Of a DNA stretch of 64,000 bases, positions 1-64,000 are shown piece after piece. Source of the DNA: Escherichia phage MIZ4; sequence record OR167180. One strand, given 5' to 3'. Below the pieces are notes generated by a model. It searched no databases and was not told the DNA's origin. It worked only from the letters and a program-made list of their open reading frames with translations. How positions within the stretch are numbered: position 1 is the stretch's first letter; every line of letters starts with the position of its first letter. The position numbers and the translations under genes were made by a program.

Positions 1-44
1 ATTAAGCAGGTTATTCGATCACTGTCACCAGTGAAAGCCCCATA

Positions 45-1283
45 TCAGTTTAGGGAAGTAAGGTCAAAGCTCATCATCCAACGGTAAGCATTCGGCACAG
101 GTTCTTTTACGAATGCGCCAGGATAAGTCTGCTTAGGCTGTATCTTGTTCTCCGGTACTACTTTACCCTCAGCTTTCAGAGATCCGAAGATAATAGCATC
201 CCATACTTTCATCGGGTTATAAACATGGTTAAATTTAATCTTTGCATAGAAACATAGGCTATACACCAGATCGATAAATCCACGCTTTTTATCAATCGCC
301 AGCACACGGTCAACGTCGCCGATGTTATAATCTATGTAAAGTTGATGGTTATCATCACGCAATTTCTTTAACGGACCATCATAATCAACCTTACCGATTC
401 CTGTCTCATATTCAGCAACATAATCTAACGCATATGTTGGTTGAGTCGTAAAGCTAAATTTCTTGTACAGGTCAATATAATCAAGGCTTTCGATCCCCAT
501 GATCGTAAATGCTTCACGCTCGTTGCCAAAATCATCCTGTGAGATTCGGGATTTAATCTTACCGCACGGGCTTAGACGGTTAGCGGTTCTACTTCCGAAC
601 TTATTACTGATACGTTTAATGATATATGGAATATCGAATGTTTCTGTGTTCCAGCCAGTGAAACCAACGGGTCGGTTTTCCTCAAAGAATCGGATGTATT
701 CTAACAGCAATTCATCTTCTGTGTCATAGACGTTATAAACAACGCGCTCTACAATATCAGGTCGAAGAATAGACTTGCTTGCTTCCCAGATTTCACCGCT
801 TTTTCCTTTCAAATCAAATACAAAGAAACGATCATGTACGGAATCATAATGCGTAATTGCATCGATAGGATATTTCGCTTCTTCTGGTTTAGGAAATTCC
901 GGTGCAGTGACCTCGATATCAACCCATGCTACACGGATTTTATTTCGGTCATATCGAATCTCGCCTTTATATGTATCGGACAGATAGGAGATGATAAAAT
1001 CATCCATCCCTAGTGCCTCCTGCCCCATTTCTCCCATCTTTTTACGCCATTTGTTGGCCTCGTTCATAGATGGGAATTTTTTAGCAATGCAAGGCTTGCC
1101 ATAGATATCTTTATAATTCGTAACCATACCAGGCGCGGCATGATGAAATAAAGTTGGCGTATATTCAACGTAACGCTCTTGTTCTTGTCCAGCATCATCA
1201 ATATAACGCTCGTAGATCTTATCACCCACTCGCTCACATGACAGAAAATACATAATATAAACTCCTTCACTTACGAAAGACAC
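45..1283 (-). CDS. 43: DNA polymerase (family B, T4 gp43-like), N-terminal exonuclease-domain fragment; frame ends at an in-frame TGA inside motif A
   Basis: Translation aligns by eye to the T4 gp43 N-terminus (KDIYGK, FPSM, LGMDDF, DAITHYD, LDYIDLYKKFSF, IDYNIGDV, MSFDLTSL); stop at 45-47 where T4 continues YPSII. Confidence 0.85.
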   Translation of the reverse strand: MSFVSEGVYIMYFLSCERVGDKIYERYIDDAGQEQERYVEYTPTLFHHAAPGMVTNYKDIYGKPCIAKKFPSMNEANKWRKKMGEMGQEALGMDDFIISYLSDTYKGEIRYDRNKIRVAWVDIEVTAPEFPKPEEAKYPIDAITHYDSVHDRFFVFDLKGKSGEIWEASKSILRPDIVERVVYNVYDTEDELLLEYIRFFEENRPVGFTGWNTETFDIPYIIKRISNKFGSRTANRLSPCGKIKSRISQDDFGNEREAFTIMGIESLDYIDLYKKFSFTTQPTYALDYVAEYETGIGKVDYDGPLKKLRDDNHQLYIDYNIGDVDRVLAIDKKRGFIDLVYSLCFYAKIKFNHVYNPMKVWDAIIFGSLKAEGKVVPENKIQPKQTYPGAFVKEPVPNAYRWMMSFDLTSLN

Positions 1284-1335
1284 TCATTATAGGGGAATCG
1301 ACTTAGTTTGTCAATACCCCTATCCCATCAGTATC

Positions 1336-1698
1336 TTAGCGTCCGATCTGATATTTCTCGATCAGCGTCCACTCTTCTTTCTGTTTGAAAGACAGTACAC
1401 GGAAATTATTAACTTCGGTAGTTTCAAAATCACTATCAATCAGGGTACACAGATTCCACTGCGCAAGAAGTTTTGCAATGTTATTACGGCGCAATTCATC
1501 TTCCCACGTCATTTTAACACTACGACCATCTAATTTCAACAACTCCTTGAAATGAACGATGTAATAGCGCCCTTTCTTCTGGAGAATATGACAAGACTGA
1601 TACAGCGTCTTGTCTCGATTGTTGGCAATGCCGCAGCGGGTTAAAGTTTCCTTAATTTTAAGGAAGTTTTCAGGACTAATCAAATTAATTTCAATCAT
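1336..1698 (-). CDS. regA: translational repressor RegA
   Basis: 120 aa; KETLTRCGIANN, LYQSCHILQKKG, YIVHFKE, NNFRVLSFKQK match T4 RegA; lies between 62 and 43 as in T4. Confidence 0.85.
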   Translation of the reverse strand: MIEINLISPENFLKIKETLTRCGIANNRDKTLYQSCHILQKKGRYYIVHFKELLKLDGRSVKMTWEDELRRNNIAKLLAQWNLCTLIDSDFETTEVNNFRVLSFKQKEEWTLIEKYQIGR

Positions 1699-1699
1699 T

Positions 1700-2278
1700 T
1701 TACCACCTTTCTATAATCTTTTTAAGTCGTTTCCTTTCTGTCTGATTCTTAGTAACACCCGCCAAAAGTTCATCGGTCGCATACGGTTTAATGTGCTTCA
1801 ATAACTTGTCCATATATCCCTTTTCATTAGCCAAATCGAGATAAAACCGGGCGTCATCCATATTTACACAATATGCTTTCGCCACTGCCATTAAAACCAA
1901 TTTTTGGTCCAATTCTTCTGTTAGTTTAGCCCATTTACCGTATCGTTTCCCCTTAGAAATACTCTGTAAGAGATAATCAAAATGCATTTGATCTGGGAGG
2001 CCATGACCGATTAAATTCATCACATACGCGCTATATAGGCAATCTGCGTGCTGGGAAAGAGCGGTGTTAATCCATCTCTGGTTATATGCAGAATTGTTTC
2101 CCACATTAACACGCTGTTTATCTAAGGTGATATGATCCATCAGAGCAAATAATGCATTGTCGGTTTTCTCGGTGAATGTGTCAGCTAATTCAGACACCTT
2201 TTCCCAATCACGAGAGCGCCATGCAATTTCATGCTCGTTTAATTGTGTATCATCTTCACCGAAAAATTGACCTAACAT
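1700..2278 (-). CDS. 62: clamp-loader small subunit gp62
   Basis: 192 aa; QLNEHEIAW, YGKWAKL and synteny 44-62-regA-43; start overlaps the gp44 stop. Confidence 0.8.
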   Translation of the reverse strand: MLGQFFGEDDTQLNEHEIAWRSRDWEKVSELADTFTEKTDNALFALMDHITLDKQRVNVGNNSAYNQRWINTALSQHADCLYSAYVMNLIGHGLPDQMHFDYLLQSISKGKRYGKWAKLTEELDQKLVLMAVAKAYCVNMDDARFYLDLANEKGYMDKLLKHIKPYATDELLAGVTKNQTERKRLKKIIERW

Positions 2279-3252
2279 TATACGAACTCCAATTCAACCA
2301 TTAATTGCATTAACAAAAAGACAATGTGAATCTCTTTATCAGCCGCGTGCGCAAACATCTGATTATTTTCACCGATAATCTCAGTGAGACGAATAATAGA
2401 AGCTGGCTTAACTTGAGTATACAACTCATTATAAAGTTTCTTGACAAATTGAGCGTATGTATTGGTATATCGCGGTGCAAGTTTACGTACATTAGCAAAC
2501 TGTTTAGTTTTAAGTGCTTCCACCACATCGGTTACTTCGGTATTGCTACTTTCGATAACCATGCTCAATACGCCAGCATCAATTTTACCATGTTTAGCGT
2601 AGCGGTCCAAAAGTTTCATTACGCGTCGGAAGTCTGGGAAGTTCTGCTTAACCAGTTCCGCTAATACGCGCATTTCTTCTACTGGCACACCTTCTTTATC
2701 AAGAATTGCTTTACACCGGACGATCATTTCTTTCATCATGCGAAGCTGATCATCTTTAGTCGGAGATCCAAACGTGATGGGATCAAATCGAGATCGTAAC
2801 GCTGGGATAATACCTTCTAGATCGTTTGCTGTGATAATGAATGTCACATTGTTTGAGTATGCCTCAGAGAAACTACGCAAGTGTCTTTGAGCGTCAGCTA
2901 GCCCCGCTCGGTCATACTCATCGATAATAACAACTTTGCCTTTTTCTCGTTTTTCTTCATCGAGTGATACACTCTGCGCAAAGCGTGTAATCTCATCGCG
3001 GATAAAATCAATCTTACAATCTGCGCCGTTAACAAACAGATAATCAACACCCACATCTTCGCAAAGTGCCTTAGCAACGGTTGTTTTACCAGTACCCGGC
3101 GATGGGCTATGCAGGATCATAGAAGGGATTCGGCCTTGCTTAACAATCTGCGCGAAGATCTTTTTATCTGCTTCCGGCAGAATACATTCAGAAATTGATT
3201 TCGGACGGTATTTCTGTTCCCACTGAAACTCATTTTCATTAACACTCAGCAT
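2278..3252 (-). CDS. 44: clamp-loader ATPase gp44 (AAA+)
   Basis: EQKYRPK, Walker A SPSPGTGKTT, VIIDEYDR; start taken at MLSVNENEF by comparison with T4. Confidence 0.85.
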   Translation of the reverse strand: MLSVNENEFQWEQKYRPKSISECILPEADKKIFAQIVKQGRIPSMILHSPSPGTGKTTVAKALCEDVGVDYLFVNGADCKIDFIRDEITRFAQSVSLDEEKREKGKVVIIDEYDRAGLADAQRHLRSFSEAYSNNVTFIITANDLEGIIPALRSRFDPITFGSPTKDDQLRMMKEMIVRCKAILDKEGVPVEEMRVLAELVKQNFPDFRRVMKLLDRYAKHGKIDAGVLSMVIESSNTEVTDVVEALKTKQFANVRKLAPRYTNTYAQFVKKLYNELYTQVKPASIIRLTEIIGENNQMFAHAADKEIHIVFLLMQLMVELEFV

Positions 3253-3317
3253 ATAATCACCTCTCACAAATTACATCATTAAAACGGGGAGTATTTACAC
3301 TCCCCACAAACATTATA

Positions 3318-4004
3318 TTAGTCGGTGTAGCTGGAGTCAAGGTCACACGCGATCATATAAGATACGGTTTCACTTGCCAGCCATACAGCCTTACGGCGAG
3401 TGAAGCTCAGTTTGTAATCGCCGAAGTCAGTAGCAACCAGTTTCATGTTATCTTTACGAATAAAGAAATGGAAGTCTGCGGTTCCGGTATATTCGCCCAT
3501 ATCAAGACAAAACATCTCATTAGGATTATTTTTGTCAATCTCTTCCCAACCTTTGATCATCAGACGACCATCAATCGGAAGAAATTCAAGGCGGTCCACT
3601 TTAAGCTGATTGCTCATTTTCATAAGCTGTTTCAGATCGTCGTTGCTCAGTTCGTAATCTACATCGCTTGCAGGTGGAGTAACTCGGCCTTTCGGTGATA
3701 CGATAGCGGCAGCACTAGCACCAGGATAATTAATTTTCAGACGATCATTAGACACACGAATGTTTCCGGTGCGGTCATCAACCGTAATATCTGCTTCATC
3801 GCCCACCAGATTCAGAATACCCAAGAAAGAGTTAAGATCATAGATCCCAATTTCGTGTTCCAGTTCTTGATTCAGAGTCGCTTCACCATATACAACGTTT
3901 GTCATGTTTTTGGTGATCAGGACGTTTCCTTTTTTCAGGATGATACCTGGGTTAATAGCGGAAAAGTTTTTCAGGGTAGCAATGGTTTCTTTAGTCAGTT
4001 TCAT
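3318..4004 (-). CDS. 45: sliding clamp gp45
   Basis: 228 aa; MKLTKETIATLKNFSAINPGI versus T4 MKLSKDTTALLKNFATINSGI; IYDLNSFLGILNLV. Confidence 0.85.
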   Translation of the reverse strand: MKLTKETIATLKNFSAINPGIILKKGNVLITKNMTNVVYGEATLNQELEHEIGIYDLNSFLGILNLVGDEADITVDDRTGNIRVSNDRLKINYPGASAAAIVSPKGRVTPPASDVDYELSNDDLKQLMKMSNQLKVDRLEFLPIDGRLMIKGWEEIDKNNPNEMFCLDMGEYTGTADFHFFIRKDNMKLVATDFGDYKLSFTRRKAVWLASETVSYMIACDLDSSYTD

Positions 4005-4034
4005 CAAATCACCTTTATCATGTTAATCAATTAA

Positions 4035-4412
4035 TTATGGGTTTACTGCGTGTTCGTTACGAATCTTGAGCATTTTGTTTTGGAAGTTTTCCGCAGCTTG
4101 CTCATCAATAGCATGAGTATACTTAAATCCAATGTATGCTGTCAAGTATTGTTGCAGAGCATAGACAGTAACAGGATTCTTTGCGGTCTTCTTGCCTTCG
4201 AGATATATCAGATCACCACGAACATCAAACGCAAGTTTACGACGAATCACATTATCAACAAACTCATCAACAACAAAATGCCAAATGTTGCTATCGGTTC
4301 CAATATCAAAATTAACCACACAGCCATGTTTGACATAATCAAACGGTATCGGGAATAGTTTATAGTCAAGTTCGATAAACATTAATTGTTCTTTTAAGCT
4401 CATACGTTTCAT
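4035..4412 (-). CDS. hypothetical protein at the rpbA position
   Basis: ORF with GGGAAGTG RBS before MKRMSLK; position between 45 and 46 as T4 rpbA; no motif recognised. Confidence 0.35.
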   Translation of the reverse strand: MKRMSLKEQLMFIELDYKLFPIPFDYVKHGCVVNFDIGTDSNIWHFVVDEFVDNVIRRKLAFDVRGDLIYLEGKKTAKNPVTVYALQQYLTAYIGFKYTHAIDEQAAENFQNKMLKIRNEHAVNP

Positions 4413-4416
4413 TCTA

Positions 4417-4794
4417 TCACTTCCCATCAGCAATTGCGATCAGACGAGTTACTACTACGCTAGCGGCTTCAATCAGCAGTTCATCAGTGTCAATCTGATA
4501 ACCCTTTTCGAGAATATCTTTACCTCGAATAGTTTTAGCGCCTTTAGCAATTGAATCATCGTAATACTTGCGCATTGCCGCGATCCATTCTTTTTGCACC
4601 ATATCATCAATATGCGCGTACAGTTCAAAGCGTGCTTGCTGCGGGATAACCTTCATTTTAGCTTTCTCGCTTTCCGGCATTTGTAGTACCCACGCTTTAC
4701 GGATCTTGTTCATTGCTCGGTCAAATTCGAGGCTGGTTTTCTTGTTCTGAATGTCTGCTACAGTAATTTTAGCCAGGTTTGCGGAAGTAGTCAT
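4417..4794 (-). CDS. hypothetical protein
   Basis: ORF with GGAG RBS before MTTSANL; tight packing. Confidence 0.35.
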   Translation of the reverse strand: MTTSANLAKITVADIQNKKTSLEFDRAMNKIRKAWVLQMPESEKAKMKVIPQQARFELYAHIDDMVQKEWIAAMRKYYDDSIAKGAKTIRGKDILEKGYQIDTDELLIEAASVVVTRLIAIADGK

Positions 4795-4824
4795 AATATT
4801 AATCTCCAAAATAAAATCAGTATA

Positions 4825-5055
4825 TCACGTTCTAAAGTTTGTTGCAACCCCAGCATCAGGGTAATCAAGTTTATCAAAGTTGGGGACCAGCATAAACTCA
4901 TGATGACGACAAGACAACATTTTTGTTATGTCTTCATCGCTGTATATGCTGTTTTTCATATCCCCCATACTAACTACATATTCTTCACCGGAATATAGAT
5001 TGATTAAGGTATACAATTCTAACTCCGGCTGCGTTACTCTGTCAAATGTTAACAT
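4825..5055 (-). CDS. hypothetical protein
   Basis: 76-aa ORF between 46 and 45, start overlaps the gp46 stop. Confidence 0.3.
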   Translation of the reverse strand: MLTFDRVTQPELELYTLINLYSGEEYVVSMGDMKNSIYSDEDITKMLSCRHHEFMLVPNFDKLDYPDAGVATNFRT

Positions 5056-6724
5056 TCATTTCAGTGAATCGCCCACGTTTAACCATCTTGAGATGACGGC
5101 TAAAATCATCAGGGTTATGGTCACGATGGCTGATAATATACACGTTATCATCTAACTTGTCAATGATGGAATCAAGTGCTTTTACGCCTTGAACGTCCGT
5201 AGCCCCATCATAAATTTCGTCGAGTACCAACAAAGAAATATTAGTACCAGATACCTTACCAGCAACATCACGCCATGTAAAGAGCATCGCAAGGTCAATA
5301 CGTGCTTTTTCTCCTTGACTGAATGATGTATACGAAAACGATTCACGCCCCCGTGATTTAATTGTTTCGTTAAACTCTTCATCTAACGTAAAGATATAAT
5401 CAGCTTCCATGATATCAAGATAATACGCAATCCGATCATTGAAATATGGAATATATTTCTTGACGATAGACGCCTTAACACCGGAATCCTTCAACATTTC
5501 TGTTACAAATCCACGGTGATATTTTTCAAGAACTAGCTTTGATTTTTCATTAGTAATCTCTACCAGTTCGTGTTCCAGTTTAGCAAGTTCTTCGGAATTG
5601 TCAACCCTTTCTTTTTGTAATTCCTGAATTGCTTTCTGGATCTGTTTAGCCCGACCTACAGATGCCGTTAAATTCGCTCTCTGTGACTCTATAGCGCGTT
5701 TAATTTCCAAGACCTTAGTTTGTGCTGTCTGGAAAGAATTGGCCTTCTCTGCGTATTCTACGCGTTTCTCGTCAATCAGAGACAGTTTATGTTCTGCTTG
5801 TGCTTTTTGTTCGCGTACAGCTTGATCATTACCCTGAATGATCGGTTGTGTGCACGTAGGACAGACCCCGCCTTTCTCATGCATATGAATAACACGGTCA
5901 AAGTTCTGGATCTGCGCACCAATCTGTGCGATAGCCGTATTAATTTTAGCCAATGCCGCGCTAGGATCTTCCGGCATAACAACAGCCAATAGCTCATCGG
6001 TCAAGCGCGTTTCTTCGGCTTTAAATGCTTTAGCCGATTCTACCTCTTTATCATACATATTCTGTAAACGCTGGAGATTCTCGGCACTCGCCTTGCTAGC
6101 GTCTTCTATGTACTTTTTATGAGTGTTGATTTGTTGCTGAACGTGATTAGCTTTCATTTCCTGCATTTGGATATTCTGGGTTATCTCGCGCACATACGCT
6201 TTATTCAGTTTATCCATTTCTCCCAATGTGGCAATATCAAGCAAATCCTCGACCAGCTTACGGCGACCCGCTGCCGGAAGACTCATAAACGGAACATAAC
6301 CAGCAGTGCCTAAAACAACGATCTGTTTAAAGCTGGCTAGGTTCATGCCTATGATACCTTCAAAATATTCCTGAAAGTCTTTGGTGCTTGCGCTCTCGTC
6401 GATCTTTTGTCCGTCGCGATGCACTTCGAATACTTCCGGCTTTTGTCCACGTTTAATATAAAATTCTTTCCCGTCCAGTTCAAACCAGACTTCGACTAAC
6501 AGTTTCTTTTTGTTGACGCTGTTAATCAATTGGCCTTTCTTGATACTACGAAACGGTTTACCAAACAATACAAAGCAAAGCGCCTCAATCATGGTCGATT
6601 TACCAGCACCGTTAACACCAGTGATTAGTGTCTTTTTGAATCCGTCTAGCTGAATCTCAACAGGTTCAGCACCCACGCTCATTATATTTTGATAGCGCAA
6701 GGTTTTAAAATTTAACTTTGCCAT
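5042..6724 (-). CDS. 46: recombination endonuclease subunit gp46 (SbcC/Rad50-like ATPase)
   Basis: NIMSVG, Walker A GVNGAGKST, long coiled-coil middle, C-terminal YIFTLDEEFNETIKSRGRE..FSQGEKARIDLAMLFTWRD..LVLDE matches T4 gp46 almost residue for residue. Confidence 0.85.
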   Translation of the reverse strand: MAKLNFKTLRYQNIMSVGAEPVEIQLDGFKKTLITGVNGAGKSTMIEALCFVLFGKPFRSIKKGQLINSVNKKKLLVEVWFELDGKEFYIKRGQKPEVFEVHRDGQKIDESASTKDFQEYFEGIIGMNLASFKQIVVLGTAGYVPFMSLPAAGRRKLVEDLLDIATLGEMDKLNKAYVREITQNIQMQEMKANHVQQQINTHKKYIEDASKASAENLQRLQNMYDKEVESAKAFKAEETRLTDELLAVVMPEDPSAALAKINTAIAQIGAQIQNFDRVIHMHEKGGVCPTCTQPIIQGNDQAVREQKAQAEHKLSLIDEKRVEYAEKANSFQTAQTKVLEIKRAIESQRANLTASVGRAKQIQKAIQELQKERVDNSEELAKLEHELVEITNEKSKLVLEKYHRGFVTEMLKDSGVKASIVKKYIPYFNDRIAYYLDIMEADYIFTLDEEFNETIKSRGRESFSYTSFSQGEKARIDLAMLFTWRDVAGKVSGTNISLLVLDEIYDGATDVQGVKALDSIIDKLDDNVYIISHRDHNPDDFSRHLKMVKRGRFTEMNVNI

Positions 6725-6968
6725 TAATCCACTCCGCAATCACACATTCCATAATATTAAATGCTAACACATCTTCATCAATGTTGTAAACACTTGCCGC
6801 CTTCACTTTAACTAATGTGTCTCTGCGATCTGGCAACATGATCACATAATCCAGTGTCGCCGGATCATATGTCATAAAGGGATCAACATAAATCCCTTTA
6901 TTCAATGCCAGATATTCGCGAAGACCTTCTATAACCCTGTGTCTAAGGTAGGTCATCGATAGAATCAT
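6705..6968 (-). CDS. hypothetical protein
   Basis: 87-aa ORF between 47 and 46. Confidence 0.3.
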   Translation of the reverse strand: MILSMTYLRHRVIEGLREYLALNKGIYVDPFMTYDPATLDYVIMLPDRRDTLVKVKAASVYNIDEDVLAFNIMECVIAEWINGKVKF

Positions 6969-7561
6969 TTTAGTTTATGTTCCTCTAAAAATTCTTCAAT
7001 TTCACCTTGCAGGTCTTCCGCTTGTTGTTCCAGAATATCGCGAAATTCACCTACAGTCAAGCGGTAATCACACTTCACTAGTCGATGCGGGAGAATATAC
7101 CCTTTATACATTGTCTCTGACGCTTCCAGGAATACCCCACTATGCATGACAGAGATCCAACCTGTTAGCGTCAATGGAGTATTCGGAAAATAATACTTGC
7201 TGGATTGTTTCCACTGGACGAAAGCACCATATACAATCGGATTATATTCACCAACCACACTCTTAATAATGGATTCTACTTTGTCTTTTACAAAGTCGCC
7301 AATGCCCATAGTCACCATCAACTCTTGTGGGTGAATCACTTTAAGGTAACGACGGTAGCCGTCATCATACCACAGCTTAACCACTGGCTGACCCCACATT
7401 TTAGCAATACGCGCTTTCAGATAACCATAGATCGGATTCTTGTAATATGATTGTTTTAGTGTGTATGCGTGCACCAATTCAATAAAATATTCCATTGCTA
7501 TCGAATCAGGATCAGCCGCGACCATAGTCGTATTCATAATATGTTCCTCGTTCAATTTCAT
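6965..7561 (-). CDS. hypothetical protein
   Basis: 198-aa ORF, overlapping start/stop with neighbours. Confidence 0.4.
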   Translation of the reverse strand: MKLNEEHIMNTTMVAADPDSIAMEYFIELVHAYTLKQSYYKNPIYGYLKARIAKMWGQPVVKLWYDDGYRRYLKVIHPQELMVTMGIGDFVKDKVESIIKSVVGEYNPIVYGAFVQWKQSSKYYFPNTPLTLTGWISVMHSGVFLEASETMYKGYILPHRLVKCDYRLTVGEFRDILEQQAEDLQGEIEEFLEEHKLK

Positions 7562-7829
7562 ATTGTTTCAGGTCTTCTAAAAGTTCATCCACTGCTTGTT
7601 TCAGTGTATGACGCAGCGTAAAGTAATAGCTTTCATCAAATTCTATTTCCGCGCGAGGAATAGAGCGAATCTTACACTTAACAGTAGTATCGGTGAGTCG
7701 CTTTTCGACCATCATCCGAACTTCTTCATGCTCTTTGGAATACCATACATCAACGGAGATTCCCTTACGGCGAGCGAACATAGGCAACGCTGCATTAAAT
7801 TCCATTACTTTTTGTGCAAGTGTTTTCAT
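7512..7829 (-). CDS. hypothetical protein
   Basis: 105-aa ORF. Confidence 0.35.
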   Translation of the reverse strand: MKTLAQKVMEFNAALPMFARRKGISVDVWYSKEHEEVRMMVEKRLTDTTVKCKIRSIPRAEIEFDESYYFTLRHTLKQAVDELLEDLKQYEIERGTYYEYDYGRG

Positions 7830-8089
7830 CGTACAGACTCCATAGATCCACGGGCAATTACATTCTGGGTAATATCAGCAATCTTACGGGATACGATATT
7901 TGTTAGCCCCTCTTTGGTGATATTTTCACGATCAAATGGGATTTCGTCATGAGTCCATAAACCATAGTTAGACCGAAATGATAGCATATACTGACCATCT
8001 CGCACAACCTCAAATACATGGATCTTAGTGAATTTCGATAAACCTTCGTTGATTTCTTTCAGTGCATTAGTAATCATAACAACCTCCAA
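7826..8089 (-). CDS. hypothetical protein
   Basis: 87-aa ORF immediately downstream of promoter cassette 8103-8131. Confidence 0.35.
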   Translation of the reverse strand: MEVVMITNALKEINEGLSKFTKIHVFEVVRDGQYMLSFRSNYGLWTHDEIPFDRENITKEGLTNIVSRKIADITQNVIARGSMESVR

Positions 8090-8102
8090 TCAATTTTTAT
8101 AG

Positions 8103-8131
8103 AGTATAACGGGGATTTCTCCCCGCGTCAA
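8103..8131 (-). promoter_or_regulatory. sigma70-like early promoter cassette, TTGACG-17-TATACT, spacer palindrome CGGGGAGAAATCCCCG
   Basis: minus strand reads TTGACG CGGGGAGAAATCCCCGT TATACT. Confidence 0.55.
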
Positions 8132-9157
8132 CTAACTTTTTGCGCTATTTACTTCGGCTAAAAGTTCATCAGAAATACGCTTGACCGCCGCAAGTTCTTC
8201 CGGTTCTAGGTTTTGTTCTTCCAGATATTCATAGACCATCTGAATAGTGCTTTTAACTTCAATAACACCTGTTTCCTGTGATGCGCTACTCTCCAGCTTA
8301 TGGACCACTTTTAGCTTGTGTACAACGGCCTCTAACGCGCTTTCTAACTTAGTTAACCCATTATCAGCGACCGTTGCGATAAGACGCACACTAAGCCCCT
8401 TAAAGCGTTCTACATCGATTTTATCATCTGACGGGTAAGTGATACGCACATGATAAGTTTTGTCATTCTGGATAAACTCTTTTTTGTGTGTATCGGTATC
8501 GAATACCCAAAACCCACGCGGATCGTTTTCGTCACCCGCCGTTAGTGTGTATGGTGTACCTATATACGTTACGTTACCGCCATCACTGATAGTATGAAAG
8601 TGACCCGAAAACACTTCACGGTATTTCTTTAGGAAGTCCGCGCTATAACCTTCGGATTTTAGCCCTTTATAGAAATAGTAACCGGACAATTCCCAATGGC
8701 CTACACAATATTCGCTGAATGAGTTTTGAATAAACTCTAAAATCTCTGATTTATTGTCATCACAAAACCACGGGAACAGATCAAATGATACACCATCAAA
8801 GGTGACTGTTTCCGGCTTATCAATAACCTTAATGCAATCATACTGGCTTAACACTTCACGCGGTGCGTTAGGCTGGATCTTGTTTCGTTTAAACATATCA
8901 TGATTCCCAACCGTGATATAACAAGTAATACCAGCCTCTTCCAGTAGCGGGATGATTTTCGTTCTATTAAAACGCATAGTTGCATGTGTGATTGCTTTTC
9001 GGCAATCAAACCAGTCCCCTGTCTGAATCCATGCCTTAATATTATGTTTTTTTGAATAATCGACTGCCTTTTTAATAGTATCAAGAATATACTCATGTAT
9101 CCACGGATCATCGTTGCCGATACCAGTATGCAGATCACCCAAAAGCAAAATTTTCAT
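8132..9157 (-). CDS. 47: recombination nuclease gp47 (Mre11-like phosphoesterase)
   Basis: MKILLLGDLH, TGDWFD, VGNHD, GHWE, GHFH, GTPYTLTAGDENDPRGFW match T4 gp47. Confidence 0.85.
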   Translation of the reverse strand: MKILLLGDLHTGIGNDDPWIHEYILDTIKKAVDYSKKHNIKAWIQTGDWFDCRKAITHATMRFNRTKIIPLLEEAGITCYITVGNHDMFKRNKIQPNAPREVLSQYDCIKVIDKPETVTFDGVSFDLFPWFCDDNKSEILEFIQNSFSEYCVGHWELSGYYFYKGLKSEGYSADFLKKYREVFSGHFHTISDGGNVTYIGTPYTLTAGDENDPRGFWVFDTDTHKKEFIQNDKTYHVRITYPSDDKIDVERFKGLSVRLIATVADNGLTKLESALEAVVHKLKVVHKLESSASQETGVIEVKSTIQMVYEYLEEQNLEPEELAAVKRISDELLAEVNSAKS

Positions 9158-9172
9158 ATTATACATAATCTC

Positions 9173-9727
9173 CTAAAAATTTTTAACACCATATTCACCA
9201 AAATAAAGATCAACCGCTTTGTCATAAGCTCTGGCCGCATCTTCTTCGTTGACATAATACCCAAGAGATATTAGTTTATCATTATTTCGTATTCTTGCAA
9301 CCCATTTCTTCGTATGTTTATGCCAGCTAACCCCTTTATACTTGCTTGCTTTATTCTTGTACTTTCCAACGTTACAAGCATTTTTCTTTGCGTCGGACTC
9401 TCTAAGATTGCGTGGTGCGTTGTTTAAAGGATTTCGGTCTATATGATCTATAATTTCTGGTTGTGTTCCATGCTCAAGAAACCATACAATACGATGTACA
9501 TATGGCTTTAAAACCCTCCCATTATCCATAACAATTGCAATTTGGAGATGATCCTGACTTTTAAAAGTTTTTACTTTATCTCCTGCCTTATAAAACTTTC
9601 CTTCGTAATTCTTTCCTCCGGCTCGGCTATTCTTTAAATGATAAAGAATACCATCGTCGTCATGTCTATATCTTTCTCGTATAATTCGTTGCGTTTCTTC
9701 ATCCCACAATTTGGAACGTCTACTCAT
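9173..9727 (-). CDS. freestanding HNH homing endonuclease with C-terminal AP2-type DNA-binding domain
   Basis: HNH motif IDHIDRNPLNN; AP2-like YKGVSWHKHTKKWVARIR..LGYY..EEDAARAYDKA; sits where T4 has a-gt. Confidence 0.75.
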   Translation of the reverse strand: MSRRSKLWDEETQRIIRERYRHDDDGILYHLKNSRAGGKNYEGKFYKAGDKVKTFKSQDHLQIAIVMDNGRVLKPYVHRIVWFLEHGTQPEIIDHIDRNPLNNAPRNLRESDAKKNACNVGKYKNKASKYKGVSWHKHTKKWVARIRNNDKLISLGYYVNEEDAARAYDKAVDLYFGEYGVKNF

Positions 9728-9817
9728 AGTCTCTTCCTCTCTTCGTTTTCGATGCTCTCACTATATCACAGAAAAATAAAAAGGGAAACCCCTTTCAGAG
9801 TCTCCCTTATAAAGCCA

Positions 9818-10105
9818 TTACAGCATACTTAATACCGTTTGCCGTGTACTAATCCACATAGCAGAAAGCAGTTCTGGTGTGTGTGGCTGTTTGTAGATAT
9901 CACGTAATTTTCCGATAGCGTAGATATACGCATCACGATTATCATCGATGATAGCTTGCTCAGCCCACCGCTTAAGTCGTGCAATCTCTCGCGAGTTCTT
10001 ACGCAAGATCTTTTCCGCTTTCTTAGCGGCTTTAGCCTCTAGTTCTGCTTGTACTTTGTCTACTTCATTCACTGCAATCTTGTCATGCTGTTCATTGCAA
10101 GTCAT
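9818..10105 (-). CDS. hypothetical protein
   Basis: 95-aa ORF. Confidence 0.35.
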   Translation of the reverse strand: MTCNEQHDKIAVNEVDKVQAELEAKAAKKAEKILRKNSREIARLKRWAEQAIIDDNRDAYIYAIGKLRDIYKQPHTPELLSAMWISTRQTVLSML

Positions 10106-10106
10106 A

Positions 10107-10340
10107 TTATTTTACCTCTGGGATATAATCAATTATTAAAGAAAATTCATCTTCTGATACATTATAGCTATGTGAGATTGTACCCGTCAAGACCTCAAGA
10201 TCCGGTGATTTGATATTGCACGGATCGATAATCACCGGAACGCCGCAATCTCTCAAAAATAATTTGGCGAAATACGGCACAAGGTCAGTTTCAAACTCTG
10301 CTTCTTCCAGCAAACGGGAAATGTTAATTTTCAATCTCAT
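10107..10340 (-). CDS. hypothetical protein
   Basis: 77-aa ORF. Confidence 0.35.
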
Positions 10341-10857
10341 AAAATTGGTCCAGGCTAGGCAATTCCTCGGTCAATACATCTTCAACCTTTGGCGCTTTCG
10401 GTTTATTGACCGATTCCTCGTAGTTGTTGATTTTATCGTAAATGTCCTGTATGAATGCCTCATCAGCAATCTGGCACATATCAGCGTCGCGTTCGTCATA
10501 TACATGATGCACAAAATATTTGTATTTTGCGGCTGTCGCTGTTCTTTCTTTTTTAATGCGCTGCACAAAAGCATTAAAGCACGCTTGCGTGATGTAAGCA
10601 TGAGGATTTTTATACTTTGTCTCGTCAAAATTAATCAAACCCTTGACCGCCGCTTCGATTCCATCGTCGATCATTTCTTCGCGCCATGTTTGACTATAGC
10701 CAGAAAAGTTAAAACGCCGTGATAGATTTTTAGAGATTTGCATAATTGCCAGGCCGATTTGGTCACTCATTGGCACTTGCCGACCTTCTGCTGCAATTCG
10801 TTGTTTCCAACGGCAAATTTCTTCGTAAAGCTCTTTATTGTTTACATAATCAGACAC
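10324..10857 (-). CDS. 55: late-transcription sigma factor gp55
   Basis: [70 protein letters not shown] match T4 gp55. Confidence 0.85.
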
Positions 10858-10897
10858 TTCGCACCCTCGCTATTATTTAGGAAATAACCCTTTCGGG

Positions 10898-12367
10898 CTA
10901 TTCCCCATTACCATTATACTTTCTTTGCTTAGTTATCCACACTCTAACCATCTCTACTGATTCACCGTCAGAGGGATCAAGAGTTTTTCCTTTTTTCTTC
11001 ATGCGGTACTTAAATCCGTTAAATCTTGCATTCTCTTGCTCGTTAAAGTCGAACATCTTTTTAAATGATTTTCTCCCTTTACGCTCACCGCATTCTAGCG
11101 GAATCATTCGGTCTGTTATTACATTGGCATTAGGTAGAAACGTTTTTAGATAATCTACCAACGCCCAATCAGGAACATATAGATTAACATTCTCCTTGCT
11201 CTCGTTGTCTCTCAGGTTACAACGCAAACATAATTGAAATGCTGGTTCCAGATAATCAGACACATGACGCGCTTTCAAAAACTCATTTGTCGGGAGATCA
11301 CAACTATTAGCAAGACCTTTTAAAATATCAATCTCCCATCGTTGAGGGTTAAAGCTGAACATCACAGCAACATTTTTATGATGAATGTAAGAGTTAAGAC
11401 CATAAGATCCGTAAGGTATCCGCTCACCAATACCATTTGTACACGCTTCACGGTCCCGATTCACGGTATAAATGAAGTCATCACCACATTCATTTTTAAC
11501 CATATCAACCAGACGTTCAAAGGTATTGTTTGTTTCTGACTGGTGACGCGACCATCGTTCGGAGTCCGTCATAAGGATGATGTTAACTCTATCTGTATTT
11601 TTATACTCTTTGAAATATAGTCTGGATTCTAGCGCACTCGGAACAAAATCGCAATTTGCATAGTATCGTAGATACTTCCCACTATATGTATCAAAGAGAT
11701 TTGCACATGCTATCGTAACCTTTTTAAAGTCTCCCCACGTACCGTGTTTGTTATCGTTCAAGAAAACAATTTTCGACCCATTCTTCCGGTGGCCTTCGTT
11801 ATGTTTTACCATAACGTTGATTTTCTTCTCTAATAACGCCTCATAAAGCCCTCTAAGAGAAGAATCGATCATATCAGTACCATCCTTTGCACTTTCTATC
11901 TTTTCTTTGATAGCGGCCTTCTCAGAGTCTTTTAGAACTAAGTTCTGTAGGCATTCCGATTCGTCGGCGATTGGTTCGCAATGCTTCGTGATAAGTTCAA
12001 GATTAGACTTAAACGGATACTCATTAAATTCAACCAGTTGAGGAACTTCATCAATGTAAAGAGCATAATCACCAAACATTTTTGAACGTTCCATATTAGA
12101 TAACGCTGTATGTGTAATGAATATCACATCAGCACCATCTTTAACTGATTGCATTATCGACGCTTGCACTGTCTTAAGGCTTCTTAGTCTTGTGCTATCA
12201 ATCAAGACAGCACGACCGCCCATTCTTTTAAACTTATTGTAAGATTGTTCACTTAAAACACGAGATGGCGAAGCAATAACCGCTTTTTCTTTTGTCTCTA
12301 GGACGTGGGAAAGTATAGCATCAGTTTTCCCCGCCGCTGGCAATGCGATTAATGTTTCAATCTTCAT
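10898..12367 (-). CDS. P-loop NTPase of unknown function
   Basis: 489 aa; Walker A-like LPAAGKT near N-terminus, Walker B-like LYIDEV; no T4 counterpart recognised. Confidence 0.5.
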   Translation of the reverse strand: MKIETLIALPAAGKTDAILSHVLETKEKAVIASPSRVLSEQSYNKFKRMGGRAVLIDSTRLRSLKTVQASIMQSVKDGADVIFITHTALSNMERSKMFGDYALYIDEVPQLVEFNEYPFKSNLELITKHCEPIADESECLQNLVLKDSEKAAIKEKIESAKDGTDMIDSSLRGLYEALLEKKINVMVKHNEGHRKNGSKIVFLNDNKHGTWGDFKKVTIACANLFDTYSGKYLRYYANCDFVPSALESRLYFKEYKNTDRVNIILMTDSERWSRHQSETNNTFERLVDMVKNECGDDFIYTVNRDREACTNGIGERIPYGSYGLNSYIHHKNVAVMFSFNPQRWEIDILKGLANSCDLPTNEFLKARHVSDYLEPAFQLCLRCNLRDNESKENVNLYVPDWALVDYLKTFLPNANVITDRMIPLECGERKGRKSFKKMFDFNEQENARFNGFKYRMKKKGKTLDPSDGESVEMVRVWITKQRKYNGNGE

Positions 12368-12672
12368 TAGAAACCCTTACGTCGTGCTTTCTGGCATTTC
12401 TTGATCATTTTATCAGAAATTTCGCGCTTAGGTGCAATCTCTTTCACACCGAAAGCACTAATGCCAAATTCAGAGAGAATATATTCAACTAACAATTCAC
12501 GCACACGCGCTTTACCGATATTCACGCCGTTATTTTTCAGATATGTCTGGCCTTCGACTTGCATCAGATCTAAATCAGCGTCGGTAATATTGATTTCTTC
12601 CATGCGCCCAAATCGAGAATAAACCATGTGTGCGATTGCATTGTGTACTAACATAATATATTCCTCACTCAA
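12367..12672 (-). CDS. hypothetical protein
   Basis: 101-aa ORF whose stop overlaps the NTPase start (ATGA). Confidence 0.35.
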   Translation of the reverse strand: MSEEYIMLVHNAIAHMVYSRFGRMEEINITDADLDLMQVEGQTYLKNNGVNIGKARVRELLVEYILSEFGISAFGVKEIAPKREISDKMIKKCQKARRKGF

Positions 12673-12834
12673 GAATTACTTAATGATACTTACTTTACCA
12701 GATCCATGACAATGAGCGCAACACCCATCACCACGCAATCCTGTTCCGTTACAGTGTTTACACTTCTTCAACGGTAAAGCCATTATAGCAAATAAAGCAA
12801 TAATGAACACCGAAACTAAATTCTCAATAATCAT
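12673..12834 (-). CDS. small membrane-anchored protein with CxxCxGxG zinc-ribbon repeats (not in ORF track)
   Basis: hand translation MIIENLVSVFIIALFAIMALPLKKCKHCNGTGLRGDGCCAHCHGSGKVSIIK; fills a gap between neighbouring genes. Confidence 0.35.
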
Positions 12835-13093
12835 AAATCTCCCTCAGTTCTTTATAGCCTCCAATGTGCTCGTTGTCAATGAATATCTGGGGGTATACAA
12901 ATCGGAGGCTCTTTGAGTTCAGCCTCCCCGCCAGTTCTTCAATCATATCACGGTCGGGAATAATGTCAACCCCAACCTGCTTGAATACTGGTTTAAGTGT
13001 ATACGGAATACCCAGATCATCCAGTAGCTTCATTGCACTAATACAACCATAACAATGATAAGCCTCTTTCGGTATGCCGTATATCTCGATCAT
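12824..13093 (-). CDS. glutaredoxin-like protein (NrdH-like)
   Basis: CxxC active site CYGC; glutaredoxin fold motif VYPQIFIDNEHIGGY. Confidence 0.7.
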   Translation of the reverse strand: MIEIYGIPKEAYHCYGCISAMKLLDDLGIPYTLKPVFKQVGVDIIPDRDMIEELAGRLNSKSLRFVYPQIFIDNEHIGGYKELREIYDY

Positions 13094-13587
13094 TTCTCAG
13101 CCTTTAATCTTTCTAGTTCTTCTTCCAGTTCCTTGATCCGTTGGTCACGTTCAAAGTCACGCTGCAACTTAGTGGCGAATACTCGTTTAAACTGATTGTA
13201 ATCATCGATTTTAAACACTTCTTCTTCGCCATAGCGACGCACAGAAACTTCGTAGTTGTTGAAAAATTGTTCCAACATTGCATCAGTAGTCAGTTCTGAC
13301 GACACCACTTTAAAATAACGTTCTTCGGATTGCAAAAACCAGTTGTGCGCGTATTCCCGTACATCATCAACATCTCGACAGGTGTATGTTTTTCCATCAA
13401 TTTCAATCGCAGAAACATATTCGATATCTGATGCAATTTTTTCAAAAGCGATAACTTTAAATGTACGGTCACCGATAAAGTCTGCTATTGCATCATTTGC
13501 AACACTGGTTGCAAAGGCTTTCCGCGCTCGCTCGTTTTTCCACTGATAGGTCATACCAACAACAAACATATTACCATCAACAAACAT
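13090..13587 (-). CDS. member of paralogous repeat-domain family (1 module)
   Basis: VGMTYQWK..F, IEIDGKTYT, ERYFKVV; C-terminal coiled coil. Confidence 0.45.
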   Translation of the reverse strand: MFVDGNMFVVGMTYQWKNERARKAFATSVANDAIADFIGDRTFKVIAFEKIASDIEYVSAIEIDGKTYTCRDVDDVREYAHNWFLQSEERYFKVVSSELTTDAMLEQFFNNYEVSVRRYGEEEVFKIDDYNQFKRVFATKLQRDFERDQRIKELEEELERLKAEK

Positions 13588-13588
13588 A

Positions 13589-14413
13589 TTACCATCCTCG
13601 CTCTTTACCAATCAAAAATTCAACTTCACGACGTTTAATGTCTTCTTGAAGGTCTTTAATCTTCTGGCGATCTTGCATTATTTCGTCCATCTTGTCAAGT
13701 GCTGCGATGAAATCATCGAAACGTTCAAAGGTTTTACCTTCATTTGCTTCGCCAAATTTAACCATTGTCAGGCCGTAACGACTACTAAACAGACGTTTCA
13801 ACTGTCCAACGATTTTAGAATCAGTGGTTATAACTTCCAATTCTTCTACTTCACGAAAGAATTTTCTATCAGAATCAATAAACCAGCTAGTTCCTTTATG
13901 GTTGCTATCTTCGGTTGCACTCATTAGAGTATGGTCTTTACCATCAATTTCAATTACATCAATTTGCCCACATGGACGAACATTTTTAACAGTAAAAGGT
14001 CTATAATTTATTGCTCGTGCAATAACATAATTAAGATTAGATACGTTTTCAGCATAATGGCAGAAGTCGGTCATAGCATTCACGTCTTTCCAAGTATAAG
14101 TTTTACCAACTTCCCATTTCTGGGGAACTTCTTCAACTTCACGAAAGAATTTTCTATCGAATGGACTAAAGAAATATGTTGCAGTCCAAATGTCTTTTCC
14201 TGTAGCAGTTTTCGCCGTATGATAAACACCGTCTAGCTCTATTGCATTAATCCAACCGTTGCCATCGATCTCGATGATGGTAAATGGCTTGTCACCAATA
14301 GCTGCACTAATATCGCTGTTAAGTGGAGAAAGAACACCTTCTCCGTTAGTAATAAACTCAGTTTTAGCGTTTACATCTTTCCAAGTGTAAGTTTTACCAA
14401 TTTCCCATTTCAT
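13589..14413 (-). CDS. member of paralogous repeat-domain family (2 tandem modules)
   Basis: MKWEIGKTYTWKDVNAKTEF..DRKFFREVEE and QKWEVGKTYTWKDVNAMTDF..DRKFFREVEE inside one protein. Confidence 0.5.
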   Translation of the reverse strand: MKWEIGKTYTWKDVNAKTEFITNGEGVLSPLNSDISAAIGDKPFTIIEIDGNGWINAIELDGVYHTAKTATGKDIWTATYFFSPFDRKFFREVEEVPQKWEVGKTYTWKDVNAMTDFCHYAENVSNLNYVIARAINYRPFTVKNVRPCGQIDVIEIDGKDHTLMSATEDSNHKGTSWFIDSDRKFFREVEELEVITTDSKIVGQLKRLFSSRYGLTMVKFGEANEGKTFERFDDFIAALDKMDEIMQDRQKIKDLQEDIKRREVEFLIGKERGW

Positions 14414-14425
14414 AATATATTCCCC

Positions 14426-14890
14426 TTAACCGATTTTATCAAGTTCGTTTAATGCTTTCTCAGCTTCCTGTATAGCTTGCACCCTTTCCGGCATTTTGTC
14501 AAGAAAATCTTTCAACTCTTCAAAACTGGAGATATGACGCAAGGCATTAGCACCGATAGCCGCATGTGATTTGCATTCAAAGCGAATTTTATAATTATCC
14601 ATAGCCAATTTGAGAAGATCAATTAATTTAGATTCTTCTGGAATAATAATTTCTTCAAATCTGCTACGGTCATGATCCAGAAACCAACAAGATAGACCTA
14701 CATCGGTTGAACTCATATAAGTTCCATCATGAAGATAAACAGACCGCACGTATCCTTTTTTCGCATCAACCGACGCAACTTTAAACGGTAATCGCAGATA
14801 TTTCAAATAATCAACATCATACCATTTAAAAAATTGATTTGCATCTTTTACATCTTTCCACGCATAGGTCTTACCAGCTTCCCATTTCAT
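14426..14890 (-). CDS. member of paralogous repeat-domain family (1 module)
   Basis: MKWEAGKTYAWKDVKDANQF; HDRSRFEEI. Confidence 0.45.
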   Translation of the reverse strand: MKWEAGKTYAWKDVKDANQFFKWYDVDYLKYLRLPFKVASVDAKKGYVRSVYLHDGTYMSSTDVGLSCWFLDHDRSRFEEIIIPEESKLIDLLKLAMDNYKIRFECKSHAAIGANALRHISSFEELKDFLDKMPERVQAIQEAEKALNELDKIG

Positions 14891-14894
14891 AATA

Positions 14895-15431
14895 TCATCT
14901 CTCATTTTTGATACGTGATTCTAATTGGATCATACGGTCGCGCGTTTGTTTGTATTCTCGGATAGCACCGATCCGGCTAGGCATACCATCCAGTACGCTC
15001 TTAATACCTTCTAGGGTAGTAATTTTGGCAATGCTATTATGTAACCCCATCTTATCGATCAACTGAATGTCGTAGGCTTCCATAAGCAGACCCAGGCGTT
15101 CTAAAGTTAGGTCTTCTTCTTTTTCTTCCGAATCTGGAATCTTATGTTCAATAGTAACTTCGGTAAAGAAACGACGCTCACCCGACCAAAACCACACGCC
15201 GGAACAGCCAATAGGGGATTCTTTTAACGTCATAGAGTCGAAATTACTACCAATAATAGTAATTTCTCTAACATCACCATCATCGTCAAGGTCTTCTACC
15301 CTAAACGGGCGACCAGCCAACAAGTCAACAATACATCTGTTAATAGACGACGAAAATTTAGTCAGTTCGGCTTTCGACGCTTCGCATTCAATCTTGTAAG
15401 TTTTACCAACTTCCCATTCCATAATAATCAC
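14895..15431 (-). CDS. member of paralogous repeat-domain family (1 module)
   Basis: EWEVGKTYKIECE; GERRFFTEV. Confidence 0.45.
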   Translation of the reverse strand: MIIMEWEVGKTYKIECEASKAELTKFSSSINRCIVDLLAGRPFRVEDLDDDGDVREITIIGSNFDSMTLKESPIGCSGVWFWSGERRFFTEVTIEHKIPDSEEKEEDLTLERLGLLMEAYDIQLIDKMGLHNSIAKITTLEGIKSVLDGMPSRIGAIREYKQTRDRMIQLESRIKNER

Positions 15432-15432
15432 C

Positions 15433-15942
15433 TCAAATAATTTTCACTGGAATACTATTAACAATCTTGTATTGTACTTGATTGTCAGACCCCCGCCACG
15501 GCTTCTTCGTTGGCATATCTTTAATATAACGCCCATCGATGAACATGTCAACTGATTCTACAATTTTTCTTTGCTCATCATTCAATTGGTCAAGGGTATA
15601 ACCAGACCATAGCCAAATATCTTTATTTGGCATCCATGATTTTACTTCATCGATGATCCGCTGTACACCCTTTAAATTGCGTTTATACAGTGGATCGCCA
15701 CCTAAGAATGTTAGCCCCTGAATAAAATCAGGTCTAAGCAGATCCAGAATCAATCCCATTGTATCATCGGTGAATGGTTCCCCGTTCTTAGGATTGAGTA
15801 GGCTAGCATTAAAGCAACCATCACATGCGTGTGAACATCCGGTAACGTAAAGGGAGACTCTCACTCCCTCACCGTTCACCATATCACAATCTTTAATATC
15901 GGCATAGCGTAGTTTGCCGTATGTATCAGAACTCATATTCAA
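15433..15942 (-). CDS. nrdG: anaerobic ribonucleotide reductase activating enzyme NrdG (radical SAM)
   Basis: radical-SAM CxxxCxxC (CSHACDGC); GLTFLGGDPLY, KDIWLWSGY, KKPWRGSDNQ match T4 NrdG. Confidence 0.85.
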   Translation of the reverse strand: MNMSSDTYGKLRYADIKDCDMVNGEGVRVSLYVTGCSHACDGCFNASLLNPKNGEPFTDDTMGLILDLLRPDFIQGLTFLGGDPLYKRNLKGVQRIIDEVKSWMPNKDIWLWSGYTLDQLNDEQRKIVESVDMFIDGRYIKDMPTKKPWRGSDNQVQYKIVNSIPVKII

Positions 15943-16078
15943 TTACCCCGAACTCGTTTACAATCTGCGCTTTATAGTAACCACCGCGAGATGCTAATAG
16001 ATAAGCTGGGCTTAGGTATTCGTATTCACGGATTTCTACTTGTGCGTTTTCAGTTTCCCAAATCAGTAAAGTCCACAT
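15926..16078 (-). CDS. small hypothetical protein
   Basis: 50-aa ORF starting at the cassette RBS (GGAGAATCAAAT ATG); the ORF-track N-terminal extension runs through the promoter. Confidence 0.3.
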   Translation of the reverse strand: MWTLLIWETENAQVEIREYEYLSPAYLLASRGGYYKAQIVNEFGVIEYEF

Positions 16079-16120
16079 ATTTGATTCTCCTGTAAAGTTG
16101 TATCTCGTCTTGATGAATAT

Positions 16121-16149
16121 AGTATAGGGGATCTCGTGATCCCCGTCAA
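16121..16149 (-). promoter_or_regulatory. early promoter cassette, TTGACG-17-TATACT, spacer palindrome GGGGATC..GATCCCC
   Basis: minus strand TTGACG GGGATCACGAGATCCCC TATACT. Confidence 0.55.
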
Positions 16150-16153
16150 GCAT

Positions 16154-16687
16154 TTATTTTAAATTTTTTCGAATGTATTCAGACCATTCCTTCCCTGTCA
16201 TTTCGGACCCATTCTGGAAACTGAAATATTCATACGGCATCGAGTCAAGATAAAACAGGATCATACATCGCGCCATATAATACCAATCACGATTAAAGTA
16301 AACTACGTTATCGCCAGTACCATCAACCCCTTTATCATAACCATCGCGGGTACGGGCGACCCATTGAATAGTATCAGTTTTCTCACGGATAGTAACAGGT
16401 TCCCAATATCCAGCACATCCAGCATGACCACACGAACAAGTAAGGAAATATTGACCTTTTGCTTTGTTGTCATCCCATTCACGATGAATTGGTTTGATTT
16501 CGTGAAACAGTGCCAAACAATCATGATTATGCAACACTGGCTTACCATCAATCAATGCATGGAATGTATACAAACGACCCGTAGACAAATAGCTATCCTC
16601 ACGCTCAACCAGTTCAATAGCAATCTTTTTAGCTCGTTCTTTGTGTCGTTGTGCTTTACGTTTACGGTTTAATGATTTCATAGTCAC
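16154..16687 (-). CDS. hypothetical protein
   Basis: 177-aa ORF. Confidence 0.4.
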   Translation of the reverse strand: MTMKSLNRKRKAQRHKERAKKIAIELVEREDSYLSTGRLYTFHALIDGKPVLHNHDCLALFHEIKPIHREWDDNKAKGQYFLTCSCGHAGCAGYWEPVTIREKTDTIQWVARTRDGYDKGVDGTGDNVVYFNRDWYYMARCMILFYLDSMPYEYFSFQNGSEMTGKEWSEYIRKNLK

Positions 16688-16698
16688 CTCACATTATT

Positions 16699-17238
16699 TC
16701 AAAGATCGCGATATTGTACATTATGAAAATGAGAACTTGCATTACCAATATTGTAGATAACAAATTCTTCATCCGGCGCTTGCGCTACAAATTGAGTATG
16801 AGCAACCGCTACGACTTTAAAAATACGATCCGTGATCTTGTGCTTAATTTCTGCCCCTACTTCCATAGGAACATATTCATTTGTTTCTGTTTCAGTCGCA
16901 AAACAGCCATCTTCTTCATAAGCACGAACAAATCGGTCGCAATCAGTACGCTTAACAAATTCAAGAGTATATAATTCTCGTGAATTGTCGGTATAGACCA
17001 ATACAGAATTATTATGATAGCGAATCACATACAGGTTATTATCATCGTCAATTACGCAAAAGCTACGGATTCCTTCGCCTTGACTCCAGCAGACATTAAC
17101 CACCGTTCCTCTAATAAAAAAACTTTCCTTTAAATTAAAACTAGTCAATGTGCTAGCGTGCATTTTAACAACAACACCATCACCAATTTCCAGTTTACGA
17201 AGTTTAACTTCTTTGCTCAGTACACAAAACATCATCAT
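16699..17238 (-). CDS. hypothetical protein
   Basis: 179-aa ORF downstream of cassette 17268-17295. Confidence 0.4.
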   Translation of the reverse strand: MMMFCVLSKEVKLRKLEIGDGVVVKMHASTLTSFNLKESFFIRGTVVNVCWSQGEGIRSFCVIDDDNNLYVIRYHNNSVLVYTDNSRELYTLEFVKRTDCDRFVRAYEEDGCFATETETNEYVPMEVGAEIKHKITDRIFKVVAVAHTQFVAQAPDEEFVIYNIGNASSHFHNVQYRDL

Positions 17239-17267
17239 GTTGTCCTCTCGTTGTTTTCGATGTGAGC

Positions 17268-17295
17268 ATTATACATTAGCTAATCATATTGTCAA
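17268..17295 (-). promoter_or_regulatory. early promoter, TTGACA-16-TATAAT
   Basis: minus strand TTGACA ATATGATTAGCTAATG TATAAT, directly after terminator 17311-17332. Confidence 0.55.
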
Positions 17296-17310
17296 CACCC
17301 CAAAACGAAA

Positions 17311-17332
17311 AGCCGACCCTTTCGGATCGGCT
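17311..17332 (-). terminator. rho-independent terminator downstream of nrdD
   Basis: AGCCGATCC GAAA GGGTCGGCT hairpin then T-run on the minus strand. Confidence 0.6.
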
Positions 17333-17337
17333 AAAAA

Positions 17338-19200
17338 TTACATGTGCTTAACGCGGTTTACCATCTCGGAGTGTTTCCCGTGGTTGAATGGACGCAGATC
17401 AACAGATCCAAGATATCCACTAACGCGACGGATAACATTCATCTTTTCCAGATTGTCATTGCCGCAATCAGGACAAACAAAACCAGACTCGGTCGCTCTC
17501 ATTTCCTTAGTAGATCCGCATACATGACATACATCAGAAGGAGTATTAACACCGAAGTAGTGCAATTTATCCATTGCATAATCGACTACAGTTTCAAGAC
17601 CTTTCAGGTTGTTTTTCATGTCTGGGAACTCAACATAAGAGATCATGCCACCGGACGCCAGCCAGTGATAATCTTTCTCAAAGTCGATTTTCTCAAATGG
17701 AGTGACTTTCCGGTCTACGTCAAGGTGGAATGAGTTTGTGTACCAGTCTTTATCGGTAGCACCCTTAACAATACCAAACTGCTCTCTGTCCAGTCGATTA
17801 AATCGATAGCAAAGGCTCTCGGCTGGCGTACCGTAAAGACTAAACCCAAGTCCGGTTTCGTCCTTCCATTTTTCAGTATAATGACGCAAGATCTTAAGAA
17901 TATGTTTACCGTATCGCTGCGCATCTTCCGAATCAAACGGATGAACACCAAACAGGACGCTCAATACCTCATGTAAACCAATATATCCAAGAGAGATACT
18001 AGCGCGACCATCTTTCAACACTTCCAAAATTTCATCGTTTTGATGAATACGGAAAAATGCACCTTCTGTATACAGCACCGGAGCAACATTGGCTTTAGCC
18101 CCTTTTAAAGCGTCTACGCGACTCATGAGCGCATCAAAGCAAATATGCATACGATTAGCTAGCTCTTGTTCGAATAGCTCAATTCTGCGCATTACAGACG
18201 CTTTACCAGCACGACGAGCGGCAATAAGGGCAATACGCGGAAGATTCAGAGTCACAACACCTAAGTTATTACGTCCGTCTAATACTTCCTCGCCTTTCTC
18301 ATTATGCCACACACCCAGGAAGCTACGACAACCCATCGGGCTAACCGGAACACTAGATCCAGTGATGCTACGGTTATTCTTCGCAGAGATATAATCAGGG
18401 TAAAGACGCTTACTAGAACATTCCAATGCAAGTTGCTTAATGTCGTAGTTCGGATCTTCCGGTTTAAGGTTTAATCCTTCTTCTAAGAACATCACCAGCT
18501 TAGGAAACACCGGAGTGATACCATCTTTACCTAAACCTTTAGTTCGAACGTTCAGGATCGCTTTCTGAATCAGTTTTTCTTCCCAGCTAGTACCCATACC
18601 AAAGGTTAAAGTCACAAAAGGCGTTTGACCGTTGGTGGAGAACAAAGTGTTGATTTCATATTCCAACGCTTGATACCCGTCTAGCGTTTCTTTTTCTGTC
18701 TTCTCTTGTGCATAGAGAGTATCAGCTTTGATTCCGTAGGTCTCGGCATCAGCAAGGTGTTTATGATATGTTTTCTCAACGTATGGCGCTAAAACCTGAT
18801 CGATGTTTGCAATTGTGGTCCCGCCATATTGATGACTTGCCACCTGTGCGATAATTTGAGCGGTTACAGCACAAGCAACGCCGATTGATTTCGGACTTTC
18901 GATTTGTGCGCTACCCAATTTAAAACCATTCTCTAACATGTCTTTGAGATTAACAAGACAGCAGTTAGTAAACGGCATAGCGGGTGCATAATCCATATCA
19001 TGATAATGAATGTCACCGTCTACATGCGCTTTATAGATGTGCTCAGGTAACACGGTTTTAGCAATCTGTTTAGACACAGCACCAGCAATCAGATCTCGAC
19101 GTGTCGGGAATGTTCGCGCGTCTTTGTTCGCGTTCTCTTTGCTTACTTCGTTTTCTTTACCCGTTGCGATCTCTGTAATGTCTTTGATTAGTTTTTCCAT
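17338..19200 (-). CDS. nrdD: anaerobic (class III) ribonucleotide reductase NrdD, uninterrupted
   Basis: 620 aa; C-terminal zinc ribbon CHVCG..CPDCG and glycyl-radical motif RRVSGYLG. Confidence 0.9.
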   Translation of the reverse strand: MEKLIKDITEIATGKENEVSKENANKDARTFPTRRDLIAGAVSKQIAKTVLPEHIYKAHVDGDIHYHDMDYAPAMPFTNCCLVNLKDMLENGFKLGSAQIESPKSIGVACAVTAQIIAQVASHQYGGTTIANIDQVLAPYVEKTYHKHLADAETYGIKADTLYAQEKTEKETLDGYQALEYEINTLFSTNGQTPFVTLTFGMGTSWEEKLIQKAILNVRTKGLGKDGITPVFPKLVMFLEEGLNLKPEDPNYDIKQLALECSSKRLYPDYISAKNNRSITGSSVPVSPMGCRSFLGVWHNEKGEEVLDGRNNLGVVTLNLPRIALIAARRAGKASVMRRIELFEQELANRMHICFDALMSRVDALKGAKANVAPVLYTEGAFFRIHQNDEILEVLKDGRASISLGYIGLHEVLSVLFGVHPFDSEDAQRYGKHILKILRHYTEKWKDETGLGFSLYGTPAESLCYRFNRLDREQFGIVKGATDKDWYTNSFHLDVDRKVTPFEKIDFEKDYHWLASGGMISYVEFPDMKNNLKGLETVVDYAMDKLHYFGVNTPSDVCHVCGSTKEMRATESGFVCPDCGNDNLEKMNVIRRVSGYLGSVDLRPFNHGKHSEMVNRVKHM

Positions 19201-19214
19201 TGTATCACCTATGA

Positions 19215-19236
19215 AAAAGCGGGATTTCTCCCGCTC
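19215..19236 (-). terminator. hairpin plus T-run immediately upstream of the nrdD RBS
   Basis: minus strand GCGGGAGAAATCCCGC TTTTTCA then AGGTGA RBS. Confidence 0.4.
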
Positions 19237-19244
19237 GTTGATAG

Positions 19245-19739
19245 TTATTTTACCAGTTCTGCTAATTCTTTTTCCGCCGCTTCCAGTTCAGCTTTAAGCT
19301 GTTTAATCTCTTGTCGCTTCTTATTAGCGGCTTCCTGCTTACTATTTCGGATAACCTGATCTAGATACAACTCCCAATCCTGAATATTTTTGATAATGTA
19401 TCCGTCAACATTAATTGGTCGGAGATTCAGTACAGCTTCCAGTTTAGTCGCAAAAACTTTAATTGCTGGTGTGAAGTATTCATATTCGTTATCTTCAAAC
19501 CAATAACCTAGACTTGCATTATCAATACGAAGACGAAGTTTAAGATCAAGGTCTTTATCGTCGGTGTAAAGATCTTTCACCTGCCCCATCGAGCTAACAA
19601 CAACTTTAAAACGAATTTTATCTACACCGCCAAAAACATCTTCAAGAATATCAGCAATTGAGCTATTAGCGCAAGATTGGTCGCTGAATGCGTCAAGGTT
19701 TTCTTTAGTTACAGTATACCAAACATCTTGTACCCACAT
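19245..19739 (-). CDS. hypothetical protein with C-terminal coiled coil
   Basis: 164-aa ORF downstream of cassette 19770-19797. Confidence 0.4.
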   Translation of the reverse strand: MWVQDVWYTVTKENLDAFSDQSCANSSIADILEDVFGGVDKIRFKVVVSSMGQVKDLYTDDKDLDLKLRLRIDNASLGYWFEDNEYEYFTPAIKVFATKLEAVLNLRPINVDGYIIKNIQDWELYLDQVIRNSKQEAANKKRQEIKQLKAELEAAEKELAELVK

Positions 19740-19769
19740 AATATAATCCTCTCGTTGTTAAGTGGGAGT

Positions 19770-19797
19770 ATTATAGCATACTCCCTTCGCATGTCAA
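19770..19797 (-). promoter_or_regulatory. early promoter cassette, TTGACA-16-TATAAT, palindrome GGGAGTAT..ATACTCCC spanning the -10
   Basis: minus strand TTGACA TGCGAAGGGAGTATGC TATAAT ACTCCC. Confidence 0.55.
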
Positions 19798-20972
19798 GCA
19801 CTAACTTTTTTCTTTACTGCTTTCACCTTCTGGCGAATTGCTCGAATCTCTTCGATCTCTTTTTCAGTATCTTTAACAATTTCTTTGCGATTCTGAATAT
19901 CTTTATCGAGATTATCATCAAGTTTAGGCAGCATGTCAATCAAGAACTTTTTAAGGTCTTTCAGGTTGCGAATAACAGTACCTTCACCCATTACCGCCAC
20001 GCCTACACCATCCGGCAGATCACCAAACAGTTTAACCAGTTCAGACAGATGATCATGATCTTCTAGTGCTTCTTCCGGTTCAGATGGCAGTTCAACAAAG
20101 TAATAACGTTCATCATTGCTGATCAGGTGATACCAGCAAAGCCCAAAAGATTTAGGAGTATATTCTACACCACCAACTTCAACTGCGTCAACACTTCCAT
20201 AATCATCTACTTTAGTTACCTTAAATCCTTGTCCCAGCTTTTGAACAATTTCAACAACATGACTTGATACAGTTTCAGCGGTAAACCAATATGGCAAATT
20301 ATGCTGATTTGGCTTGTAGCGTTCACCTACTTTAAATCTCTGACCAGCCGCTTGCATAGAATGAAATTGTTGTTTCGTGATTTCCGCGAAGTATTCAAAT
20401 TCGCCACCATCAAACACACAAGCCCATTGATCACAAAAACGATCTGCCTTAACAGTTTCACCTTTCGCGGTGATCATGGTAGCTGATCCGTGCAATTCTT
20501 CTTCAACTAAAAAGCCATATTCGACAAAATCAACAAGTTTCATAGCTTCTTTGTGATCTGGATCATGCTCTCCCCAGAATCGCTTAAATTCTTGCAAACC
20601 TTCTGGGGTAAACGAATAACATTTACCTTTTTCAAAGTAAGTCGGCATTGCATCCTCTTTCTTGTTCATCGCTTCGTATGCCTCTTTTGAGATGCGTTTA
20701 AAGTATTTACGCTCATTGTGCATAATCATAGTAGCCCAATAATCAACAATATCATTAGCGGAATAAACTACATCTCCAGCTTCAATAGTAATAACATGAC
20801 CGTGGTCATCTTTTTCTAATACTTTAAAGCCCTTTTCTACGATTTCAGCAACTCGAATATGACCACGGCGCGAAGCATCGGTCAGAATAATTGAATAGCG
20901 AGAAAAGTCTAGAAACTCATCTTTACCGCCTTCACGGAATGCATAGTAATGACCTTCAAAGAATTTAGCCAT
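19794..20972 (-). CDS. member of paralogous repeat-domain family (3 tandem modules)
   Basis: three modules each with F.xG.xY...F ... GFxVxxxD..G ... ERKYFKRI / EFEYFAEI / ERYYFVEL; C-terminal coiled coil. Confidence 0.5.
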   Translation of the reverse strand: MAKFFEGHYYAFREGGKDEFLDFSRYSIILTDASRRGHIRVAEIVEKGFKVLEKDDHGHVITIEAGDVVYSANDIVDYWATMIMHNERKYFKRISKEAYEAMNKKEDAMPTYFEKGKCYSFTPEGLQEFKRFWGEHDPDHKEAMKLVDFVEYGFLVEEELHGSATMITAKGETVKADRFCDQWACVFDGGEFEYFAEITKQQFHSMQAAGQRFKVGERYKPNQHNLPYWFTAETVSSHVVEIVQKLGQGFKVTKVDDYGSVDAVEVGGVEYTPKSFGLCWYHLISNDERYYFVELPSEPEEALEDHDHLSELVKLFGDLPDGVGVAVMGEGTVIRNLKDLKKFLIDMLPKLDDNLDKDIQNRKEIVKDTEKEIEEIRAIRQKVKAVKKKVSA

Positions 20973-21003
20973 AATATAATCCTCTCGTTGTTTAGATGGG
21001 AGT

Positions 21004-21032
21004 ATCTTACTACTCCCGTTTCATCATGTCAA
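21004..21032 (-). promoter_or_regulatory. early promoter cassette, TTGACA-17-TAAGAT
   Basis: minus strand TTGACA TGATGAAACGGGAGTAG TAAGAT ACTCCC. Confidence 0.5.
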
Positions 21033-21035
21033 GCG

Positions 21036-21596
21036 TTAAAGTGACTTTTTAATCTCTTTCAGTTCTTCCACTTTCTCGGCGCTGAATTTAGCGTAGGTAT
21101 CATGTCGAATAATTTCACTTTCAAGAAAGGTTTCCAGTCGAGATCTATTTTCAATAAGGAACTCTTTCAGGTCTTCCGCGTTCTTGACAAAGATTTTATT
21201 GTCGGTAATGTCATCTTCAATCGCAAAGGAGATAGAGCGAACTTTACCAAACAAGTTAATCAGATCTTCCAGAGATTCTTCTTTCTTAACTGGTTTCATT
21301 TCTTCAAACTGCTTTTTAGTGATGCGTTTAAAGTATTTGCGCTCGTTTGCAGCAATCAGAACAGATGCACCTTCATACCCATGAGTTTCTACCAGATACA
21401 CACGCCCCATCGCATCAACAGTGAGAACTTTAAAGCCGTTACAAAGCACGTCATACAAGAACTTATTATGTTGCGGACATCGTTTGATAAATTCTGCGGC
21501 TGTTTCTGCACTACGGAAAGTGTAATAACGACCTCGTTCAAAAACAGCATCATTTGAAGACTTAGCCGGATACAATTTATACATTTTCTGTACCAT
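21036..21596 (-). CDS. member of paralogous repeat-domain family
   Basis: FERGRYYTFRSAETAAEF, GFKVLTVDAMGRV, NERKYFKRITKK. Confidence 0.45.
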   Translation of the reverse strand: MVQKMYKLYPAKSSNDAVFERGRYYTFRSAETAAEFIKRCPQHNKFLYDVLCNGFKVLTVDAMGRVYLVETHGYEGASVLIAANERKYFKRITKKQFEEMKPVKKEESLEDLINLFGKVRSISFAIEDDITDNKIFVKNAEDLKEFLIENRSRLETFLESEIIRHDTYAKFSAEKVEELKEIKKSL

Positions 21597-21610
21597 AATA
21601 TAATCCTCTA

Positions 21611-21883
21611 TCATTTCACTAATTGAACAGCACGAAACAGAATGCGGTCACACGGAAGCAGCATAAATTCCCAACGCGGATCAAAGTCTTTAGCGGTGTA
21701 TGTTTTCCCATCAACAGAGATTTCACTTACATAACCAATAGGTGACACTTTAAGAACAGTAAATCCATTCTTGATTGCTTCGTAGGTATCTTTCAGACCT
21801 TCGTAGTCATCCTCTAGGAAGTCTTTACGTGCTTGCTCAGATTTAAAAACATAGGCCACACCAGCTTTAAACATCTTACGCAT
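21611..21883 (-). CDS. member of paralogous repeat-domain family (single short module)
   Basis: FKAGVAYVFKSEQARKDF, GFTVLKVSPIGYVSEISVDGKTYT. Confidence 0.4.
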   Translation of the reverse strand: MRKMFKAGVAYVFKSEQARKDFLEDDYEGLKDTYEAIKNGFTVLKVSPIGYVSEISVDGKTYTAKDFDPRWEFMLLPCDRILFRAVQLVK

Positions 21884-21914
21884 TGTTGATTCTCCTTCTT
21901 GATTAGATGGGAGT

Positions 21915-21943
21915 ATTTTACTACTCCCGTTTCATGTTGTCAA
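21915..21943 (-). promoter_or_regulatory. early promoter cassette, TTGACA-17-TAAAAT
   Basis: minus strand TTGACA ACATGAAACGGGAGTAG TAAAAT ACTCCC. Confidence 0.55.
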
Positions 21944-21946
21944 CTC

Positions 21947-22420
21947 CTATCTTAATCTTTGTATGAATTGTTTCTTATACTTCTTCGTGATTTCTTCTCG
22001 TGTATCAGCGTCGCAGTATTCGAAACCTTCTGCGTCCATAATATCAACCATCTCCGCGCGTGTCAAGCGTGAAAATCGTTTTACTTTATCAACAGCATAT
22101 TGAGGATGTAAATGATTGTTGGTGTAGTCTCCTTTGATGTAATTAACATAGTTTGTAGCCCAAACAACGAAATCAGCACCTAAAGCACCAACACCAAACC
22201 GTTTAAAGTCTCCGGTCAACGATCCTTCTAGGCGGTTGCAACACGAATGAAGCAATCCCCTTACGCGGCCTTGCCCTTTCCCATCTAGATCATGATCATG
22301 GTCAAGATGGTTTTTGCTCATATCCTCAAAAAGTGGCAATTGACAAAGGGGGCAAATGCCCCCCTGTTTTTCGAATAGTTCTTGTTTGTACTCTTTAGCA
22401 CTCTTAGCAGTCAGTAACAT
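21947..22420 (-). CDS. 49: recombination endonuclease VII (gp49)
   Basis: C.LCQ, HLDHDHDL.G, RGLL..CN, ADFVVW match T4 endo VII; start at MLLTAK as in T4. Confidence 0.8.
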   Translation of the reverse strand: MLLTAKSAKEYKQELFEKQGGICPLCQLPLFEDMSKNHLDHDHDLDGKGQGRVRGLLHSCCNRLEGSLTGDFKRFGVGALGADFVVWATNYVNYIKGDYTNNHLHPQYAVDKVKRFSRLTRAEMVDIMDAEGFEYCDADTREEITKKYKKQFIQRLR

Positions 22421-22444
22421 AAATTCACCCTCCAAAGAAGGTAT

Positions 22445-22726
22445 TTAACCATTAATCTTGTTTTTGACTACAAAGGATCTGAACTCATCAAAACCACCTA
22501 TATAATCACCATTATAGAAAATCTGCGGCATGGTGGCAATAACTTCTACCCCTGCGCGATCCTGAATGTCGGCAATGATAGAATCAATCTTTACCGGACG
22601 ACCGTTTTCGTCCACACCATCATTAACCGGAATGTAGATGTAAGGGATCTTACGCGATTCACAAAGGCGCTTTGCATTCTGGCAATACTTACAGTTGTAA
22701 CCTTCAAAACCAAAAATTTCTACCAT
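22445..22726 (-). CDS. nrdC: glutaredoxin/thioredoxin NrdC-like
   Basis: CKYC active site, MPQIFYNGDYIGGF. Confidence 0.7.
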   Translation of the reverse strand: MVEIFGFEGYNCKYCQNAKRLCESRKIPYIYIPVNDGVDENGRPVKIDSIIADIQDRAGVEVIATMPQIFYNGDYIGGFDEFRSFVVKNKING

Positions 22727-22734
22727 GTTATACC

Positions 22735-23547
22735 TCAATCTACGTTAGTTACATAAACTTCTTGCGTATCAGAAGACTTACCACCTGAACGATCTAGGCA
22801 ATAGGTCTTATTCAACAAGACGCAGTTTAAATCATTCCGCTTGATAAAGTCAAGAAGATGATCATTTACCTTTCCCTTATGATGTGTGACATTACTGATA
22901 CCAAACTGAAAACCACGCGCCATAATAGATTCTACCCACTGATAGAATTTAATCTCTTCTTCTTCACTCCAGAACTTATTATATTCTGCCGATGTGATCC
23001 AATATGGCGGGTCCAAATAAACGAAATCACCTGGCAAGATCTCGATCTCGTCATAGCGACCAGACGTAAAACTGATTCGACCGTCTTTGTTTTCTTCCTT
23101 AAAATTCAGGACACGCTCTACCGCGTTTTCGTTAAAAGTCCGGCGACCAAAATTAGCATTAAATTCTCCCTTCCTGTTATGGCGGTTAATGTTGCTAAAA
23201 CTGTGCTGAATCAGAACAAACAGAGATAGCGGATCTGGATTCTCATTATACTTCTTACGGAATGCCATGTAAGCGTCTTTATCTTCGCGAGACAAACCAT
23301 TTTCGGCAATAATACGCTTGATCGTAGAAACCGGATCAGGACACTCGTCAATCGCTTTGTACGCGTCAATTAAGCGGTGATCATAGTCATTAGCCAGCAC
23401 ATCCCCTTCTACGTACAGAGACACGCTCAAGCCACCACAAAAGGCATCGACAAAGCGGTTATAGTGCTTAGGGAAATACTTACTAACACCAGGCAATAAC
23501 TTTTCCTTATTGCCCGTATAGGGAATTAAACCTAATGCTTTCTTCAT
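22735..23547 (-). CDS. dam: DNA adenine methyltransferase Dam
   Basis: YTGNK, NRFVD.FCGGLSV, catalytic DPPY (FVYLDPPYWI), YNKFWSEE match T4 Dam. Confidence 0.85.
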   Translation of the reverse strand: MKKALGLIPYTGNKEKLLPGVSKYFPKHYNRFVDAFCGGLSVSLYVEGDVLANDYDHRLIDAYKAIDECPDPVSTIKRIIAENGLSREDKDAYMAFRKKYNENPDPLSLFVLIQHSFSNINRHNRKGEFNANFGRRTFNENAVERVLNFKEENKDGRISFTSGRYDEIEILPGDFVYLDPPYWITSAEYNKFWSEEEEIKFYQWVESIMARGFQFGISNVTHHKGKVNDHLLDFIKRNDLNCVLLNKTYCLDRSGGKSSDTQEVYVTNVD

Positions 23548-23978
23548 TATCCCTTCCTCAAATAAGTTCGCTCAATCTCTACCAGTTCGAAAAATTCATC
23601 CCAATCACACGGAAAGTTGCAGTTTCCAAAATGGTCTTCGTTATAGAGTTCTTTACCGGATGGCAGCTTAATATCTGTTACAGTATACCAACCGCAACAA
23701 TCGCAATCACCCTCAGCAACAGAAACCTTCGTAGGAATTTGCATCATTGCCAGATAGGTCGGTACGTCAGACTGCTCAAAGATCATGTAACCTTCATGGT
23801 CAAACGAGACAAAATTGTCATCACCCAAAAAAGGAATGTAATGGTCATAATCGGTTACAGGTTGACCGTGCAATTCCCATTCTACAATTTTAACATTACC
23901 ACTAAACTTTATACCCATCATATCAACCATAAAATGGGTATCATCAATGTAAATCTTACTAGGAGTTGGATAAACCAT
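23547..23978 (-). CDS. hypothetical protein
   Basis: 143-aa ORF. Confidence 0.35.
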   Translation of the reverse strand: MVYPTPSKIYIDDTHFMVDMMGIKFSGNVKIVEWELHGQPVTDYDHYIPFLGDDNFVSFDHEGYMIFEQSDVPTYLAMMQIPTKVSVAEGDCDCCGWYTVTDIKLPSGKELYNEDHFGNCNFPCDWDEFFELVEIERTYLRKG

Positions 23979-23988
23979 TATATAATCC

Positions 23989-24285
23989 TCATATCTCAGA
24001 GAATAGAATCTCTGTTAGCTTCACTGACTGCTCTCTGAATGTTAGCGTATACTCGAAAGGAAAGTCAACACCTAATTTCAGAAGAGAATAGCCTACCGCC
24101 TCTTTATGCTTATCGGTTAGGGCGATCCTAACCAATTCCCGTTGAATCTCTTTAGGAGGTGAATGGATAGTAACACGGGTATCATGCAATGTCCAGTCAC
24201 CATTACGAATCAAGATTAACGGTTTATCGTCATTGAAGATCACCGACCCCTTTCCGGTCGGTGAGTGTTTTATACTAATCATCAA
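23989..24285 (-). CDS. hypothetical protein
   Basis: 98-aa ORF. Confidence 0.3.
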   Translation of the reverse strand: MMISIKHSPTGKGSVIFNDDKPLILIRNGDWTLHDTRVTIHSPPKEIQRELVRIALTDKHKEAVGYSLLKLGVDFPFEYTLTFREQSVKLTEILFSEI

Positions 24286-24496
24286 ATTCTAAGAAATATT
24301 CTGGAACGATATAACCGTTAAAGTCATTACACTTATAAAAATGTGGTGCATTTAATGCTGGATGAGCATTAGTAAAGAGTTTACCCTCTAGAAACAGAAT
24401 GTAATTAATAGGTCTAATACCTACAGAATCAGGGTCTAAACCTTTTTCTTTCAGTTCAGCCAGCGTTAAAACTCGTCCAGATCGTAACTTAGCCAT
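24275..24496 (-). CDS. hypothetical protein
   Basis: 73-aa ORF. Confidence 0.3.
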   Translation of the reverse strand: MAKLRSGRVLTLAELKEKGLDPDSVGIRPINYILFLEGKLFTNAHPALNAPHFYKCNDFNGYIVPEYFLEFDD

Positions 24497-24782
24497 GATT
24501 TACCCCTAATTCATCAAGATTATGTCGCAGCATTTCAGAGTATTTTTCTACTTCCTTGATCTTAGTGTGGATCTCCACGATCTCATCTTCACTATCAGAT
24601 AGTTTAATGGCAATCGCGAGCGTGCTTTTACCAGCCTTGATCGCTTCTTTCAGTTCAACCAACATGTCCGCGTGTTTCAATAGCAATTCTTCACGTCGAA
24701 CATAAGCGACGGTCAAAGCCTCATCAGCGATTTCTAAAGCATTTTCAGCGACACCAACAACCATTTTACGAGTAGACAGCAT
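24489..24782 (-). CDS. hypothetical protein
   Basis: 97-aa ORF. Confidence 0.3.
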   Translation of the reverse strand: MLSTRKMVVGVAENALEIADEALTVAYVRREELLLKHADMLVELKEAIKAGKSTLAIAIKLSDSEDEIVEIHTKIKEVEKYSEMLRHNLDELGVNHG

Positions 24783-24796
24783 AAATTCACCTCACA

Positions 24797-25105
24797 TTAT
24801 TTCACATTAACGCCGTTATCAATCCAGCCGACGCTATTTGGTTTAACAGTTTTACCATAGGATGCATACTTAATCAAGCATGGTTTAACATAATTATCAA
24901 ATCTTCCTAAACGTACTCCCAAATCAGGAATATCCATGTATGCGGCTTTATATCCCCATGTGCCATATTCAGAATCAATCTCAACCGGACGGCCTTTAAA
25001 AGCATAAACTACACCGTGACGGTCAACGATAACATAACAATAACCAGCCGGAAGATACACAGTTTCGCCGTAAACTTTAACTGGAGTAGCAGAAGAGATA
25101 AACAT
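24797..25105 (-). CDS. hypothetical protein
   Basis: start set at MFISSAT after cassette 25140-25168; the ORF-track extension runs through the promoter. Confidence 0.35.
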   Translation of the reverse strand: MFISSATPVKVYGETVYLPAGYCYVIVDRHGVVYAFKGRPVEIDSEYGTWGYKAAYMDIPDLGVRLGRFDNYVKPCLIKYASYGKTVKPNSVGWIDNGVNVK

Positions 25106-25139
25106 AATATAATCCTCACATCGTTCATTTGATGCGGTC

Positions 25140-25168
25140 ATTATATGATAACCGCATTTTCATGTCAA
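25140..25168 (-). promoter_or_regulatory. early promoter, TTGACA-17-TATAAT
   Basis: minus strand TTGACA TGAAAATGCGGTTATCA TATAAT. Confidence 0.5.
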
Positions 25169-25174
25169 CAGTTT

Positions 25175-25549
25175 TTAAAAATCTTCTTCCGGTTTATATC
25201 GACCGTCATCGACTGGTTTTGGACTGAATCCTTTATGTGTGCGCGGCTTCGCTTCCGGTTTACCAGCAATCATCAAACCAAAACATTTCAGCCCTTTATA
25301 ACACATAACAATATTAACCACGGTCCAAGTTATAGGCCATATAATAGAACAAATGGCATATGCTCCAATATCGACCTCTTTGGTGTCCTTGTCGAATCTG
25401 GCGTACAAGCAAATTATAAGATAGGTGATCATTGCACCAGTAGGCCAAATATAAAGCACATTAACAATATCTTGTGTTGTCACGTTATCCTCCTTACATG
25501 TCTTGCAGTGCATAAAAGCATTTTTCTTCGTAGTCATAGAAAATGTCAA
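25175..25549 (-). CDS. hypothetical membrane protein
   Basis: 124-aa ORF with hydrophobic segments. Confidence 0.35.
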   Translation of the reverse strand: MTFSMTTKKNAFMHCKTCKEDNVTTQDIVNVLYIWPTGAMITYLIICLYARFDKDTKEVDIGAYAICSIIWPITWTVVNIVMCYKGLKCFGLMIAGKPEAKPRTHKGFSPKPVDDGRYKPEEDF

Positions 25550-25772
25550 AGTATGCTTTTTCTACATACTCACCATTGATCCAAGCGGCAGTAACAATCA
25601 GAGTGGTCCAGTTAGATCCGCTCTCAACGGTAAAGGTTTTAATACCCAGCTTAACAGCCAAGTCACGAGCAAACTGGTCGCAACCACGGCAGGAAGTGAT
25701 ATTGGAAGTTTTGATTTTAAAGCCACCGCGAGTTTTAGAAATTTCTACTTTAGCGAAAGACAGGTTGCTCAT
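25494..25772 (-). CDS. hypothetical protein
   Basis: 92-aa ORF starting at the cassette RBS. Confidence 0.35.
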   Translation of the reverse strand: MSNLSFAKVEISKTRGGFKIKTSNITSCRGCDQFARDLAVKLGIKTFTVESGSNWTTLIVTAAWINGEYVEKAYFDIFYDYEEKCFYALQDM

Positions 25773-25815
25773 TTTTGATTCTCCTTAAGAAAGTATGTTT
25801 CGTTTTGATGTGTGT

Positions 25816-25844
25816 AGTATAGGGGATACGTGATCCCCTGTCAA
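25816..25844 (-). promoter_or_regulatory. early promoter cassette, TTGACA-17-TATACT, spacer palindrome GGGGATCACGTATCCCC
   Basis: minus strand TTGACA GGGGATCACGTATCCCC TATACT then conserved leader CATCAAAACGAAAC. Confidence 0.55.
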
Positions 25845-25851
25845 CAACTTT

Positions 25852-26115
25852 TTATGATTTTAGTGAATTAACTAATACATCAAAATGATGTACAGAGCAC
25901 ACCTTATTAAACACATATTCATCATGTTTAGGAATAGCGCCTAACCGCTTTATTTCGCTCGTTGACACGATAAACCGTTTATCCGGTGCATTTACCTTAT
26001 ATGCTTCAACAACGCACGGGAAACGCGTTTCAGAGAGTTCTGGATAGTTTTCTGAATCCATCAGGACAATGAATACCCTGTTACATTGATTGTAGAATCC
26101 TGTTTTTGATTTCAT
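25852..26115 (-). CDS. hypothetical protein (start uncertain)
   Basis: ORF overlaps the next ORF by about 100 nt in the track; an internal start is more plausible. Confidence 0.25.
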   Translation of the reverse strand: MKSKTGFYNQCNRVFIVLMDSENYPELSETRFPCVVEAYKVNAPDKRFIVSTSEIKRLGAIPKHDEYVFNKVCSVHHFDVLVNSLKS

Positions 26116-26422
26116 CAAGTTTTCTTCTCTGTACAATTCGTGCAATCTTCCTTTCATGATTTCGTTGGTTCTTGTCTTCACAGTTTACCCACTCAACAAG
26201 ATCTTTACCTAACTCGAAAGCCCATTCTCGGTCTTGCTTTACATTTTGTAGGTATGGACTTTCCGACACTCGACGAAGTGATCTTGTCGTAACAAGAATG
26301 ATCCCAGGAATGTTCGGATGTTCCTTTCCATATACAATAGGACGCGAGTCACTATCAATACCCTGTAAGAAGGTGTATCCTGAATCACTTAGGATCATAT
26401 ACATTTTCATTTCATCCATCAC
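26081..26422 (-). CDS. small paralog family B member
   Basis: GYTFLQGI..PIVYG resembles the downstream paralogs. Confidence 0.35.
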   Translation of the reverse strand: MMDEMKMYMILSDSGYTFLQGIDSDSRPIVYGKEHPNIPGIILVTTRSLRRVSESPYLQNVKQDREWAFELGKDLVEWVNCEDKNQRNHERKIARIVQRRKLDEIKNRILQSM

Positions 26423-26676
26423 AGTTTCCTCAACCAGTTATTAAAGCGAGTAAACCATGATGCTTTTCGTGCTTCTTTTACTTTATATGCACGCAAACCA
26501 CTGAAACACCATTCATAATCATCACTGAAACATGATTCAACAGGAACACCCGCATTTCGTAGTTCTCTGGTCTTTATCATAAATCCTTGACATAAGGGGC
26601 GACCTTCAACAATGATAGGAAGTTTAACTTTTTCCATGAAAGTATACCCAGCACGGTCAATAATTTCAATCTTCAT
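26419..26676 (-). CDS. small paralog family B member
   Basis: MKIEIIDRAGYTFMEKVKLPIIVEGRP. Confidence 0.4.
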   Translation of the reverse strand: MKIEIIDRAGYTFMEKVKLPIIVEGRPLCQGFMIKTRELRNAGVPVESCFSDDYEWCFSGLRAYKVKEARKASWFTRFNNWLRKL

Positions 26677-26694
26677 AATATAATCCTCAATTGA

Positions 26695-26898
26695 TTACAC
26701 TTCCCAGGCTTCTTTGCTAAGAAAACACCATTTATACTCAGGAGAATAACCTTTAATCGGTACTCCAGCTTTTTGTAATTCCTGCGTTTCAACAACATAA
26801 TCATGCCCATACGGTCGGCCTTCCACGATGATAGGAAGTTTAACACCTTTCATGAAAGAATATCCACCATCGTCAAAAATTTCAATTTTAATTTTCAT
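26695..26898 (-). CDS. small paralog family B member
   Basis: MKIKIEIFDDGGYSFMKGVKLPIIVEGRP. Confidence 0.4.
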   Translation of the reverse strand: MKIKIEIFDDGGYSFMKGVKLPIIVEGRPYGHDYVVETQELQKAGVPIKGYSPEYKWCFLSKEAWEV

Positions 26899-27143
26899 TT
26901 TACATTATCTCCATAGATCTTTCCATCAATATCAATTTCACCAGCGCGAACATCTAGGATAAGATGCGGTAGGTGTATGCAATTTTCCCAACCAATGCGC
27001 TTCATTTCTTCTACGGTAACGTAAGCCCACCCGTTCGCTGTAATAAAGTCTACTTCAACCTTGAGAGGAAAGCAAGACTTTTCTATGTTTTCAAATCCGA
27101 TAATGTGTTTTGTCGTTGAATATGGAATATATCCGGTGATCAT
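26895..27143 (-). CDS. hypothetical protein
   Basis: 82-aa ORF. Confidence 0.3.
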   Translation of the reverse strand: MITGYIPYSTTKHIIGFENIEKSCFPLKVEVDFITANGWAYVTVEEMKRIGWENCIHLPHLILDVRAGEIDIDGKIYGDNVK

Positions 27144-27601
27144 TTTGTGATCTCCTTATACTCAACACACCATAAGCGGGTAGCCCATGATAAACGCTCA
27201 TAACGCTGGCAGAAATCGGACCATAGATATTGTTTACCGTCTTGCATAGTTGAAATATGCGTTTTCTCGCCTACTTTCACGAAAGAAGTATTCGATTTTG
27301 TGATCTCGACCGGAGTATATCCGAAAGCGGGTTCCAAGTCAACATCTAAACTAAATGCCAATTTAACAGAATTTGTTTTTCTGACCGCTGTCCGGTTTCC
27401 TTCTGGGTATAGCACAGCAGGTTTAGCGCCTAAGCGGATAAACTCAGTATTTTTAATGAACAGAATATCATGATCACCGTCATATTCCGACACTTCCATA
27501 GTAACAGGAAAATCGATATGTGCTAAACCTGGTAGATCTCGCATATCATGAAATGTAGCCATCAACTTTTTCATCCTGTATTCCTCACTCTTCTGTTTCA
27601 T
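27140..27601 (-). CDS. hypothetical protein
   Basis: 153-aa ORF. Confidence 0.35.
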   Translation of the reverse strand: MKQKSEEYRMKKLMATFHDMRDLPGLAHIDFPVTMEVSEYDGDHDILFIKNTEFIRLGAKPAVLYPEGNRTAVRKTNSVKLAFSLDVDLEPAFGYTPVEITKSNTSFVKVGEKTHISTMQDGKQYLWSDFCQRYERLSWATRLWCVEYKEITK

Positions 27602-27821
27602 TTCTTTTATATGGTACTATAACAGGATTAATACAGCAAGCACCAATTACGTTATGAGCACCACAATTTAAGCATTTATAATCATGGAACTTATTAAGGA
27701 ATCGCCCGAACTCATAACCGACTAACGCCGCGTGTACTTGAGTCTCGATCTCATCCATATCAGCCAATGTTTTAACCTTCATAATATAATCCTCAAATAC
27801 TGGTTTTGCGAAGATGGTCAT
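27585..27821 (-). CDS. hypothetical protein, possible zinc ribbon
   Basis: CLNCGAHNVIGACC. Confidence 0.3.
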   Translation of the reverse strand: MTIFAKPVFEDYIMKVKTLADMDEIETQVHAALVGYEFGRFLNKFHDYKCLNCGAHNVIGACCINPVIVPYKRNETEE

Positions 27822-28083
27822 TACATGATTTTAATGCATCAGTCGAGGTGTCATAGCGAGTATTATCATAGCACCAATAACCATCTGTCAACTGATAAAT
27901 TAATCCATCCTTTTTAGCGTCGATGAAAGACAATTCTTTGAAAGTTTCTACTTTCTTTGCTGATACTCCACGGTCACGGCGTTTATAGAGTTTAGCTAAA
28001 ACGCGTTCAGCTTGTTCCTCTTTATCGCCAGACAGATCCCAGATGACGTTTCTGATATGCTTGATTAATTGTTCAGTGGTCAT
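27793..28083 (-). CDS. hypothetical protein
   Basis: 96-aa ORF starting at the cassette RBS. Confidence 0.35.
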   Translation of the reverse strand: MTTEQLIKHIRNVIWDLSGDKEEQAERVLAKLYKRRDRGVSAKKVETFKELSFIDAKKDGLIYQLTDGYWCYDNTRYDTSTDALKSCNDHLRKTSI

Positions 28084-28113
28084 ATTTGATTCTCCTTAGT
28101 TGGTATGGTTATC

Positions 28114-28141
28114 ATTATACGGGGATTTCTCCCCGTGTCAA
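28114..28141 (-). promoter_or_regulatory. early promoter cassette, TTGACA-16-TATAAT, spacer palindrome CGGGGAGAAATCCCCG
   Basis: minus strand TTGACA CGGGGAGAAATCCCCG TATAAT. Confidence 0.6.
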
Positions 28142-28144
28142 CAA

Positions 28145-28368
28145 TTAAATGATCTCTGCTTCACCGTTAAGGAAGAAGGACCATGTTTTGTTAGGATAAC
28201 GAAGCGCCCATGATTCAGCAGTTTTAACACCAGCTTCGAACAATTGACGGCTGGTTACTTTAGCCATACCATCTTCGATGGCAACGTTTTCAATAATCAT
28301 CGGGTACTTAGCGCCACGCATGAAACCGAAGCCAGCGGAAGATTTGATAATTTTAACAGTTGCCATTT
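28145..28368 (-). CDS. small paralog family B member
   Basis: MATVKIIKSSAGFGFMRGAKYPMIIENV; start set at the cassette RBS. Confidence 0.4.
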
Positions 28369-28404
28369 TTGATTCTCCTAGAAAGTGTCGTGTTTCGATG
28401 GGTG

Positions 28405-28434
28405 TATTATGCAATAACACCGGATCGCTGTCAA
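28405..28434 (-). promoter_or_regulatory. early promoter cassette, TTGACA-18-ATAATA
   Basis: minus strand TTGACA GCGATCCGGTGTTATTGC ATAATA then leader CACCCATCGAAACACGAC. Confidence 0.5.
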
Positions 28435-28452
28435 CACTTTATAAGAAAAATT

Positions 28453-28737
28453 TTAAATTAATCGAATATAACCAAGAATTTCAGCGCCTTTAGCCAGTCC
28501 TAAAACTTCCCATTCAAGGTCGCCGTAGTCATAATTTGCAACCATCAACTGACCATTTTTCATGCAGCAATCATGAGAGAAAATTTGCCCAGCATAAACT
28601 ACGATAGTAATAAACTTTCCTGATTCTGGCGGTGTGGAAGACAAAGCGACCATATGACCATTCAGCTTAGTAACCAGTGATGGAACAATAAAATTCGGGC
28701 TTACCTTAATACCGTTAAATTCGTTTGTGTCTTTCAT
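28453..28737 (-). CDS. hypothetical protein
   Basis: 94-aa ORF. Confidence 0.3.
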   Translation of the reverse strand: MKDTNEFNGIKVSPNFIVPSLVTKLNGHMVALSSTPPESGKFITIVVYAGQIFSHDCCMKNGQLMVANYDYGDLEWEVLGLAKGAEILGYIRLI

Positions 28738-29084
28738 GCCAGACCTCGCAAAACACTAATAGCATAATCATGCTGGTTATTCATAATATCAATTGCATTG
28801 TGATAACGAGCTAAACCATCAAGGATAAATTCTTGTTTATCCTGTTTCAGTTTGGTATCACGCGCAGCCATAAGAGCATCGAGAACAGGTCCAAAGTGAT
28901 TATCTAATTCATCTTCGGTTGCAATGTTTCCTATTGCCTCGTCGATCCGTGATTCTAATGCTTGCTTTTCGTTGATCACTTGCTGGGTATATTCCAACAC
29001 ATCAAGAATATCGCGGGTAACGTCGCCATGATAAGGTATTCCCGCATGAAGATGATCAATTAATCGCTGAATATCAATGTTCAT
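28734..29084 (-). CDS. hypothetical protein
   Basis: 116-aa ORF. Confidence 0.3.
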   Translation of the reverse strand: MNIDIQRLIDHLHAGIPYHGDVTRDILDVLEYTQQVINEKQALESRIDEAIGNIATEDELDNHFGPVLDALMAARDTKLKQDKQEFILDGLARYHNAIDIMNNQHDYAISVLRGLA

Positions 29085-29419
29085 TTGTAACCCTCCTCTG
29101 AAAGCACATCCCAGATCGTTGAGTCAAGATGCATTAAATTCCACATAATAGAGTCATAACTACCGAAGCCAGAAGTAAAAATTACATCACACTGGCGATA
29201 GGTCTTATGAAAATCGGTGGCTGTCTCTGCATCAATAGGCATATCGTCACCGGAAAGCACCAGACATTTAAGAATCATAACTCTGTTAGCCGTTGGCGCT
29301 TGCTTAGTCTTTTCAGCATATTTTTCGATGATCCGTTTTGCCTTTTCTTCTTTGATACGTCCAGACCAAATCCGGTTTCGGTATTGATTCATAATAATTT
29401 CAATCACATCATTTTGCAT
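29081..29419 (-). CDS. hypothetical protein
   Basis: 112-aa ORF. Confidence 0.3.
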   Translation of the reverse strand: MQNDVIEIIMNQYRNRIWSGRIKEEKAKRIIEKYAEKTKQAPTANRVMILKCLVLSGDDMPIDAETATDFHKTYRQCDVIFTSGFGSYDSIMWNLMHLDSTIWDVLSEEGYK

Positions 29420-29618
29420 TCTTCACGGTCTCCATAATTGTTTTGTAAGCCAGTTTAAGATGATCACCGAAAAACTTTGCATTGTTACCCTTCGGATCGC
29501 GGAGCATGGTTTCTACGATCTCATAGGCAGTAACAATTTCTCCTTTCTTTGCTGCATGTTCTACCATATACTTCAAAGTTTCTTCGGAGGAAAGTGCTGC
29601 GGCTACTGGATTAATCAT
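29409..29618 (-). CDS. hypothetical protein
   Basis: 69-aa ORF starting at the cassette RBS. Confidence 0.3.
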   Translation of the reverse strand: MINPVAAALSSEETLKYMVEHAAKKGEIVTAYEIVETMLRDPKGNNAKFFGDHLKLAYKTIMETVKNAK

Positions 29619-29646
29619 TTTGGTTCTCCTTTGTTGTCGATGTGTG

Positions 29647-29676
29647 CATTATGCTATACCATATTCCGGTTGTCAA
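29647..29676 (-). promoter_or_regulatory. early promoter cassette, TTGACA-18-ATAATG
   Basis: minus strand TTGACA ACCGGAATATGGTATAGC ATAATG, directly after terminator 29693-29712. Confidence 0.5.
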
Positions 29677-29692
29677 CACCTAAAAACGAAAA

Positions 29693-29712
29693 AGCCACCC
29701 TTTCGGATGGCT
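29693..29712. terminator. bidirectional rho-independent terminator
   Basis: AGCCACCC TTTC GGATGGCT hairpin flanked by A-run and T-run. Confidence 0.6.
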
Positions 29713-29946
29713 TTTTGATTATATTTTATTCACGTCCATTTGTATAGTAGTGTTTGAATCGACCTTTGCTAAACTCGTTAAACATAGTAACCAATTCACC
29801 ATCCCTTTCCAATGATAAACCTTCCTCGTCTTAGACGGGTCTTCCGATTAGGTAGTAATTGAACACGCGAAAGTATGAGGAAGCCAAATAGTTGTGTTAA
29901 TGCTAGTATTCTTTTACTTCTGGTATGCATCCCACAGTGACTAACA

Positions 29947-30345
29947 TTAAGCCAGTCGAGTGAGTTTATAAATTGTTTTAAAGCATAGAGCTTTGATATC
30001 GTCTAAAACGCTCTGTAACGAGCTATCAACATCATTATAAATCTCACTAGCCATTTGCGTTAACTCTTGCAAATAGGCAATTTCGCTAATCTCCTTGCGG
30101 ACGACCAACTTTGGCTGATAACGACCAGTGATCCCAATATTGGTTTCAGTGAAATTATCAACCAATTCTTGCATTTCAAGATAGAACTCTTCTAGAGCCT
30201 TATGTTTTGCATAAGATCCAGGACCAGTTACCCCAAAATGCGCAGAATGCATATAAGTAACACTCATCAGACATTCACCGATAAAGCGGTCAACTTTATT
30301 AGCCTTTCCCTCTTCGGACGTCTTTAGAAAATCACTGAATTTCAT
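29947..30345 (-). CDS. hypothetical protein
   Basis: 132-aa ORF. Confidence 0.35.
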   Translation of the reverse strand: MKFSDFLKTSEEGKANKVDRFIGECLMSVTYMHSAHFGVTGPGSYAKHKALEEFYLEMQELVDNFTETNIGITGRYQPKLVVRKEISEIAYLQELTQMASEIYNDVDSSLQSVLDDIKALCFKTIYKLTRLA

Positions 30346-30634
30346 GTTCTCGATTCTCCATATTATTCAACAGAACAAATTGTTGTGCGGCATATCCCCC
30401 CATAATAAAACACTGCCTAGAATCCATACATTTACTACGAGCATACATCTTCATAATATGGGCATGAAATTTCTGGCTGGTTTCAATGGAAGGAGATATT
30501 TTGTTTACATATACTATCATTGCGCCGTCGAAATAATCAGTAAAGTCACCAGTTGGATCATATTGATCAGCACTGACACTTCCGACCGCAGTCAAGCATA
30601 TTGCCGCTGTTAGAGTTTTACGAATAAATGACAT
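30332..30634 (-). CDS. hypothetical secreted protein
   Basis: N-terminal signal-peptide-like MSFIRKTLTAAICLTAVGSVSA. Confidence 0.35.
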   Translation of the reverse strand: MSFIRKTLTAAICLTAVGSVSADQYDPTGDFTDYFDGAMIVYVNKISPSIETSQKFHAHIMKMYARSKCMDSRQCFIMGGYAAQQFVLLNNMENREHEIQ

Positions 30635-30702
30635 AAGTCATTCCCCCAGATTGAAAATATTCAATTATATTTATAATCTGGGGCTTTATTTATGATTAAC
30701 TC

Positions 30703-31299
30703 TTATTTGGTAGTACCGTCAATAAAATGTTTACGGCACACAGAAACATATTTATCCTCTGCACCAACTTCTATTTGAGCACCATCGCGAATAACATTAC
30801 CCTCTTTATCTACACGAAGGACCATTGTTGCTTTCTTACCACAATGACAAATACCCTTCATTTCGACCAGTTTATCAGCAAATGCCATTAATGCCGCAGA
30901 TCCTTCAAATAGATTGCCCTGAAAGTCAGTGCGAAGGCCATAGCACAGTACAGGGATATTAGCATCATCAACAAGCGCACACAAGCCTAAAACATGCTCT
31001 TTAGTCATAAATTGGGCTTCGTCTACAAAAACTGCATCTGGACGCCATCGATCCGGTCTACGCTTACCTAACGATTCACGATAAACCAAGTCGAAAAGAT
31101 CATCCGATTTAGTGAAGGTGATCGCTGGAGCACTTAGACCAATTCGGGAAACGACTTCACTTTCTGAATCTCGATTATCAATCGCTGGCTTAAGAATTAA
31201 TACTCGCATATCACGTTCGGTATAGTTATAAGCACTTTGTAACAGGGAAGTTGATTTGCCAGCGTTCATAGATGCATAGTAGAAATATAATTGCGCCAT
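30703..31299 (-). CDS. tk: thymidine kinase
   Basis: MNAGKST P-loop, VLILKPAIDNRD, VFVDEAQF, YGLRTDF, ICHCGKKA, CRKH match T4 Tk. Confidence 0.85.
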   Translation of the reverse strand: MAQLYFYYASMNAGKSTSLLQSAYNYTERDMRVLILKPAIDNRDSESEVVSRIGLSAPAITFTKSDDLFDLVYRESLGKRRPDRWRPDAVFVDEAQFMTKEHVLGLCALVDDANIPVLCYGLRTDFQGNLFEGSAALMAFADKLVEMKGICHCGKKATMVLRVDKEGNVIRDGAQIEVGAEDKYVSVCRKHFIDGTTK

Positions 31300-31592
31300 T
31301 AATTAATCTCCAAAAATCCAGCAAGACCTAAACCGATATAAGTCCAGATACAAAGGAAAAAGAAGCAAACACCCATAGCAAAGATAAATCCGCGTAGTGT
31401 CTTTGGATAACCTACCCAATATTCCCGACCATCTTCTAACCGGATCAGTTTATTTCCTTGCGAGTCCATATCAACTACAACATGTTTATTTCGAGATTGC
31501 AATAGATATTGTTTTACAATCTCAATACCCGCCATAATAACAATAACGAAAATAAAAGTCCACACAACAAGATTAATGATAGTCTCAAGCAT
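31299..31592 (-). CDS. hypothetical membrane protein
   Basis: 97-aa ORF with two hydrophobic segments. Confidence 0.35.
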   Translation of the reverse strand: MLETIINLVVWTFIFVIVIMAGIEIVKQYLLQSRNKHVVVDMDSQGNKLIRLEDGREYWVGYPKTLRGFIFAMGVCFFFLCIWTYIGLGLAGFLEIN

Positions 31593-31827
31593 TTTCTATC
31601 ACCTCCACCCAATCAGGTGTTTCCTGAAAGACTCCTTCACCTTCATGATGGTCACAACCTTTATTGCTGCAATACATCCACCAATCCCACATTCCCCACG
31701 GTAAACGCTGCATATCGTCGTTACAGCAAGTGAATATAATAGGCCAACCACATCTAACACATTGGCAGTTTTCTTTCATGTGAGCGGTATTCGGCTTCTT
31801 CATAGATGACTCCAATATAATCGACAT
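31585..31827 (-). CDS. hypothetical cysteine-rich protein
   Basis: 80-aa ORF. Confidence 0.3.
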   Translation of the reverse strand: MSIILESSMKKPNTAHMKENCQCVRCGWPIIFTCCNDDMQRLPWGMWDWWMYCSNKGCDHHEGEGVFQETPDWVEVIENA

Positions 31828-32030
31828 TTACATTTAGGGCAATGCGGTTCTTTAATATAATACCCGTCTGTCTTTGGAACACTAACAGGAGCGGTTTTTA
31901 TATTGTATTCAGTGAAACAACGAAAACAAGTTACGTTTTCTACAGACTGACGTTTCACCCAATCACCGGAATATAGATCATTTTTATTTGTCATATTCAA
32001 CCACCACAATGTTAATGTCTGGAGTAGCAA
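31800..32030 (-). CDS. hypothetical protein
   Basis: 76-aa ORF. Confidence 0.3.
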   Translation of the reverse strand: MLLQTLTLWWLNMTNKNDLYSGDWVKRQSVENVTCFRCFTEYNIKTAPVSVPKTDGYYIKEPHCPKCKCRLYWSHL

Positions 32031-32439
32031 TATTAATGATCTCTTCTACACATTCCCACTCAAGGCCACCGATACCGCAACCGATTTTAGGAATATAGAA
32101 AGGCTGTATAGCACCTTCAAAAACATCATTGATAGTCTCAAATCCTTTCAGGATAGCACCATATTCAGCATTTGGACCCGGTCGGAATTGGGTATATAGA
32201 TTCACCCCGCACCAGTTATAACCATTAACTTGATGCGTCCAGACACTAAACCAACCCAGCTTTTCTACCTTACCGCGAGAAGTTTGCTTGTCAATCTCTA
32301 ACGTTTGCGGGAACTCTTTCGCGATCTTTGCAGCAATACCAGCGCCCATAGTATGAAAACAATTACAACCATGAATTAAATGACCGTTTCCTTGTTTAAA
32401 CAGGGCGATGAGATCGCCCTTTACAGTATCAATAATCAT
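31984..32439 (-). CDS. macro-domain protein (ADP-ribose binding/hydrolase fold)
   Basis: HGCNCFHTMGAGIAAKI and a glycine-rich IGCGIGGL element typical of macro domains. Confidence 0.55.
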   Translation of the reverse strand: MIIDTVKGDLIALFKQGNGHLIHGCNCFHTMGAGIAAKIAKEFPQTLEIDKQTSRGKVEKLGWFSVWTHQVNGYNWCGVNLYTQFRPGPNAEYGAILKGFETINDVFEGAIQPFYIPKIGCGIGGLEWECVEEIINIATPDINIVVVEYDK

Positions 32440-32454
32440 AATATAAACCTCTCA

Positions 32455-32814
32455 TTAGTCACGGGAAGACAACCCAGCCATAAAACGGCTTAACAGTGTG
32501 TCGCGATAAGCAAAGCATAATTGCTTATCAGGGGCAGTATCACAAAGGTTGCGTTTTGTTTTAGCAAAGCTGGCAATACTCAGATCCCACGCTCGATTTT
32601 TTCGTTTTTCGTCTCGACCTTGTTTGTATGCTTCATCAAGTTCGAGCGCGATAAAATCACTACACATGTTATCATCATCACAGAAAGTTTTAATGATCTT
32701 TTTGTTGATCTCAAATCCTTTGTATTCAAACTTTGGATAAGGGCGCTCATTACTAGCAAGCGCACCAGCCGAGAACATCATAGCAATCATAGCAATTATT
32801 GTCAACTTTTTCAT
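32455..32814 (-). CDS. hypothetical periplasmic protein
   Basis: signal-peptide-like MKKLTIIAMIAMMFSAGALA plus several cysteines. Confidence 0.4.
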   Translation of the reverse strand: MKKLTIIAMIAMMFSAGALASNERPYPKFEYKGFEINKKIIKTFCDDDNMCSDFIALELDEAYKQGRDEKRKNRAWDLSIASFAKTKRNLCDTAPDKQLCFAYRDTLLSRFMAGLSSRD

Positions 32815-32821
32815 ATATTCC

Positions 32822-33412
32822 TCAATAGCGTTTAGTCTTAAGAATGCCTTTACTCTTTAGATGGTTAGCCTTTTTTAGTACGTCATCAGCATAACCTAAT
32901 CCGGCTTTATAGTTCCATCCAGCATTGTAAGAAGCTAGCGCGAGTCGGATATTACCGTTTCGAACATCCAGCCAGTATGCTAACTCATCCATCGCGTAGA
33001 ATGCAGAAACCTCGCGATTCATGATAAAGTTGATAGTCTGGCGATCACTCATTTTAACACCGCGCTTTGCATTTTTCGCTTTCACCGTTTTAAGGTAATT
33101 TTGAAATAATCCATAAGCATGATGATTTTTCTTTGGTGCTAAGTTTGCACCCGCGCTTGATTCTTGCCATGCGATACCCGCCAGGATGTGACCTAAACCC
33201 TTTCCGTTATAGCGAATATTCGGATGGTACTTTTTCAACTTACCGCTTTTCTCGAATTGCTCGCCGTATTGATAGGCGAAATGTAAATTATCTAGTTGGT
33301 GTGCTGTAAAGTTGTCTATCGGCGCTTTTTTGATCGGTGCGCTAGTCGATGCGTGTGTAGCACCAACGGCTAGTGACAGACTCAATACTATCGCTTTTAG
33401 AACTTTTAACAT
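32822..33412 (-). CDS. secreted lytic transglycosylase-like protein (SLT domain)
   Basis: signal peptide; SLT family motifs AWQESS, GLFQ, SYNAGWN. Confidence 0.55.
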   Translation of the reverse strand: MLKVLKAIVLSLSLAVGATHASTSAPIKKAPIDNFTAHQLDNLHFAYQYGEQFEKSGKLKKYHPNIRYNGKGLGHILAGIAWQESSAGANLAPKKNHHAYGLFQNYLKTVKAKNAKRGVKMSDRQTINFIMNREVSAFYAMDELAYWLDVRNGNIRLALASYNAGWNYKAGLGYADDVLKKANHLKSKGILKTKRY

Positions 33413-33497
33413 TAATTTCTCCTGTTTGGCTTAACTTTCTGATTCCATAATATAGCCCTATCACCAGAAAGTCAAGCATTATTTTAACCAATTTCCA

Positions 33498-33920
33498 TTA
33501 TTGGTCTACCTTCAAAACAACCGCCGACATTTTACCCGCCAGTCGTTTTGGATTCTCTATAATCATTCGGCAGCATAGACCGTGATATGGCTTACCCTCT
33601 TCGATTAGATCTACTGTCATCCCGATCCACATGTTACCGTCAGTAATTTCTAATCGATTCGGTCGGTCTTCCATTTTCAGGAAGTCGAAGATCTCCGGCA
33701 AACGAGTTTCTATCTTATTGAATAGTTCCATTGTCTTATGTTCATCGATATGACGATCGGTTAGACGGTCGATCATATGCGGACTAAATCGAATGAAAAT
33801 ATACTCACCGTAACCATCATTCAAGCACTTTTCTTTGATCTGCGCATTGGTTTTGCGCATTTCGGTTTCGAAGAATCTACGCAGCTTACTACGGCGAACA
33901 TGTACGTTAATTGTTTCCAT
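33498..33920 (-). CDS. regB: endoribonuclease RegB
   Basis: INVHVRRSKLRRFFE, RLEITDGNMWIGMTV, CRMIIENPKRLAGK match T4 RegB; start taken at METINV. Confidence 0.8.
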   Translation of the reverse strand: METINVHVRRSKLRRFFETEMRKTNAQIKEKCLNDGYGEYIFIRFSPHMIDRLTDRHIDEHKTMELFNKIETRLPEIFDFLKMEDRPNRLEITDGNMWIGMTVDLIEEGKPYHGLCCRMIIENPKRLAGKMSAVVLKVDQ

Positions 33921-33924
33921 TTTA

Positions 33925-34260
33925 TTATCCTTTCTTAAACAAATTGCGAAGCCAGTATACAAACGGGATTTCTTTAAACTTGAATTTCTCAATAGTTAAT
34001 TCTTTAGTAGCAAGATGAATACCATAAGCATCATGTGTAACTATATGCCATTTTCTATAGTCCAAATGTGAACAACCGTCTGGATCTAGGTTAATAAGAG
34101 TTTCTCGCTCACTAGGATTATTTTTCCACAATTTTGTAATAGGATCGCACATAATTCGACCTAGCGTACCATGAATAATCTCACAACGGTAAAGTTTTCC
34201 AGCAGTGAGATAGGCGCACCCGTCATAGTCGGTATAAACAAACACTTCTTTAACACTCAT
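33925..34260 (-). CDS. small paralog family C member
   Basis: DGCSHLDYRKW motif; start at the cassette RBS (MSVKEVF). Confidence 0.35.
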   Translation of the reverse strand: MSVKEVFVYTDYDGCAYLTAGKLYRCEIIHGTLGRIMCDPITKLWKNNPSERETLINLDPDGCSHLDYRKWHIVTHDAYGIHLATKELTIEKFKFKEIPFVYWLRNLFKKG

Positions 34261-34291
34261 TTTAATACTCCTTTGTTGTTTCGATGGGGGT

Positions 34292-34320
34292 ATATTACTA
34301 CCCCCGATCATGTGTGTCAA
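34292..34320 (-). promoter_or_regulatory. early promoter cassette, TTGACA-17-TAATAT, palindrome GGGGGTA..TACCCCC
   Basis: minus strand TTGACA CACATGATCGGGGGTAG TAATAT ACCCCC then CATCGAAACAAC leader. Confidence 0.5.
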
Positions 34321-34581
34321 CTACTTTTTCAAGATTTTTTTAATTGCATTCCAAAGACCTTTATTCCCAGGTTGTTTTGGTTCTTCGATCAGTGTCCATG
34401 TTCGACCGTCTAAGTGTGCACAATTTTTAAGACAAATAAAAATCTGGTGTCCTTTATCATCACGGATATAACCACTATTCGCAAATCTTTCATGTGGTGT
34501 ATATTCATACAGTGTATTTGGTGTAATATACTTGCGGTTACTATAAGGTGTCATCACATACATCATGGTACTAACTCCCAT
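34321..34581 (-). CDS. small paralog family C member
   Basis: YEYTP..GYIRDDKGHQIFICLKNCAHLDGRTW. Confidence 0.35.
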   Translation of the reverse strand: MGVSTMMYVMTPYSNRKYITPNTLYEYTPHERFANSGYIRDDKGHQIFICLKNCAHLDGRTWTLIEEPKQPGNKGLWNAIKKILKK

Positions 34582-34757
34582 TTATCACCGCGAAGATGAG
34601 AACATACACCATCAAGAAGGATCGTAATACGATAACCTATATCATCTTTGATGTAACCGATTGTCGGTGGATGTTCGTCGTCTCGTGCCGGGGTAAAATC
34701 ATACATCTTTCCAGGCGTAATATCTTGTCCTTTATTGCTATTGGTATAAACTTGCAT
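34563..34757 (-). CDS. small paralog family C member
   Basis: YDFTP..GYIKDDIGYRITILLDGVCSHLRGDKW. Confidence 0.35.
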   Translation of the reverse strand: MQVYTNSNKGQDITPGKMYDFTPARDDEHPPTIGYIKDDIGYRITILLDGVCSHLRGDKWELVP

Positions 34758-34778
34758 TTTCTTAATCTCCTATATTAA

Positions 34779-35477
34779 CTAACCACGGGTATAGTGTTCC
34801 AGAACAACTGTCAGATGAATATATTCTAATAGATCTTTCCAAAAGTCAACATCTGGTTCTTCCGGCATACCGTTTTTCTTTGCCTCTTCACGCGCGAGTT
34901 TAACACGCTCGTAGAGATCTTTCAATTCTTCCCGCACATTATCAAAGGTTCTTTCTCCTAACTTACACGCTAAAATAGAAGAACGTCGCGCGAGCGGGAA
35001 TTGTAGATCACCAGTTTGATAGATTTCAAGTAGCTGATAACCAACACGCAGAGCATGAGAAAGATCTTTCCAGTTACTGAAATACTTTTCAGATTTTGCT
35101 ACCTGTTTCTTGAGATAACCAGACAAACCCCACATCCCAACATGATAGAATTTATCGCGATGTGTTCGGATGTATTCCCATTCTCTGGAGGATTCAACCA
35201 ACATGTTACTAGGCGCGTGCACCATATCAATAGCGCCGATATCACCTTTACATGCCAGATTGATAAACCGTTTTAGACTGAACATATTAACGTCAATATC
35301 GTCTTTGGTGTTCTTGATACCTTGACCGCTAGTGCTTTGGTCATAGTGTTCTTTCATAGATCCTAAGATAATTTCTTTCGCAGTCGGAACAAAGATACCA
35401 CGATAATCTTTATCTGAATTTTCAGTATCAAGGCCGTACAAGTGAGATCCGAAGACCATTTTAACCATTGTATGCAT
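34779..35477 (-). CDS. nucleotidyltransferase (DNA polymerase beta superfamily fold)
   Basis: minimal NTase signature GSHLYGLDTENSDKDYRGIF (GS..x..D.D) near the N-terminus. Confidence 0.55.
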   Translation of the reverse strand: MHTMVKMVFGSHLYGLDTENSDKDYRGIFVPTAKEIILGSMKEHYDQSTSGQGIKNTKDDIDVNMFSLKRFINLACKGDIGAIDMVHAPSNMLVESSREWEYIRTHRDKFYHVGMWGLSGYLKKQVAKSEKYFSNWKDLSHALRVGYQLLEIYQTGDLQFPLARRSSILACKLGERTFDNVREELKDLYERVKLAREEAKKNGMPEEPDVDFWKDLLEYIHLTVVLEHYTRG

Positions 35478-35495
35478 AATTAAACCCTCAGTTGA

Positions 35496-36089
35496 TTAAA
35501 CGTATTCAGCAACAACATTATGTTTAAAATTACCGCTCCTTTTTGGATTTGGATTTTTCAATCGACTATGTATTAAATTTTTGTTGTATCCGGTTGCTTT
35601 AGACGCTTCGCCAATACTTTGATAAACAACACCATTAACACGAATCGGACGAGACTTATTAAACAGTTTATTCAATCCGGCATCATATGCATGGTTTTGG
35701 TTTTCTTGCCTCGTTGCGATCTCAAGATTCCAAACACAATTACAAGATTTTACCCCACTTTTATGATTAATTTCAAGACCTTCACAATCACCTATAAAGT
35801 GTTCAGCAACTAGTCTATGAATATAGCGATATTTCTTACTTTCCCCATCATGCAAGCATACATTATAATAACCATCACCAGCGCGTTTAGGTCGGAGTAG
35901 TTTACCTTTAACACGTTTTATAGTAGGGAACTCACCAAATTGATTTCTCTGGATAAACGGAATCTCGCGGTCTAATGAACGGATTCGACCATAGTTAGAC
36001 ACTTGATAAAAACTTTCATATCCTTTAATTGGCTTCCATATCTCAGGGATTTCTACACCATCAATAACAACAAGTTTAAATTCTTCCAT
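35496..36089 (-). CDS. freestanding HNH homing endonuclease (NUMOD4 + HNH)
   Basis: NUMOD4-like YESFYQVSNYGRIRS; HNH HRLVAEHF..INHKSG..CNCVWNLE..TRQEN. Confidence 0.75.
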   Translation of the reverse strand: MEEFKLVVIDGVEIPEIWKPIKGYESFYQVSNYGRIRSLDREIPFIQRNQFGEFPTIKRVKGKLLRPKRAGDGYYNVCLHDGESKKYRYIHRLVAEHFIGDCEGLEINHKSGVKSCNCVWNLEIATRQENQNHAYDAGLNKLFNKSRPIRVNGVVYQSIGEASKATGYNKNLIHSRLKNPNPKRSGNFKHNVVAEYV

Positions 36090-36109
36090 ACTTCACCTCA
36101 TAAAAATAA

Positions 36110-36131
36110 AGCCAACCCTTTCGGATTGGCT
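36110..36131 (-). terminator. rho-independent terminator
   Basis: AGCCAATCC GAAA GGGTTGGCT then T-rich tract on the minus strand. Confidence 0.55.
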
Positions 36132-36137
36132 TGTTGA

Positions 36138-36551
36138 TTACATAGATTCCGTAAAGGTACGGGTGATAATATCAAGTTGTTGTTCGCGTGTCAAGGCGTT
36201 GAAGCGGGTAGCATAACCACTGATTCGAATTGTAAGCTGCGGGTACTTCTCAGGATGTTCAACCGCATCAAGAAGAGTCTCCCGACGCAGTACATTCGCG
36301 TTGAGATGATGACCCGCGTTACTATTTACCCCGTTATCAATTGCTAAAGGACGGAAGCTAGTTGTGTGCAGTTCCAGCGAATCGACGTCTTCTGCGGTGA
36401 TCACATGATCTTCTGCGAAAGTTTTACTAACAATTACTTTAGCGCCGATCAGTGCTTTCGGTTCGGATACCAGAATCATAGGCGCGAAATGTCCACCGAT
36501 AATAGTACCTTTATGCTCACCTTTCATGATTTGAATTGCTTTAAATTCCAT
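36138..36551 (-). CDS. autonomous glycyl-radical cofactor (GrcA/YfiD-like)
   Basis: [57 protein letters not shown] closely matches E. coli YfiD, including the RxSGY radical motif. Confidence 0.8.
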
Positions 36552-36686
36552 AATTCACCTCTTATAGATCAGGACGTTCGTCATTAATTTTACCAACCAA
36601 AACCCCATAGAGTTTATCAGGTTGGACTTTACGATTCTTATTGATTGTAGCACGGAATCGACGAGCCACGCTATCTTTATTTTTCA

Positions 36687-37172
36687 TTAGTTGATACCTA
36701 AGCCAATGAAAATAGGTTGGTCTTCTACATTACCCATCCCAACACTAAGTCGATTTACTTCTAAAAACTGCAATACGCTGTCAGTAAATCCGCGCATGGT
36801 AGTATCTAGGATAAAAATTGTTTTGTCAAGACTACGACCTCGCCATGTGATCGGATTCAGGAAAGTTCGGATCGACGTACAATCTACATTTGAAATATTT
36901 ACATTTTCACCGCGACCGCGATCTCGGATCGTTTTTGCATGTTCCCGCGTCGTTGAAACGATAAAGACACTATAGCCTTTTCTCGTATAATGGTCATATA
37001 ACTTGATTGTAGCGTCTGTATGCCCTGTCTGACGGCCTAAATTGATTGAGACAATGGAATCTAGGTCATCAGCAAAATTGCGTCGCTTACGACGTTCTAT
37101 GATGCCATTTACGGCAGAAATACACGCAGCATAAATCAAATCTTTACTTTCTAATTTTACATCAATATTCAT
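36687..37172 (-). CDS. hypothetical protein
   Basis: 161-aa ORF. Confidence 0.35.
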   Translation of the reverse strand: MNIDVKLESKDLIYAACISAVNGIIERRKRRNFADDLDSIVSINLGRQTGHTDATIKLYDHYTRKGYSVFIVSTTREHAKTIRDRGRGENVNISNVDCTSIRTFLNPITWRGRSLDKTIFILDTTMRGFTDSVLQFLEVNRLSVGMGNVEDQPIFIGLGIN

Positions 37173-37234
37173 GGTAAAGTCTCCAGTGAACGGGGAGAGA
37201 TCCTTAGATTGTCTCCCCGTTGATGGTTAATATT

Positions 37235-37624
37235 TTATTTTGGATCTGGGTATTTGCTGTGTGGTAGCTGAAAATGAACACCGTCTTTAAAACTAGTCCA
37301 ATCCCCACCCCATTCAACAGGAACACCCAATTCTCGACCAGCTTGTTTAAATGCATCCGCGATCATGCGGTAGTATTTCATGTTCCATGTATCCTTATCT
37401 TTCGGATACGCTACAACGTCAACCGCGAAACCGTGAAGATGACGAGATTTCATAGTCTTAGATTTACCTTCCGCAACATATTTCTTTTGCGTTTCTAGAC
37501 TACGTACACCTTCCGTAATACCAAAATCGACCGGAGTCAGTTCTAACGCACGATGAACGACTTTTACCAGGTCAGGATGCACACCAACAAGCCGATCTTT
37601 GCTTCTTTGAGATAATTTAAACAT
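37235..37624 (-). CDS. endolysin, peptidase M15 family
   Basis: zinc-ligand motifs SRHLHGFAVDV and DGVHFQL; occupies the position of T4 e. Confidence 0.7.
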   Translation of the reverse strand: MFKLSQRSKDRLVGVHPDLVKVVHRALELTPVDFGITEGVRSLETQKKYVAEGKSKTMKSRHLHGFAVDVVAYPKDKDTWNMKYYRMIADAFKQAGRELGVPVEWGGDWTSFKDGVHFQLPHSKYPDPK

Positions 37625-37652
37625 TATTCACCCCCTTTGTGAGTGATAATAT

Positions 37653-37844
37653 TTAGATTCCGGCGATCCTGCATAGATTTCTTGTATTAGCACCAATCAG
37701 GATCGCATTAACGACAACCATTCCCCAATCAACCCACTGATTATTATAAATGCTAAACCCGTTTGCAAGACCAAATACAAGCATTCCGGTCCACATACTC
37801 AGAGCAATAATCAACATCAAAGTAAAACCAAATGCAAATTTCAT
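37653..37844 (-). CDS. small membrane protein
   Basis: 63 aa, two hydrophobic helices. Confidence 0.35.
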   Translation of the reverse strand: MKFAFGFTLMLIIALSMWTGMLVFGLANGFSIYNNQWVDWGMVVVNAILIGANTRNLCRIAGI

Positions 37845-37845
37845 A

Positions 37846-38112
37846 TTATTTTCCTTTTCTCTGTTTACGTTTATAAAAGTAATACATTACCTCATCACGT
37901 CCGGTGATCCAACATGCTAGGGCGGTAAACAGGTTTACAATTCCCAACACACCTACTGACGCGGCGCTGTCAACAGACATAGGAACAGTAAAGGCCATAG
38001 ATAACATAGCAACGCCACAAATGACATTAAGCACCATTATAATAAGACCGAAGAAAACCATTGTCAATCCTCCGACACAAGAAAACCAACAATCACGCCA
38101 GTGATAAGACAT
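37846..38112 (-). CDS. small membrane protein
   Basis: 88 aa, hydrophobic helices, basic C-terminus. Confidence 0.35.
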   Translation of the reverse strand: MSYHWRDCWFSCVGGLTMVFFGLIIMVLNVICGVAMLSMAFTVPMSVDSAASVGVLGIVNLFTALACWITGRDEVMYYFYKRKQRKGK

Positions 38113-38255
38113 GATGCGCCGCTAATCAGACAACCCGCACCAAGTGATTCCCACCAGATCAGAGAAGCGACAACAACACAGAATCCCCATACTACCGCAA
38201 TCACAACATAGACAAGGGTCGCCCACAACATATATTTGTTCATAATAAATCCCAT
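38064..38255 (-). CDS. small membrane protein
   Basis: 63 aa, hydrophobic. Confidence 0.3.
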   Translation of the reverse strand: MGFIMNKYMLWATLVYVVIAVVWGFCVVVASLIWWESLGAGCLISGASCLITGVIVGFLVSED

Positions 38256-38428
38256 TCACCAAACAAATAAGAAAAAAGCCATATCAACAGAAACGAGGCA
38301 ATTGATCCGGCAAGCAAAATGATATTAGAGAATCCGCCGTCTATCCAGGCGACAAAACAGAATACGCCAGTATAGAAGCATAAACCAATTACAAAGCATA
38401 CTATAAGCAACCATAGACAAAACGCCAT
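38240..38428 (-). CDS. small membrane protein
   Basis: 62 aa, hydrophobic. Confidence 0.3.
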   Translation of the reverse strand: MAFCLWLLIVCFVIGLCFYTGVFCFVAWIDGGFSNIILLAGSIASFLLIWLFSYLFGEWDLL

Positions 38429-38650
38429 AGAAAGCCCTCCATCGAGATAAATTAGTGCGGGTAGGGGACTGCACTACCCGCTTTGTTAATCATCGCAGAG
38501 CTTCTTCTAGCGCGATCCCAAACCATCCACAAACAACTCCCATACAGACAGCTACAAGAAGATTCATTCTCTCTTTAGGGATCATTGCAATCATAACAAC
38601 AACCATACAGAAAGCCATTACCATTGAAGTTAACATTTGTTCAACCATTA

Positions 38651-38989
38651 TCACACCTTTAAAGTCATAGACGCATAAACATTAATGCCAGGCCAGTTAG
38701 GATCGCAATTATACTCAACATCCCACAAATAAAGCGGTTTAGATGTATCAGCCAAGTTTTTAAAATCTTCTACCCACATTTCAAGGCTATATGATGGATA
38801 AACTAGGCTATCATATCCGCCGTAACGTTGGCCTACTGGTCGGTCAGTAAAAACTACATCAAGATCCGGTAATTCTTTTTCAAGGATAACCGCCAGCGCA
38901 TAAATCAGACGGTCTTCCTTGTTACGCTGCCGTAGGACCGTTGTCAGTTGGTTTTTCTGGTTCACTAGCAAGCACCTCCACATTTTCAC
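38651..38989 (-). CDS. hypothetical protein
   Basis: 112-aa ORF. Confidence 0.3.
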   Translation of the reverse strand: MKMWRCLLVNQKNQLTTVLRQRNKEDRLIYALAVILEKELPDLDVVFTDRPVGQRYGGYDSLVYPSYSLEMWVEDFKNLADTSKPLYLWDVEYNCDPNWPGINVYASMTLKV

Positions 38990-39242
38990 AGAATGAAATT
39001 TTCACAGACACAATTTTACCATAAGTGAAGAATGAATATACATTATCGATATATTCAACGTCACCTACAATCACATCAAACTGCGGATCAGCAACCGCCG
39101 CAACATATTCTACCAGTTCATCAAGAGAATGCAACTTAATTTCATCAATTCGGCTGTATTTGGTTGCATCTTTGATTTTAAAACCACGTTCTTTCAGCTT
39201 ATCAATTAGAATTTCACGCGGAGTTTCAAACAGTTTGCTCAT
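38922..39242 (-). CDS. hypothetical protein
   Basis: 106-aa ORF. Confidence 0.3.
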   Translation of the reverse strand: MSKLFETPREILIDKLKERGFKIKDATKYSRIDEIKLHSLDELVEYVAAVADPQFDVIVGDVEYIDNVYSFFTYGKIVSVKISFCENVEVLASEPEKPTDNGPTAA

Positions 39243-39264
39243 AGTATAATCCTCACATAGTTAA

Positions 39265-39459
39265 TCAATGGTCAATAATCTTGCACATTATAACAGAAAG
39301 AACAAAGACCGCAACCCACATATAGATCCCAGCAATCAATGCAATTTCAATATCACAATATCCAAGATATACAACAGGAATAAAAACAAACATACAGACC
39401 AGCGCAAAGAAACTAGCAAAGGCGCTAGAAAATCCGATAGCAGTATTAGTAATATTCAT
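39265..39459 (-). CDS. small membrane protein
   Basis: 64 aa, hydrophobic. Confidence 0.3.
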   Translation of the reverse strand: MNITNTAIGFSSAFASFFALVCMFVFIPVVYLGYCDIEIALIAGIYMWVAVFVLSVIMCKIIDH

Positions 39460-39460
39460 A

Positions 39461-39643
39461 TTAACAATCCTCGCGGCTTAAGTCAACAGCAATTGCATAC
39501 AGCATAATGAATATGCTAGCCGATCCGAGAATCAATACACCCTCACATTTTGAAACTCGCTCATCAAAATGTAACATTATCCATCCGAGGATGTTAAAGG
39601 CGCAGACCGCGCCTATGTTCGCTAACCAATTAATCTTTTTCAT
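39461..39643 (-). CDS. small membrane protein
   Basis: 60 aa, hydrophobic. Confidence 0.3.
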   Translation of the reverse strand: MKKINWLANIGAVCAFNILGWIMLHFDERVSKCEGVLILGSASIFIMLYAIAVDLSREDC

Positions 39644-39651
39644 AATATACC

Positions 39652-39978
39652 TTAGAAAGAAACAGTTTTCAAGAAATCCAGATTTTTAGTACCGAAAACA
39701 GAAAAGTAGTGTTTTCCTTTTTCGGTTTTAGAGAAAGCGATTGTCTTCTCTACATGGTGACGGAAGCCAGACAGACGATCACCCAGGTCAAGGCGGCAAG
39801 CGTAAGTAGTGCCGTTTTCGAAAGTAACCTCGATTTGAGTTTTGTCATATTCGCTTTCATAGGCTTTTGCTGCCGCTTCCAGTGCTTTACGCTCGAAGTC
39901 TTCGAAGTGGAATACTTCGTTTGCGTTAGCGAATACAGAAGATTCAGAGAAGATAACTTTAACAGATACTGGTTTCAT
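39652..39978 (-). CDS. hypothetical protein
   Basis: 108-aa ORF starting at the cassette RBS. Confidence 0.35.
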   Translation of the reverse strand: MKPVSVKVIFSESSVFANANEVFHFEDFERKALEAAAKAYESEYDKTQIEVTFENGTTYACRLDLGDRLSGFRHHVEKTIAFSKTEKGKHYFSVFGTKNLDFLKTVSF

Positions 39979-40019
39979 TTTGATACTCCTTAGTAGTTCG
40001 TGTTTCGTTTCGATGGGTG

Positions 40020-40049
40020 TATTATGCTATACACCCTCTCGCGTGTCAA
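40020..40049 (-). promoter_or_regulatory. early promoter cassette, TTGACA-18-ATAATA
   Basis: minus strand TTGACA CGCGAGAGGGTGTATAGC ATAATA then leader CACCCATCGAAACGAAACAC. Confidence 0.5.
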
Positions 40050-40057
40050 CAACTTTT

Positions 40058-40246
40058 TTAGTATTTTTTCATAATTTCTAGAGCAGTTTCTACAGCACCT
40101 TTCCAACCTTCCCACATAATGGACATAGTAAGGAAGTTAAAGCACCCGCAGGAATCAACCTTTTTAGAGATAAACCATTCTACAAACGCTTCGCTCATAC
40201 CATGCTCTTTAGCGGATTCGCGTAATTGTTCAATTTGGTCTTCCAT
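40058..40246 (-). CDS. hypothetical protein
   Basis: 62-aa ORF. Confidence 0.3.
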   Translation of the reverse strand: MEDQIEQLRESAKEHGMSEAFVEWFISKKVDSCGCFNFLTMSIMWEGWKGAVETALEIMKKY

Positions 40247-40255
40247 AGTATCACC

Positions 40256-40444
40256 TCAGCATTTAACATTATTCAAACGATTTTGAAAGTACACATAGCA
40301 AGCATAATTTTGCTTTGGCTGTACTGTATCAGATAAACATGCTTTTACAGCCTCGCGGTCCGATGGGTCTACACCCTCAGCTTTAAGTAATGCTAAAATC
40401 TGGTTATAGCGTACTCTTAGTTGCACTAATGGTTTCTCCCCCAT
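40256..40444 (-). CDS. hypothetical protein
   Basis: 62-aa ORF. Confidence 0.3.
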   Translation of the reverse strand: MGEKPLVQLRVRYNQILALLKAEGVDPSDREAVKACLSDTVQPKQNYACYVYFQNRLNNVKC

Positions 40445-40454
40445 ATTACCCCCC

Positions 40455-40676
40455 TTATAGTTGGTCAGCGATGTAAGCGTGACAAGCGCGGAGTTTCATT
40501 AATGCACTACCTTTCACTTCGCCTACGATGTTCATAACTTCTAAGCGGTCGGATGGATTCATCTTAGAGCACCAGATCTGGTTAGCCAATTCCAGTTTAC
40601 TCATATTTGGTTCCATCTCAAACAGTTCACGCTCAAAGTCGATAATTTCTTTTGCTGCGTCTTTAAAGTTAATCAT
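40455..40676 (-). CDS. hypothetical protein
   Basis: 73-aa ORF starting at the cassette RBS. Confidence 0.3.
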   Translation of the reverse strand: MINFKDAAKEIIDFERELFEMEPNMSKLELANQIWCSKMNPSDRLEVMNIVGEVKGSALMKLRACHAYIADQL

Positions 40677-40705
40677 TTTGATTCTCCCGTTTCGTTGATG
40701 GTTGT

Positions 40706-40734
40706 ATTGTAGGGGAGTTATCCTCCCCTGTCAA
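40706..40734 (-). promoter_or_regulatory. early promoter cassette, TTGACA-17-TACAAT, spacer palindrome GGGGAGGATAACTCCCC
   Basis: minus strand TTGACA GGGGAGGATAACTCCCC TACAAT. Confidence 0.5.
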
Positions 40735-40742
40735 CACTTTTA

Positions 40743-40928
40743 TCAGAAATATGCAATATAGTTTGCCAGTCCTACAGAGTCATCATTCGGCATTGCTTTT
40801 ACTGCCAGTTCAAACCCTGCTTCAACTTTCTGTTTAGCGGATTCTTCGTTATAACCCCAGATTACCAGAATAGCTACTACGTTTTCTTTGCTTACTGCTT
40901 TCAGTGCTTTAGTGATGCGACGTGCCAT
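40743..40928 (-). CDS. hypothetical protein
   Basis: 61-aa ORF starting at the cassette RBS. Confidence 0.3.
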   Translation of the reverse strand: MARRITKALKAVSKENVVAILVIWGYNEESAKQKVEAGFELAVKAMPNDDSVGLANYIAYF

Positions 40929-40973
40929 AATTTGATTCTCCGTTTAAGAAAGTGTGTTTCGTTTCGATGGGTG

Positions 40974-41003
40974 TATTATGCTATAGGCCGGATCTGGTGT
41001 CAA
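40974..41003 (-). promoter_or_regulatory. early promoter cassette, TTGACA-18-ATAATA
   Basis: minus strand TTGACA CCAGATCCGGCCTATAGC ATAATA then leader CACCCATCGAAACGAAACAC. Confidence 0.5.
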
Positions 41004-41036
41004 CAACTTTTTTAAAAAAATTTTAGGCAATAAAAA

Positions 41037-41056
41037 AGCCACTCCGAAGAGTGGCT
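41037..41056 (-). terminator. rho-independent terminator
   Basis: AGCCACTC TTCG GAGTGGCT then TTTTTTATT on the minus strand. Confidence 0.55.
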
Positions 41057-41204
41057 TATAGGGAAGGTAGCGAATCTTCCTTGTCTCCAACCTGCTAGCG
41101 GCCTAGCAAGTGAATGCTTTAGCGTACCGGGTCGCCCATACGCTGTAATAAATGCGGCTAGGTGACGTCCAAATCATTCTAACCGCGCTGTCTTTAGTTC
41201 ACTA

Positions 41205-41423
41205 TTATTTATATCGCTTTCTCTCGCGACGTTTTTGATCTTCTTCCTTGATAGAGTTAAATGCATCAAAAAGACACATGACACTAATAATAAACATAAC
41301 CGTATTTTCTACGATATCCCACGGCTTCGCATCAGTACAGATCCCCCAAACGGTAAGAAATGCAAATAGTGCAGAAGAGATCACAAGCATGATACTTGCT
41401 AAGATATAAAAAGTCATTTTCAT
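41205..41423 (-). CDS. small membrane protein
   Basis: 72 aa, hydrophobic N-terminus, basic C-terminus. Confidence 0.3.
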   Translation of the reverse strand: MKMTFYILASIMLVISSALFAFLTVWGICTDAKPWDIVENTVMFIISVMCLFDAFNSIKEEDQKRRERKRYK

Positions 41424-41614
41424 GGTTTTACCTCAATTCTTCGATATTCATCACACATCCACACAGTAAGCAAGAATCCCAACACATAAGCAACAAAATA
41501 CGTTAATACTTCTTCTGGTTCGGTGCTATGCGCCATCATCAGACCAGCGAGAAAGGTCTTAACAATTACATTTAAAATAATTAGCCACGCAAATAATTTC
41601 ATCGTTTGCCCCAT
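41420..41614 (-). CDS. small membrane protein
   Basis: 64 aa, hydrophobic. Confidence 0.3.
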   Translation of the reverse strand: MGQTMKLFAWLIILNVIVKTFLAGLMMAHSTEPEEVLTYFVAYVLGFLLTVWMCDEYRRIEVKP

Positions 41615-41838
41615 TTCGGTCGAGTCTTTTCAAACTTATACATTCCGTAACAATCTCGAATCATCCACGTAACAAGAGCACCAGTCAACACCGACAATAC
41701 ACAGAAGAAGTAAAACGGTCCGGTTGCATTATCAACATGAGCAAGCCAGGTAAAGAAAACACATGCTAAGAATGTAAAGAACATCATAAAGCACAAGAAA
41801 GCGAAATATTTTATACTACTCATAGCGCCACCATACAA
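41599..41838 (-). CDS. small membrane protein
   Basis: 79 aa, hydrophobic. Confidence 0.3.
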   Translation of the reverse strand: MYGGAMSSIKYFAFLCFMMFFTFLACVFFTWLAHVDNATGPFYFFCVLSVLTGALVTWMIRDCYGMYKFEKTRPKWGKR

Positions 41839-41926
41839 CAGATCATAAGAAACCCCAACGCAATAAGAATTGCATCAAATTTAGTGAACTCCGGTCCACC
41901 TATCAACATCATTCGTTCCTGTTCAT

Positions 41927-42124
41927 TCATAGATCACAGAGCCATCTTAAAGCACCACATAAAGCGAGCAGAATACTAGGTATAAACGAGACTAAAACAA
42001 GTTTACAAAAATCATCTAAGGTAACACCGGAATAGCTACCTACTGTAACAACACCGATCATCAGACACAGAAAGAAAACAAATGCAATCAGAAACAAAGT
42101 ATTGCTAAACAGTTTAGTGATCAT
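41927..42124 (-). CDS. small membrane protein
   Basis: 65 aa, hydrophobic. Confidence 0.3.
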   Translation of the reverse strand: MITKLFSNTLFLIAFVFFLCLMIGVVTVGSYSGVTLDDFCKLVLVSFIPSILLALCGALRWLCDL

Positions 42125-42329
42125 TAGACACCCCCACGACGATCAATTTCAAAAACTTTTTTTACCATCAACGAAGCATGTCACAACTGCCTCGTTGACT
42201 TCCGCAAATTGTTGTGTTACCCACTTAAGGTCAGATCGAAACAATGTTCTATTAATAACAAATGTTTTACCGCTCTTATCCTTACCCATAAATTTTGCTT
42301 TAACCATATCCAATTCCATATTATCACCT

Positions 42330-42488
42330 TATTTGCTAATCGCTAAACCTAATCCGAAGAGAGCACCCGAGGCTACAGTATACCCGAAAGTTTCAAAGGC
42401 AGTAAAGACATCTAAGCCACCAGCTAACAGAGTTGCAGTAAACAGAGTACCAGCTACGAACATAAAAGTTTTACCGATAAATTTCATT
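42330..42488 (-). CDS. small membrane protein (not in ORF track)
   Basis: hand translation MKFIGKTFMFVAGTLFTATLLAGGLDVFTAFETFGYTVASGALFGLGLAISK, immediately downstream of cassette 42519-42547 with the canonical AGGAGAATCAAA RBS. Confidence 0.4.
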
Positions 42489-42518
42489 TTGATTCTCCTT
42501 TCGTTTGTTTGTGGGGGT

Positions 42519-42547
42519 ATCTTACTACCCCCGTTTCATGTTGTCAA
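42519..42547 (-). promoter_or_regulatory. early promoter cassette, TTGACA-17-TAAGAT, palindrome GGGGGTAG..CTACCCCC
   Basis: minus strand TTGACA ACATGAAACGGGGGTAG TAAGAT ACCCCC. Confidence 0.5.
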
Positions 42548-42553
42548 CTATTT

Positions 42554-42931
42554 TTAAGAATATTTTACTTCGTCTACAATGTCTTTCATGACATTGATTT
42601 CCATTCCGGTCAGAACACGTTGGAACATGTGCTGCACATACGCTTTCAGGTATTCATTTGATGGCTTACTATCGAAAGTCTTTTTAGTGTAGTAGTCATC
42701 ACCGAAAGCTACTGTAATTACATTTTCGTCGTCGTTCCAAGCGATATAAGCAAATTTGCCGTTATCCCAGAAGCGAGCACTAATTGCTACTTTTGTTGAA
42801 TCGAATCCTACTTCGCTGTGAGATTCAAGAACTACTTGCGTACCAGTTTCTTTATGAATGTAGTAGCGGGATACTAAGTCAAAGTTACGGGTGTAGTGAC
42901 ATTCGAATTTATCTTTAAACATCATCATCAT
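42554..42931 (-). CDS. hypothetical protein
   Basis: start set at the ATG run after the cassette RBS; the ORF-track extension runs through the promoter. Confidence 0.35.
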   Translation of the reverse strand: MMMMFKDKFECHYTRNFDLVSRYYIHKETGTQVVLESHSEVGFDSTKVAISARFWDNGKFAYIAWNDDENVITVAFGDDYYTKKTFDSKPSNEYLKAYVQHMFQRVLTGMEINVMKDIVDEVKYS

Positions 42932-42967
42932 TTTGATTCTCCTAAGTGTGTTTCGTTTCGATATGTG

Positions 42968-42997
42968 CATTATGCTATAGTCGTTTATGGTTGTCAA
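42968..42997 (-). promoter_or_regulatory. early promoter cassette, TTGACA-18-ATAATG
   Basis: minus strand TTGACA ACCATAAACGACTATAGC ATAATG then leader CACATATCGAAACGAAACAC; directly after terminator 43015-43033. Confidence 0.5.
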
Positions 42998-43014
42998 CAC
43001 CTAAAAACAAAAAA

Positions 43015-43033
43015 CCCCGAAAAATTTTCGGGG
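43015..43033 (-). terminator. rho-independent terminator
   Basis: CCCCGAAAA/TTTTCGGGG hairpin followed by a T-run on the minus strand. Confidence 0.55.
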
Positions 43034-43040
43034 TATAAAA

Positions 43041-43511
43041 TTACAGTTTGGTCGTCCACTCCAGGTCTAGATCTTCGACATACTCATGAGATCGGACAAT
43101 CTCTAAATCGAACTCTAGGTCAGTGCCAAATTTACGCGCACCAACATCATAAGAAAGCGTGATATGCGGTACATATTCAGGATAATCCCACGTCGCACCT
43201 AAAGCAGTGCCGATATCGTGTCTGAATTGCATGTAGTCGCTTTCAAATGCCAGCACAAGCGCATTAGTACTGGATTGAGTTTCAAACACTTTCAGATGGC
43301 ATAGAGAGCCTAAGAACTTCTCCCCTTCTTCTGGGATAAACGGAACATAGACACGAGAATATAAGATAGTGCTATGCAGTTTATCACGAGGAACGGCATT
43401 AGGCAGATCGTAGAACTCCTGCAATTTTTCAATGCGGTCTAGTGTATCCTCAGTGAATTTAACCGCAGCATATGTACCTTTAACGGATTCTCGAAACGGG
43501 GTCATAATCAA
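43041..43511 (-). CDS. 57B: 2H-phosphoesterase-fold protein, T4 57B/Acb1-like (candidate anti-CBASS cyclic-nucleotide phosphodiesterase)
   Basis: two H-x-T-x motifs (KLHSTILY and VPHITLSY) in a 156-aa protein immediately before 57A, as T4 57B. Confidence 0.65.
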   Translation of the reverse strand: MIMTPFRESVKGTYAAVKFTEDTLDRIEKLQEFYDLPNAVPRDKLHSTILYSRVYVPFIPEEGEKFLGSLCHLKVFETQSSTNALVLAFESDYMQFRHDIGTALGATWDYPEYVPHITLSYDVGARKFGTDLEFDLEIVRSHEYVEDLDLEWTTKL

Positions 43512-43774
43512 GCCTCCGTGATCAGTTCTACTTCCTCTTCTGCTTCTTCTGCGGCTTCGTCTTTAGGGAGAAGTGCTTTCACTTCTTCGACGATAGCATC
43601 AAGGGAAACAGTCCCGTTTTCGTCTGGCTGAATACCCAGAATGCGTACCAGTTCCATCAATACACGCTCACGATCTTTCAGTTGGCCTTCTAAGAATGCG
43701 GCCTTTTCTTGAGTGTCAAACAGACGTACTTTCAGGACATTAATCATTTGTTCATGCTGATTGGACATATTCAC
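43508..43774 (-). CDS. 57A: tail-fibre assembly chaperone gp57A
   Basis: 88 aa, coiled coil with acidic C-terminus; LKVRLFDTQEKAA resembles T4 LKSRILDTQDQAA; synteny. Confidence 0.7.
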   Translation of the reverse strand: MNMSNQHEQMINVLKVRLFDTQEKAAFLEGQLKDRERVLMELVRILGIQPDENGTVSLDAIVEEVKALLPKDEAAEEAEEEVELITEA

Positions 43775-43800
43775 ATCTCCTACTTGTTGATAACTTTTTA

Positions 43801-44457
43801 TTAAATGTTCGCGAGAATCGCGCTTTCAAATTCTTCTAATGTACCATTATTTATGATAATGGTTTCACCGTCAATAGGCAAAATTCCTTTTTCGGTGGAG
43901 TGAGTCGATACAATACCAGTATCACGCTGAATATGCAACACCTTAGCACCCATAGCACGCACGAGAGCAATTTCAATAGGCTGACGCACATCAACCACTA
44001 CAAAATAACCTTCTTCATTTTTGCGCTTCATAAACTCATTCACGAAGAGATTACACCAATAAAGCGGATTGATCAAGTTAACCATTATATCAGTACCGAG
44101 AGTGGTTAACATGAGACGAATAGACCAGACGTTATTATGTTTTTCGCCGATCTCATTAACGACCTTGTAAATCTCAGCCAGACAATCACAAGTAAAGGAA
44201 CTACCGCCATACTTCGAATCTAGCATAAGCAGACACTGAATAAACCACTTATGCGCGGTATAGGTATCAATACCTAGATCGGCTTCTCTGTCACGCCCTA
44301 ACCCGTCAAAGTCAAGATAAGTCAGACCTAAGTCTGGTTGACATTCGCATAAGATTTCTTTGATCGGTGCTGCCAGTTGATAACTGTGTCCATCAATGAT
44401 TAACGCGGCAGTGTCTTTTCCTACTCGCTTTTTACCACAAAGTGCAATCAATTTCAT
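43801..44457 (-). CDS. 1: deoxynucleoside monophosphate kinase gp1
   Basis: MKLIALCGKKRVGKDT P-loop, LGTD, YW..LF, RAMGA.V.H match T4 gp1. Confidence 0.85.
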   Translation of the reverse strand: MKLIALCGKKRVGKDTAALIIDGHSYQLAAPIKEILCECQPDLGLTYLDFDGLGRDREADLGIDTYTAHKWFIQCLLMLDSKYGGSSFTCDCLAEIYKVVNEIGEKHNNVWSIRLMLTTLGTDIMVNLINPLYWCNLFVNEFMKRKNEEGYFVVVDVRQPIEIALVRAMGAKVLHIQRDTGIVSTHSTEKGILPIDGETIIINNGTLEEFESAILANI

Positions 44458-44472
44458 TATATAAGCCTCTTA

Positions 44473-45063
44473 TTACTTTCTAAAAGCAGGGTGCATAGCT
44501 TTAATACCTTCCACCCGCTGACGATCCGCCGCCTGAATTGCTGGGCGAGGAACGATCAGTTGACCATCACGTTCAATGCTCATTGTCTTAAATGGAAGAA
44601 TTGCAGTACACACCAGAGATTCATGCATATCATCGGTGTATGTTAACTCAAGTTCCCCCAATTGTGAACACCAACAACCATAAAAGTTAAAAGTGCACAC
44701 AATGTTACGTCGTTCATTGTCCATCATATGAACTTGAACGGCTTCCGGCATTGAATCCTTCCACGCTGTGGAGTTACCGTTATTATAGTCTACTATAGAA
44801 AGCATCCATGTGTAAAGGTTTAGATAGCTTTCCAAATGCTCATCGACAATAAACCGGACTACCAACGGGTCAAACTCCACATGACTAGACGGATAATCAG
44901 CGACCGCCAAACCATATTGACCAGCAACTTGCTTAGTCGGTGGAATGGTTATAGCCGGAAGTGTAACACCTTGACAGTTTAAAGTAAAGCCTTTTGTTAG
45001 TTGACCATCTGGAATGGCAATCTGCCAGTTGCTAGGGTTAGCATAGTTAAAGAGATTAGACAT
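44473..45063 (-). CDS. 3: probable tail completion / sheath stabiliser protein gp3
   Basis: assigned by position between 1 and 2 and by size; sequence identity not independently verified. Confidence 0.5.
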   Translation of the reverse strand: MSNLFNYANPSNWQIAIPDGQLTKGFTLNCQGVTLPAITIPPTKQVAGQYGLAVADYPSSHVEFDPLVVRFIVDEHLESYLNLYTWMLSIVDYNNGNSTAWKDSMPEAVQVHMMDNERRNIVCTFNFYGCWCSQLGELELTYTDDMHESLVCTAILPFKTMSIERDGQLIVPRPAIQAADRQRVEGIKAMHPAFRK

Positions 45064-45252
45064 TACTGATTCCTCAAATGAAAATATTTATTAACAATTG
45101 TCGCTTTGCGACGTGCCGTAGGCACTGACTACTTTTTAACCGAAACAAATTTTTATTATTCTAAAGATCTTTCTTCGTTTTGGTTATGTTTTAACCAATA
45201 ACTATATTTTTATACAGTAATAAATAAAACGGGTACTATACGAGGACTTCTT

Positions 45253-45507
45253 ATGACAGAAGACATTTTGTTAAAACTCTATGATCGTTTGGATAACGAA
45301 TTAGCAACATTGCGGGGTGAAGTTCTCTATTTGTCGAAATGCAATACAGATCTGCTTAAGCAGATTGCAGAAAGGGATGATCAAATAAAATCCCTTTCAG
45401 GTGCATTACGTGATCGCGACAAGGCATTAGAGATTTTACAGCGTGTTACCAATAAGGAAGAATTAAAAGACTTCTTACATGGTTATGCTCATGCCATCGA
45501 TCTATAA
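45253..45507 (+). CDS. hypothetical coiled-coil protein
   Basis: 84-aa plus-strand ORF between 3 and 2; followed by hairpin 45514-45532. Confidence 0.35.
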   Translation: MTEDILLKLYDRLDNELATLRGEVLYLSKCNTDLLKQIAERDDQIKSLSGALRDRDKALEILQRVTNKEELKDFLHGYAHAIDL

Positions 45508-45513
45508 TAAAAA

Positions 45514-45532
45514 AGCCCGTCATTGACGGGCT
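45514..45532. terminator. hairpin terminator between convergent genes
   Basis: AGCCCGTCA T TGACGGGCT with A-run on one side. Confidence 0.5.
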
Positions 45533-45537
45533 TAATC

Positions 45538-46359
45538 TTATGCATCCTTCCACACCTTCCTTGCATCATAGTTTTTACCTTTAGAAACAAATTTATATGT
45601 GTTAAGGTAGATAATATTGCTCCAGTCTTTCGGGCTAATCTCAACAAGTTTTGTTTTAATGTGTCCCGGTAGATATGCTTTGATCATGTGATCACTTCCA
45701 CGCATACCTTTTACATCGCTCCATTTGATTTTTAAGCGTGTTTTATTGCTCAAGGTAGGAGTAGATGCATATTGCTTTAAAAGTGCTTCCAGAAACTGCT
45801 GACGGGCTTTAGGCGTTACATAGTGTAAGTTAAGACCCAGCATTACAGTATTACCCGCCTTTGTCTTAGAATCACCCAGACAAATGATCAGCGGGAAAAC
45901 ATCCCAATATGGCAAAGTGTCTTTATACTTCGCATCATACATAAAGGTATAGATTCGCCCTACTTGCGGTTTTACAATCTGGTGTCCCTTTATTCCCGCT
46001 TTTATTGTTTTAGTAAACCACTCCTGTGATTTTTCTTTAGGACGACTCTTTGATACAGCACGCATAGACGCACGAAAATCATTAATCATCATCATTGCGC
46101 GTTGCTGCTTATTGAGACCCTTTGCGCCTTTCCCTTTTAGTTTTTCAACTTCTATTGCTGTTTTAATTTCGCTAGCATAACGAGACATACTTTTAGTGAA
46201 AGTCGCATAGGCTATTCCCTTAGAATCTGCAAATGCTTTAGCTGTCATGCCTTTGGCTTTTGCTTTCGCAAATTCTACACCCAATTCGACCCACTGTTTA
46301 GACTTTCGTTTTTGGGGAGACGGCTTTTCGTCTTCGGTGATTATTTCAAATACGCTCAT
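45538..46359 (-). CDS. 2: probable DNA end-protector protein gp2
   Basis: 273-aa lysine-rich protein at the T4 gene 2 position and size; identity not independently verified. Confidence 0.5.
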   Translation of the reverse strand: MSVFEIITEDEKPSPQKRKSKQWVELGVEFAKAKAKGMTAKAFADSKGIAYATFTKSMSRYASEIKTAIEVEKLKGKGAKGLNKQQRAMMMINDFRASMRAVSKSRPKEKSQEWFTKTIKAGIKGHQIVKPQVGRIYTFMYDAKYKDTLPYWDVFPLIICLGDSKTKAGNTVMLGLNLHYVTPKARQQFLEALLKQYASTPTLSNKTRLKIKWSDVKGMRGSDHMIKAYLPGHIKTKLVEISPKDWSNIIYLNTYKFVSKGKNYDARKVWKDA

Positions 46360-46370
46360 AATATTATCCT

Positions 46371-46844
46371 CTATTTGTTAAGCCCTTTAAAACCAAACAC
46401 TTTCTTTAATGCATGTTCGGTTATGATCTTAAACTCCATGTTATGCTTTTGGCATAATTTCACGGCAGCTAACCATTTTTCAGTATTTTTTGTGTACGTC
46501 CACACTTCATGCATATATCGTTGCTTTGTCTTCGCGGTCATTCTTTTTGGCTTTTCCGGTGGCCTTGTCTCTTTAGCTGGTTTAACTTCCCATAAATGCT
46601 CCTTGCCATCATCAAACTTAACGTAAAAATCCATAAAGTATCTGTGTCTTTTCCCGTCTGTTGATGACTCATAAGGAATTACTACGGTCTCAGATCCCCA
46701 TTTTGCAACTCTAGGATTGCGGTCTAGCCACTGCATGATCCATCTTTCCCAGCTTGAACGGTATGTGATCTTACGTATATCCCCTTTATACTTTTCCTTA
46801 TTCTCAGGAACATACTTGCCCTTATAAGTGTTAGATCCTCCCAT
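46371..46844 (-). CDS. 4: head completion protein gp4
   Basis: YKGKY.P.N..KYKGD...ITYRSSWE, YFMDF.VKFD, EVKP.KET.PP.KP.RMT, FKI.TE match T4 gp4. Confidence 0.85.
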   Translation of the reverse strand: MGGSNTYKGKYVPENKEKYKGDIRKITYRSSWERWIMQWLDRNPRVAKWGSETVVIPYESSTDGKRHRYFMDFYVKFDDGKEHLWEVKPAKETRPPEKPKRMTAKTKQRYMHEVWTYTKNTEKWLAAVKLCQKHNMEFKIITEHALKKVFGFKGLNK

Positions 46845-46859
46845 TTTAGCACCCTTTAT

Positions 46860-46867
46860 TATAAATA
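46860..46867 (+). promoter_or_regulatory. T4-type late promoter TATAAATA upstream of gene 53
   Basis: exact TATAAATA about 32 nt before the gp53 ATG in the divergent 4/53 intergenic region. Confidence 0.6.
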
Positions 46868-46899
46868 CATAATACTATTTATCAATTGAGGGTGCTAAA

Positions 46900-47454
46900 A
46901 TGCTCTTTTCTTTCTTCCCTGCCATTGAATACAACGGCAAGATGATTACTGACATTGTGCGCAATTACCGCGCATATTTCAACGCAATAATTTCTGATTA
47001 TAACATACAAACATATTACATTCAAGGTAGTCCACGACCGGAACAAGTTGCATATGAAGTATACGGAAACCAACAACTTTACTGGATCTTGCTGATGCTT
47101 AATGACGTATACGATCCGTTCCATGACTGGATCACCGATCAAGAGACAGCATATGAATCAGCCGAACAACGATATGCAAATGTAGGAGGAAATCAAGTAT
47201 TATACCACGTTGATATTGACGGAAACAAGTATTGGAATCTTACCGAATATCCGAAAGGATCAAGCAATTGGTATGATAAAGGGGATATTCATCATCGTCA
47301 TTTGCAGTTTCAAGGTGCATTATCGGCGGTAGACACACTGGAAGATGCGATCCTCCGCAATGAGGAACGACGCAAGATCAAGATCATAGATCCTACACAA
47401 ATTAAACAATTTATTAACGCATTCATACGAGAAATGGAAAAGGCTGATGTGTAA
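46900..47454 (+). CDS. 53: baseplate wedge protein gp53
   Basis: MLFSFF.AIEY, YYIQGSPRPE, QLYW.LLM.ND.YDP...WIT.QE.AY, KIKII match T4 gp53. Confidence 0.85.
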   Translation: MLFSFFPAIEYNGKMITDIVRNYRAYFNAIISDYNIQTYYIQGSPRPEQVAYEVYGNQQLYWILLMLNDVYDPFHDWITDQETAYESAEQRYANVGGNQVLYHVDIDGNKYWNLTEYPKGSSNWYDKGDIHHRHLQFQGALSAVDTLEDAILRNEERRKIKIIDPTQIKQFINAFIREMEKADV

Positions 47455-47465
47455 GGTGATTAATT

Positions 47466-49265
47466 ATGCTAATGTTTAATAACTCCGTTAAATGGTTTAC
47501 CGGAATTGTAGAAAACAGGGAAGACCCATTAATGCTGGGGCGTGTTCAGGTTAGGATTCATGGTATACATCCCTCGCTATCCGCACACGGTGACATTCAA
47601 GGTCTTCCAACCGAAGATCTATTATGGATTACGCCAGTACAAGATATTACAAGCGCGGCGATCTCCGGTATAGGTCAAAGCCCTACTGGTATTGTTGAAG
47701 GTTCAATGGTATTTGGTTTGGCTTTAGATGAACGTTATTTAAACTGCGTTATTCTTGGTACTATTGCCGGACAATATACAGAGAAACCACTTACTACAGA
47801 GGGTTTTTGCGACCCTTCTGGTGCATATCCTCGTTATATTGGTAATGATGTTAATATTCTTGCTCGTGGCGGTATTAACCCAGAAACCGGACAAACAACA
47901 AAACCTGATAGTGTCTATATTCGAGATGAAAACACTGGAGTTGCAGTAAATCCAGACGACGAGCCATTAGACCAAATTCCGGTTGATGATAATCCTGATT
48001 TTACAATCGAAAAAATGCTGCGGGGCGATGAGGGATATCGCGAGAAATGGTATCTTGATTCAGAAGGATATCCGACAATAGGCATCGGGCATTTGATCAT
48101 TTATAAGAAAACCAGTGATCTGGGTATTATCAATAATGAACTTTCTAAGCTGGTAGGGCGTGAAGTTACAAACGGAAGACTTACCGCCGAAGAAGTTAGT
48201 AAAGTATTTGCTGACGATATAGAAAAGACTCGTCGTGATATGCGCAAACATCCACGAATTGCACCTGTCTATAATAAATGTAATGCCTCACGTCGTATGG
48301 CATTAGAAAATATGGCGTTTCAAATGGGTGTTGGAGGATTGGGTAAATTTAAGAATAGTCTTGCTGCGATGTTAGCGGAAGAATGGAAACAAGCCTATGA
48401 TGGATTACGTCAATCGGTATGGGCTAACCAAACTCCAGGACGCTCCAGCCGTGTTTCTAAAATTATTTTAACTGGTAACTTAGAATCATATGGCGTAATT
48501 GCTCCAAAGAAAGAGGAATCAATTTCGGATGATCCGCGAGCACGTTTGAGAAATGCCCGTATTGCTGCCTATAAGACGCAGAGAGCAGAAGAAGACCCAG
48601 AAGCACCGTTTACCCCACAAGACACACGAATCATGTTTAAAGAGCCTAAGAGTTCGTATTCTGCGAGGTATCCTTATAACCATGTGTACGAGTCAGAGAG
48701 CGGTCATATTATCGAGATTGATGATACTCCTTCTCATGAGCGATATCATCGTAAACATCCTTCTGGTACATTTGAAGAAACCAGACCGGACGGAACGAGG
48801 GTAGAAAAGATTGAAGGTGATGACTATTTGATCGTTAAGCAAGGCCGCAAAGTCAACGTTAAAGGCAATCTGCAAGTTGTTGTTGAAGGTGACGCGCAAG
48901 TTTATTATATGGGTAATGTAATGCAAACCGTTGATGGTAACGTCACGGAATTTATTCGTGGCAATGTTAATCAGACCGTTGAGGGTACAGCTAATATGCA
49001 TGTTGTAGGTGATGTTACCGCACAGCTTGACGCTAATTTGACGGCTAACGTCAAGGGTAATGCTGAATTAATGATCGAGGGTAACACTACCGAAACAATT
49101 AAAGGTAACTATGATTTAACCGTTGAGGGTAATTTTAATATGACCGTCAATGGCACTAAATCAGATCAGGTTAATGGTGACTGGTCCCGTAATTGTGGTG
49201 CAAGCGTTAAAGATATTGCATCTGGTACAGTTAAAATTGATGGTAGCCGTATTGATCTTGGGTGA
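47466..49265 (+). CDS. 5: baseplate hub / tail lysozyme gp5
   Basis: N-terminal OB region, T4-lysozyme-like EGYREKWYLDSEGYPTIGIGH, C-terminal beta-helix with VxGN repeats. Confidence 0.9.
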   Translation: MLMFNNSVKWFTGIVENREDPLMLGRVQVRIHGIHPSLSAHGDIQGLPTEDLLWITPVQDITSAAISGIGQSPTGIVEGSMVFGLALDERYLNCVILGTIAGQYTEKPLTTEGFCDPSGAYPRYIGNDVNILARGGINPETGQTTKPDSVYIRDENTGVAVNPDDEPLDQIPVDDNPDFTIEKMLRGDEGYREKWYLDSEGYPTIGIGHLIIYKKTSDLGIINNELSKLVGREVTNGRLTAEEVSKVFADDIEKTRRDMRKHPRIAPVYNKCNASRRMALENMAFQMGVGGLGKFKNSLAAMLAEEWKQAYDGLRQSVWANQTPGRSSRVSKIILTGNLESYGVIAPKKEESISDDPRARLRNARIAAYKTQRAEEDPEAPFTPQDTRIMFKEPKSSYSARYPYNHVYESESGHIIEIDDTPSHERYHRKHPSGTFEETRPDGTRVEKIEGDDYLIVKQGRKVNVKGNLQVVVEGDAQVYYMGNVMQTVDGNVTEFIRGNVNQTVEGTANMHVVGDVTAQLDANLTANVKGNAELMIEGNTTETIKGNYDLTVEGNFNMTVNGTKSDQVNGDWSRNCGASVKDIASGTVKIDGSRIDLG

Positions 49266-49273
49266 GGTAACTA

Positions 49274-49843
49274 ATGGTTGAAATTCTTCCGATGAGTTCA
49301 AAATTGGAGGATATCAGCGAGCGAGAAATCTTTGAGGTGGTGTTCTCTTATAAAGCAACGCCACCGGATGCAAATACCACATACACGATTAAAGAGTTTA
49401 AGATCAGCGAGTATCGCCCTAATAAGGGCGTTACCGTTGAAGAAACTAAAATATCTGGTGAGTATCGGGATAGTTTTTCGCTTGGCGCGGATTCTCTTAA
49501 ATATATAACGAAAGATAGAATTAAAAAATCTGCCGGAAGTTTTGATGATTTACCAGATCCAACTACCGCAGATCTATATTATTTTAACGCTCCTACACGT
49601 CTACAGGAGGTTTATACTTATAAAGTAACCCTAACCTATATCCAATCTGTTTCAGAGTCTTCTGGTGGTTCTGATGAAGGAAATAGTGGTGGTTCCAATA
49701 GCCGAGAGGGTGCTGGTGAAACTAATCCGCCTCCGGTAGTAACCGAGCACACAATAGAGAAAGTTTATACTCAAACCGTTTTTGGAAATTGGGATGTGTG
49801 GAGTAAACAGTTAAGAGATTATGTTAGAAGAAGTGAGGGATAA
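49274..49843 (+). CDS. hypothetical protein (5.1 position)
   Basis: 189-aa ORF following gp5. Confidence 0.4.
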   Translation: MVEILPMSSKLEDISEREIFEVVFSYKATPPDANTTYTIKEFKISEYRPNKGVTVEETKISGEYRDSFSLGADSLKYITKDRIKKSAGSFDDLPDPTTADLYYFNAPTRLQEVYTYKVTLTYIQSVSESSGGSDEGNSGGSNSREGAGETNPPPVVTEHTIEKVYTQTVFGNWDVWSKQLRDYVRRSEG

Positions 49844-49844
49844 T

Positions 49845-50384
49845 ATGATTGAAGTAATTCATTACACCAAAGAAGATGAAATTTTATATAATAGACTACA
49901 TGAACTATTTTATGAAGTTGACGGAAAGGTTTATAGAAGGTTCTCTCGTGGACGTTCTAAAGCCGGAAGTCTAGTTGGTGGATTGAAGATAAATCCATGT
50001 GGATATAGATATTGGAGACTTGCTGTTGATGGTAAAGAGTTTCAGAGGTCTCATGTTGTTTATCATATGCATCACGGACACACTCCGAGAAAACCACTAC
50101 AAATAGATCATATTAACACAAACTCCCTTGACGACCGAGTTAGCAATTTAAGACCAGCAACCGTTACCCAACAAATGTACAACCAAAATAAACAATCCGA
50201 TTGCACATCTTCATATATTGGTGTTAATTGGAATAAAAATTCCAAAAAATGGGAAGCTAGAATTAGAGCTAATGGAAAACGAATCCGTTTAGGTCTATTT
50301 GATAATGAAATTGACGCTGCGATTGCCTATAACACCGCTGCATTATCTAGAGATTCAAAAGTTAACAAATTAAACAATGTATGA
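49845..50384 (+). CDS. freestanding HNH homing endonuclease with AP2 domain
   Basis: HNH QIDHINTNSLDDRVSNLR; AP2-like YIGVNWNKNSKKWEARIRANGKRIRLG..EIDAAIAYN; start at the second Met, which has the GAGGG RBS. Confidence 0.75.
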   Translation: MIEVIHYTKEDEILYNRLHELFYEVDGKVYRRFSRGRSKAGSLVGGLKINPCGYRYWRLAVDGKEFQRSHVVYHMHHGHTPRKPLQIDHINTNSLDDRVSNLRPATVTQQMYNQNKQSDCTSSYIGVNWNKNSKKWEARIRANGKRIRLGLFDNEIDAAIAYNTAALSRDSKVNKLNNV

Positions 50385-50399
50385 AGATGGGGGTGTTTA

Positions 50400-50693
50400 A
50401 TGGCTGGATTATCCTACGATAAAGCTAAAACTACAGGGCACGGAAACTACCCACCTACTGTAATTAATGCAACTCAATCTAAGGTATTTGTTGAGGGTAT
50501 CCCTGTATTAGTCGAAGGAGACCCAATTACACCACATACAAAAACAACAAAGCCTTATGATACACACGGGGGAACTACGGTCGCCAGTACCCCGAAAGTA
50601 TTTGTTACCGGAAAGAAAGCAATTCAAATGGCAGATCGTATTAGCTGTGGCGATACCGTCGCTATGGCATCACCGAAGGTATTCATAAAATGA
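50400..50693 (+). CDS. 5.4: PAAR-repeat spike-tip protein gp5.4
   Basis: 97 aa, same length and position as T4 gp5.4; PAAR-like alternation. Confidence 0.65.
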
Positions 50694-52594
50694 CAAAGCA
50701 AAAGATTACACAAATTCCTGATATTTTTAATGCTGCTACATTCGATGAAATTAAAAGCGCATTAACAGACTGGATGAGAAACCAGGAAGAATTTAAAGAT
50801 TTTGATTTTAATGGTGCTGGTATTAACGTATTGATGGACTTGCTCGCATATAATACCCTTTATATTCAGCAATTCGCCAACGCCGCGCTATATGAATCTT
50901 TTATCAGAACGGCAATTAAGCGTAGTTCAGTTGTTCAAGCCGCGCAAGATTTAGGATATTTGCCAGCAAGTAAAACTAGTGCATCGACTACAATTATGTT
51001 GCATGTATCACATCCGCGAAATCCGGCAAGTATTCGAATCCCACGAGGAACTAAATTTATTGCAAGTGTGGATCGCCAGACGTCTTATCCGTTTGTGACT
51101 ACAGAAGACGTTGTGAGCGTTTTAGGTTCAATTGGTTTATATACGCCTATGCTTAAAGTCGCACAAGGTCGTATTGTTCGTACAGAAATGTTATTTGATC
51201 CGAAGAAACAAATTCTGATCCGCGATCCTGATATTGACCGCGCTCAGGTTAAGTTGTGGGTAGACGGCGCTGAATGGAAAGACTGGACGCGAGAAAGCAT
51301 TGTTAATGCAACTGGCGCTAGTAATATTTTCTATATGCGTGAAACCGTAGACGGTCATACAGAAATCTTCTTTGGTGAGGGTGAATCAACTTTATCTGCT
51401 GCTGGCGGTGCACTGGAAGCAAATTATATTGGTGGACTTAAGCCGTCAACTGGCGCTAATATTGTTATCGAATATATCAGCACTAAAGGCGCGGAAGCAA
51501 ACGGTTCAGTTAATTTCACATACGCGGATACCCTTGCATCTATCTCTATTGTTAAAATTATTGAGAATCCGACAAATGACCGTGATTATGTCGGTGCGGA
51601 TGGTGGTGGTGATCCTGAATCAATCGAACGTATCCGTGAACTTGCTCCGGTAATGCGTGAATCTCAGCGTCGTTGTGTAACTGCTTCCGACTATGAGGCT
51701 TTTGTGTCTAGCCGTTTTGGTAGTATTGTTCAGGCGGTACAATGTTTCACCGACCGAGAAAAACCGGGTTATGCTTTTGTTGCTGTTAAGCCTAAATCTG
51801 GCTTGCGCTTGACAACCGTTCAAAAAGAAGATATGCGGGATTATCTGGCAAAATATAACCTTGCCCCTATCACGCCGAGCATCATTGACCCTAACTATCT
51901 GTATATTAAACAGAATATTAAAGTTTCCTATTCAATCAACGACTTGTCAGAATCAGAGCAGTGGTTGCGCGGTGCGGTTATTGATCAGATTGATGCATAT
52001 TATACCGACGAAGTGGAAATTTTTAACCAGACCTTTAGTAAGTCTAAAATGCTTGCGCGTATTGACAAAGCTGATGTATCTGTGATAGGTTCTAGTGCAG
52101 AAATCGAGATGGTGCGAGAGATCGACAACTTCTATAAAGCACCGATGGCTGGAATCAAGTTTTTAAACCAGTATAAGAGCGGAATCAAGTCTAGTTCATT
52201 CAACTTCGAAAAGGACGACAAGCAATATCCGATCCATTATGTAAGTACAGAAATGAACAAAGAATCCGGTTTAGCTAAATTGCTGGTTGGACCTTTCCCT
52301 GTTGATTCTACAATCGCTTTACCGCACTATTCCGGCACTGATTTTGATAAAGAGGTTATCGACGGTGCGGACCTATACTTTGAGGTTGGAGAGGTTCAGC
52401 ATTATGACGACCTTATTTCATGGGATCTGGGTAAACTGAATATCAATAGCGATCGCTTTACTGGTTCATATATTGAGTTGACAGCTAAACCGATTGCTGA
52501 TAACATCTTTACTAAAGACGGTTCTTTGATCGTGTTTGAAAACGATCTCCGTCCTCAGTACACAACTATTAGTCTGGAGGCAATTGCTCAATGA
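50690..52594 (+). CDS. 6: baseplate wedge protein gp6
   Basis: 634 aa in the T4 gene 6 position; overlapping start/stop with neighbours. Confidence 0.75.
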
Positions 52595-55500
52595 TTAAAG
52601 CGCCTAGTGTAACTAGCTTGACAATAGAAAAATTGTCTGCTAATCAGGCGTATATCACATGGGATGACGTAGGCGAAAACTTCTTTTATTTTGTGGAGTT
52701 AGCCGAAACCAGAACACGAGACGGGGAGATCATCCCCGTCGATGAGTTAAGCTGGGTAAACCTGGGATATACTGCCGAACAAAACTGGTTTGAGGATAAA
52801 AACCTTTTTCCAGAATATTATTACAAGTTTCGTGTAGCAGTAGCCGCAGAAGGATTTGAACAAAGTAAATGGGTTGAGACCGAAGAGTTTCAGACATTTA
52901 AAACAAACGCATATAATTTTTCTATGATGCGAGAGTTCAACCTTGCAAACGAGTTTATAAAGGAAAAATTTACATACGATAATCGAGAGTATGTCAAGTT
53001 TAATACCGACCTTATTCAAGCATCATTGATGAAGGAAGATTTTGTCTTTAGTCCTGAATATGCAAACATGACAAATATCTCAAACTACATTGTAGTTGAT
53101 GAGAACTTTCATGAAATACAGGACCACATAGAAAAAGTTTGTACTGATATAAACCGCACAATGTTAGCGGAAATGAACGGTGTTTTGTACCTTTTCGAAC
53201 GGTTCCAGCCGATCGTGAAAGTGTCAAATGATAAAGGTCAATCATGGAAAGCATACAAGGCTTTTAATGATCGTGTAGGCAATCCGGTTTCCCGCACATG
53301 CGTTTATCAGTCTAAAACCACTACTTACGTTTTAGGATATGACCGAATCTTTTACGGACGACAAGCTAGCGATACTCGATGGAGCGCGGACGATGTTCGA
53401 TTTAGTGATGATACGATCACTTTTGCAAAGGTTGGTGACGAGAACGATTTAGGATTTGACGTTGAGGTCTTTGGTGTATTTTCCAGATTAACAGGGGACA
53501 CCACAAAATACGCCGAAGCTATGGCGTGCAGTGATGACTATTTGTGGGTTGGTGCTAAAGATGTTATTCGCCGGATTCGTCTTAAGAATACTCCTGTTGA
53601 TACCGTACAGGGTTCTCCTACGTTTGGAGAAAAAATATTCGATCCTGATGTTATCCGAGTAACAGGAAATGATAAAGCTGTCATTCAGAAAATGGATGTG
53701 ATCGACGGTAAATTGCTTGTATTTGTTACTGGTGAAGTTAAACAGCGTTATCAAGATCCGACTAAACCTGAAAACGTTGTCCCGTCAGACGATGCGGGTG
53801 TATACTTAATTGGGAGTGATGGTCTGTCTTTTCAGAGAGTATTTGGCAACACTCCGCAGGAAAGGGAATATATTCAGCATGGGTTCAGTAATATGTCAAC
53901 AAACGGTGATGAGGTGTTCATAAGCCATTATAATCATCACTTCGAAAGCATTTTACCAGATCCAGAAACTGCCGCGAAATATGAATTAAGCGAAGCTGTA
54001 AAATATTCTCAGGAGCCAACTTATCTAACTGATAAGAAAATACATCAAACTACTTTCAGAGCAAGTTATGATGATTTGCGTATTTGGGAATTAGGACCGC
54101 AAGCGTATTATAATGAGGCTGATTATACATGGATGCGTCGAAACGGTGTTCGTGTATGGATCACAAATGATAATCGCCCGTTGGTTGTTTATCCAGAAGT
54201 TGTCTATACGCAGGAAGTTGATACTTCCGGCATTCTTGATAAAAACAGAATTAACCGTGAAGTTTATGATAAAGGGACCGTGACCTGTTATCTTAACAAT
54301 GTTAAATTTGAAGGATTCAAACAATATGCATCCGGTGTAATGTTCCATAAAAACACGGGGGAGATCATTGGGTTCTATCAATTTAACTATCGCGTTCGTG
54401 ATCAGGTTGGTGTATATTGGAAACCTACAAATGTAGCATTTGTAGCTGAATTGCAAAATCAGGTTCGGGAGGTTCCCTGGGTTCCGGTTCACTACGATCG
54501 AGAGCAAGATCCAGATTTGCGACCTTTACTGAATAAGATGACACCGGATAGCTTTTTACTTGAGAACGAAAATTTCAGAAAATTCTCTGAATATTATCTG
54601 CAATTCTTAAGTGATGGTTCAGGAACATATTATAATAAACTAAAAAATCTGATTAAAAACAAATATCCACGCGAGCAAGATGCATATGAGTATCTTTGGT
54701 CAGAGATGAACAAACGAAACATCTATGCAGATAAAAACAAGCGAGATGCGGTCGTAAGATTCTTTGAATCCCGCAAATCAGATTTTTATTCCACTAAGGG
54801 CGTGGAGGCTTCTTACAAGTTCTTGTTTAAGTTACTTTATAATGAAGATGTGGAAATTGAGGTTGAATCACAAGCCGGACTAGAGTATGATATTGTTGTT
54901 AGTTCAACGAACATTGACGAGGATATCGTAGGTCGCACGATTTATACTCCAACCGGACGGGCTAACGTGACGTATCTTGAAAGGGAATATGAAGGTGGAC
55001 GTCTACGCTGGCGAGTAACCATTCATAACCTGATCGGGCGGTTTGAAGAAGGTCAAGTGATCAAATCAGAGAAAACAGCGTTTGAGGGGATGATCCTTGT
55101 TGGTGTACGTGGTAAAGAGTTGTTGAGTAGTTCAATCGACTATATCAACCGCTCACGAAGCCAATACACCATGAAGATTAAAAGTGCATTGCCAGTTTCG
55201 CGCTATGCAAATGATGTAATGCGATTCGTTCATCCTGTCGGCTTTGGGTTTATCGGTGTTACCCTGCTTACGATGTTCATTAACAGTGGGTTGAGCATGA
55301 AGCACACCGAGACTATAATTCAATCTCTGAAAAATTATAAGTTTGACAGCGGATTGCCTAGCGTGTATCCTGATCGGGTGGCAGACCTTGACGTTGACGG
55401 AAACATTAAGAAAGACCCGCTTACCGGAAAAGCATTATACTTAACGTCACCGACAATGGGCGAAGAGTTCCCCGTTCCTCCTGAATATGATCAGGAGAAC

Positions 55501-55677
55501 AGCGAATTGTTCCACGGACTTAAAGCAAGCGAACGAAGATTTGCAATGAGTCCACTGTTTGACCAGTCGGCGGTAACATTCTCTATGTTCCGTGAACTTG
55601 TAGATAAACGGTTGAAGGATAATATAGGAAATCCACGCGATCCGAAGAATCCGACACAGAGGAAAATTAATGGCTAA
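52591..55677 (+). CDS. 7: baseplate wedge initiator gp7
   Basis: 1028 aa versus T4 gp7 1032 aa; position. Confidence 0.75.
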   Translation: MIKAPSVTSLTIEKLSANQAYITWDDVGENFFYFVELAETRTRDGEIIPVDELSWVNLGYTAEQNWFEDKNLFPEYYYKFRVAVAAEGFEQSKWVETEEFQTFKTNAYNFSMMREFNLANEFIKEKFTYDNREYVKFNTDLIQASLMKEDFVFSPEYANMTNISNYIVVDENFHEIQDHIEKVCTDINRTMLAEMNGVLYLFERFQPIVKVSNDKGQSWKAYKAFNDRVGNPVSRTCVYQSKTTTYVLGYDRIFYGRQASDTRWSADDVRFSDDTITFAKVGDENDLGFDVEVFGVFSRLTGDTTKYAEAMACSDDYLWVGAKDVIRRIRLKNTPVDTVQGSPTFGEKIFDPDVIRVTGNDKAVIQKMDVIDGKLLVFVTGEVKQRYQDPTKPENVVPSDDAGVYLIGSDGLSFQRVFGNTPQEREYIQHGFSNMSTNGDEVFISHYNHHFESILPDPETAAKYELSEAVKYSQEPTYLTDKKIHQTTFRASYDDLRIWELGPQAYYNEADYTWMRRNGVRVWITNDNRPLVVYPEVVYTQEVDTSGILDKNRINREVYDKGTVTCYLNNVKFEGFKQYASGVMFHKNTGEIIGFYQFNYRVRDQVGVYWKPTNVAFVAELQNQVREVPWVPVHYDREQDPDLRPLLNKMTPDSFLLENENFRKFSEYYLQFLSDGSGTYYNKLKNLIKNKYPREQDAYEYLWSEMNKRNIYADKNKRDAVVRFFESRKSDFYSTKGVEASYKFLFKLLYNEDVEIEVESQAGLEYDIVVSSTNIDEDIVGRTIYTPTGRANVTYLEREYEGGRLRWRVTIHNLIGRFEEGQVIKSEKTAFEGMILVGVRGKELLSSSIDYINRSRSQYTMKIKSALPVSRYANDVMRFVHPVGFGFIGVTLLTMFINSGLSMKHTETIIQSLKNYKFDSGLPSVYPDRVADLDVDGNIKKDPLTGKALYLTSPTMGEEFPVPPEYDQENSELFHGLKASERRFAMSPLFDQSAVTFSMFRELVDKRLKDNIGNPRDPKNPTQRKING

Positions 55678-56665
55678 TGAAAATAGTGTGATCTATCGCT
55701 CAATCATTACTAGCAAATTCAGAACAGAAAAACTTCTGAACTTCTATAATTCTGTAGGCGATGGAGCAAATCAAATTACAATTTATGGAACGTTTGGACG
55801 TTCGGAGCCGTGGTCAGAAAACGAAAAAGAGGTGGGCTTTGCCCCACCTTATCCGACCGATTCAACGGCTGGTGTTGTTGACATGTGGACCCATATGATG
55901 GGGGCGGTTAAGATTAACAAATCACTTCTTGATGCGGTTATCCCTCGTAAAGATTGGGGTGATACCGGACAGGATAACCCGCGCACGTTCTTTATCAATG
56001 ACATTGTTGTCGTAAACTCAGCACCATATAACCGAACTGATGTTGGTAGCGGCTGGATGGTGTATCGCGTAACCGATGTTCCTGATCGCGGTTACTGCTC
56101 GATTTCAAGCATTGACGCTAAAGTAGAGTGTTTGAAGTTGGGCGGAAAGTGGACCCCCACTCATGAATCAATTGCGCCACCTGTAGGAAAGGGCGATTCT
56201 ATTGATATGGGTGATGGGTATCGTTGGGAATATCTGTACACAATTCCACCTGATGCGGCGATCAACCGTTGCACCAATGAACATATTGTTGTACCGTTCC
56301 CCGATGAACTGCGACAAGATCCGGCGCGTTGGGGCTATGACAATGTGATCACCTGGTATAATGACTATAATCTGCTTTATCGGCTGAAAGTAGTAACTTT
56401 GCGTTTTCAGGCTTATATGGACTCTGCGCAATTCCCAACTACCGCGTTAGTGGGTAATACTGGTTTCCGTCAGTTAAGCATTATCCTTAACCCATTGGAA
56501 AAGAAAGCACGCCCTAGCGATCCAGACGTTAAAGCGGTCAAAGATAAGTACCGACCGCAAGACTTAGAGCCACACTCAGGCGAAATGATCTACATGGAAA
56601 ACCGACAACCTATCGTTCGGTCATTAGATCAAACAGAACTTGTTTCTGTATTGTTTGAGTTCTAA
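55670..56665 (+). CDS. 8: baseplate wedge protein gp8
   Basis: 331 aa versus T4 gp8 334 aa; position. Confidence 0.75.
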   Translation: MANENSVIYRSIITSKFRTEKLLNFYNSVGDGANQITIYGTFGRSEPWSENEKEVGFAPPYPTDSTAGVVDMWTHMMGAVKINKSLLDAVIPRKDWGDTGQDNPRTFFINDIVVVNSAPYNRTDVGSGWMVYRVTDVPDRGYCSISSIDAKVECLKLGGKWTPTHESIAPPVGKGDSIDMGDGYRWEYLYTIPPDAAINRCTNEHIVVPFPDELRQDPARWGYDNVITWYNDYNLLYRLKVVTLRFQAYMDSAQFPTTALVGNTGFRQLSIILNPLEKKARPSDPDVKAVKDKYRPQDLEPHSGEMIYMENRQPIVRSLDQTELVSVLFEF

Positions 56666-56679
56666 GTGTATGATTTTAA

Positions 56680-56703
56680 AAGCCAATTCGAGAGAGTTGG
56701 CTT
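56680..56703 (+). terminator. hairpin plus T-run after gene 8
   Basis: AAGCCAA..TTGGCTT followed by TTCCATTTTT. Confidence 0.4.
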
Positions 56704-56717
56704 TTCCATTTTTGGTG

Positions 56718-56745
56718 TTGACAATCTTATTTGGTAAGGTATAAT
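56718..56745 (+). promoter_or_regulatory. sigma70-like early promoter cassette on the plus strand inside the late baseplate operon, TTGACA-16-TATAAT
   Basis: TTGACA ATCTTATTTGGTAAGG TATAAT ACACACATCTAAACAACGGAGGATAAATT ATG, leader similar to the minus-strand cassettes. Confidence 0.55.
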
Positions 56746-56774
56746 ACACACATCTAAACAACGGAGGATAAATT

Positions 56775-57032
56775 ATGGCACGTCGTAAATTTACAGATAA
56801 TTGTGAAGCAATTCAGGTATCCCCTTGCGGTTGGGATGTGATCGCGAACGGTGAAAAGATTGGAGAGATCATCGATCATACTCATTCATCACTAGCCGAT
56901 TACACCGATGAACTATGGGAGGGTATCAACTTCATGAATGACACTAAACGATTCAAGACTATCGACGAAGCTATCTATTTTGTGTATAATCCAACTTTCG
57001 GTATGTGGGGAACTAGAAAATGGCACGCGTAA
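56775..57032 (+). CDS. hypothetical protein
   Basis: 85-aa ORF, first gene of the inserted cassette. Confidence 0.35.
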   Translation: MARRKFTDNCEAIQVSPCGWDVIANGEKIGEIIDHTHSSLADYTDELWEGINFMNDTKRFKTIDEAIYFVYNPTFGMWGTRKWHA

Positions 57033-57349
57033 ATATTAAACTGCATTATACAATGGGTAAACCAAAACATCCAATGCATAAAGTGTTTTGGGGCTTGCAT
57101 CTTCAAGAAAAATGGCATGATAACTATTGGTTTTGTGACCATGATAAGAAGTGGCATTCTCAAGATGAAGTTAATGCGATGATGGAACAGGGTATCAAAT
57201 TTAATTACTCTAATTATGACCATAGCATTACTTGTATTCGAAAATTGAAACGGTTTATTCGAAAGAATCCGCAATTTAAAAACTTTGTGTTCTTTATGTC
57301 TCATGTTTATTTGGGGCATAGCGTTACCGTAACAGTAAAGGTTAAATAA
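57020..57349 (+). CDS. hypothetical protein
   Basis: 109-aa histidine/tryptophan-rich ORF. Confidence 0.35.
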   Translation: MARVNIKLHYTMGKPKHPMHKVFWGLHLQEKWHDNYWFCDHDKKWHSQDEVNAMMEQGIKFNYSNYDHSITCIRKLKRFIRKNPQFKNFVFFMSHVYLGHSVTVTVKVK

Positions 57350-58188
57350 TGGCACGACTTTCTAAACAAGAGCAAAAATTACACGATCGGGCGATGGAGT
57401 TGATTAATTCAGATCGTCCATTGACATTTGAAGAAAAAGAATTTTGCTATAACAACTATCATGGCGATGGACTAGGTGGTTCCGGTGCATTCTTTACCCC
57501 AGAATGGCTTGCCTGGGATTTTACCATTGATGCATATTGCACCGGAAAAGTATTAGATCTTTGTGCGGGGATCGGTCGCTTATCTTTTTGTATGTTACAT
57601 CGTTGTAAGCCAGAAAAGATCGTATGCGTCGAACTCAATCCAGAATTTGCGCGGATTGGCAAGCGACTATTACCGGAGGCAGAATGGATCACCAGCGATG
57701 TATTCGAATTTGAGTCAAACGAAAAATTCGATGTGGTGATCAGCAATCCACCTTTCGGTAAAATCAATACTACAGACACAAAGGATGTATTTGAATATAC
57801 TGGCGGTGAGTTTGAATTTAAGGTTATGACGTTAGGCCAGAAGTTTGCCGATGTAGGTTATTTTATTGTTCCTGCTAGTTCCGCTGGGTTTGCTTATTCC
57901 GGCAGACCTTATTATGATGAATCAGTGAAGTCTAATAAATATCTAAAATGGAGCAAACAAACTGGTTTGGTGACTTACGCCGGATGTGGGATCGATACAT
58001 CAATCTATCGCGATGAATGGCATAGTACCAACGTTTTAACAGAAGTGGTTGAGGTTCGGTATTACGAGAAAGAAGCCGTAGAAGCGCCTAAATCACGTCC
58101 CAACGAACAAATAGAAGAAAGTAAGGAGATTACCTTACCGAAACAGGAAAGCGAGTCTGGGACGCTCTCAGATTTGTTTGACATTTAA
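57349..58188 (+). CDS. SAM-dependent N6-adenine methyltransferase (gamma-class motif order)
   Basis: motif X-like GAFFTP, motif I VLDLCAGIGRLS, motif IV ISNPPFG, in that order. Confidence 0.65.
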   Translation: MARLSKQEQKLHDRAMELINSDRPLTFEEKEFCYNNYHGDGLGGSGAFFTPEWLAWDFTIDAYCTGKVLDLCAGIGRLSFCMLHRCKPEKIVCVELNPEFARIGKRLLPEAEWITSDVFEFESNEKFDVVISNPPFGKINTTDTKDVFEYTGGEFEFKVMTLGQKFADVGYFIVPASSAGFAYSGRPYYDESVKSNKYLKWSKQTGLVTYAGCGIDTSIYRDEWHSTNVLTEVVEVRYYEKEAVEAPKSRPNEQIEESKEITLPKQESESGTLSDLFDI

Positions 58189-58194
58189 TTATAA

Positions 58195-58212
58195 GCCGTC
58201 CTTGTGGGCGGC
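58195..58212 (+). terminator. rho-independent terminator
   Basis: GCCGTCC TTGT GGGCGGC followed by TTTTTT. Confidence 0.55.
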
Positions 58213-58228
58213 TTTTTTGTATGTATTT

Positions 58229-58236
58229 TATAAATA
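58229..58236 (+). promoter_or_regulatory. T4-type late promoter TATAAATA upstream of gene 9
   Basis: exact TATAAATA about 27 nt before the gp9 ATG. Confidence 0.6.
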
Positions 58237-58263
58237 ATACATCATAACATGAGGAATTAAACA

Positions 58264-59118
58264 ATGGCACAAGTTCCAAAGAAAAGAATAGACACAGGTA
58301 CTGTCGGCAATCCATCGACTGGCGATATCTTATATGATGGCGGTAATAAAATTAACGATAACTTTGATTCAATATATGACGCATTTGCTGATCAACGGTT
58401 TAAAGACGTAGACCACGGCGTAGGAAGAATGGTTATTCATGCAACCGGATACTATCAGAAACATCCACGTCAAAGCTACGCTGGGTCCGCTGTTGAGATT
58501 GGGAGTCTACACGATATCGATACAACTCAAGGCGCACTTATTGCTATTCTACCTAAAGCAAAGGTTGGTGAGGGTGTTGTATTCATAAATAGTAACGGTA
58601 GCTTTTCAACGACGACACCGCTCAATATTAGAACTCAAGCAGGTGATTCTATTAGCGGGTATTCCGGTGATGCTATAATAACACAACCATTTTCAAAAGT
58701 CACTGTTTGGTGTACTGCCGTTGAAGGTAGTCGCGTAACATGGCGATTGGGTATCGAAAGTATGTTTACCGATACAACAACGCCATTAGATAAAACAGTT
58801 AACGTAACTGGAGTAGCAACAAACGTTGCTATTTCCGCAAAAACAGAATACGTTTCCATCAAATTATTAACTACCGCTAGCAATACATCCGGTTCAAAAA
58901 TGCGTTCAAGTGAAACGCTACTGATGATTGATTCTAAAGCCGGAAAAGTTTATGCGACGGAATATGCAGTTTTGCAGAAGACAGAAGATGAGCTATACAC
59001 GGTTCGTTATTTCATCGGTTCCGGCGATAAAGTATATGCAGAGTATAAGGCTACTGGCGAAAATATTCGTTTAGCAGTTAAAGCCGTAGACACTATTAAA
59101 ATCGGGGTTGCTACATGA
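58264..59118 (+). CDS. 9: baseplate wedge / long-tail-fibre socket protein gp9
   Basis: PKKRIDTGTVGNPSTGDILYDGGNKINDNFDSIYDAF, IHATGYYQKH, IKIGVA match T4 gp9. Confidence 0.85.
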   Translation: MAQVPKKRIDTGTVGNPSTGDILYDGGNKINDNFDSIYDAFADQRFKDVDHGVGRMVIHATGYYQKHPRQSYAGSAVEIGSLHDIDTTQGALIAILPKAKVGEGVVFINSNGSFSTTTPLNIRTQAGDSISGYSGDAIITQPFSKVTVWCTAVEGSRVTWRLGIESMFTDTTTPLDKTVNVTGVATNVAISAKTEYVSIKLLTTASNTSGSKMRSSETLLMIDSKAGKVYATEYAVLQKTEDELYTVRYFIGSGDKVYAEYKATGENIRLAVKAVDTIKIGVAT

Positions 59119-60917
59119 AACAATTAATTAATATCGGTAACGTTGTTGATGACGGTACAGGTGATTATCTAAGAAAAGGCGGTCAAAAGATTAATGACAA
59201 CTTTTCTGAACTTTATACTAAGCTGGGGGACGGTGATATCCCTCATGCATCCGGAGCGTGGAAAACTCACACACAACCAGTATTAAAACCAAATTTTGGT
59301 GATGCATGGGCGATTAATACAACGAACAACGCTGTTTCTGTTGAATTGCCTAAAGGAAGCGCGAGTGATTACAATAAAACAATTAAACTTCGTGATGTTT
59401 GGCGCTCATGGGCTGCACATAACGTAACATTGAAGCCAGCACAAGGTGATACCATTAAGGGATCTCCAATCGACCGTGAGTTGTATAAAGATTTTATGGA
59501 TGTTGAACTGGTTTATTGTGCGCCTGGACGCTGGGAATATATCGAAAACAAGCGAGTTGACACGATCACCACGTCTGACCTAAGCACAGTAGCTAAGGAA
59601 GTTTATATTGCCACAGAAGGGCAAACAGATTTCCCTAATGTATTTGGTTCTAACACATATAACACTCGAAATGTTGAAGTATATTATCGAGGAAACCTTT
59701 TATATTATGGCAAGTCTTTTAGTAATGACTCTAACTACGGTTCAATTGGTGAGGATGGATCACTTGTTGAACTTGATGGCAAAAGCATAAAACTTCGTTT
59801 TCCTTGTTCGGCTGGGGATACCGTTCAAATTATTACATATATGGACGGAATTGCATCATTCCGATCTAGTTATATCACACACACAATTAGAGTGTATGAT
59901 ACCGGAATGACAGCACTAGAAACTATTCCGGGTGAAGTGTGGGTAGGTGATTTATCGACGAAAAAAGAATTTACCAATGCTGATTTGGGAGTTAGTAAAC
60001 GTGATATAATTAACCCAAATTCATTTGAGTTATTAATAAATGGTACTCAAATGATTAAAGCTGGTGATGCTGATCTTCCTTCGTTTGTTTGTGAAGGTGC
60101 TGACGGAGAAACCGAAGAGAGTTGCGCACTTGCTGGCGGTCAGTGGGTACAGTCTGGAGAAGATTATTCACTGGTATTTGATGAGAATAGCATTGTAACA
60201 GGGATTAAATTAGCTAAAGCGTTGGACAATAGAGATACTATAACAATTCGTTGGTTTAATAACGATATCGGAACTCTATTAGAATGGGATGGTGTCGGCG
60301 GAATTAAAGAAAAAGCAGACAAGATTTATCTCAATAACGAAGACGAAGTTAATTTAACAAAACAAATTGAATATACTGACTTCCAGAATCCTAGCCAGAA
60401 AAACACTCGTCCGGCAGAAGAGTATTCAGGTCGAATTATGGATATATATGCACTGTTTGATATTTTCCATCCGATCGGCACGATATACGAAAACGCACAT
60501 AACCCAGCTAACCCAGCGACCTATATGGGGTTTGGTATCTGGGTTCGGTATGCGGAAGGAGAATTTCTTGCTGGTTGGTCTTCCGATGCCAACGACCAGA
60601 ATTTTGCATTAAACAATAACGATCTTGATATTCATGGACAACCTACACACACCGCTGGTGGTACTGGTGGTGAAGTTGCCTATCAAATCAAGAAAGATAT
60701 GATTCCTGAATTACAATCCAGCGATCGTGTTTTGGTGAAAGACGATACAGGGTCAATTATCATTGGTGGTTGTCAAGTTGATCCTGATGCGGCAGGTCCA
60801 GCGTTTACGAAATATAGAGAGGATATCGTAAAAGTTAATTCTGGAAATGCTGATCCATCAATGATGGGTATTCTTCCTCCATATCGCACCGTTCATCGCT
60901 GGTTAAGGGTAGGTTAA
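59115..60917 (+). CDS. 10: baseplate wedge protein gp10
   Basis: MKQLINIGNVVDDGTGDYLRKGGQKINDNFSELYTKLGDGD is near-identical to the T4 gp10 N-terminus. Confidence 0.85.
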   Translation: MKQLINIGNVVDDGTGDYLRKGGQKINDNFSELYTKLGDGDIPHASGAWKTHTQPVLKPNFGDAWAINTTNNAVSVELPKGSASDYNKTIKLRDVWRSWAAHNVTLKPAQGDTIKGSPIDRELYKDFMDVELVYCAPGRWEYIENKRVDTITTSDLSTVAKEVYIATEGQTDFPNVFGSNTYNTRNVEVYYRGNLLYYGKSFSNDSNYGSIGEDGSLVELDGKSIKLRFPCSAGDTVQIITYMDGIASFRSSYITHTIRVYDTGMTALETIPGEVWVGDLSTKKEFTNADLGVSKRDIINPNSFELLINGTQMIKAGDADLPSFVCEGADGETEESCALAGGQWVQSGEDYSLVFDENSIVTGIKLAKALDNRDTITIRWFNNDIGTLLEWDGVGGIKEKADKIYLNNEDEVNLTKQIEYTDFQNPSQKNTRPAEEYSGRIMDIYALFDIFHPIGTIYENAHNPANPATYMGFGIWVRYAEGEFLAGWSSDANDQNFALNNNDLDIHGQPTHTAGGTGGEVAYQIKKDMIPELQSSDRVLVKDDTGSIIIGGCQVDPDAAGPAFTKYREDIVKVNSGNADPSMMGILPPYRTVHRWLRVG

Positions 60918-60918
60918 T

Positions 60919-61563
60919 ATGATTTCTAAAACACGTTCTAAAGCAAGCGTATTTTCTAGCGACGCAGCATTCATTTCATACGATCCGGGGTCGAAAGACC
61001 CCATTATTGGTGACATTCGCCCAATTGGTGGATTAAACGTAGACCAATCTCGCAAAGGTTCTTTTATTAACAACGTACAATCAGCCATTGATGATTTGTA
61101 TAGCATTTCTATGCTTAATGTCGGTGATGTATTGGTAACTACAAATTCAACTCCACCGGAAGCGGCTGGACAAATAGAAACTCTTTCTTTCACTGGAACG
61201 GTAACAAATAAACACGATCCAGCCGCGACAAAAGTTGTAATTGAAGTTTTGGGTTATCCATTTGTTGTTAATGTTGGAACATCGAATGTTGCATTATGCG
61301 AAATGGTCACAACAAAATTTACTGAATTGAAAGACAAAAGTATCTTATTCTCTAAAGTTGAGAGGAAAGGTACTGGTAATGATAAAATAGAGATTCAGTA
61401 TATTGATTCAAACGCACACGAAGCAACGGTCGTAGAAAAATATGGTATTAGCGTTCGTGGGGAAATAAATTCCCCTGCTCGTTATGGTTATGGTGCATGG
61501 TCCAGATTGGGAACGGAAGAAAAATTTGATTCAACACTATTTTATTTTAAGCGTATTGCGTAA
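60919..61563 (+). CDS. 11: baseplate wedge protein gp11
   Basis: C-terminal half (GTVT, VEKYGISV, PARYGYGAWSRLG, TLFYFKRIA) matches T4 gp11. Confidence 0.8.
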   Translation: MISKTRSKASVFSSDAAFISYDPGSKDPIIGDIRPIGGLNVDQSRKGSFINNVQSAIDDLYSISMLNVGDVLVTTNSTPPEAAGQIETLSFTGTVTNKHDPAATKVVIEVLGYPFVVNVGTSNVALCEMVTTKFTELKDKSILFSKVERKGTGNDKIEIQYIDSNAHEATVVEKYGISVRGEINSPARYGYGAWSRLGTEEKFDSTLFYFKRIA

Positions 61564-61574
61564 GGTGTAAAATT

Positions 61575-62978
61575 ATGAATAACACTATTAATCACGTAAA
61601 AGACGATGCACAGTATGTTAAGTTTGACCCTACCGGAAATTGGCCTAGCAATATAAAAAACGTACAAGCGGCATTAGCCGCTATTCAGGGATTTGCTATT
61701 GCAGGTCTTCCAACGGCAACCGAAGAAACAGCGGGTATTGCTGAAATTGCTACTCAACAAGAAGTAGATGATGGGTTGGATGGAACTAAAATTGTTACCC
61801 CCAAAACATTGGCTGTTAAGCTGTCAAGACCGGACGCAACAAAACTTGTCAAAGGGATCACTCGCTATGCTAATAACGATGAAGCTATGGGCGATACTCC
61901 AAATATTGCAATTGGTCCTGATACATTAACCCATGTATTCGAGAACAAGAAAGCAACGGAAACCGTACAGGGTACAATTAAAATCTGTTCTATGGATGCG
62001 GCAAAAATAGGTAGCGATGACACTATGGCAGTAACTCCTAAAAAGATGCACGCTGCTATTGCTCAGATTGTTCCAGGGTTGATTCCAGAACAAAACACGG
62101 CGACCGAGTCCCGTGAGGGTTTAGTTAGACTGGCGACAAGCCAACAAACGCTTGCTGGTATTATCAGAGAAGGATTTGCCGTTAGTCCATATGCATTTTC
62201 CAACGCAAGAGCCAATGAAAATCAGGCGGGTACTGTTAAAATTGCCTCATCCCAACAAATGATTGACGGCAATGACAACACAGTAGTAGTATCAGCACAA
62301 AAATTTGCGAACACTAAAGCAACCACTGGACAATTCGGTGTTGTTAAGCTAACAGATAACCCAGGATCAGGCGAGGCAAACACAGCACTGTCGGCAAATG
62401 CTCGTGTATTGCCTCTAAGTGGTGGTGTCGTTACTGGTGATGTGTATCGTCATAGCGGAGGCGACGGAAACCAGTTTATCATTAAAAATGAACTGGATGG
62501 TCTTTGTATGCCTATTGGTGGCATCATTCTTACAGCATTTAACAGTTTCGACCACGCACAATTCAAAATCTGTAACGGTCAATGGTTAAATAAACACCAA
62601 TATCCAGTATTATTTTCACGAATCGGTTTCACTTACGGCGGAGATGGCGGAGACAACTTTGCTCTACCCGATATGCGAGGGCTTGTTGCTAGAGGATGCG
62701 ACCACGGTCGAGGACTAGACCCAGGTCGTGGATTTGGTACTTATCAAGACGACACCATGCAACATATGACAGGTAACTTCCCTGTAGCTAACCGTTGGCG
62801 CGGTTGGACTGGTGGTGCATTTACCATCACAGGTGGTCAATGGAGCACGAACTATAAAAACGGTGGTGGTGATGATTGGGGTAGTATTGTTAACTTTGAC
62901 AGCGCAAGACAGGTTAGAACGTCTGGCGAAACTCGCGTTAAAAGCCTTGCATTAAACTACATGATAAGGGTACAATAA
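61575..62978 (+). CDS. 12: short tail fibre gp12
   Basis: YVKFDPT, VQAALAAI, EIATQQEVDDG..TKIVTPKTLA, GITRYANNDEA match the T4 gp12 N-terminus. Confidence 0.85.
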   Translation: MNNTINHVKDDAQYVKFDPTGNWPSNIKNVQAALAAIQGFAIAGLPTATEETAGIAEIATQQEVDDGLDGTKIVTPKTLAVKLSRPDATKLVKGITRYANNDEAMGDTPNIAIGPDTLTHVFENKKATETVQGTIKICSMDAAKIGSDDTMAVTPKKMHAAIAQIVPGLIPEQNTATESREGLVRLATSQQTLAGIIREGFAVSPYAFSNARANENQAGTVKIASSQQMIDGNDNTVVVSAQKFANTKATTGQFGVVKLTDNPGSGEANTALSANARVLPLSGGVVTGDVYRHSGGDGNQFIIKNELDGLCMPIGGIILTAFNSFDHAQFKICNGQWLNKHQYPVLFSRIGFTYGGDGGDNFALPDMRGLVARGCDHGRGLDPGRGFGTYQDDTMQHMTGNFPVANRWRGWTGGAFTITGGQWSTNYKNGGGDDWGSIVNFDSARQVRTSGETRVKSLALNYMIRVQ

Positions 62979-64000
62979 TGATCGAACAGTTAAACATTCG
63001 AAAGATCCCTAACGTCGATGGTGTCCCTGGAGAGGGACAGCATTCTATTAGCTGGATTAAAAATGGTGAATGTCTAAGCGCAGCAACCACAGAAACAGGA
63101 CACGAGGGGACGCTTAACCGCGCCCCTTATGCGATTCAAGAAAATATTGTTCGTCTGGATGAAAATTCTAAGACAACGGTAACAAAAGTTAACGAAGTTG
63201 TTACAGCAGTTAATGATATTAAAACTACTTTAGGCGCGGTTGCTGATGGTAGTATTATTGATATTGTCAATCAAACTATTTCAAAGGTTGAGTCTGTAGA
63301 AGAAAATTTAGGAGAAACTTCAAGGACATTACAAACCACAGTAGATGAACTGGCGGAGACCGGAAAGAAAATTGGTGTTCGTCCGGCAGCAGATCCGAGC
63401 ACACGAACAATATATGGTGATATTTCTTTCATCAAACAAGAATTGGGCGCTTTCCCTAACTTCAATATCAACGGTTATCCAGATCCAGGTAGTTCCGGTT
63501 CCGGTATCAAATATCGAGTTATCCAGAATACGGAAGCATTAAACAACCACGGTCAGCGAATCCGCCAACTAGAAAACGACTGGCAAGATTCTGACGTTGG
63601 AGAGCTAACAGAACAAGTTAACAAAATGCGAAGCGAGCTAGGCGACACATCACTAGCAACACAGGACAATGTTTATCTTCGTCTTCGCACAAATACTCGC
63701 AATATCGCTAGTATATCAAACGAAGTTCAGGAAGTAAAGAAAGCGATTCGATTTGAATCAATTCCTGATATCGGTACTAAAGTAACTAAGCTACAATCTG
63801 ATTATACACAGCTTAATGATGAAGTCAACGGCGTTGACGCTGGTATCCGTCCTCGTTTAACTCTTCTGGAAAATACGATTGGCAGTCCTCAAGCCGCTGG
63901 AAGTATTGATTATCGATTGACTAATCAAGAAAGGGAATTTGTAGATCTTAAATCTATTGTCGGTGTTAGTGGTGCTGATGGCCTACGTGGTGAGGTTGCA
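62978..64000 (+). CDS. wac: fibritin (wac), 5' partial, runs off the window
   Basis: start overlaps the gp12 stop (TAATG); VDGVPGEGQHSISWIKNGE matches the T4 wac N-terminus; coiled-coil heptads; no stop before position 64000. Confidence 0.8.
   Translation, partial: MIEQLNIRKIPNVDGVPGEGQHSISWIKNGECLSAATTETGHEGTLNRAPYAIQENIVRLDENSKTTVTKVNEVVTAVNDIKTTLGAVADGSIIDIVNQTISKVESVEENLGETSRTLQTTVDELAETGKKIGVRPAADPSTRTIYGDISFIKQELGAFPNFNINGYPDPGSSGSGIKYRVIQNTEALNNHGQRIRQLENDWQDSDVGELTEQVNKMRSELGDTSLATQDNVYLRLRTNTRNIASISNEVQEVKKAIRFESIPDIGTKVTKLQSDYTQLNDEVNGVDAGIRPRLTLLENTIGSPQAAGSIDYRLTNQEREFVDLKSIVGVSGADGLRGEVA

Follow-up and report, generated by a model that had tools for sequence, protein, structure and literature searches.

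The closest described relatives of the region between genes 8 and 9 are the PeSL (promoter-early stem-loop) cassettes of the phages RB49 and phi1 (Arbiol et al. 2010, PMC2839356; Comeau et al. 2014, PMC4122927), a class that has been known since its description in 2010. PeSLs flank non-core genes, and a few of them lie within virion modules beside genes without known function (PMC2839356). Promoter and terminator activity of other PeSLs was demonstrated in vivo by lacZ reporters, and these elements are documented recombination substrates (PMC2839356). The 8-9 locus, a methyltransferase or the baseplate is not mentioned in PMC2839356.

The last gene of the region calls for a second comparison, with the ligands of replication clamps. 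Among the bacterial beta-clamp ligands Pol II, Pol IV, UmuC, MutS and Hda carry the motif QL[SD]LF (Dalrymple motif). In the T4 system gp43, gp55 and gp33 are clamp ligands with similar hydrophobic/acidic C-termini; these tails are interchangeable and are borne on flexible linkers, the linker feature having been described for gp55 (PMC2988020). The T4 gp45 ligands listed are the clamp loader, gp43, gp33 and gp55, with no methyltransferase among them (PMC2988020). A structural paper on the interaction of the T4 DNA ligase with the clamp also exists. In eukaryotes the DNMT1-PCNA interaction, mediated by a PIP box, serves replication-coupled maintenance methylation (PMC9690074). In the literature searched (subscription journals were mostly outside it) replication-clamp-coupled methylation was found for eukaryotic DNMT1 only, no methyltransferase was found as a beta-clamp ligand, and nothing relevant was found on the present methyltransferase or on Krischvirus methylation.

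The window, i.e. the whole stretch of DNA analysed, is 64,000 nucleotides long and belongs to an RB49-like phage of the genus Krischvirus (MIZ5 in the analysis). The elements between and including genes 8 and 9 are the following.

55670-56665, plus strand: gene 8 (gp8), baseplate wedge subunit, the upstream late gene (Pfam PF09215 Phage-Gp8, 1e-143; phrog_977)
56678-56705, plus strand: predicted stem-loop terminator/attenuator, the stem-loop half of the PeSL (12-bp stem, then a T-run)
56718-56745, plus strand: predicted sigma-70 consensus early promoter TTGACA-16-TATAAT, the promoter half of the PeSL (12/12 matches)
56775-57032, plus strand: ORF-A, 85 aa (phrog_16603)
57020-57349, plus strand: ORF-B, 109 aa (phrog_12630)
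57349-58188, plus strand: methyltransferase, 279 aa (ORF; Pfam MTS)
58193-58214, plus strand: predicted closing terminator hairpin (9-bp stem with 6 GC pairs, then T6; annotated in GEC-3S)
58229-58236, plus strand: putative late-promoter box TATAAATA of gene 9, assigned by its position ahead of a late gene
58264-59118, plus strand: gene 9 (gp9), baseplate wedge / tail-fibre connector, the downstream late gene (Pfam T4_gp9_10_N, 4e-41)

The hairpin behind gene 8 has a folding energy of -16.7 kcal/mol (z -4.3), and none of 200 shuffled sequences folded equally well; it is predicted to mark the end of the gene 6-7-8 transcript. A terminator is annotated at this hairpin in GEC-3S, and a homologous hairpin stands at the equivalent position in L016, a related, divergent metagenomic phage. 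The closing hairpin is of similar quality (-15.9 kcal/mol, z -4.4). The window contains 31 near-consensus promoter sites with at most one mismatch, the cassette promoter being the sole one on the plus strand, and GEC-3S has a promoter annotated at the same TTGACA-16-TATAAT site. Several of the 31 sites have in common the context ggtgTTGACA and a leader of the form ACAcaTCgAAAC...GGAG...ATG. The leader of the cassette, acacacatctaaacaacGGAGGataaattATG, is similar to the leaders of early cassettes that the window carries on its minus strand, and the upstream hairpin likewise resembles the hairpins of other early cassettes. The promoter would be expected to act early in infection.

ORF-A, ORF-B and the methyltransferase gene all begin with ATGGCACG, an octamer which occurs four times in the window against 1.15 expected, three of the four copies being the start codons of the cassette. 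The genes are tightly packed: the first 13 nt of ORF-B still belong to ORF-A, and its stop codon runs into the start codon of the methyltransferase gene (TAATG). The late-promoter box TATAAATA has two plus-strand copies in the window, each just 5' of a late gene, and in L016 it is arranged ahead of gene 9 in the same way. Its count in the window is not enriched (4 against 6.7 expected), so its significance comes by position alone. The terminator, the promoter and the cassette-type leader, the three ORFs with their common start, and the second terminator followed by the late promoter of gene 9 had all been described in an earlier sequence-only reading, and each of them was found as described.

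That reading had also proposed comparing the 8-9 junction in related phages. Genes 8 and 9 are contiguous, with a gap of 9-63 bp and no cassette, in Tequatrovirus ime09, Tulanevirus IME13, a Slopekvirus-like phage and a Pseudotevenvirus, i.e. in four other genera, while the cassette is present at a nucleotide identity of at least 94% in 58 Krischvirus records. The cassette is a Krischvirus-lineage-specific insertion between the late genes 8 and 9, in agreement with the suggestion that an early-type promoter cassette had entered the late baseplate cluster. Annotations of it exist already (RB49 ORF140w-143w), and it is ordinary for phages of the Krischvirus type. By its elements, a stem-loop terminator, a strong predicted sigma-70 promoter and a closing terminator, the region belongs to the mobile regulatory cassettes of the PeSL type. 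Like the PeSLs of RB49 and phi1 it combines a consensus sigma-70 promoter with a stem-loop terminator and has a Shine-Dalgarno sequence and start codon directly 3'; the stem-loop lies 13 nt 5' of the -35 box, as in the PeSL subclass in which the stem-loop precedes this box. It differs from the RB49 and phi1 PeSLs as described in that a second terminator closes the unit and gene 9 keeps a late promoter of its own.

The first two genes of the cassette seem to have little to do with the third. ORF-A and ORF-B gave no match in Pfam, NCBIfam or PADLOC, and in PHROGs they fell only into families of unknown function. ORF-A is split by a frameshift into two ORFs in the RB49 record and has a homologue of about 69% identity in a 138-kb phage. 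ORF-B is rich in His, Trp and Cys; its best matches separate into a close group of 19 records with at least 95% identity and a more distant one of 69 records with 60-80%, to which Krischvirus phages at about 72% also belong. A Vequintavirus homologue of ORF-B (about 68%) has its own terminator and promoter. We considered whether ORF-A, ORF-B and the methyltransferase form one conserved functional module. This was ruled out by the separate Vequintavirus ORF-B cassette, by L016, where the same cassette holds the methyltransferase alone, without ORF-A, and by tblastn, in which both ORFs were absent from stretches of 5-20 kb around methyltransferase homologues in four non-Krischvirus phages and four Citrobacter chromosomes. 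Judged by this distribution, ORF-A and ORF-B are accessory passenger genes unrelated to the methyltransferase.

The conserved motifs of the methyltransferase all fall within its N-terminal part.

57349-58068, plus strand: methyltransferase catalytic core, aa 1-240 (N-terminal helical region, motifs X, I and IV)

The core contains motif X (GAFFTP, aa 46-51), motif I (LDLCAGIG, aa 70-77), the acidic residues E95 and D117, and motif IV (NPPF, aa 133-136). These motifs and both acidic residues are invariant or nearly so across the methyltransferase family, which bears out FFTP, LDLCAGIG and NPPF as they had been picked out before, and the core is confidently modelled by AF2. Pfam MTS (PF05175) is passed at 37.8 bits against a cut-off of 23, and Eco57I marginally (26.5 against 25.3). 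By these features the protein is a solitary class I SAM-dependent amino-methyltransferase of the [DNS]PP[YFW] group. The more specific assignment made in the sequence-only reading, a gamma-class N6-adenine methyltransferase, stands in part: the linear order X - I - IV is that of the gamma class (FFTP 48-51, CAGIG 72-76, NPPF 133-136), but the Pfam N6_Mtase model (PF02384) reached 15.8 bits against a threshold of 20.4, no discrete target-recognition domain is present, and the fold matches are mixed. After about aa 240 only a disordered linker follows, and there is no adjacent S-subunit gene. The NCBIfam model TIGR02987 scored 20 against a cut-off of 353, and the equivalogs PrmC (36.9 against 199) and RsmC (26.6 against 295) were missed as well.

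The best fold matches include the rRNA m6A enzymes METTL5, PH1948, Erm and KsgA and the DNA m6A enzymes BseCI, TaqI and HsdM. Since they are mixed in this way and the top single structural match is METTL5, an rRNA enzyme, fold and sequence do not distinguish a DNA from an RNA substrate. The best profile matches outside PHROGs are DNA methyltransferase models (PADLOC mad2, 5.5e-17; Type II methyltransferases). Identity to M.TaqI, M.BseCI, HsdM and METTL5/PH1948 is only 13-25%; TaqI and BseCI have a C-terminal target-recognition domain which the phage enzyme does not have, and it is without any partner of the kind that HsdS is for HsdM or TRMT112 for METTL5-type enzymes. The gamma-class identity is plausible, the most likely target atom in view of the fold is the adenine N6, and DNA would be the substrate. 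Annotation gives little guidance here; the records name the protein variously, or mislabel it, as PrmC, rRNA m2G methyltransferase, BsuBI methylase or radical SAM protein, and the database labels on it are unreliable.

The most informative feature of the cassette is the C-terminal tail of the methyltransferase, which the sequence-only reading did not contain. The tail and the proteins with which it is compared are encoded as follows.

58069-58161, plus strand: low-complexity linker, predicted disordered, approximately aa 241-271 (pLDDT below 50 at residues 245-271)
58162-58188, plus strand: C-terminal peptide TLSDLFDI and stop codon, putative gp45-binding motif (likeness to the gp43 tail)
3318-4007, minus strand: gene 45, sliding clamp, the proposed docking partner (Pfam gp45-slide_C 3.5e-14, DNA_PPF 4e-6; RB49 gene 45)
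10324-10857, minus strand: gene 55, late sigma factor, its C-terminus being a known type of gp45-binding tail and serving as motif reference (regular-expression match)

In the AF2 model a disordered linker of about 30 aa is followed by a short terminal helix. The DNA polymerase (gp43) of MIZ5 and RB49 ends in SLTDLFDI and the methyltransferase in TLSDLFDI, the final five residues being identical to those of gp43 of the same phage. When 1219 stop-terminated frames from 160 kb of MIZ5 were searched with a regular expression for the tail, the matches were gp43, gp55, the methyltransferase and one spurious frame. The linker is not kept in a 67%-identical homologue (P0002) and is missing from the chromosomal homologues, while the tail motif is kept in P0002 and P0004 despite their diverged linkers. 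Like gp43, gp33 and gp55 of the T4 family, the methyltransferase thus has a hydrophobic/acidic extreme C-terminus on a variable, predicted unstructured linker; unlike in these proteins, the carrier of the tail is a methyltransferase, and its gp45 binding is predicted from sequence. The likeness suggests that TLSDLFDI is a gp45-clamp-binding peptide. The combination of a methyltransferase core, a disordered linker and a clamp-type C-terminus seems to be new.

At the nucleotide level, the final 14 nt of the methyltransferase gene, TGTTTGACATTTAA, are found identically at the end of gene 43, and within them lies TTGACA, the PeSL -35 box. Upstream of these common 14 nt the tail codons of the two genes show synonymous differences. 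A recent copying of the 3' end of gene 43 was ruled out, as only the 14 nt are in common and both the flanks and the upstream codons differ. Part of the identity of the tails could nevertheless be a recombination scar left by the shared TTGACA-containing stretch.

The tails of other family members were compared in a set of representatives. Among 99 with a C-terminal extension, 51 end in a hydrophobic residue followed by Phe ([LIMF]F), against 7.6 +/- 2.7 (maximum 18) in shuffled sequences, and the QLxLF beta-clamp motif is present in 24 of the 99, against 0.44 (maximum 4). In plasmid and island homologues a Pro/Ala-rich linker leads to an extreme C-terminus with QLSLFDAA, QLTLF or QLALF; the Pseudomonas megaplasmid copies checked end in QLSLFDAA, and so does a copy in an integrase-flanked element. 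The type of motif follows the type of clamp: T4-like tails occur in phages which encode gp45, and QLxLF in elements which use the host DnaN. The plasmid and island members resemble in this respect Pol II, Pol IV, UmuC, MutS and Hda, whereas the phage enzyme itself has the phage-type motif instead of QLxLF. The Slopekvirus and Pseudotevenvirus tails, DLFTFTIE and NLFTFTIE, have only a loose likeness to the polymerase tails of the same phages, DLFGDW and TLFGDDW. The tail is missing in 46 of 145 representatives, and also in the Aeromonas, Sinorhizobium and jumbo-phage copies; since many family members are tailless, the enzyme does not depend on it. The family occurs on mobile elements only, in hosts as different as Enterobacteria, Pseudomonas, Streptomyces and rhizobia.

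The explanation that we favour, and regard as reasonably probable, is that the PeSL cassette carries an orphan DNA adenine methyltransferase which is tethered to the replication clamp through its tail. The cassette would be transcribed by the host RNA polymerase early in infection, and the tail of the enzyme would dock on the gp45 clamps loaded on the replicating phage DNA, so that newly made DNA would be methylated in step with replication. Phage genomes with ordinary cytosine would in this way be marked fast and completely, the most probable purpose being protection from restriction. The plasmid and integrated-element homologues would work in the same way, their QLxLF tails docking on the host beta clamp. 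Both the clamp binding and the anti-restriction role are here inferred. The logic proposed is that of DNMT1-PCNA, a DNA methyltransferase being brought to new DNA by a short clamp-binding peptide. The differences are that the phage enzyme is an amino-methyltransferase and not a C5-cytosine enzyme, that the motif is another one, and that viruses or plasmids, not cells, carry it; of a DNMT1-like preference for hemimethylated DNA there is no sign in the phage enzyme. The DNA of RB49-type (pseudo-T-even) phages is cut by many restriction enzymes, which argues against a dense, non-specific methylation. We hold more tentatively a wider version, which we would call possible rather than probable: that the whole mobile-element family is hard-wired to the clamp, with the Krischvirus tail specific for gp45 and the plasmids and integrated elements methylating themselves behind the host fork via QLxLF.

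The alternative which survives best, although it appears unlikely, is that the enzyme is a freely diffusing orphan DNA methyltransferase and TLSDLFDI a by-product of PeSL recombination without clamp function. The TTGACA in the shared 14 nt is, in gene 43, truly the -35 box of the next PeSL promoter, the documented role of PeSLs as recombination substrates (PMC2839356) would provide the means, and many homologues work without a tail. However, the residues [ST]-L-[ST]-D-L ahead of the common 14 nt are kept as protein with different codons, divergent homologues retain a clamp-type tail on unrelated linkers, and one homologue (P0003) has the tail TLDFVDFSEI with no TTGACA in its 3' end. The enrichment of QLxLF on elements without PeSLs would also be left unexplained.

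An RNA or protein methyltransferase, modifying the host translation machinery early in infection (rRNA m6A as by METTL5 or Erm, m2G as by RsmC, glutamine as by PrmC), is in our estimate distinctly unlikely. The Pfam MTS family includes RsmC and PrmC, which some of the record names echo (PrmC, rRNA m2G methyltransferase), and the top NCBIfam matches are PrmC, the L3 glutamine methyltransferase and RsmC, all far under threshold; the absence of a target-recognition domain points in the same direction. On the other hand, the NCBIfam scores are all 5-10 times under the cut-offs, the PADLOC DNA methyltransferase models outscore the RNA models, and structurally HemK and RsmC match less well than BseCI, TaqI and HsdM, which act on DNA. 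A sliding-clamp tail is sensible only for an enzyme acting on DNA, and the confinement of the family to mobile elements of diverse hosts fits the marking of self DNA better than the ribosome of any one host.

It is highly improbable that the tail is regulatory, the protein competing with gp43, gp33 and gp55 for gp45 and so tuning replication or the onset of late transcription, with methylation secondary or lost. Such a role would suit a gene that lies within the late operon yet under early control, and gp45 is the activator of late transcription whose ligands have interchangeable tails (PMC2988020); but the SAM-binding and catalytic residues are all invariant in the family, implying selection for catalysis, and plasmids, to which the logic of late transcription is inapplicable, share the architecture with beta-clamp motifs. 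The remnant of a restriction-modification system, a possibility raised in the sequence-only reading, is hardly credible: despite the weak similarity to the methyltransferase models Eco57I, Type II and mad2, the gene has neither a nuclease nor a specificity subunit beside it in any of about 12 phage, plasmid and chromosomal contexts examined (Krischvirus, Slopekvirus, Pseudotevenvirus, Aeromonas phage, Sinorhizobium phage, megaplasmid, Citrobacter). The sole restriction-modification genes seen, about 6 kb off in a different segment of one element (L018), belong to a Type I system unrelated to it.

If the wider version, a whole family hard-wired to the clamp, is true, the family would be a prokaryotic and viral counterpart of DNMT1-PCNA. 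If the Krischvirus tail is specific for gp45, methylation would be limited to DNA made by the phage replisome, giving a phage with ordinary cytosine a replication-coupled 'self' mark. Such a mark would shield progeny DNA from restriction and might also serve phage nucleases or the packaging machinery in discriminating between phage and host DNA. Krischviruses are therapy-relevant coliphages without the hydroxymethyl-cytosine protection of T4, and a clamp-coupled second adenine methyltransferase would be a concrete candidate for the way in which they cope with restriction. Provided that the tail docks on the clamp, the arrangement would amount to a simple, widespread form of replication-coupled DNA methylation in bacteria, plasmids and phages; the family occurs in phages, in Pseudomonas resistance megaplasmids and in integrative elements.

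The other methyltransferase of the phage is encoded elsewhere in the window.

22735-23547, minus strand: Dam (TIGR00571, 6e-44, above cut-off)

The presence and position of Dam agree with what the sequence-only reading had given. Its statement that the phage encodes two adenine methyltransferases therefore holds for Dam, and a solitary amino-methyltransferase is present in the cassette as well, but the latter is to be counted as a candidate second adenine methyltransferase only. Like the cassette enzyme, as predicted here, Dam is a solitary, phage-encoded adenine enzyme expressed before packaging. It differs in belonging to the TIGR00571 subfamily, in its locus and in its C-terminus, which ends ...QEVYVTNVD and is no clamp-type tail.

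The cassette, an early-promoter block of three genes, lies between the baseplate genes gp8 and gp9. The two hairpins, the promoter, the three ORFs and the TATAAATA element that the sequence-only reading had placed here were all found at the locus, and the Dam gene it had claimed elsewhere was borne out. The features are as follows (window coordinates).

55670-56665, plus strand: gp8 (Pfam Phage-Gp8, 1e-143)
56678-56705, plus strand: upstream 12-bp hairpin (dG -16.7 kcal/mol, z -4.3)
56718-56745, plus strand: promoter, TTGACA-16-TATAAT, 12/12 match
56775-57032, plus strand: ORF-A, 85 aa
57020-57349, plus strand: ORF-B, 109 aa
57349-58188, plus strand: methyltransferase, 279 aa
58193-58214, plus strand: GC-rich downstream hairpin, then a T-run
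58229-58236, plus strand: TATAAATA, upstream of gp9
58264-59118, plus strand: gp9
22735-23547, minus strand: Dam, confirmed

The three cassette ORFs (starts 56775, 57020 and 57349) each begin with ATGGCACG and are coupled via overlapping stops and starts. The window holds four copies of ATGGCACG (1.15 expected), three of which are these start codons, while the fourth, at 40921-40928 on the minus strand, appears to start another promoter-driven small ORF. The MA[KR] start is ancestral within the methyltransferase family; its sharing by ORF-A and ORF-B as ATGGCACG may reflect a translation-initiation preference or a recombination junction. The only plus-strand TATAAATA in the window besides that of gp9, at 46860-46867, sits a short distance upstream of the ORF at 46900-47454, with which the plus-strand run leading to the baseplate genes begins, and fits a late promoter opening that run. 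The 2.1-kb stretch around the cassette is 100% identical in MIZ5 (OR167181.1) and 94-97% identical in 57 other Krischvirus records, including RB49, phi1, JSE and GEC-3S. The promoter and both terminators are already annotated in the GEC-3S record, and the cassette genes are named ORF140w-143w in RB49.

When the window was scanned for sigma-70 sites with at most one mismatch, 31 were obtained, of which 30 fall in early regions, on the minus strand, and a single one, at 56718, is on the plus strand. Its upstream hairpin, its 'ggtgTTGACA' context and its ACACATC...GGAG...ATG leader are common to several other sites, and the cassette is a member of the PeSL (promoter-early stem-loop) class described by Arbiol et al. 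for RB49 and phi1 (PMC2839356). According to these authors a few PeSLs sit inside virion modules, beside genes of unknown function, and the 8-9 junction is not discussed in that paper (PMC2839356). The sequence-only reading had suggested comparing this junction among phages. Since genes 8 and 9 are only 9-63 bp apart in four other genera (one Tulanevirus, one Tequatrovirus, one Slopekvirus-like phage and one Pseudotevenvirus), the insertion is lineage-specific.

In a metagenomic Krischvirus-like phage (L016/L017) the order between gp8 and gp9 is hairpin, TTGACA-16-TATAAT, methyltransferase (65% identical to that of the cassette) and hairpin/TATAAATA, with both ORF-A and ORF-B absent. Neither ORF had a match around the methyltransferase homologues in the four non-Krischvirus phages and four Citrobacter chromosomes checked, or in Pfam, NCBIfam or PADLOC. 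Because the methyltransferase stands alone in the L016/L017 cassette and the two ORFs are patchy elsewhere, it is the conserved cargo, and ORF-A and ORF-B are shuffled passengers. ORF-B illustrates how single genes are shuffled within the cassette: its matches fall into two identity bands, at least 95% (19 records) and 60-80% (69 records, Krischvirus phages at ~72% among them). Vequintavirus homologues are at ~68%, and the one in FFH2 (L029, 2330-2830) has its own terminator hairpin and TTGACA promoter. The RB49 record (L002, 1876-2122) shows ORF-A split into ORF140w and ORF141w by a frameshift, whereas the 85-aa ORF is intact in MIZ5, GEC-3S and phi1; either RB49 was misread in sequencing or its ORF-A is a pseudogene.

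The methyltransferase belongs to phrog_3820 (5.6e-116), with 1710 homologous proteins in a large protein collection (721 representatives at the 50% identity level). In Slopekvirus and Pseudotevenvirus the homologue is located not at the 8-9 junction but between genes 41 and 61.1, in a variable stretch that adjoins replication genes in KP15 (L007, 4001-4777) and Lw1 (L008, 4046-4786). Further homologues were found in Aeromonas, Sinorhizobium, Dickeya and Yersinia phages, on Pseudomonas megaplasmids and Streptomyces and Agrobacterium plasmids, and on chromosomal islands of Citrobacter and other enterobacteria. Among the Pfam models generic MTS passed, Eco57I passed marginally and N6_Mtase stayed below threshold. 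The NCBIfam matches (PrmC, RsmC and others) were 5-10 times under the cut-offs, thus the names PrmC and rRNA-m2G methyltransferase that some records give it are unfounded; for the Slopekvirus and Pseudotevenvirus homologues, some records have the wrong names 'radical SAM protein' or 'modification methylase BsuBI'.

The best single fold match was the rRNA enzyme METTL5; other high scores went to lmo1582 (17.6), PH1948 (17.6), M.BseCI (17.1), M.TaqI (16.6) and Erm, KsgA and HsdM (~16), with HemK (13.3) and RsmC (13.6) scoring lower, and Foldseek concurred. The top PADLOC matches were DNA methyltransferase models (mad2, 5.5e-17, and Type II methyltransferases). Judged by these nearest folds and best models, adenine N6 is most likely the target atom. 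A separate target-recognition domain was not found in the protein. The fold alone fits either DNA or RNA as substrate, and it allows an enzyme acting on RNA or protein; against an enzyme of this kind stand the clamp tail described below, the family's confinement to mobile elements and family scores that fall below threshold. Motif X (GAFFTP), motif I (CAGIG), E95, D117 and NPPF are invariant or nearly so across the family, thus the protein is very probably an active enzyme, and with its catalytic residues invariant a role as a clamp competitor or regulator is unlikely. The earlier proposal of a restriction-modification remnant is not supported, since no linked nuclease was found in any phage, plasmid or chromosomal island context examined.

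In the family alignment the chromosomal copies stop after the last core strand, at ~238 aa, and many phage and plasmid copies extend further, through a low-complexity linker to a conserved C-terminus. The MIZ5 methyltransferase ends in ...ESGTLSDLFDI, and the DNA polymerase gp43 ends in ...KVASLTDLFDI in both RB49 and MIZ5. gp43, gp33 and the late sigma factor gp55 are ligands of the sliding clamp gp45 and have hydrophobic/acidic C-termini of a similar kind; these tails can replace one another, and the linkers that carry them are variable and unstructured (PMC2988020). In the structure model, residues 245-271 of the methyltransferase are predicted to be disordered and are followed by a short terminal helix. 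In 160 kb of MIZ5 there are 1219 frames that end in a stop and span at least 45 codons; the expression [ST]L.{1,2}[LFM][FY].{0,6}$ matched gp43, gp55, the methyltransferase and a single spurious frame of 60 codons, and no others. Divergent homologues carry such tails on unrelated linkers: SGTLTDLFDI (P0002, 67% identical), GSLSMFDI (P0004) and KTLDFVDFSEI (P0003). Since the DNA match to the end of gene 43 covers the last 14 nt only and the tail codons before it show synonymous differences, the likeness to gp43 appears to be kept at the protein level; a recent copy of the gene 43 end is ruled out.

The family-wide comparison used 145 representatives with a complete core (one per 50%-identity cluster), 99 of which are extended by 10 residues or more. 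[LIMF]F occurred within the last nine residues in 51 of the 99 (shuffled extensions 7.6 +/- 2.7, maximum 18 in 1000 shuffles), and Q[LIVMF]x[LIVMF][FL] within the last twelve in 24 of the 99 (shuffle 0.44, maximum 4). QL[SD]LF is the classic bacterial beta-clamp motif. QLSLFDAA was found on the two Pseudomonas plasmids checked, drawn from 115 Pseudomonas plasmid records, and on an integrase-flanked element, while other members have QLTLF, QLALF or QISLF. The tail type tracks the clamp: gp45-encoding phages have T4-type tails and the host-DnaN elements checked have QLxLF. The match of tail to polymerase is looser in KP15 (DLFTFTIE vs DLFGDW) and Lw1 (NLFTFTIE vs TLFGDDW). The tail is scattered on the neighbour-joining tree with at least 39 state changes, which indicates that it was gained and lost repeatedly.

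We infer the promoter timing, clamp binding, DNA substrate, adenine N6 target and biological role, which would combine as follows. Early PeSL transcription would supply the enzyme at or before the onset of replication; its tail (TLSDLFDI) would dock on gp45 clamps on the phage DNA, and the flexible linker would give the catalytic core access to the duplex in the wake of the fork, so that methylation could keep pace with the very rapid T4-type replication. Since it is the phage clamp ligand that the tail matches, rather than the host motif, the enzyme would act preferentially on phage-replicated DNA. The likely benefit would be protection of the cytosine-containing Krischvirus DNA from restriction. 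Krischviruses are without the hydroxymethyl-cytosine pathway (PMC12115623; PMC13390438). Glucosylated methyl-cytosines were reported in Krischvirus SAP, for which no pathway was identified, while the 99.96%-identical TB34 has canonical cytosines (PMC13390438); both carry the methyltransferase cassette, and a link to the SAP modification is not evident. Database records already contain both the cassette and the gene, and the PeSL class has been published. A literature search of incomplete coverage found no paper in which a methyltransferase of a phage or bacterium is connected with a sliding-clamp motif, thus an earlier description is possible; the sole methyltransferase example in a clamp review is the eukaryotic DNMT1-PCNA (PMC9690074). 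The preferred reading is an orphan mobile-element methyltransferase with a putative replication-clamp tether, and the tether hypothesis is directly testable.

The TTGACA -35 box of the PeSL promoter that follows gene 43 (TTGACA-16-TATAAT) falls within the final codons of that gene (L-F-D-I-stop, cTGTTTGACATTTAA; RB49 15776-15803, MIZ5 ~93440-93475, outside the window), thus the clamp-binding tail of gene 43 overlaps an early promoter; the methyltransferase gene ends in the same 14 nt (window 58175-58188) without a -10 box downstream. The tail could therefore be regarded as a scar of PeSL recombination, as the shared 14 nt include this true -35 box, but this cannot explain the protein-level conservation upstream of them, the tails without TTGACA, or the enrichment of QLxLF on elements without PeSLs. 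RB49 has a single 893-aa gp43. In MIZ5 the gene is split into an N-terminal 403-aa ORF, at window 45-1283 on the minus strand, and, outside the window (MIZ5 93461-97253, just upstream of the window start), an HNH endonuclease ORF followed by a 469-aa C-terminal ORF, which looks like a homing-endonuclease insertion.
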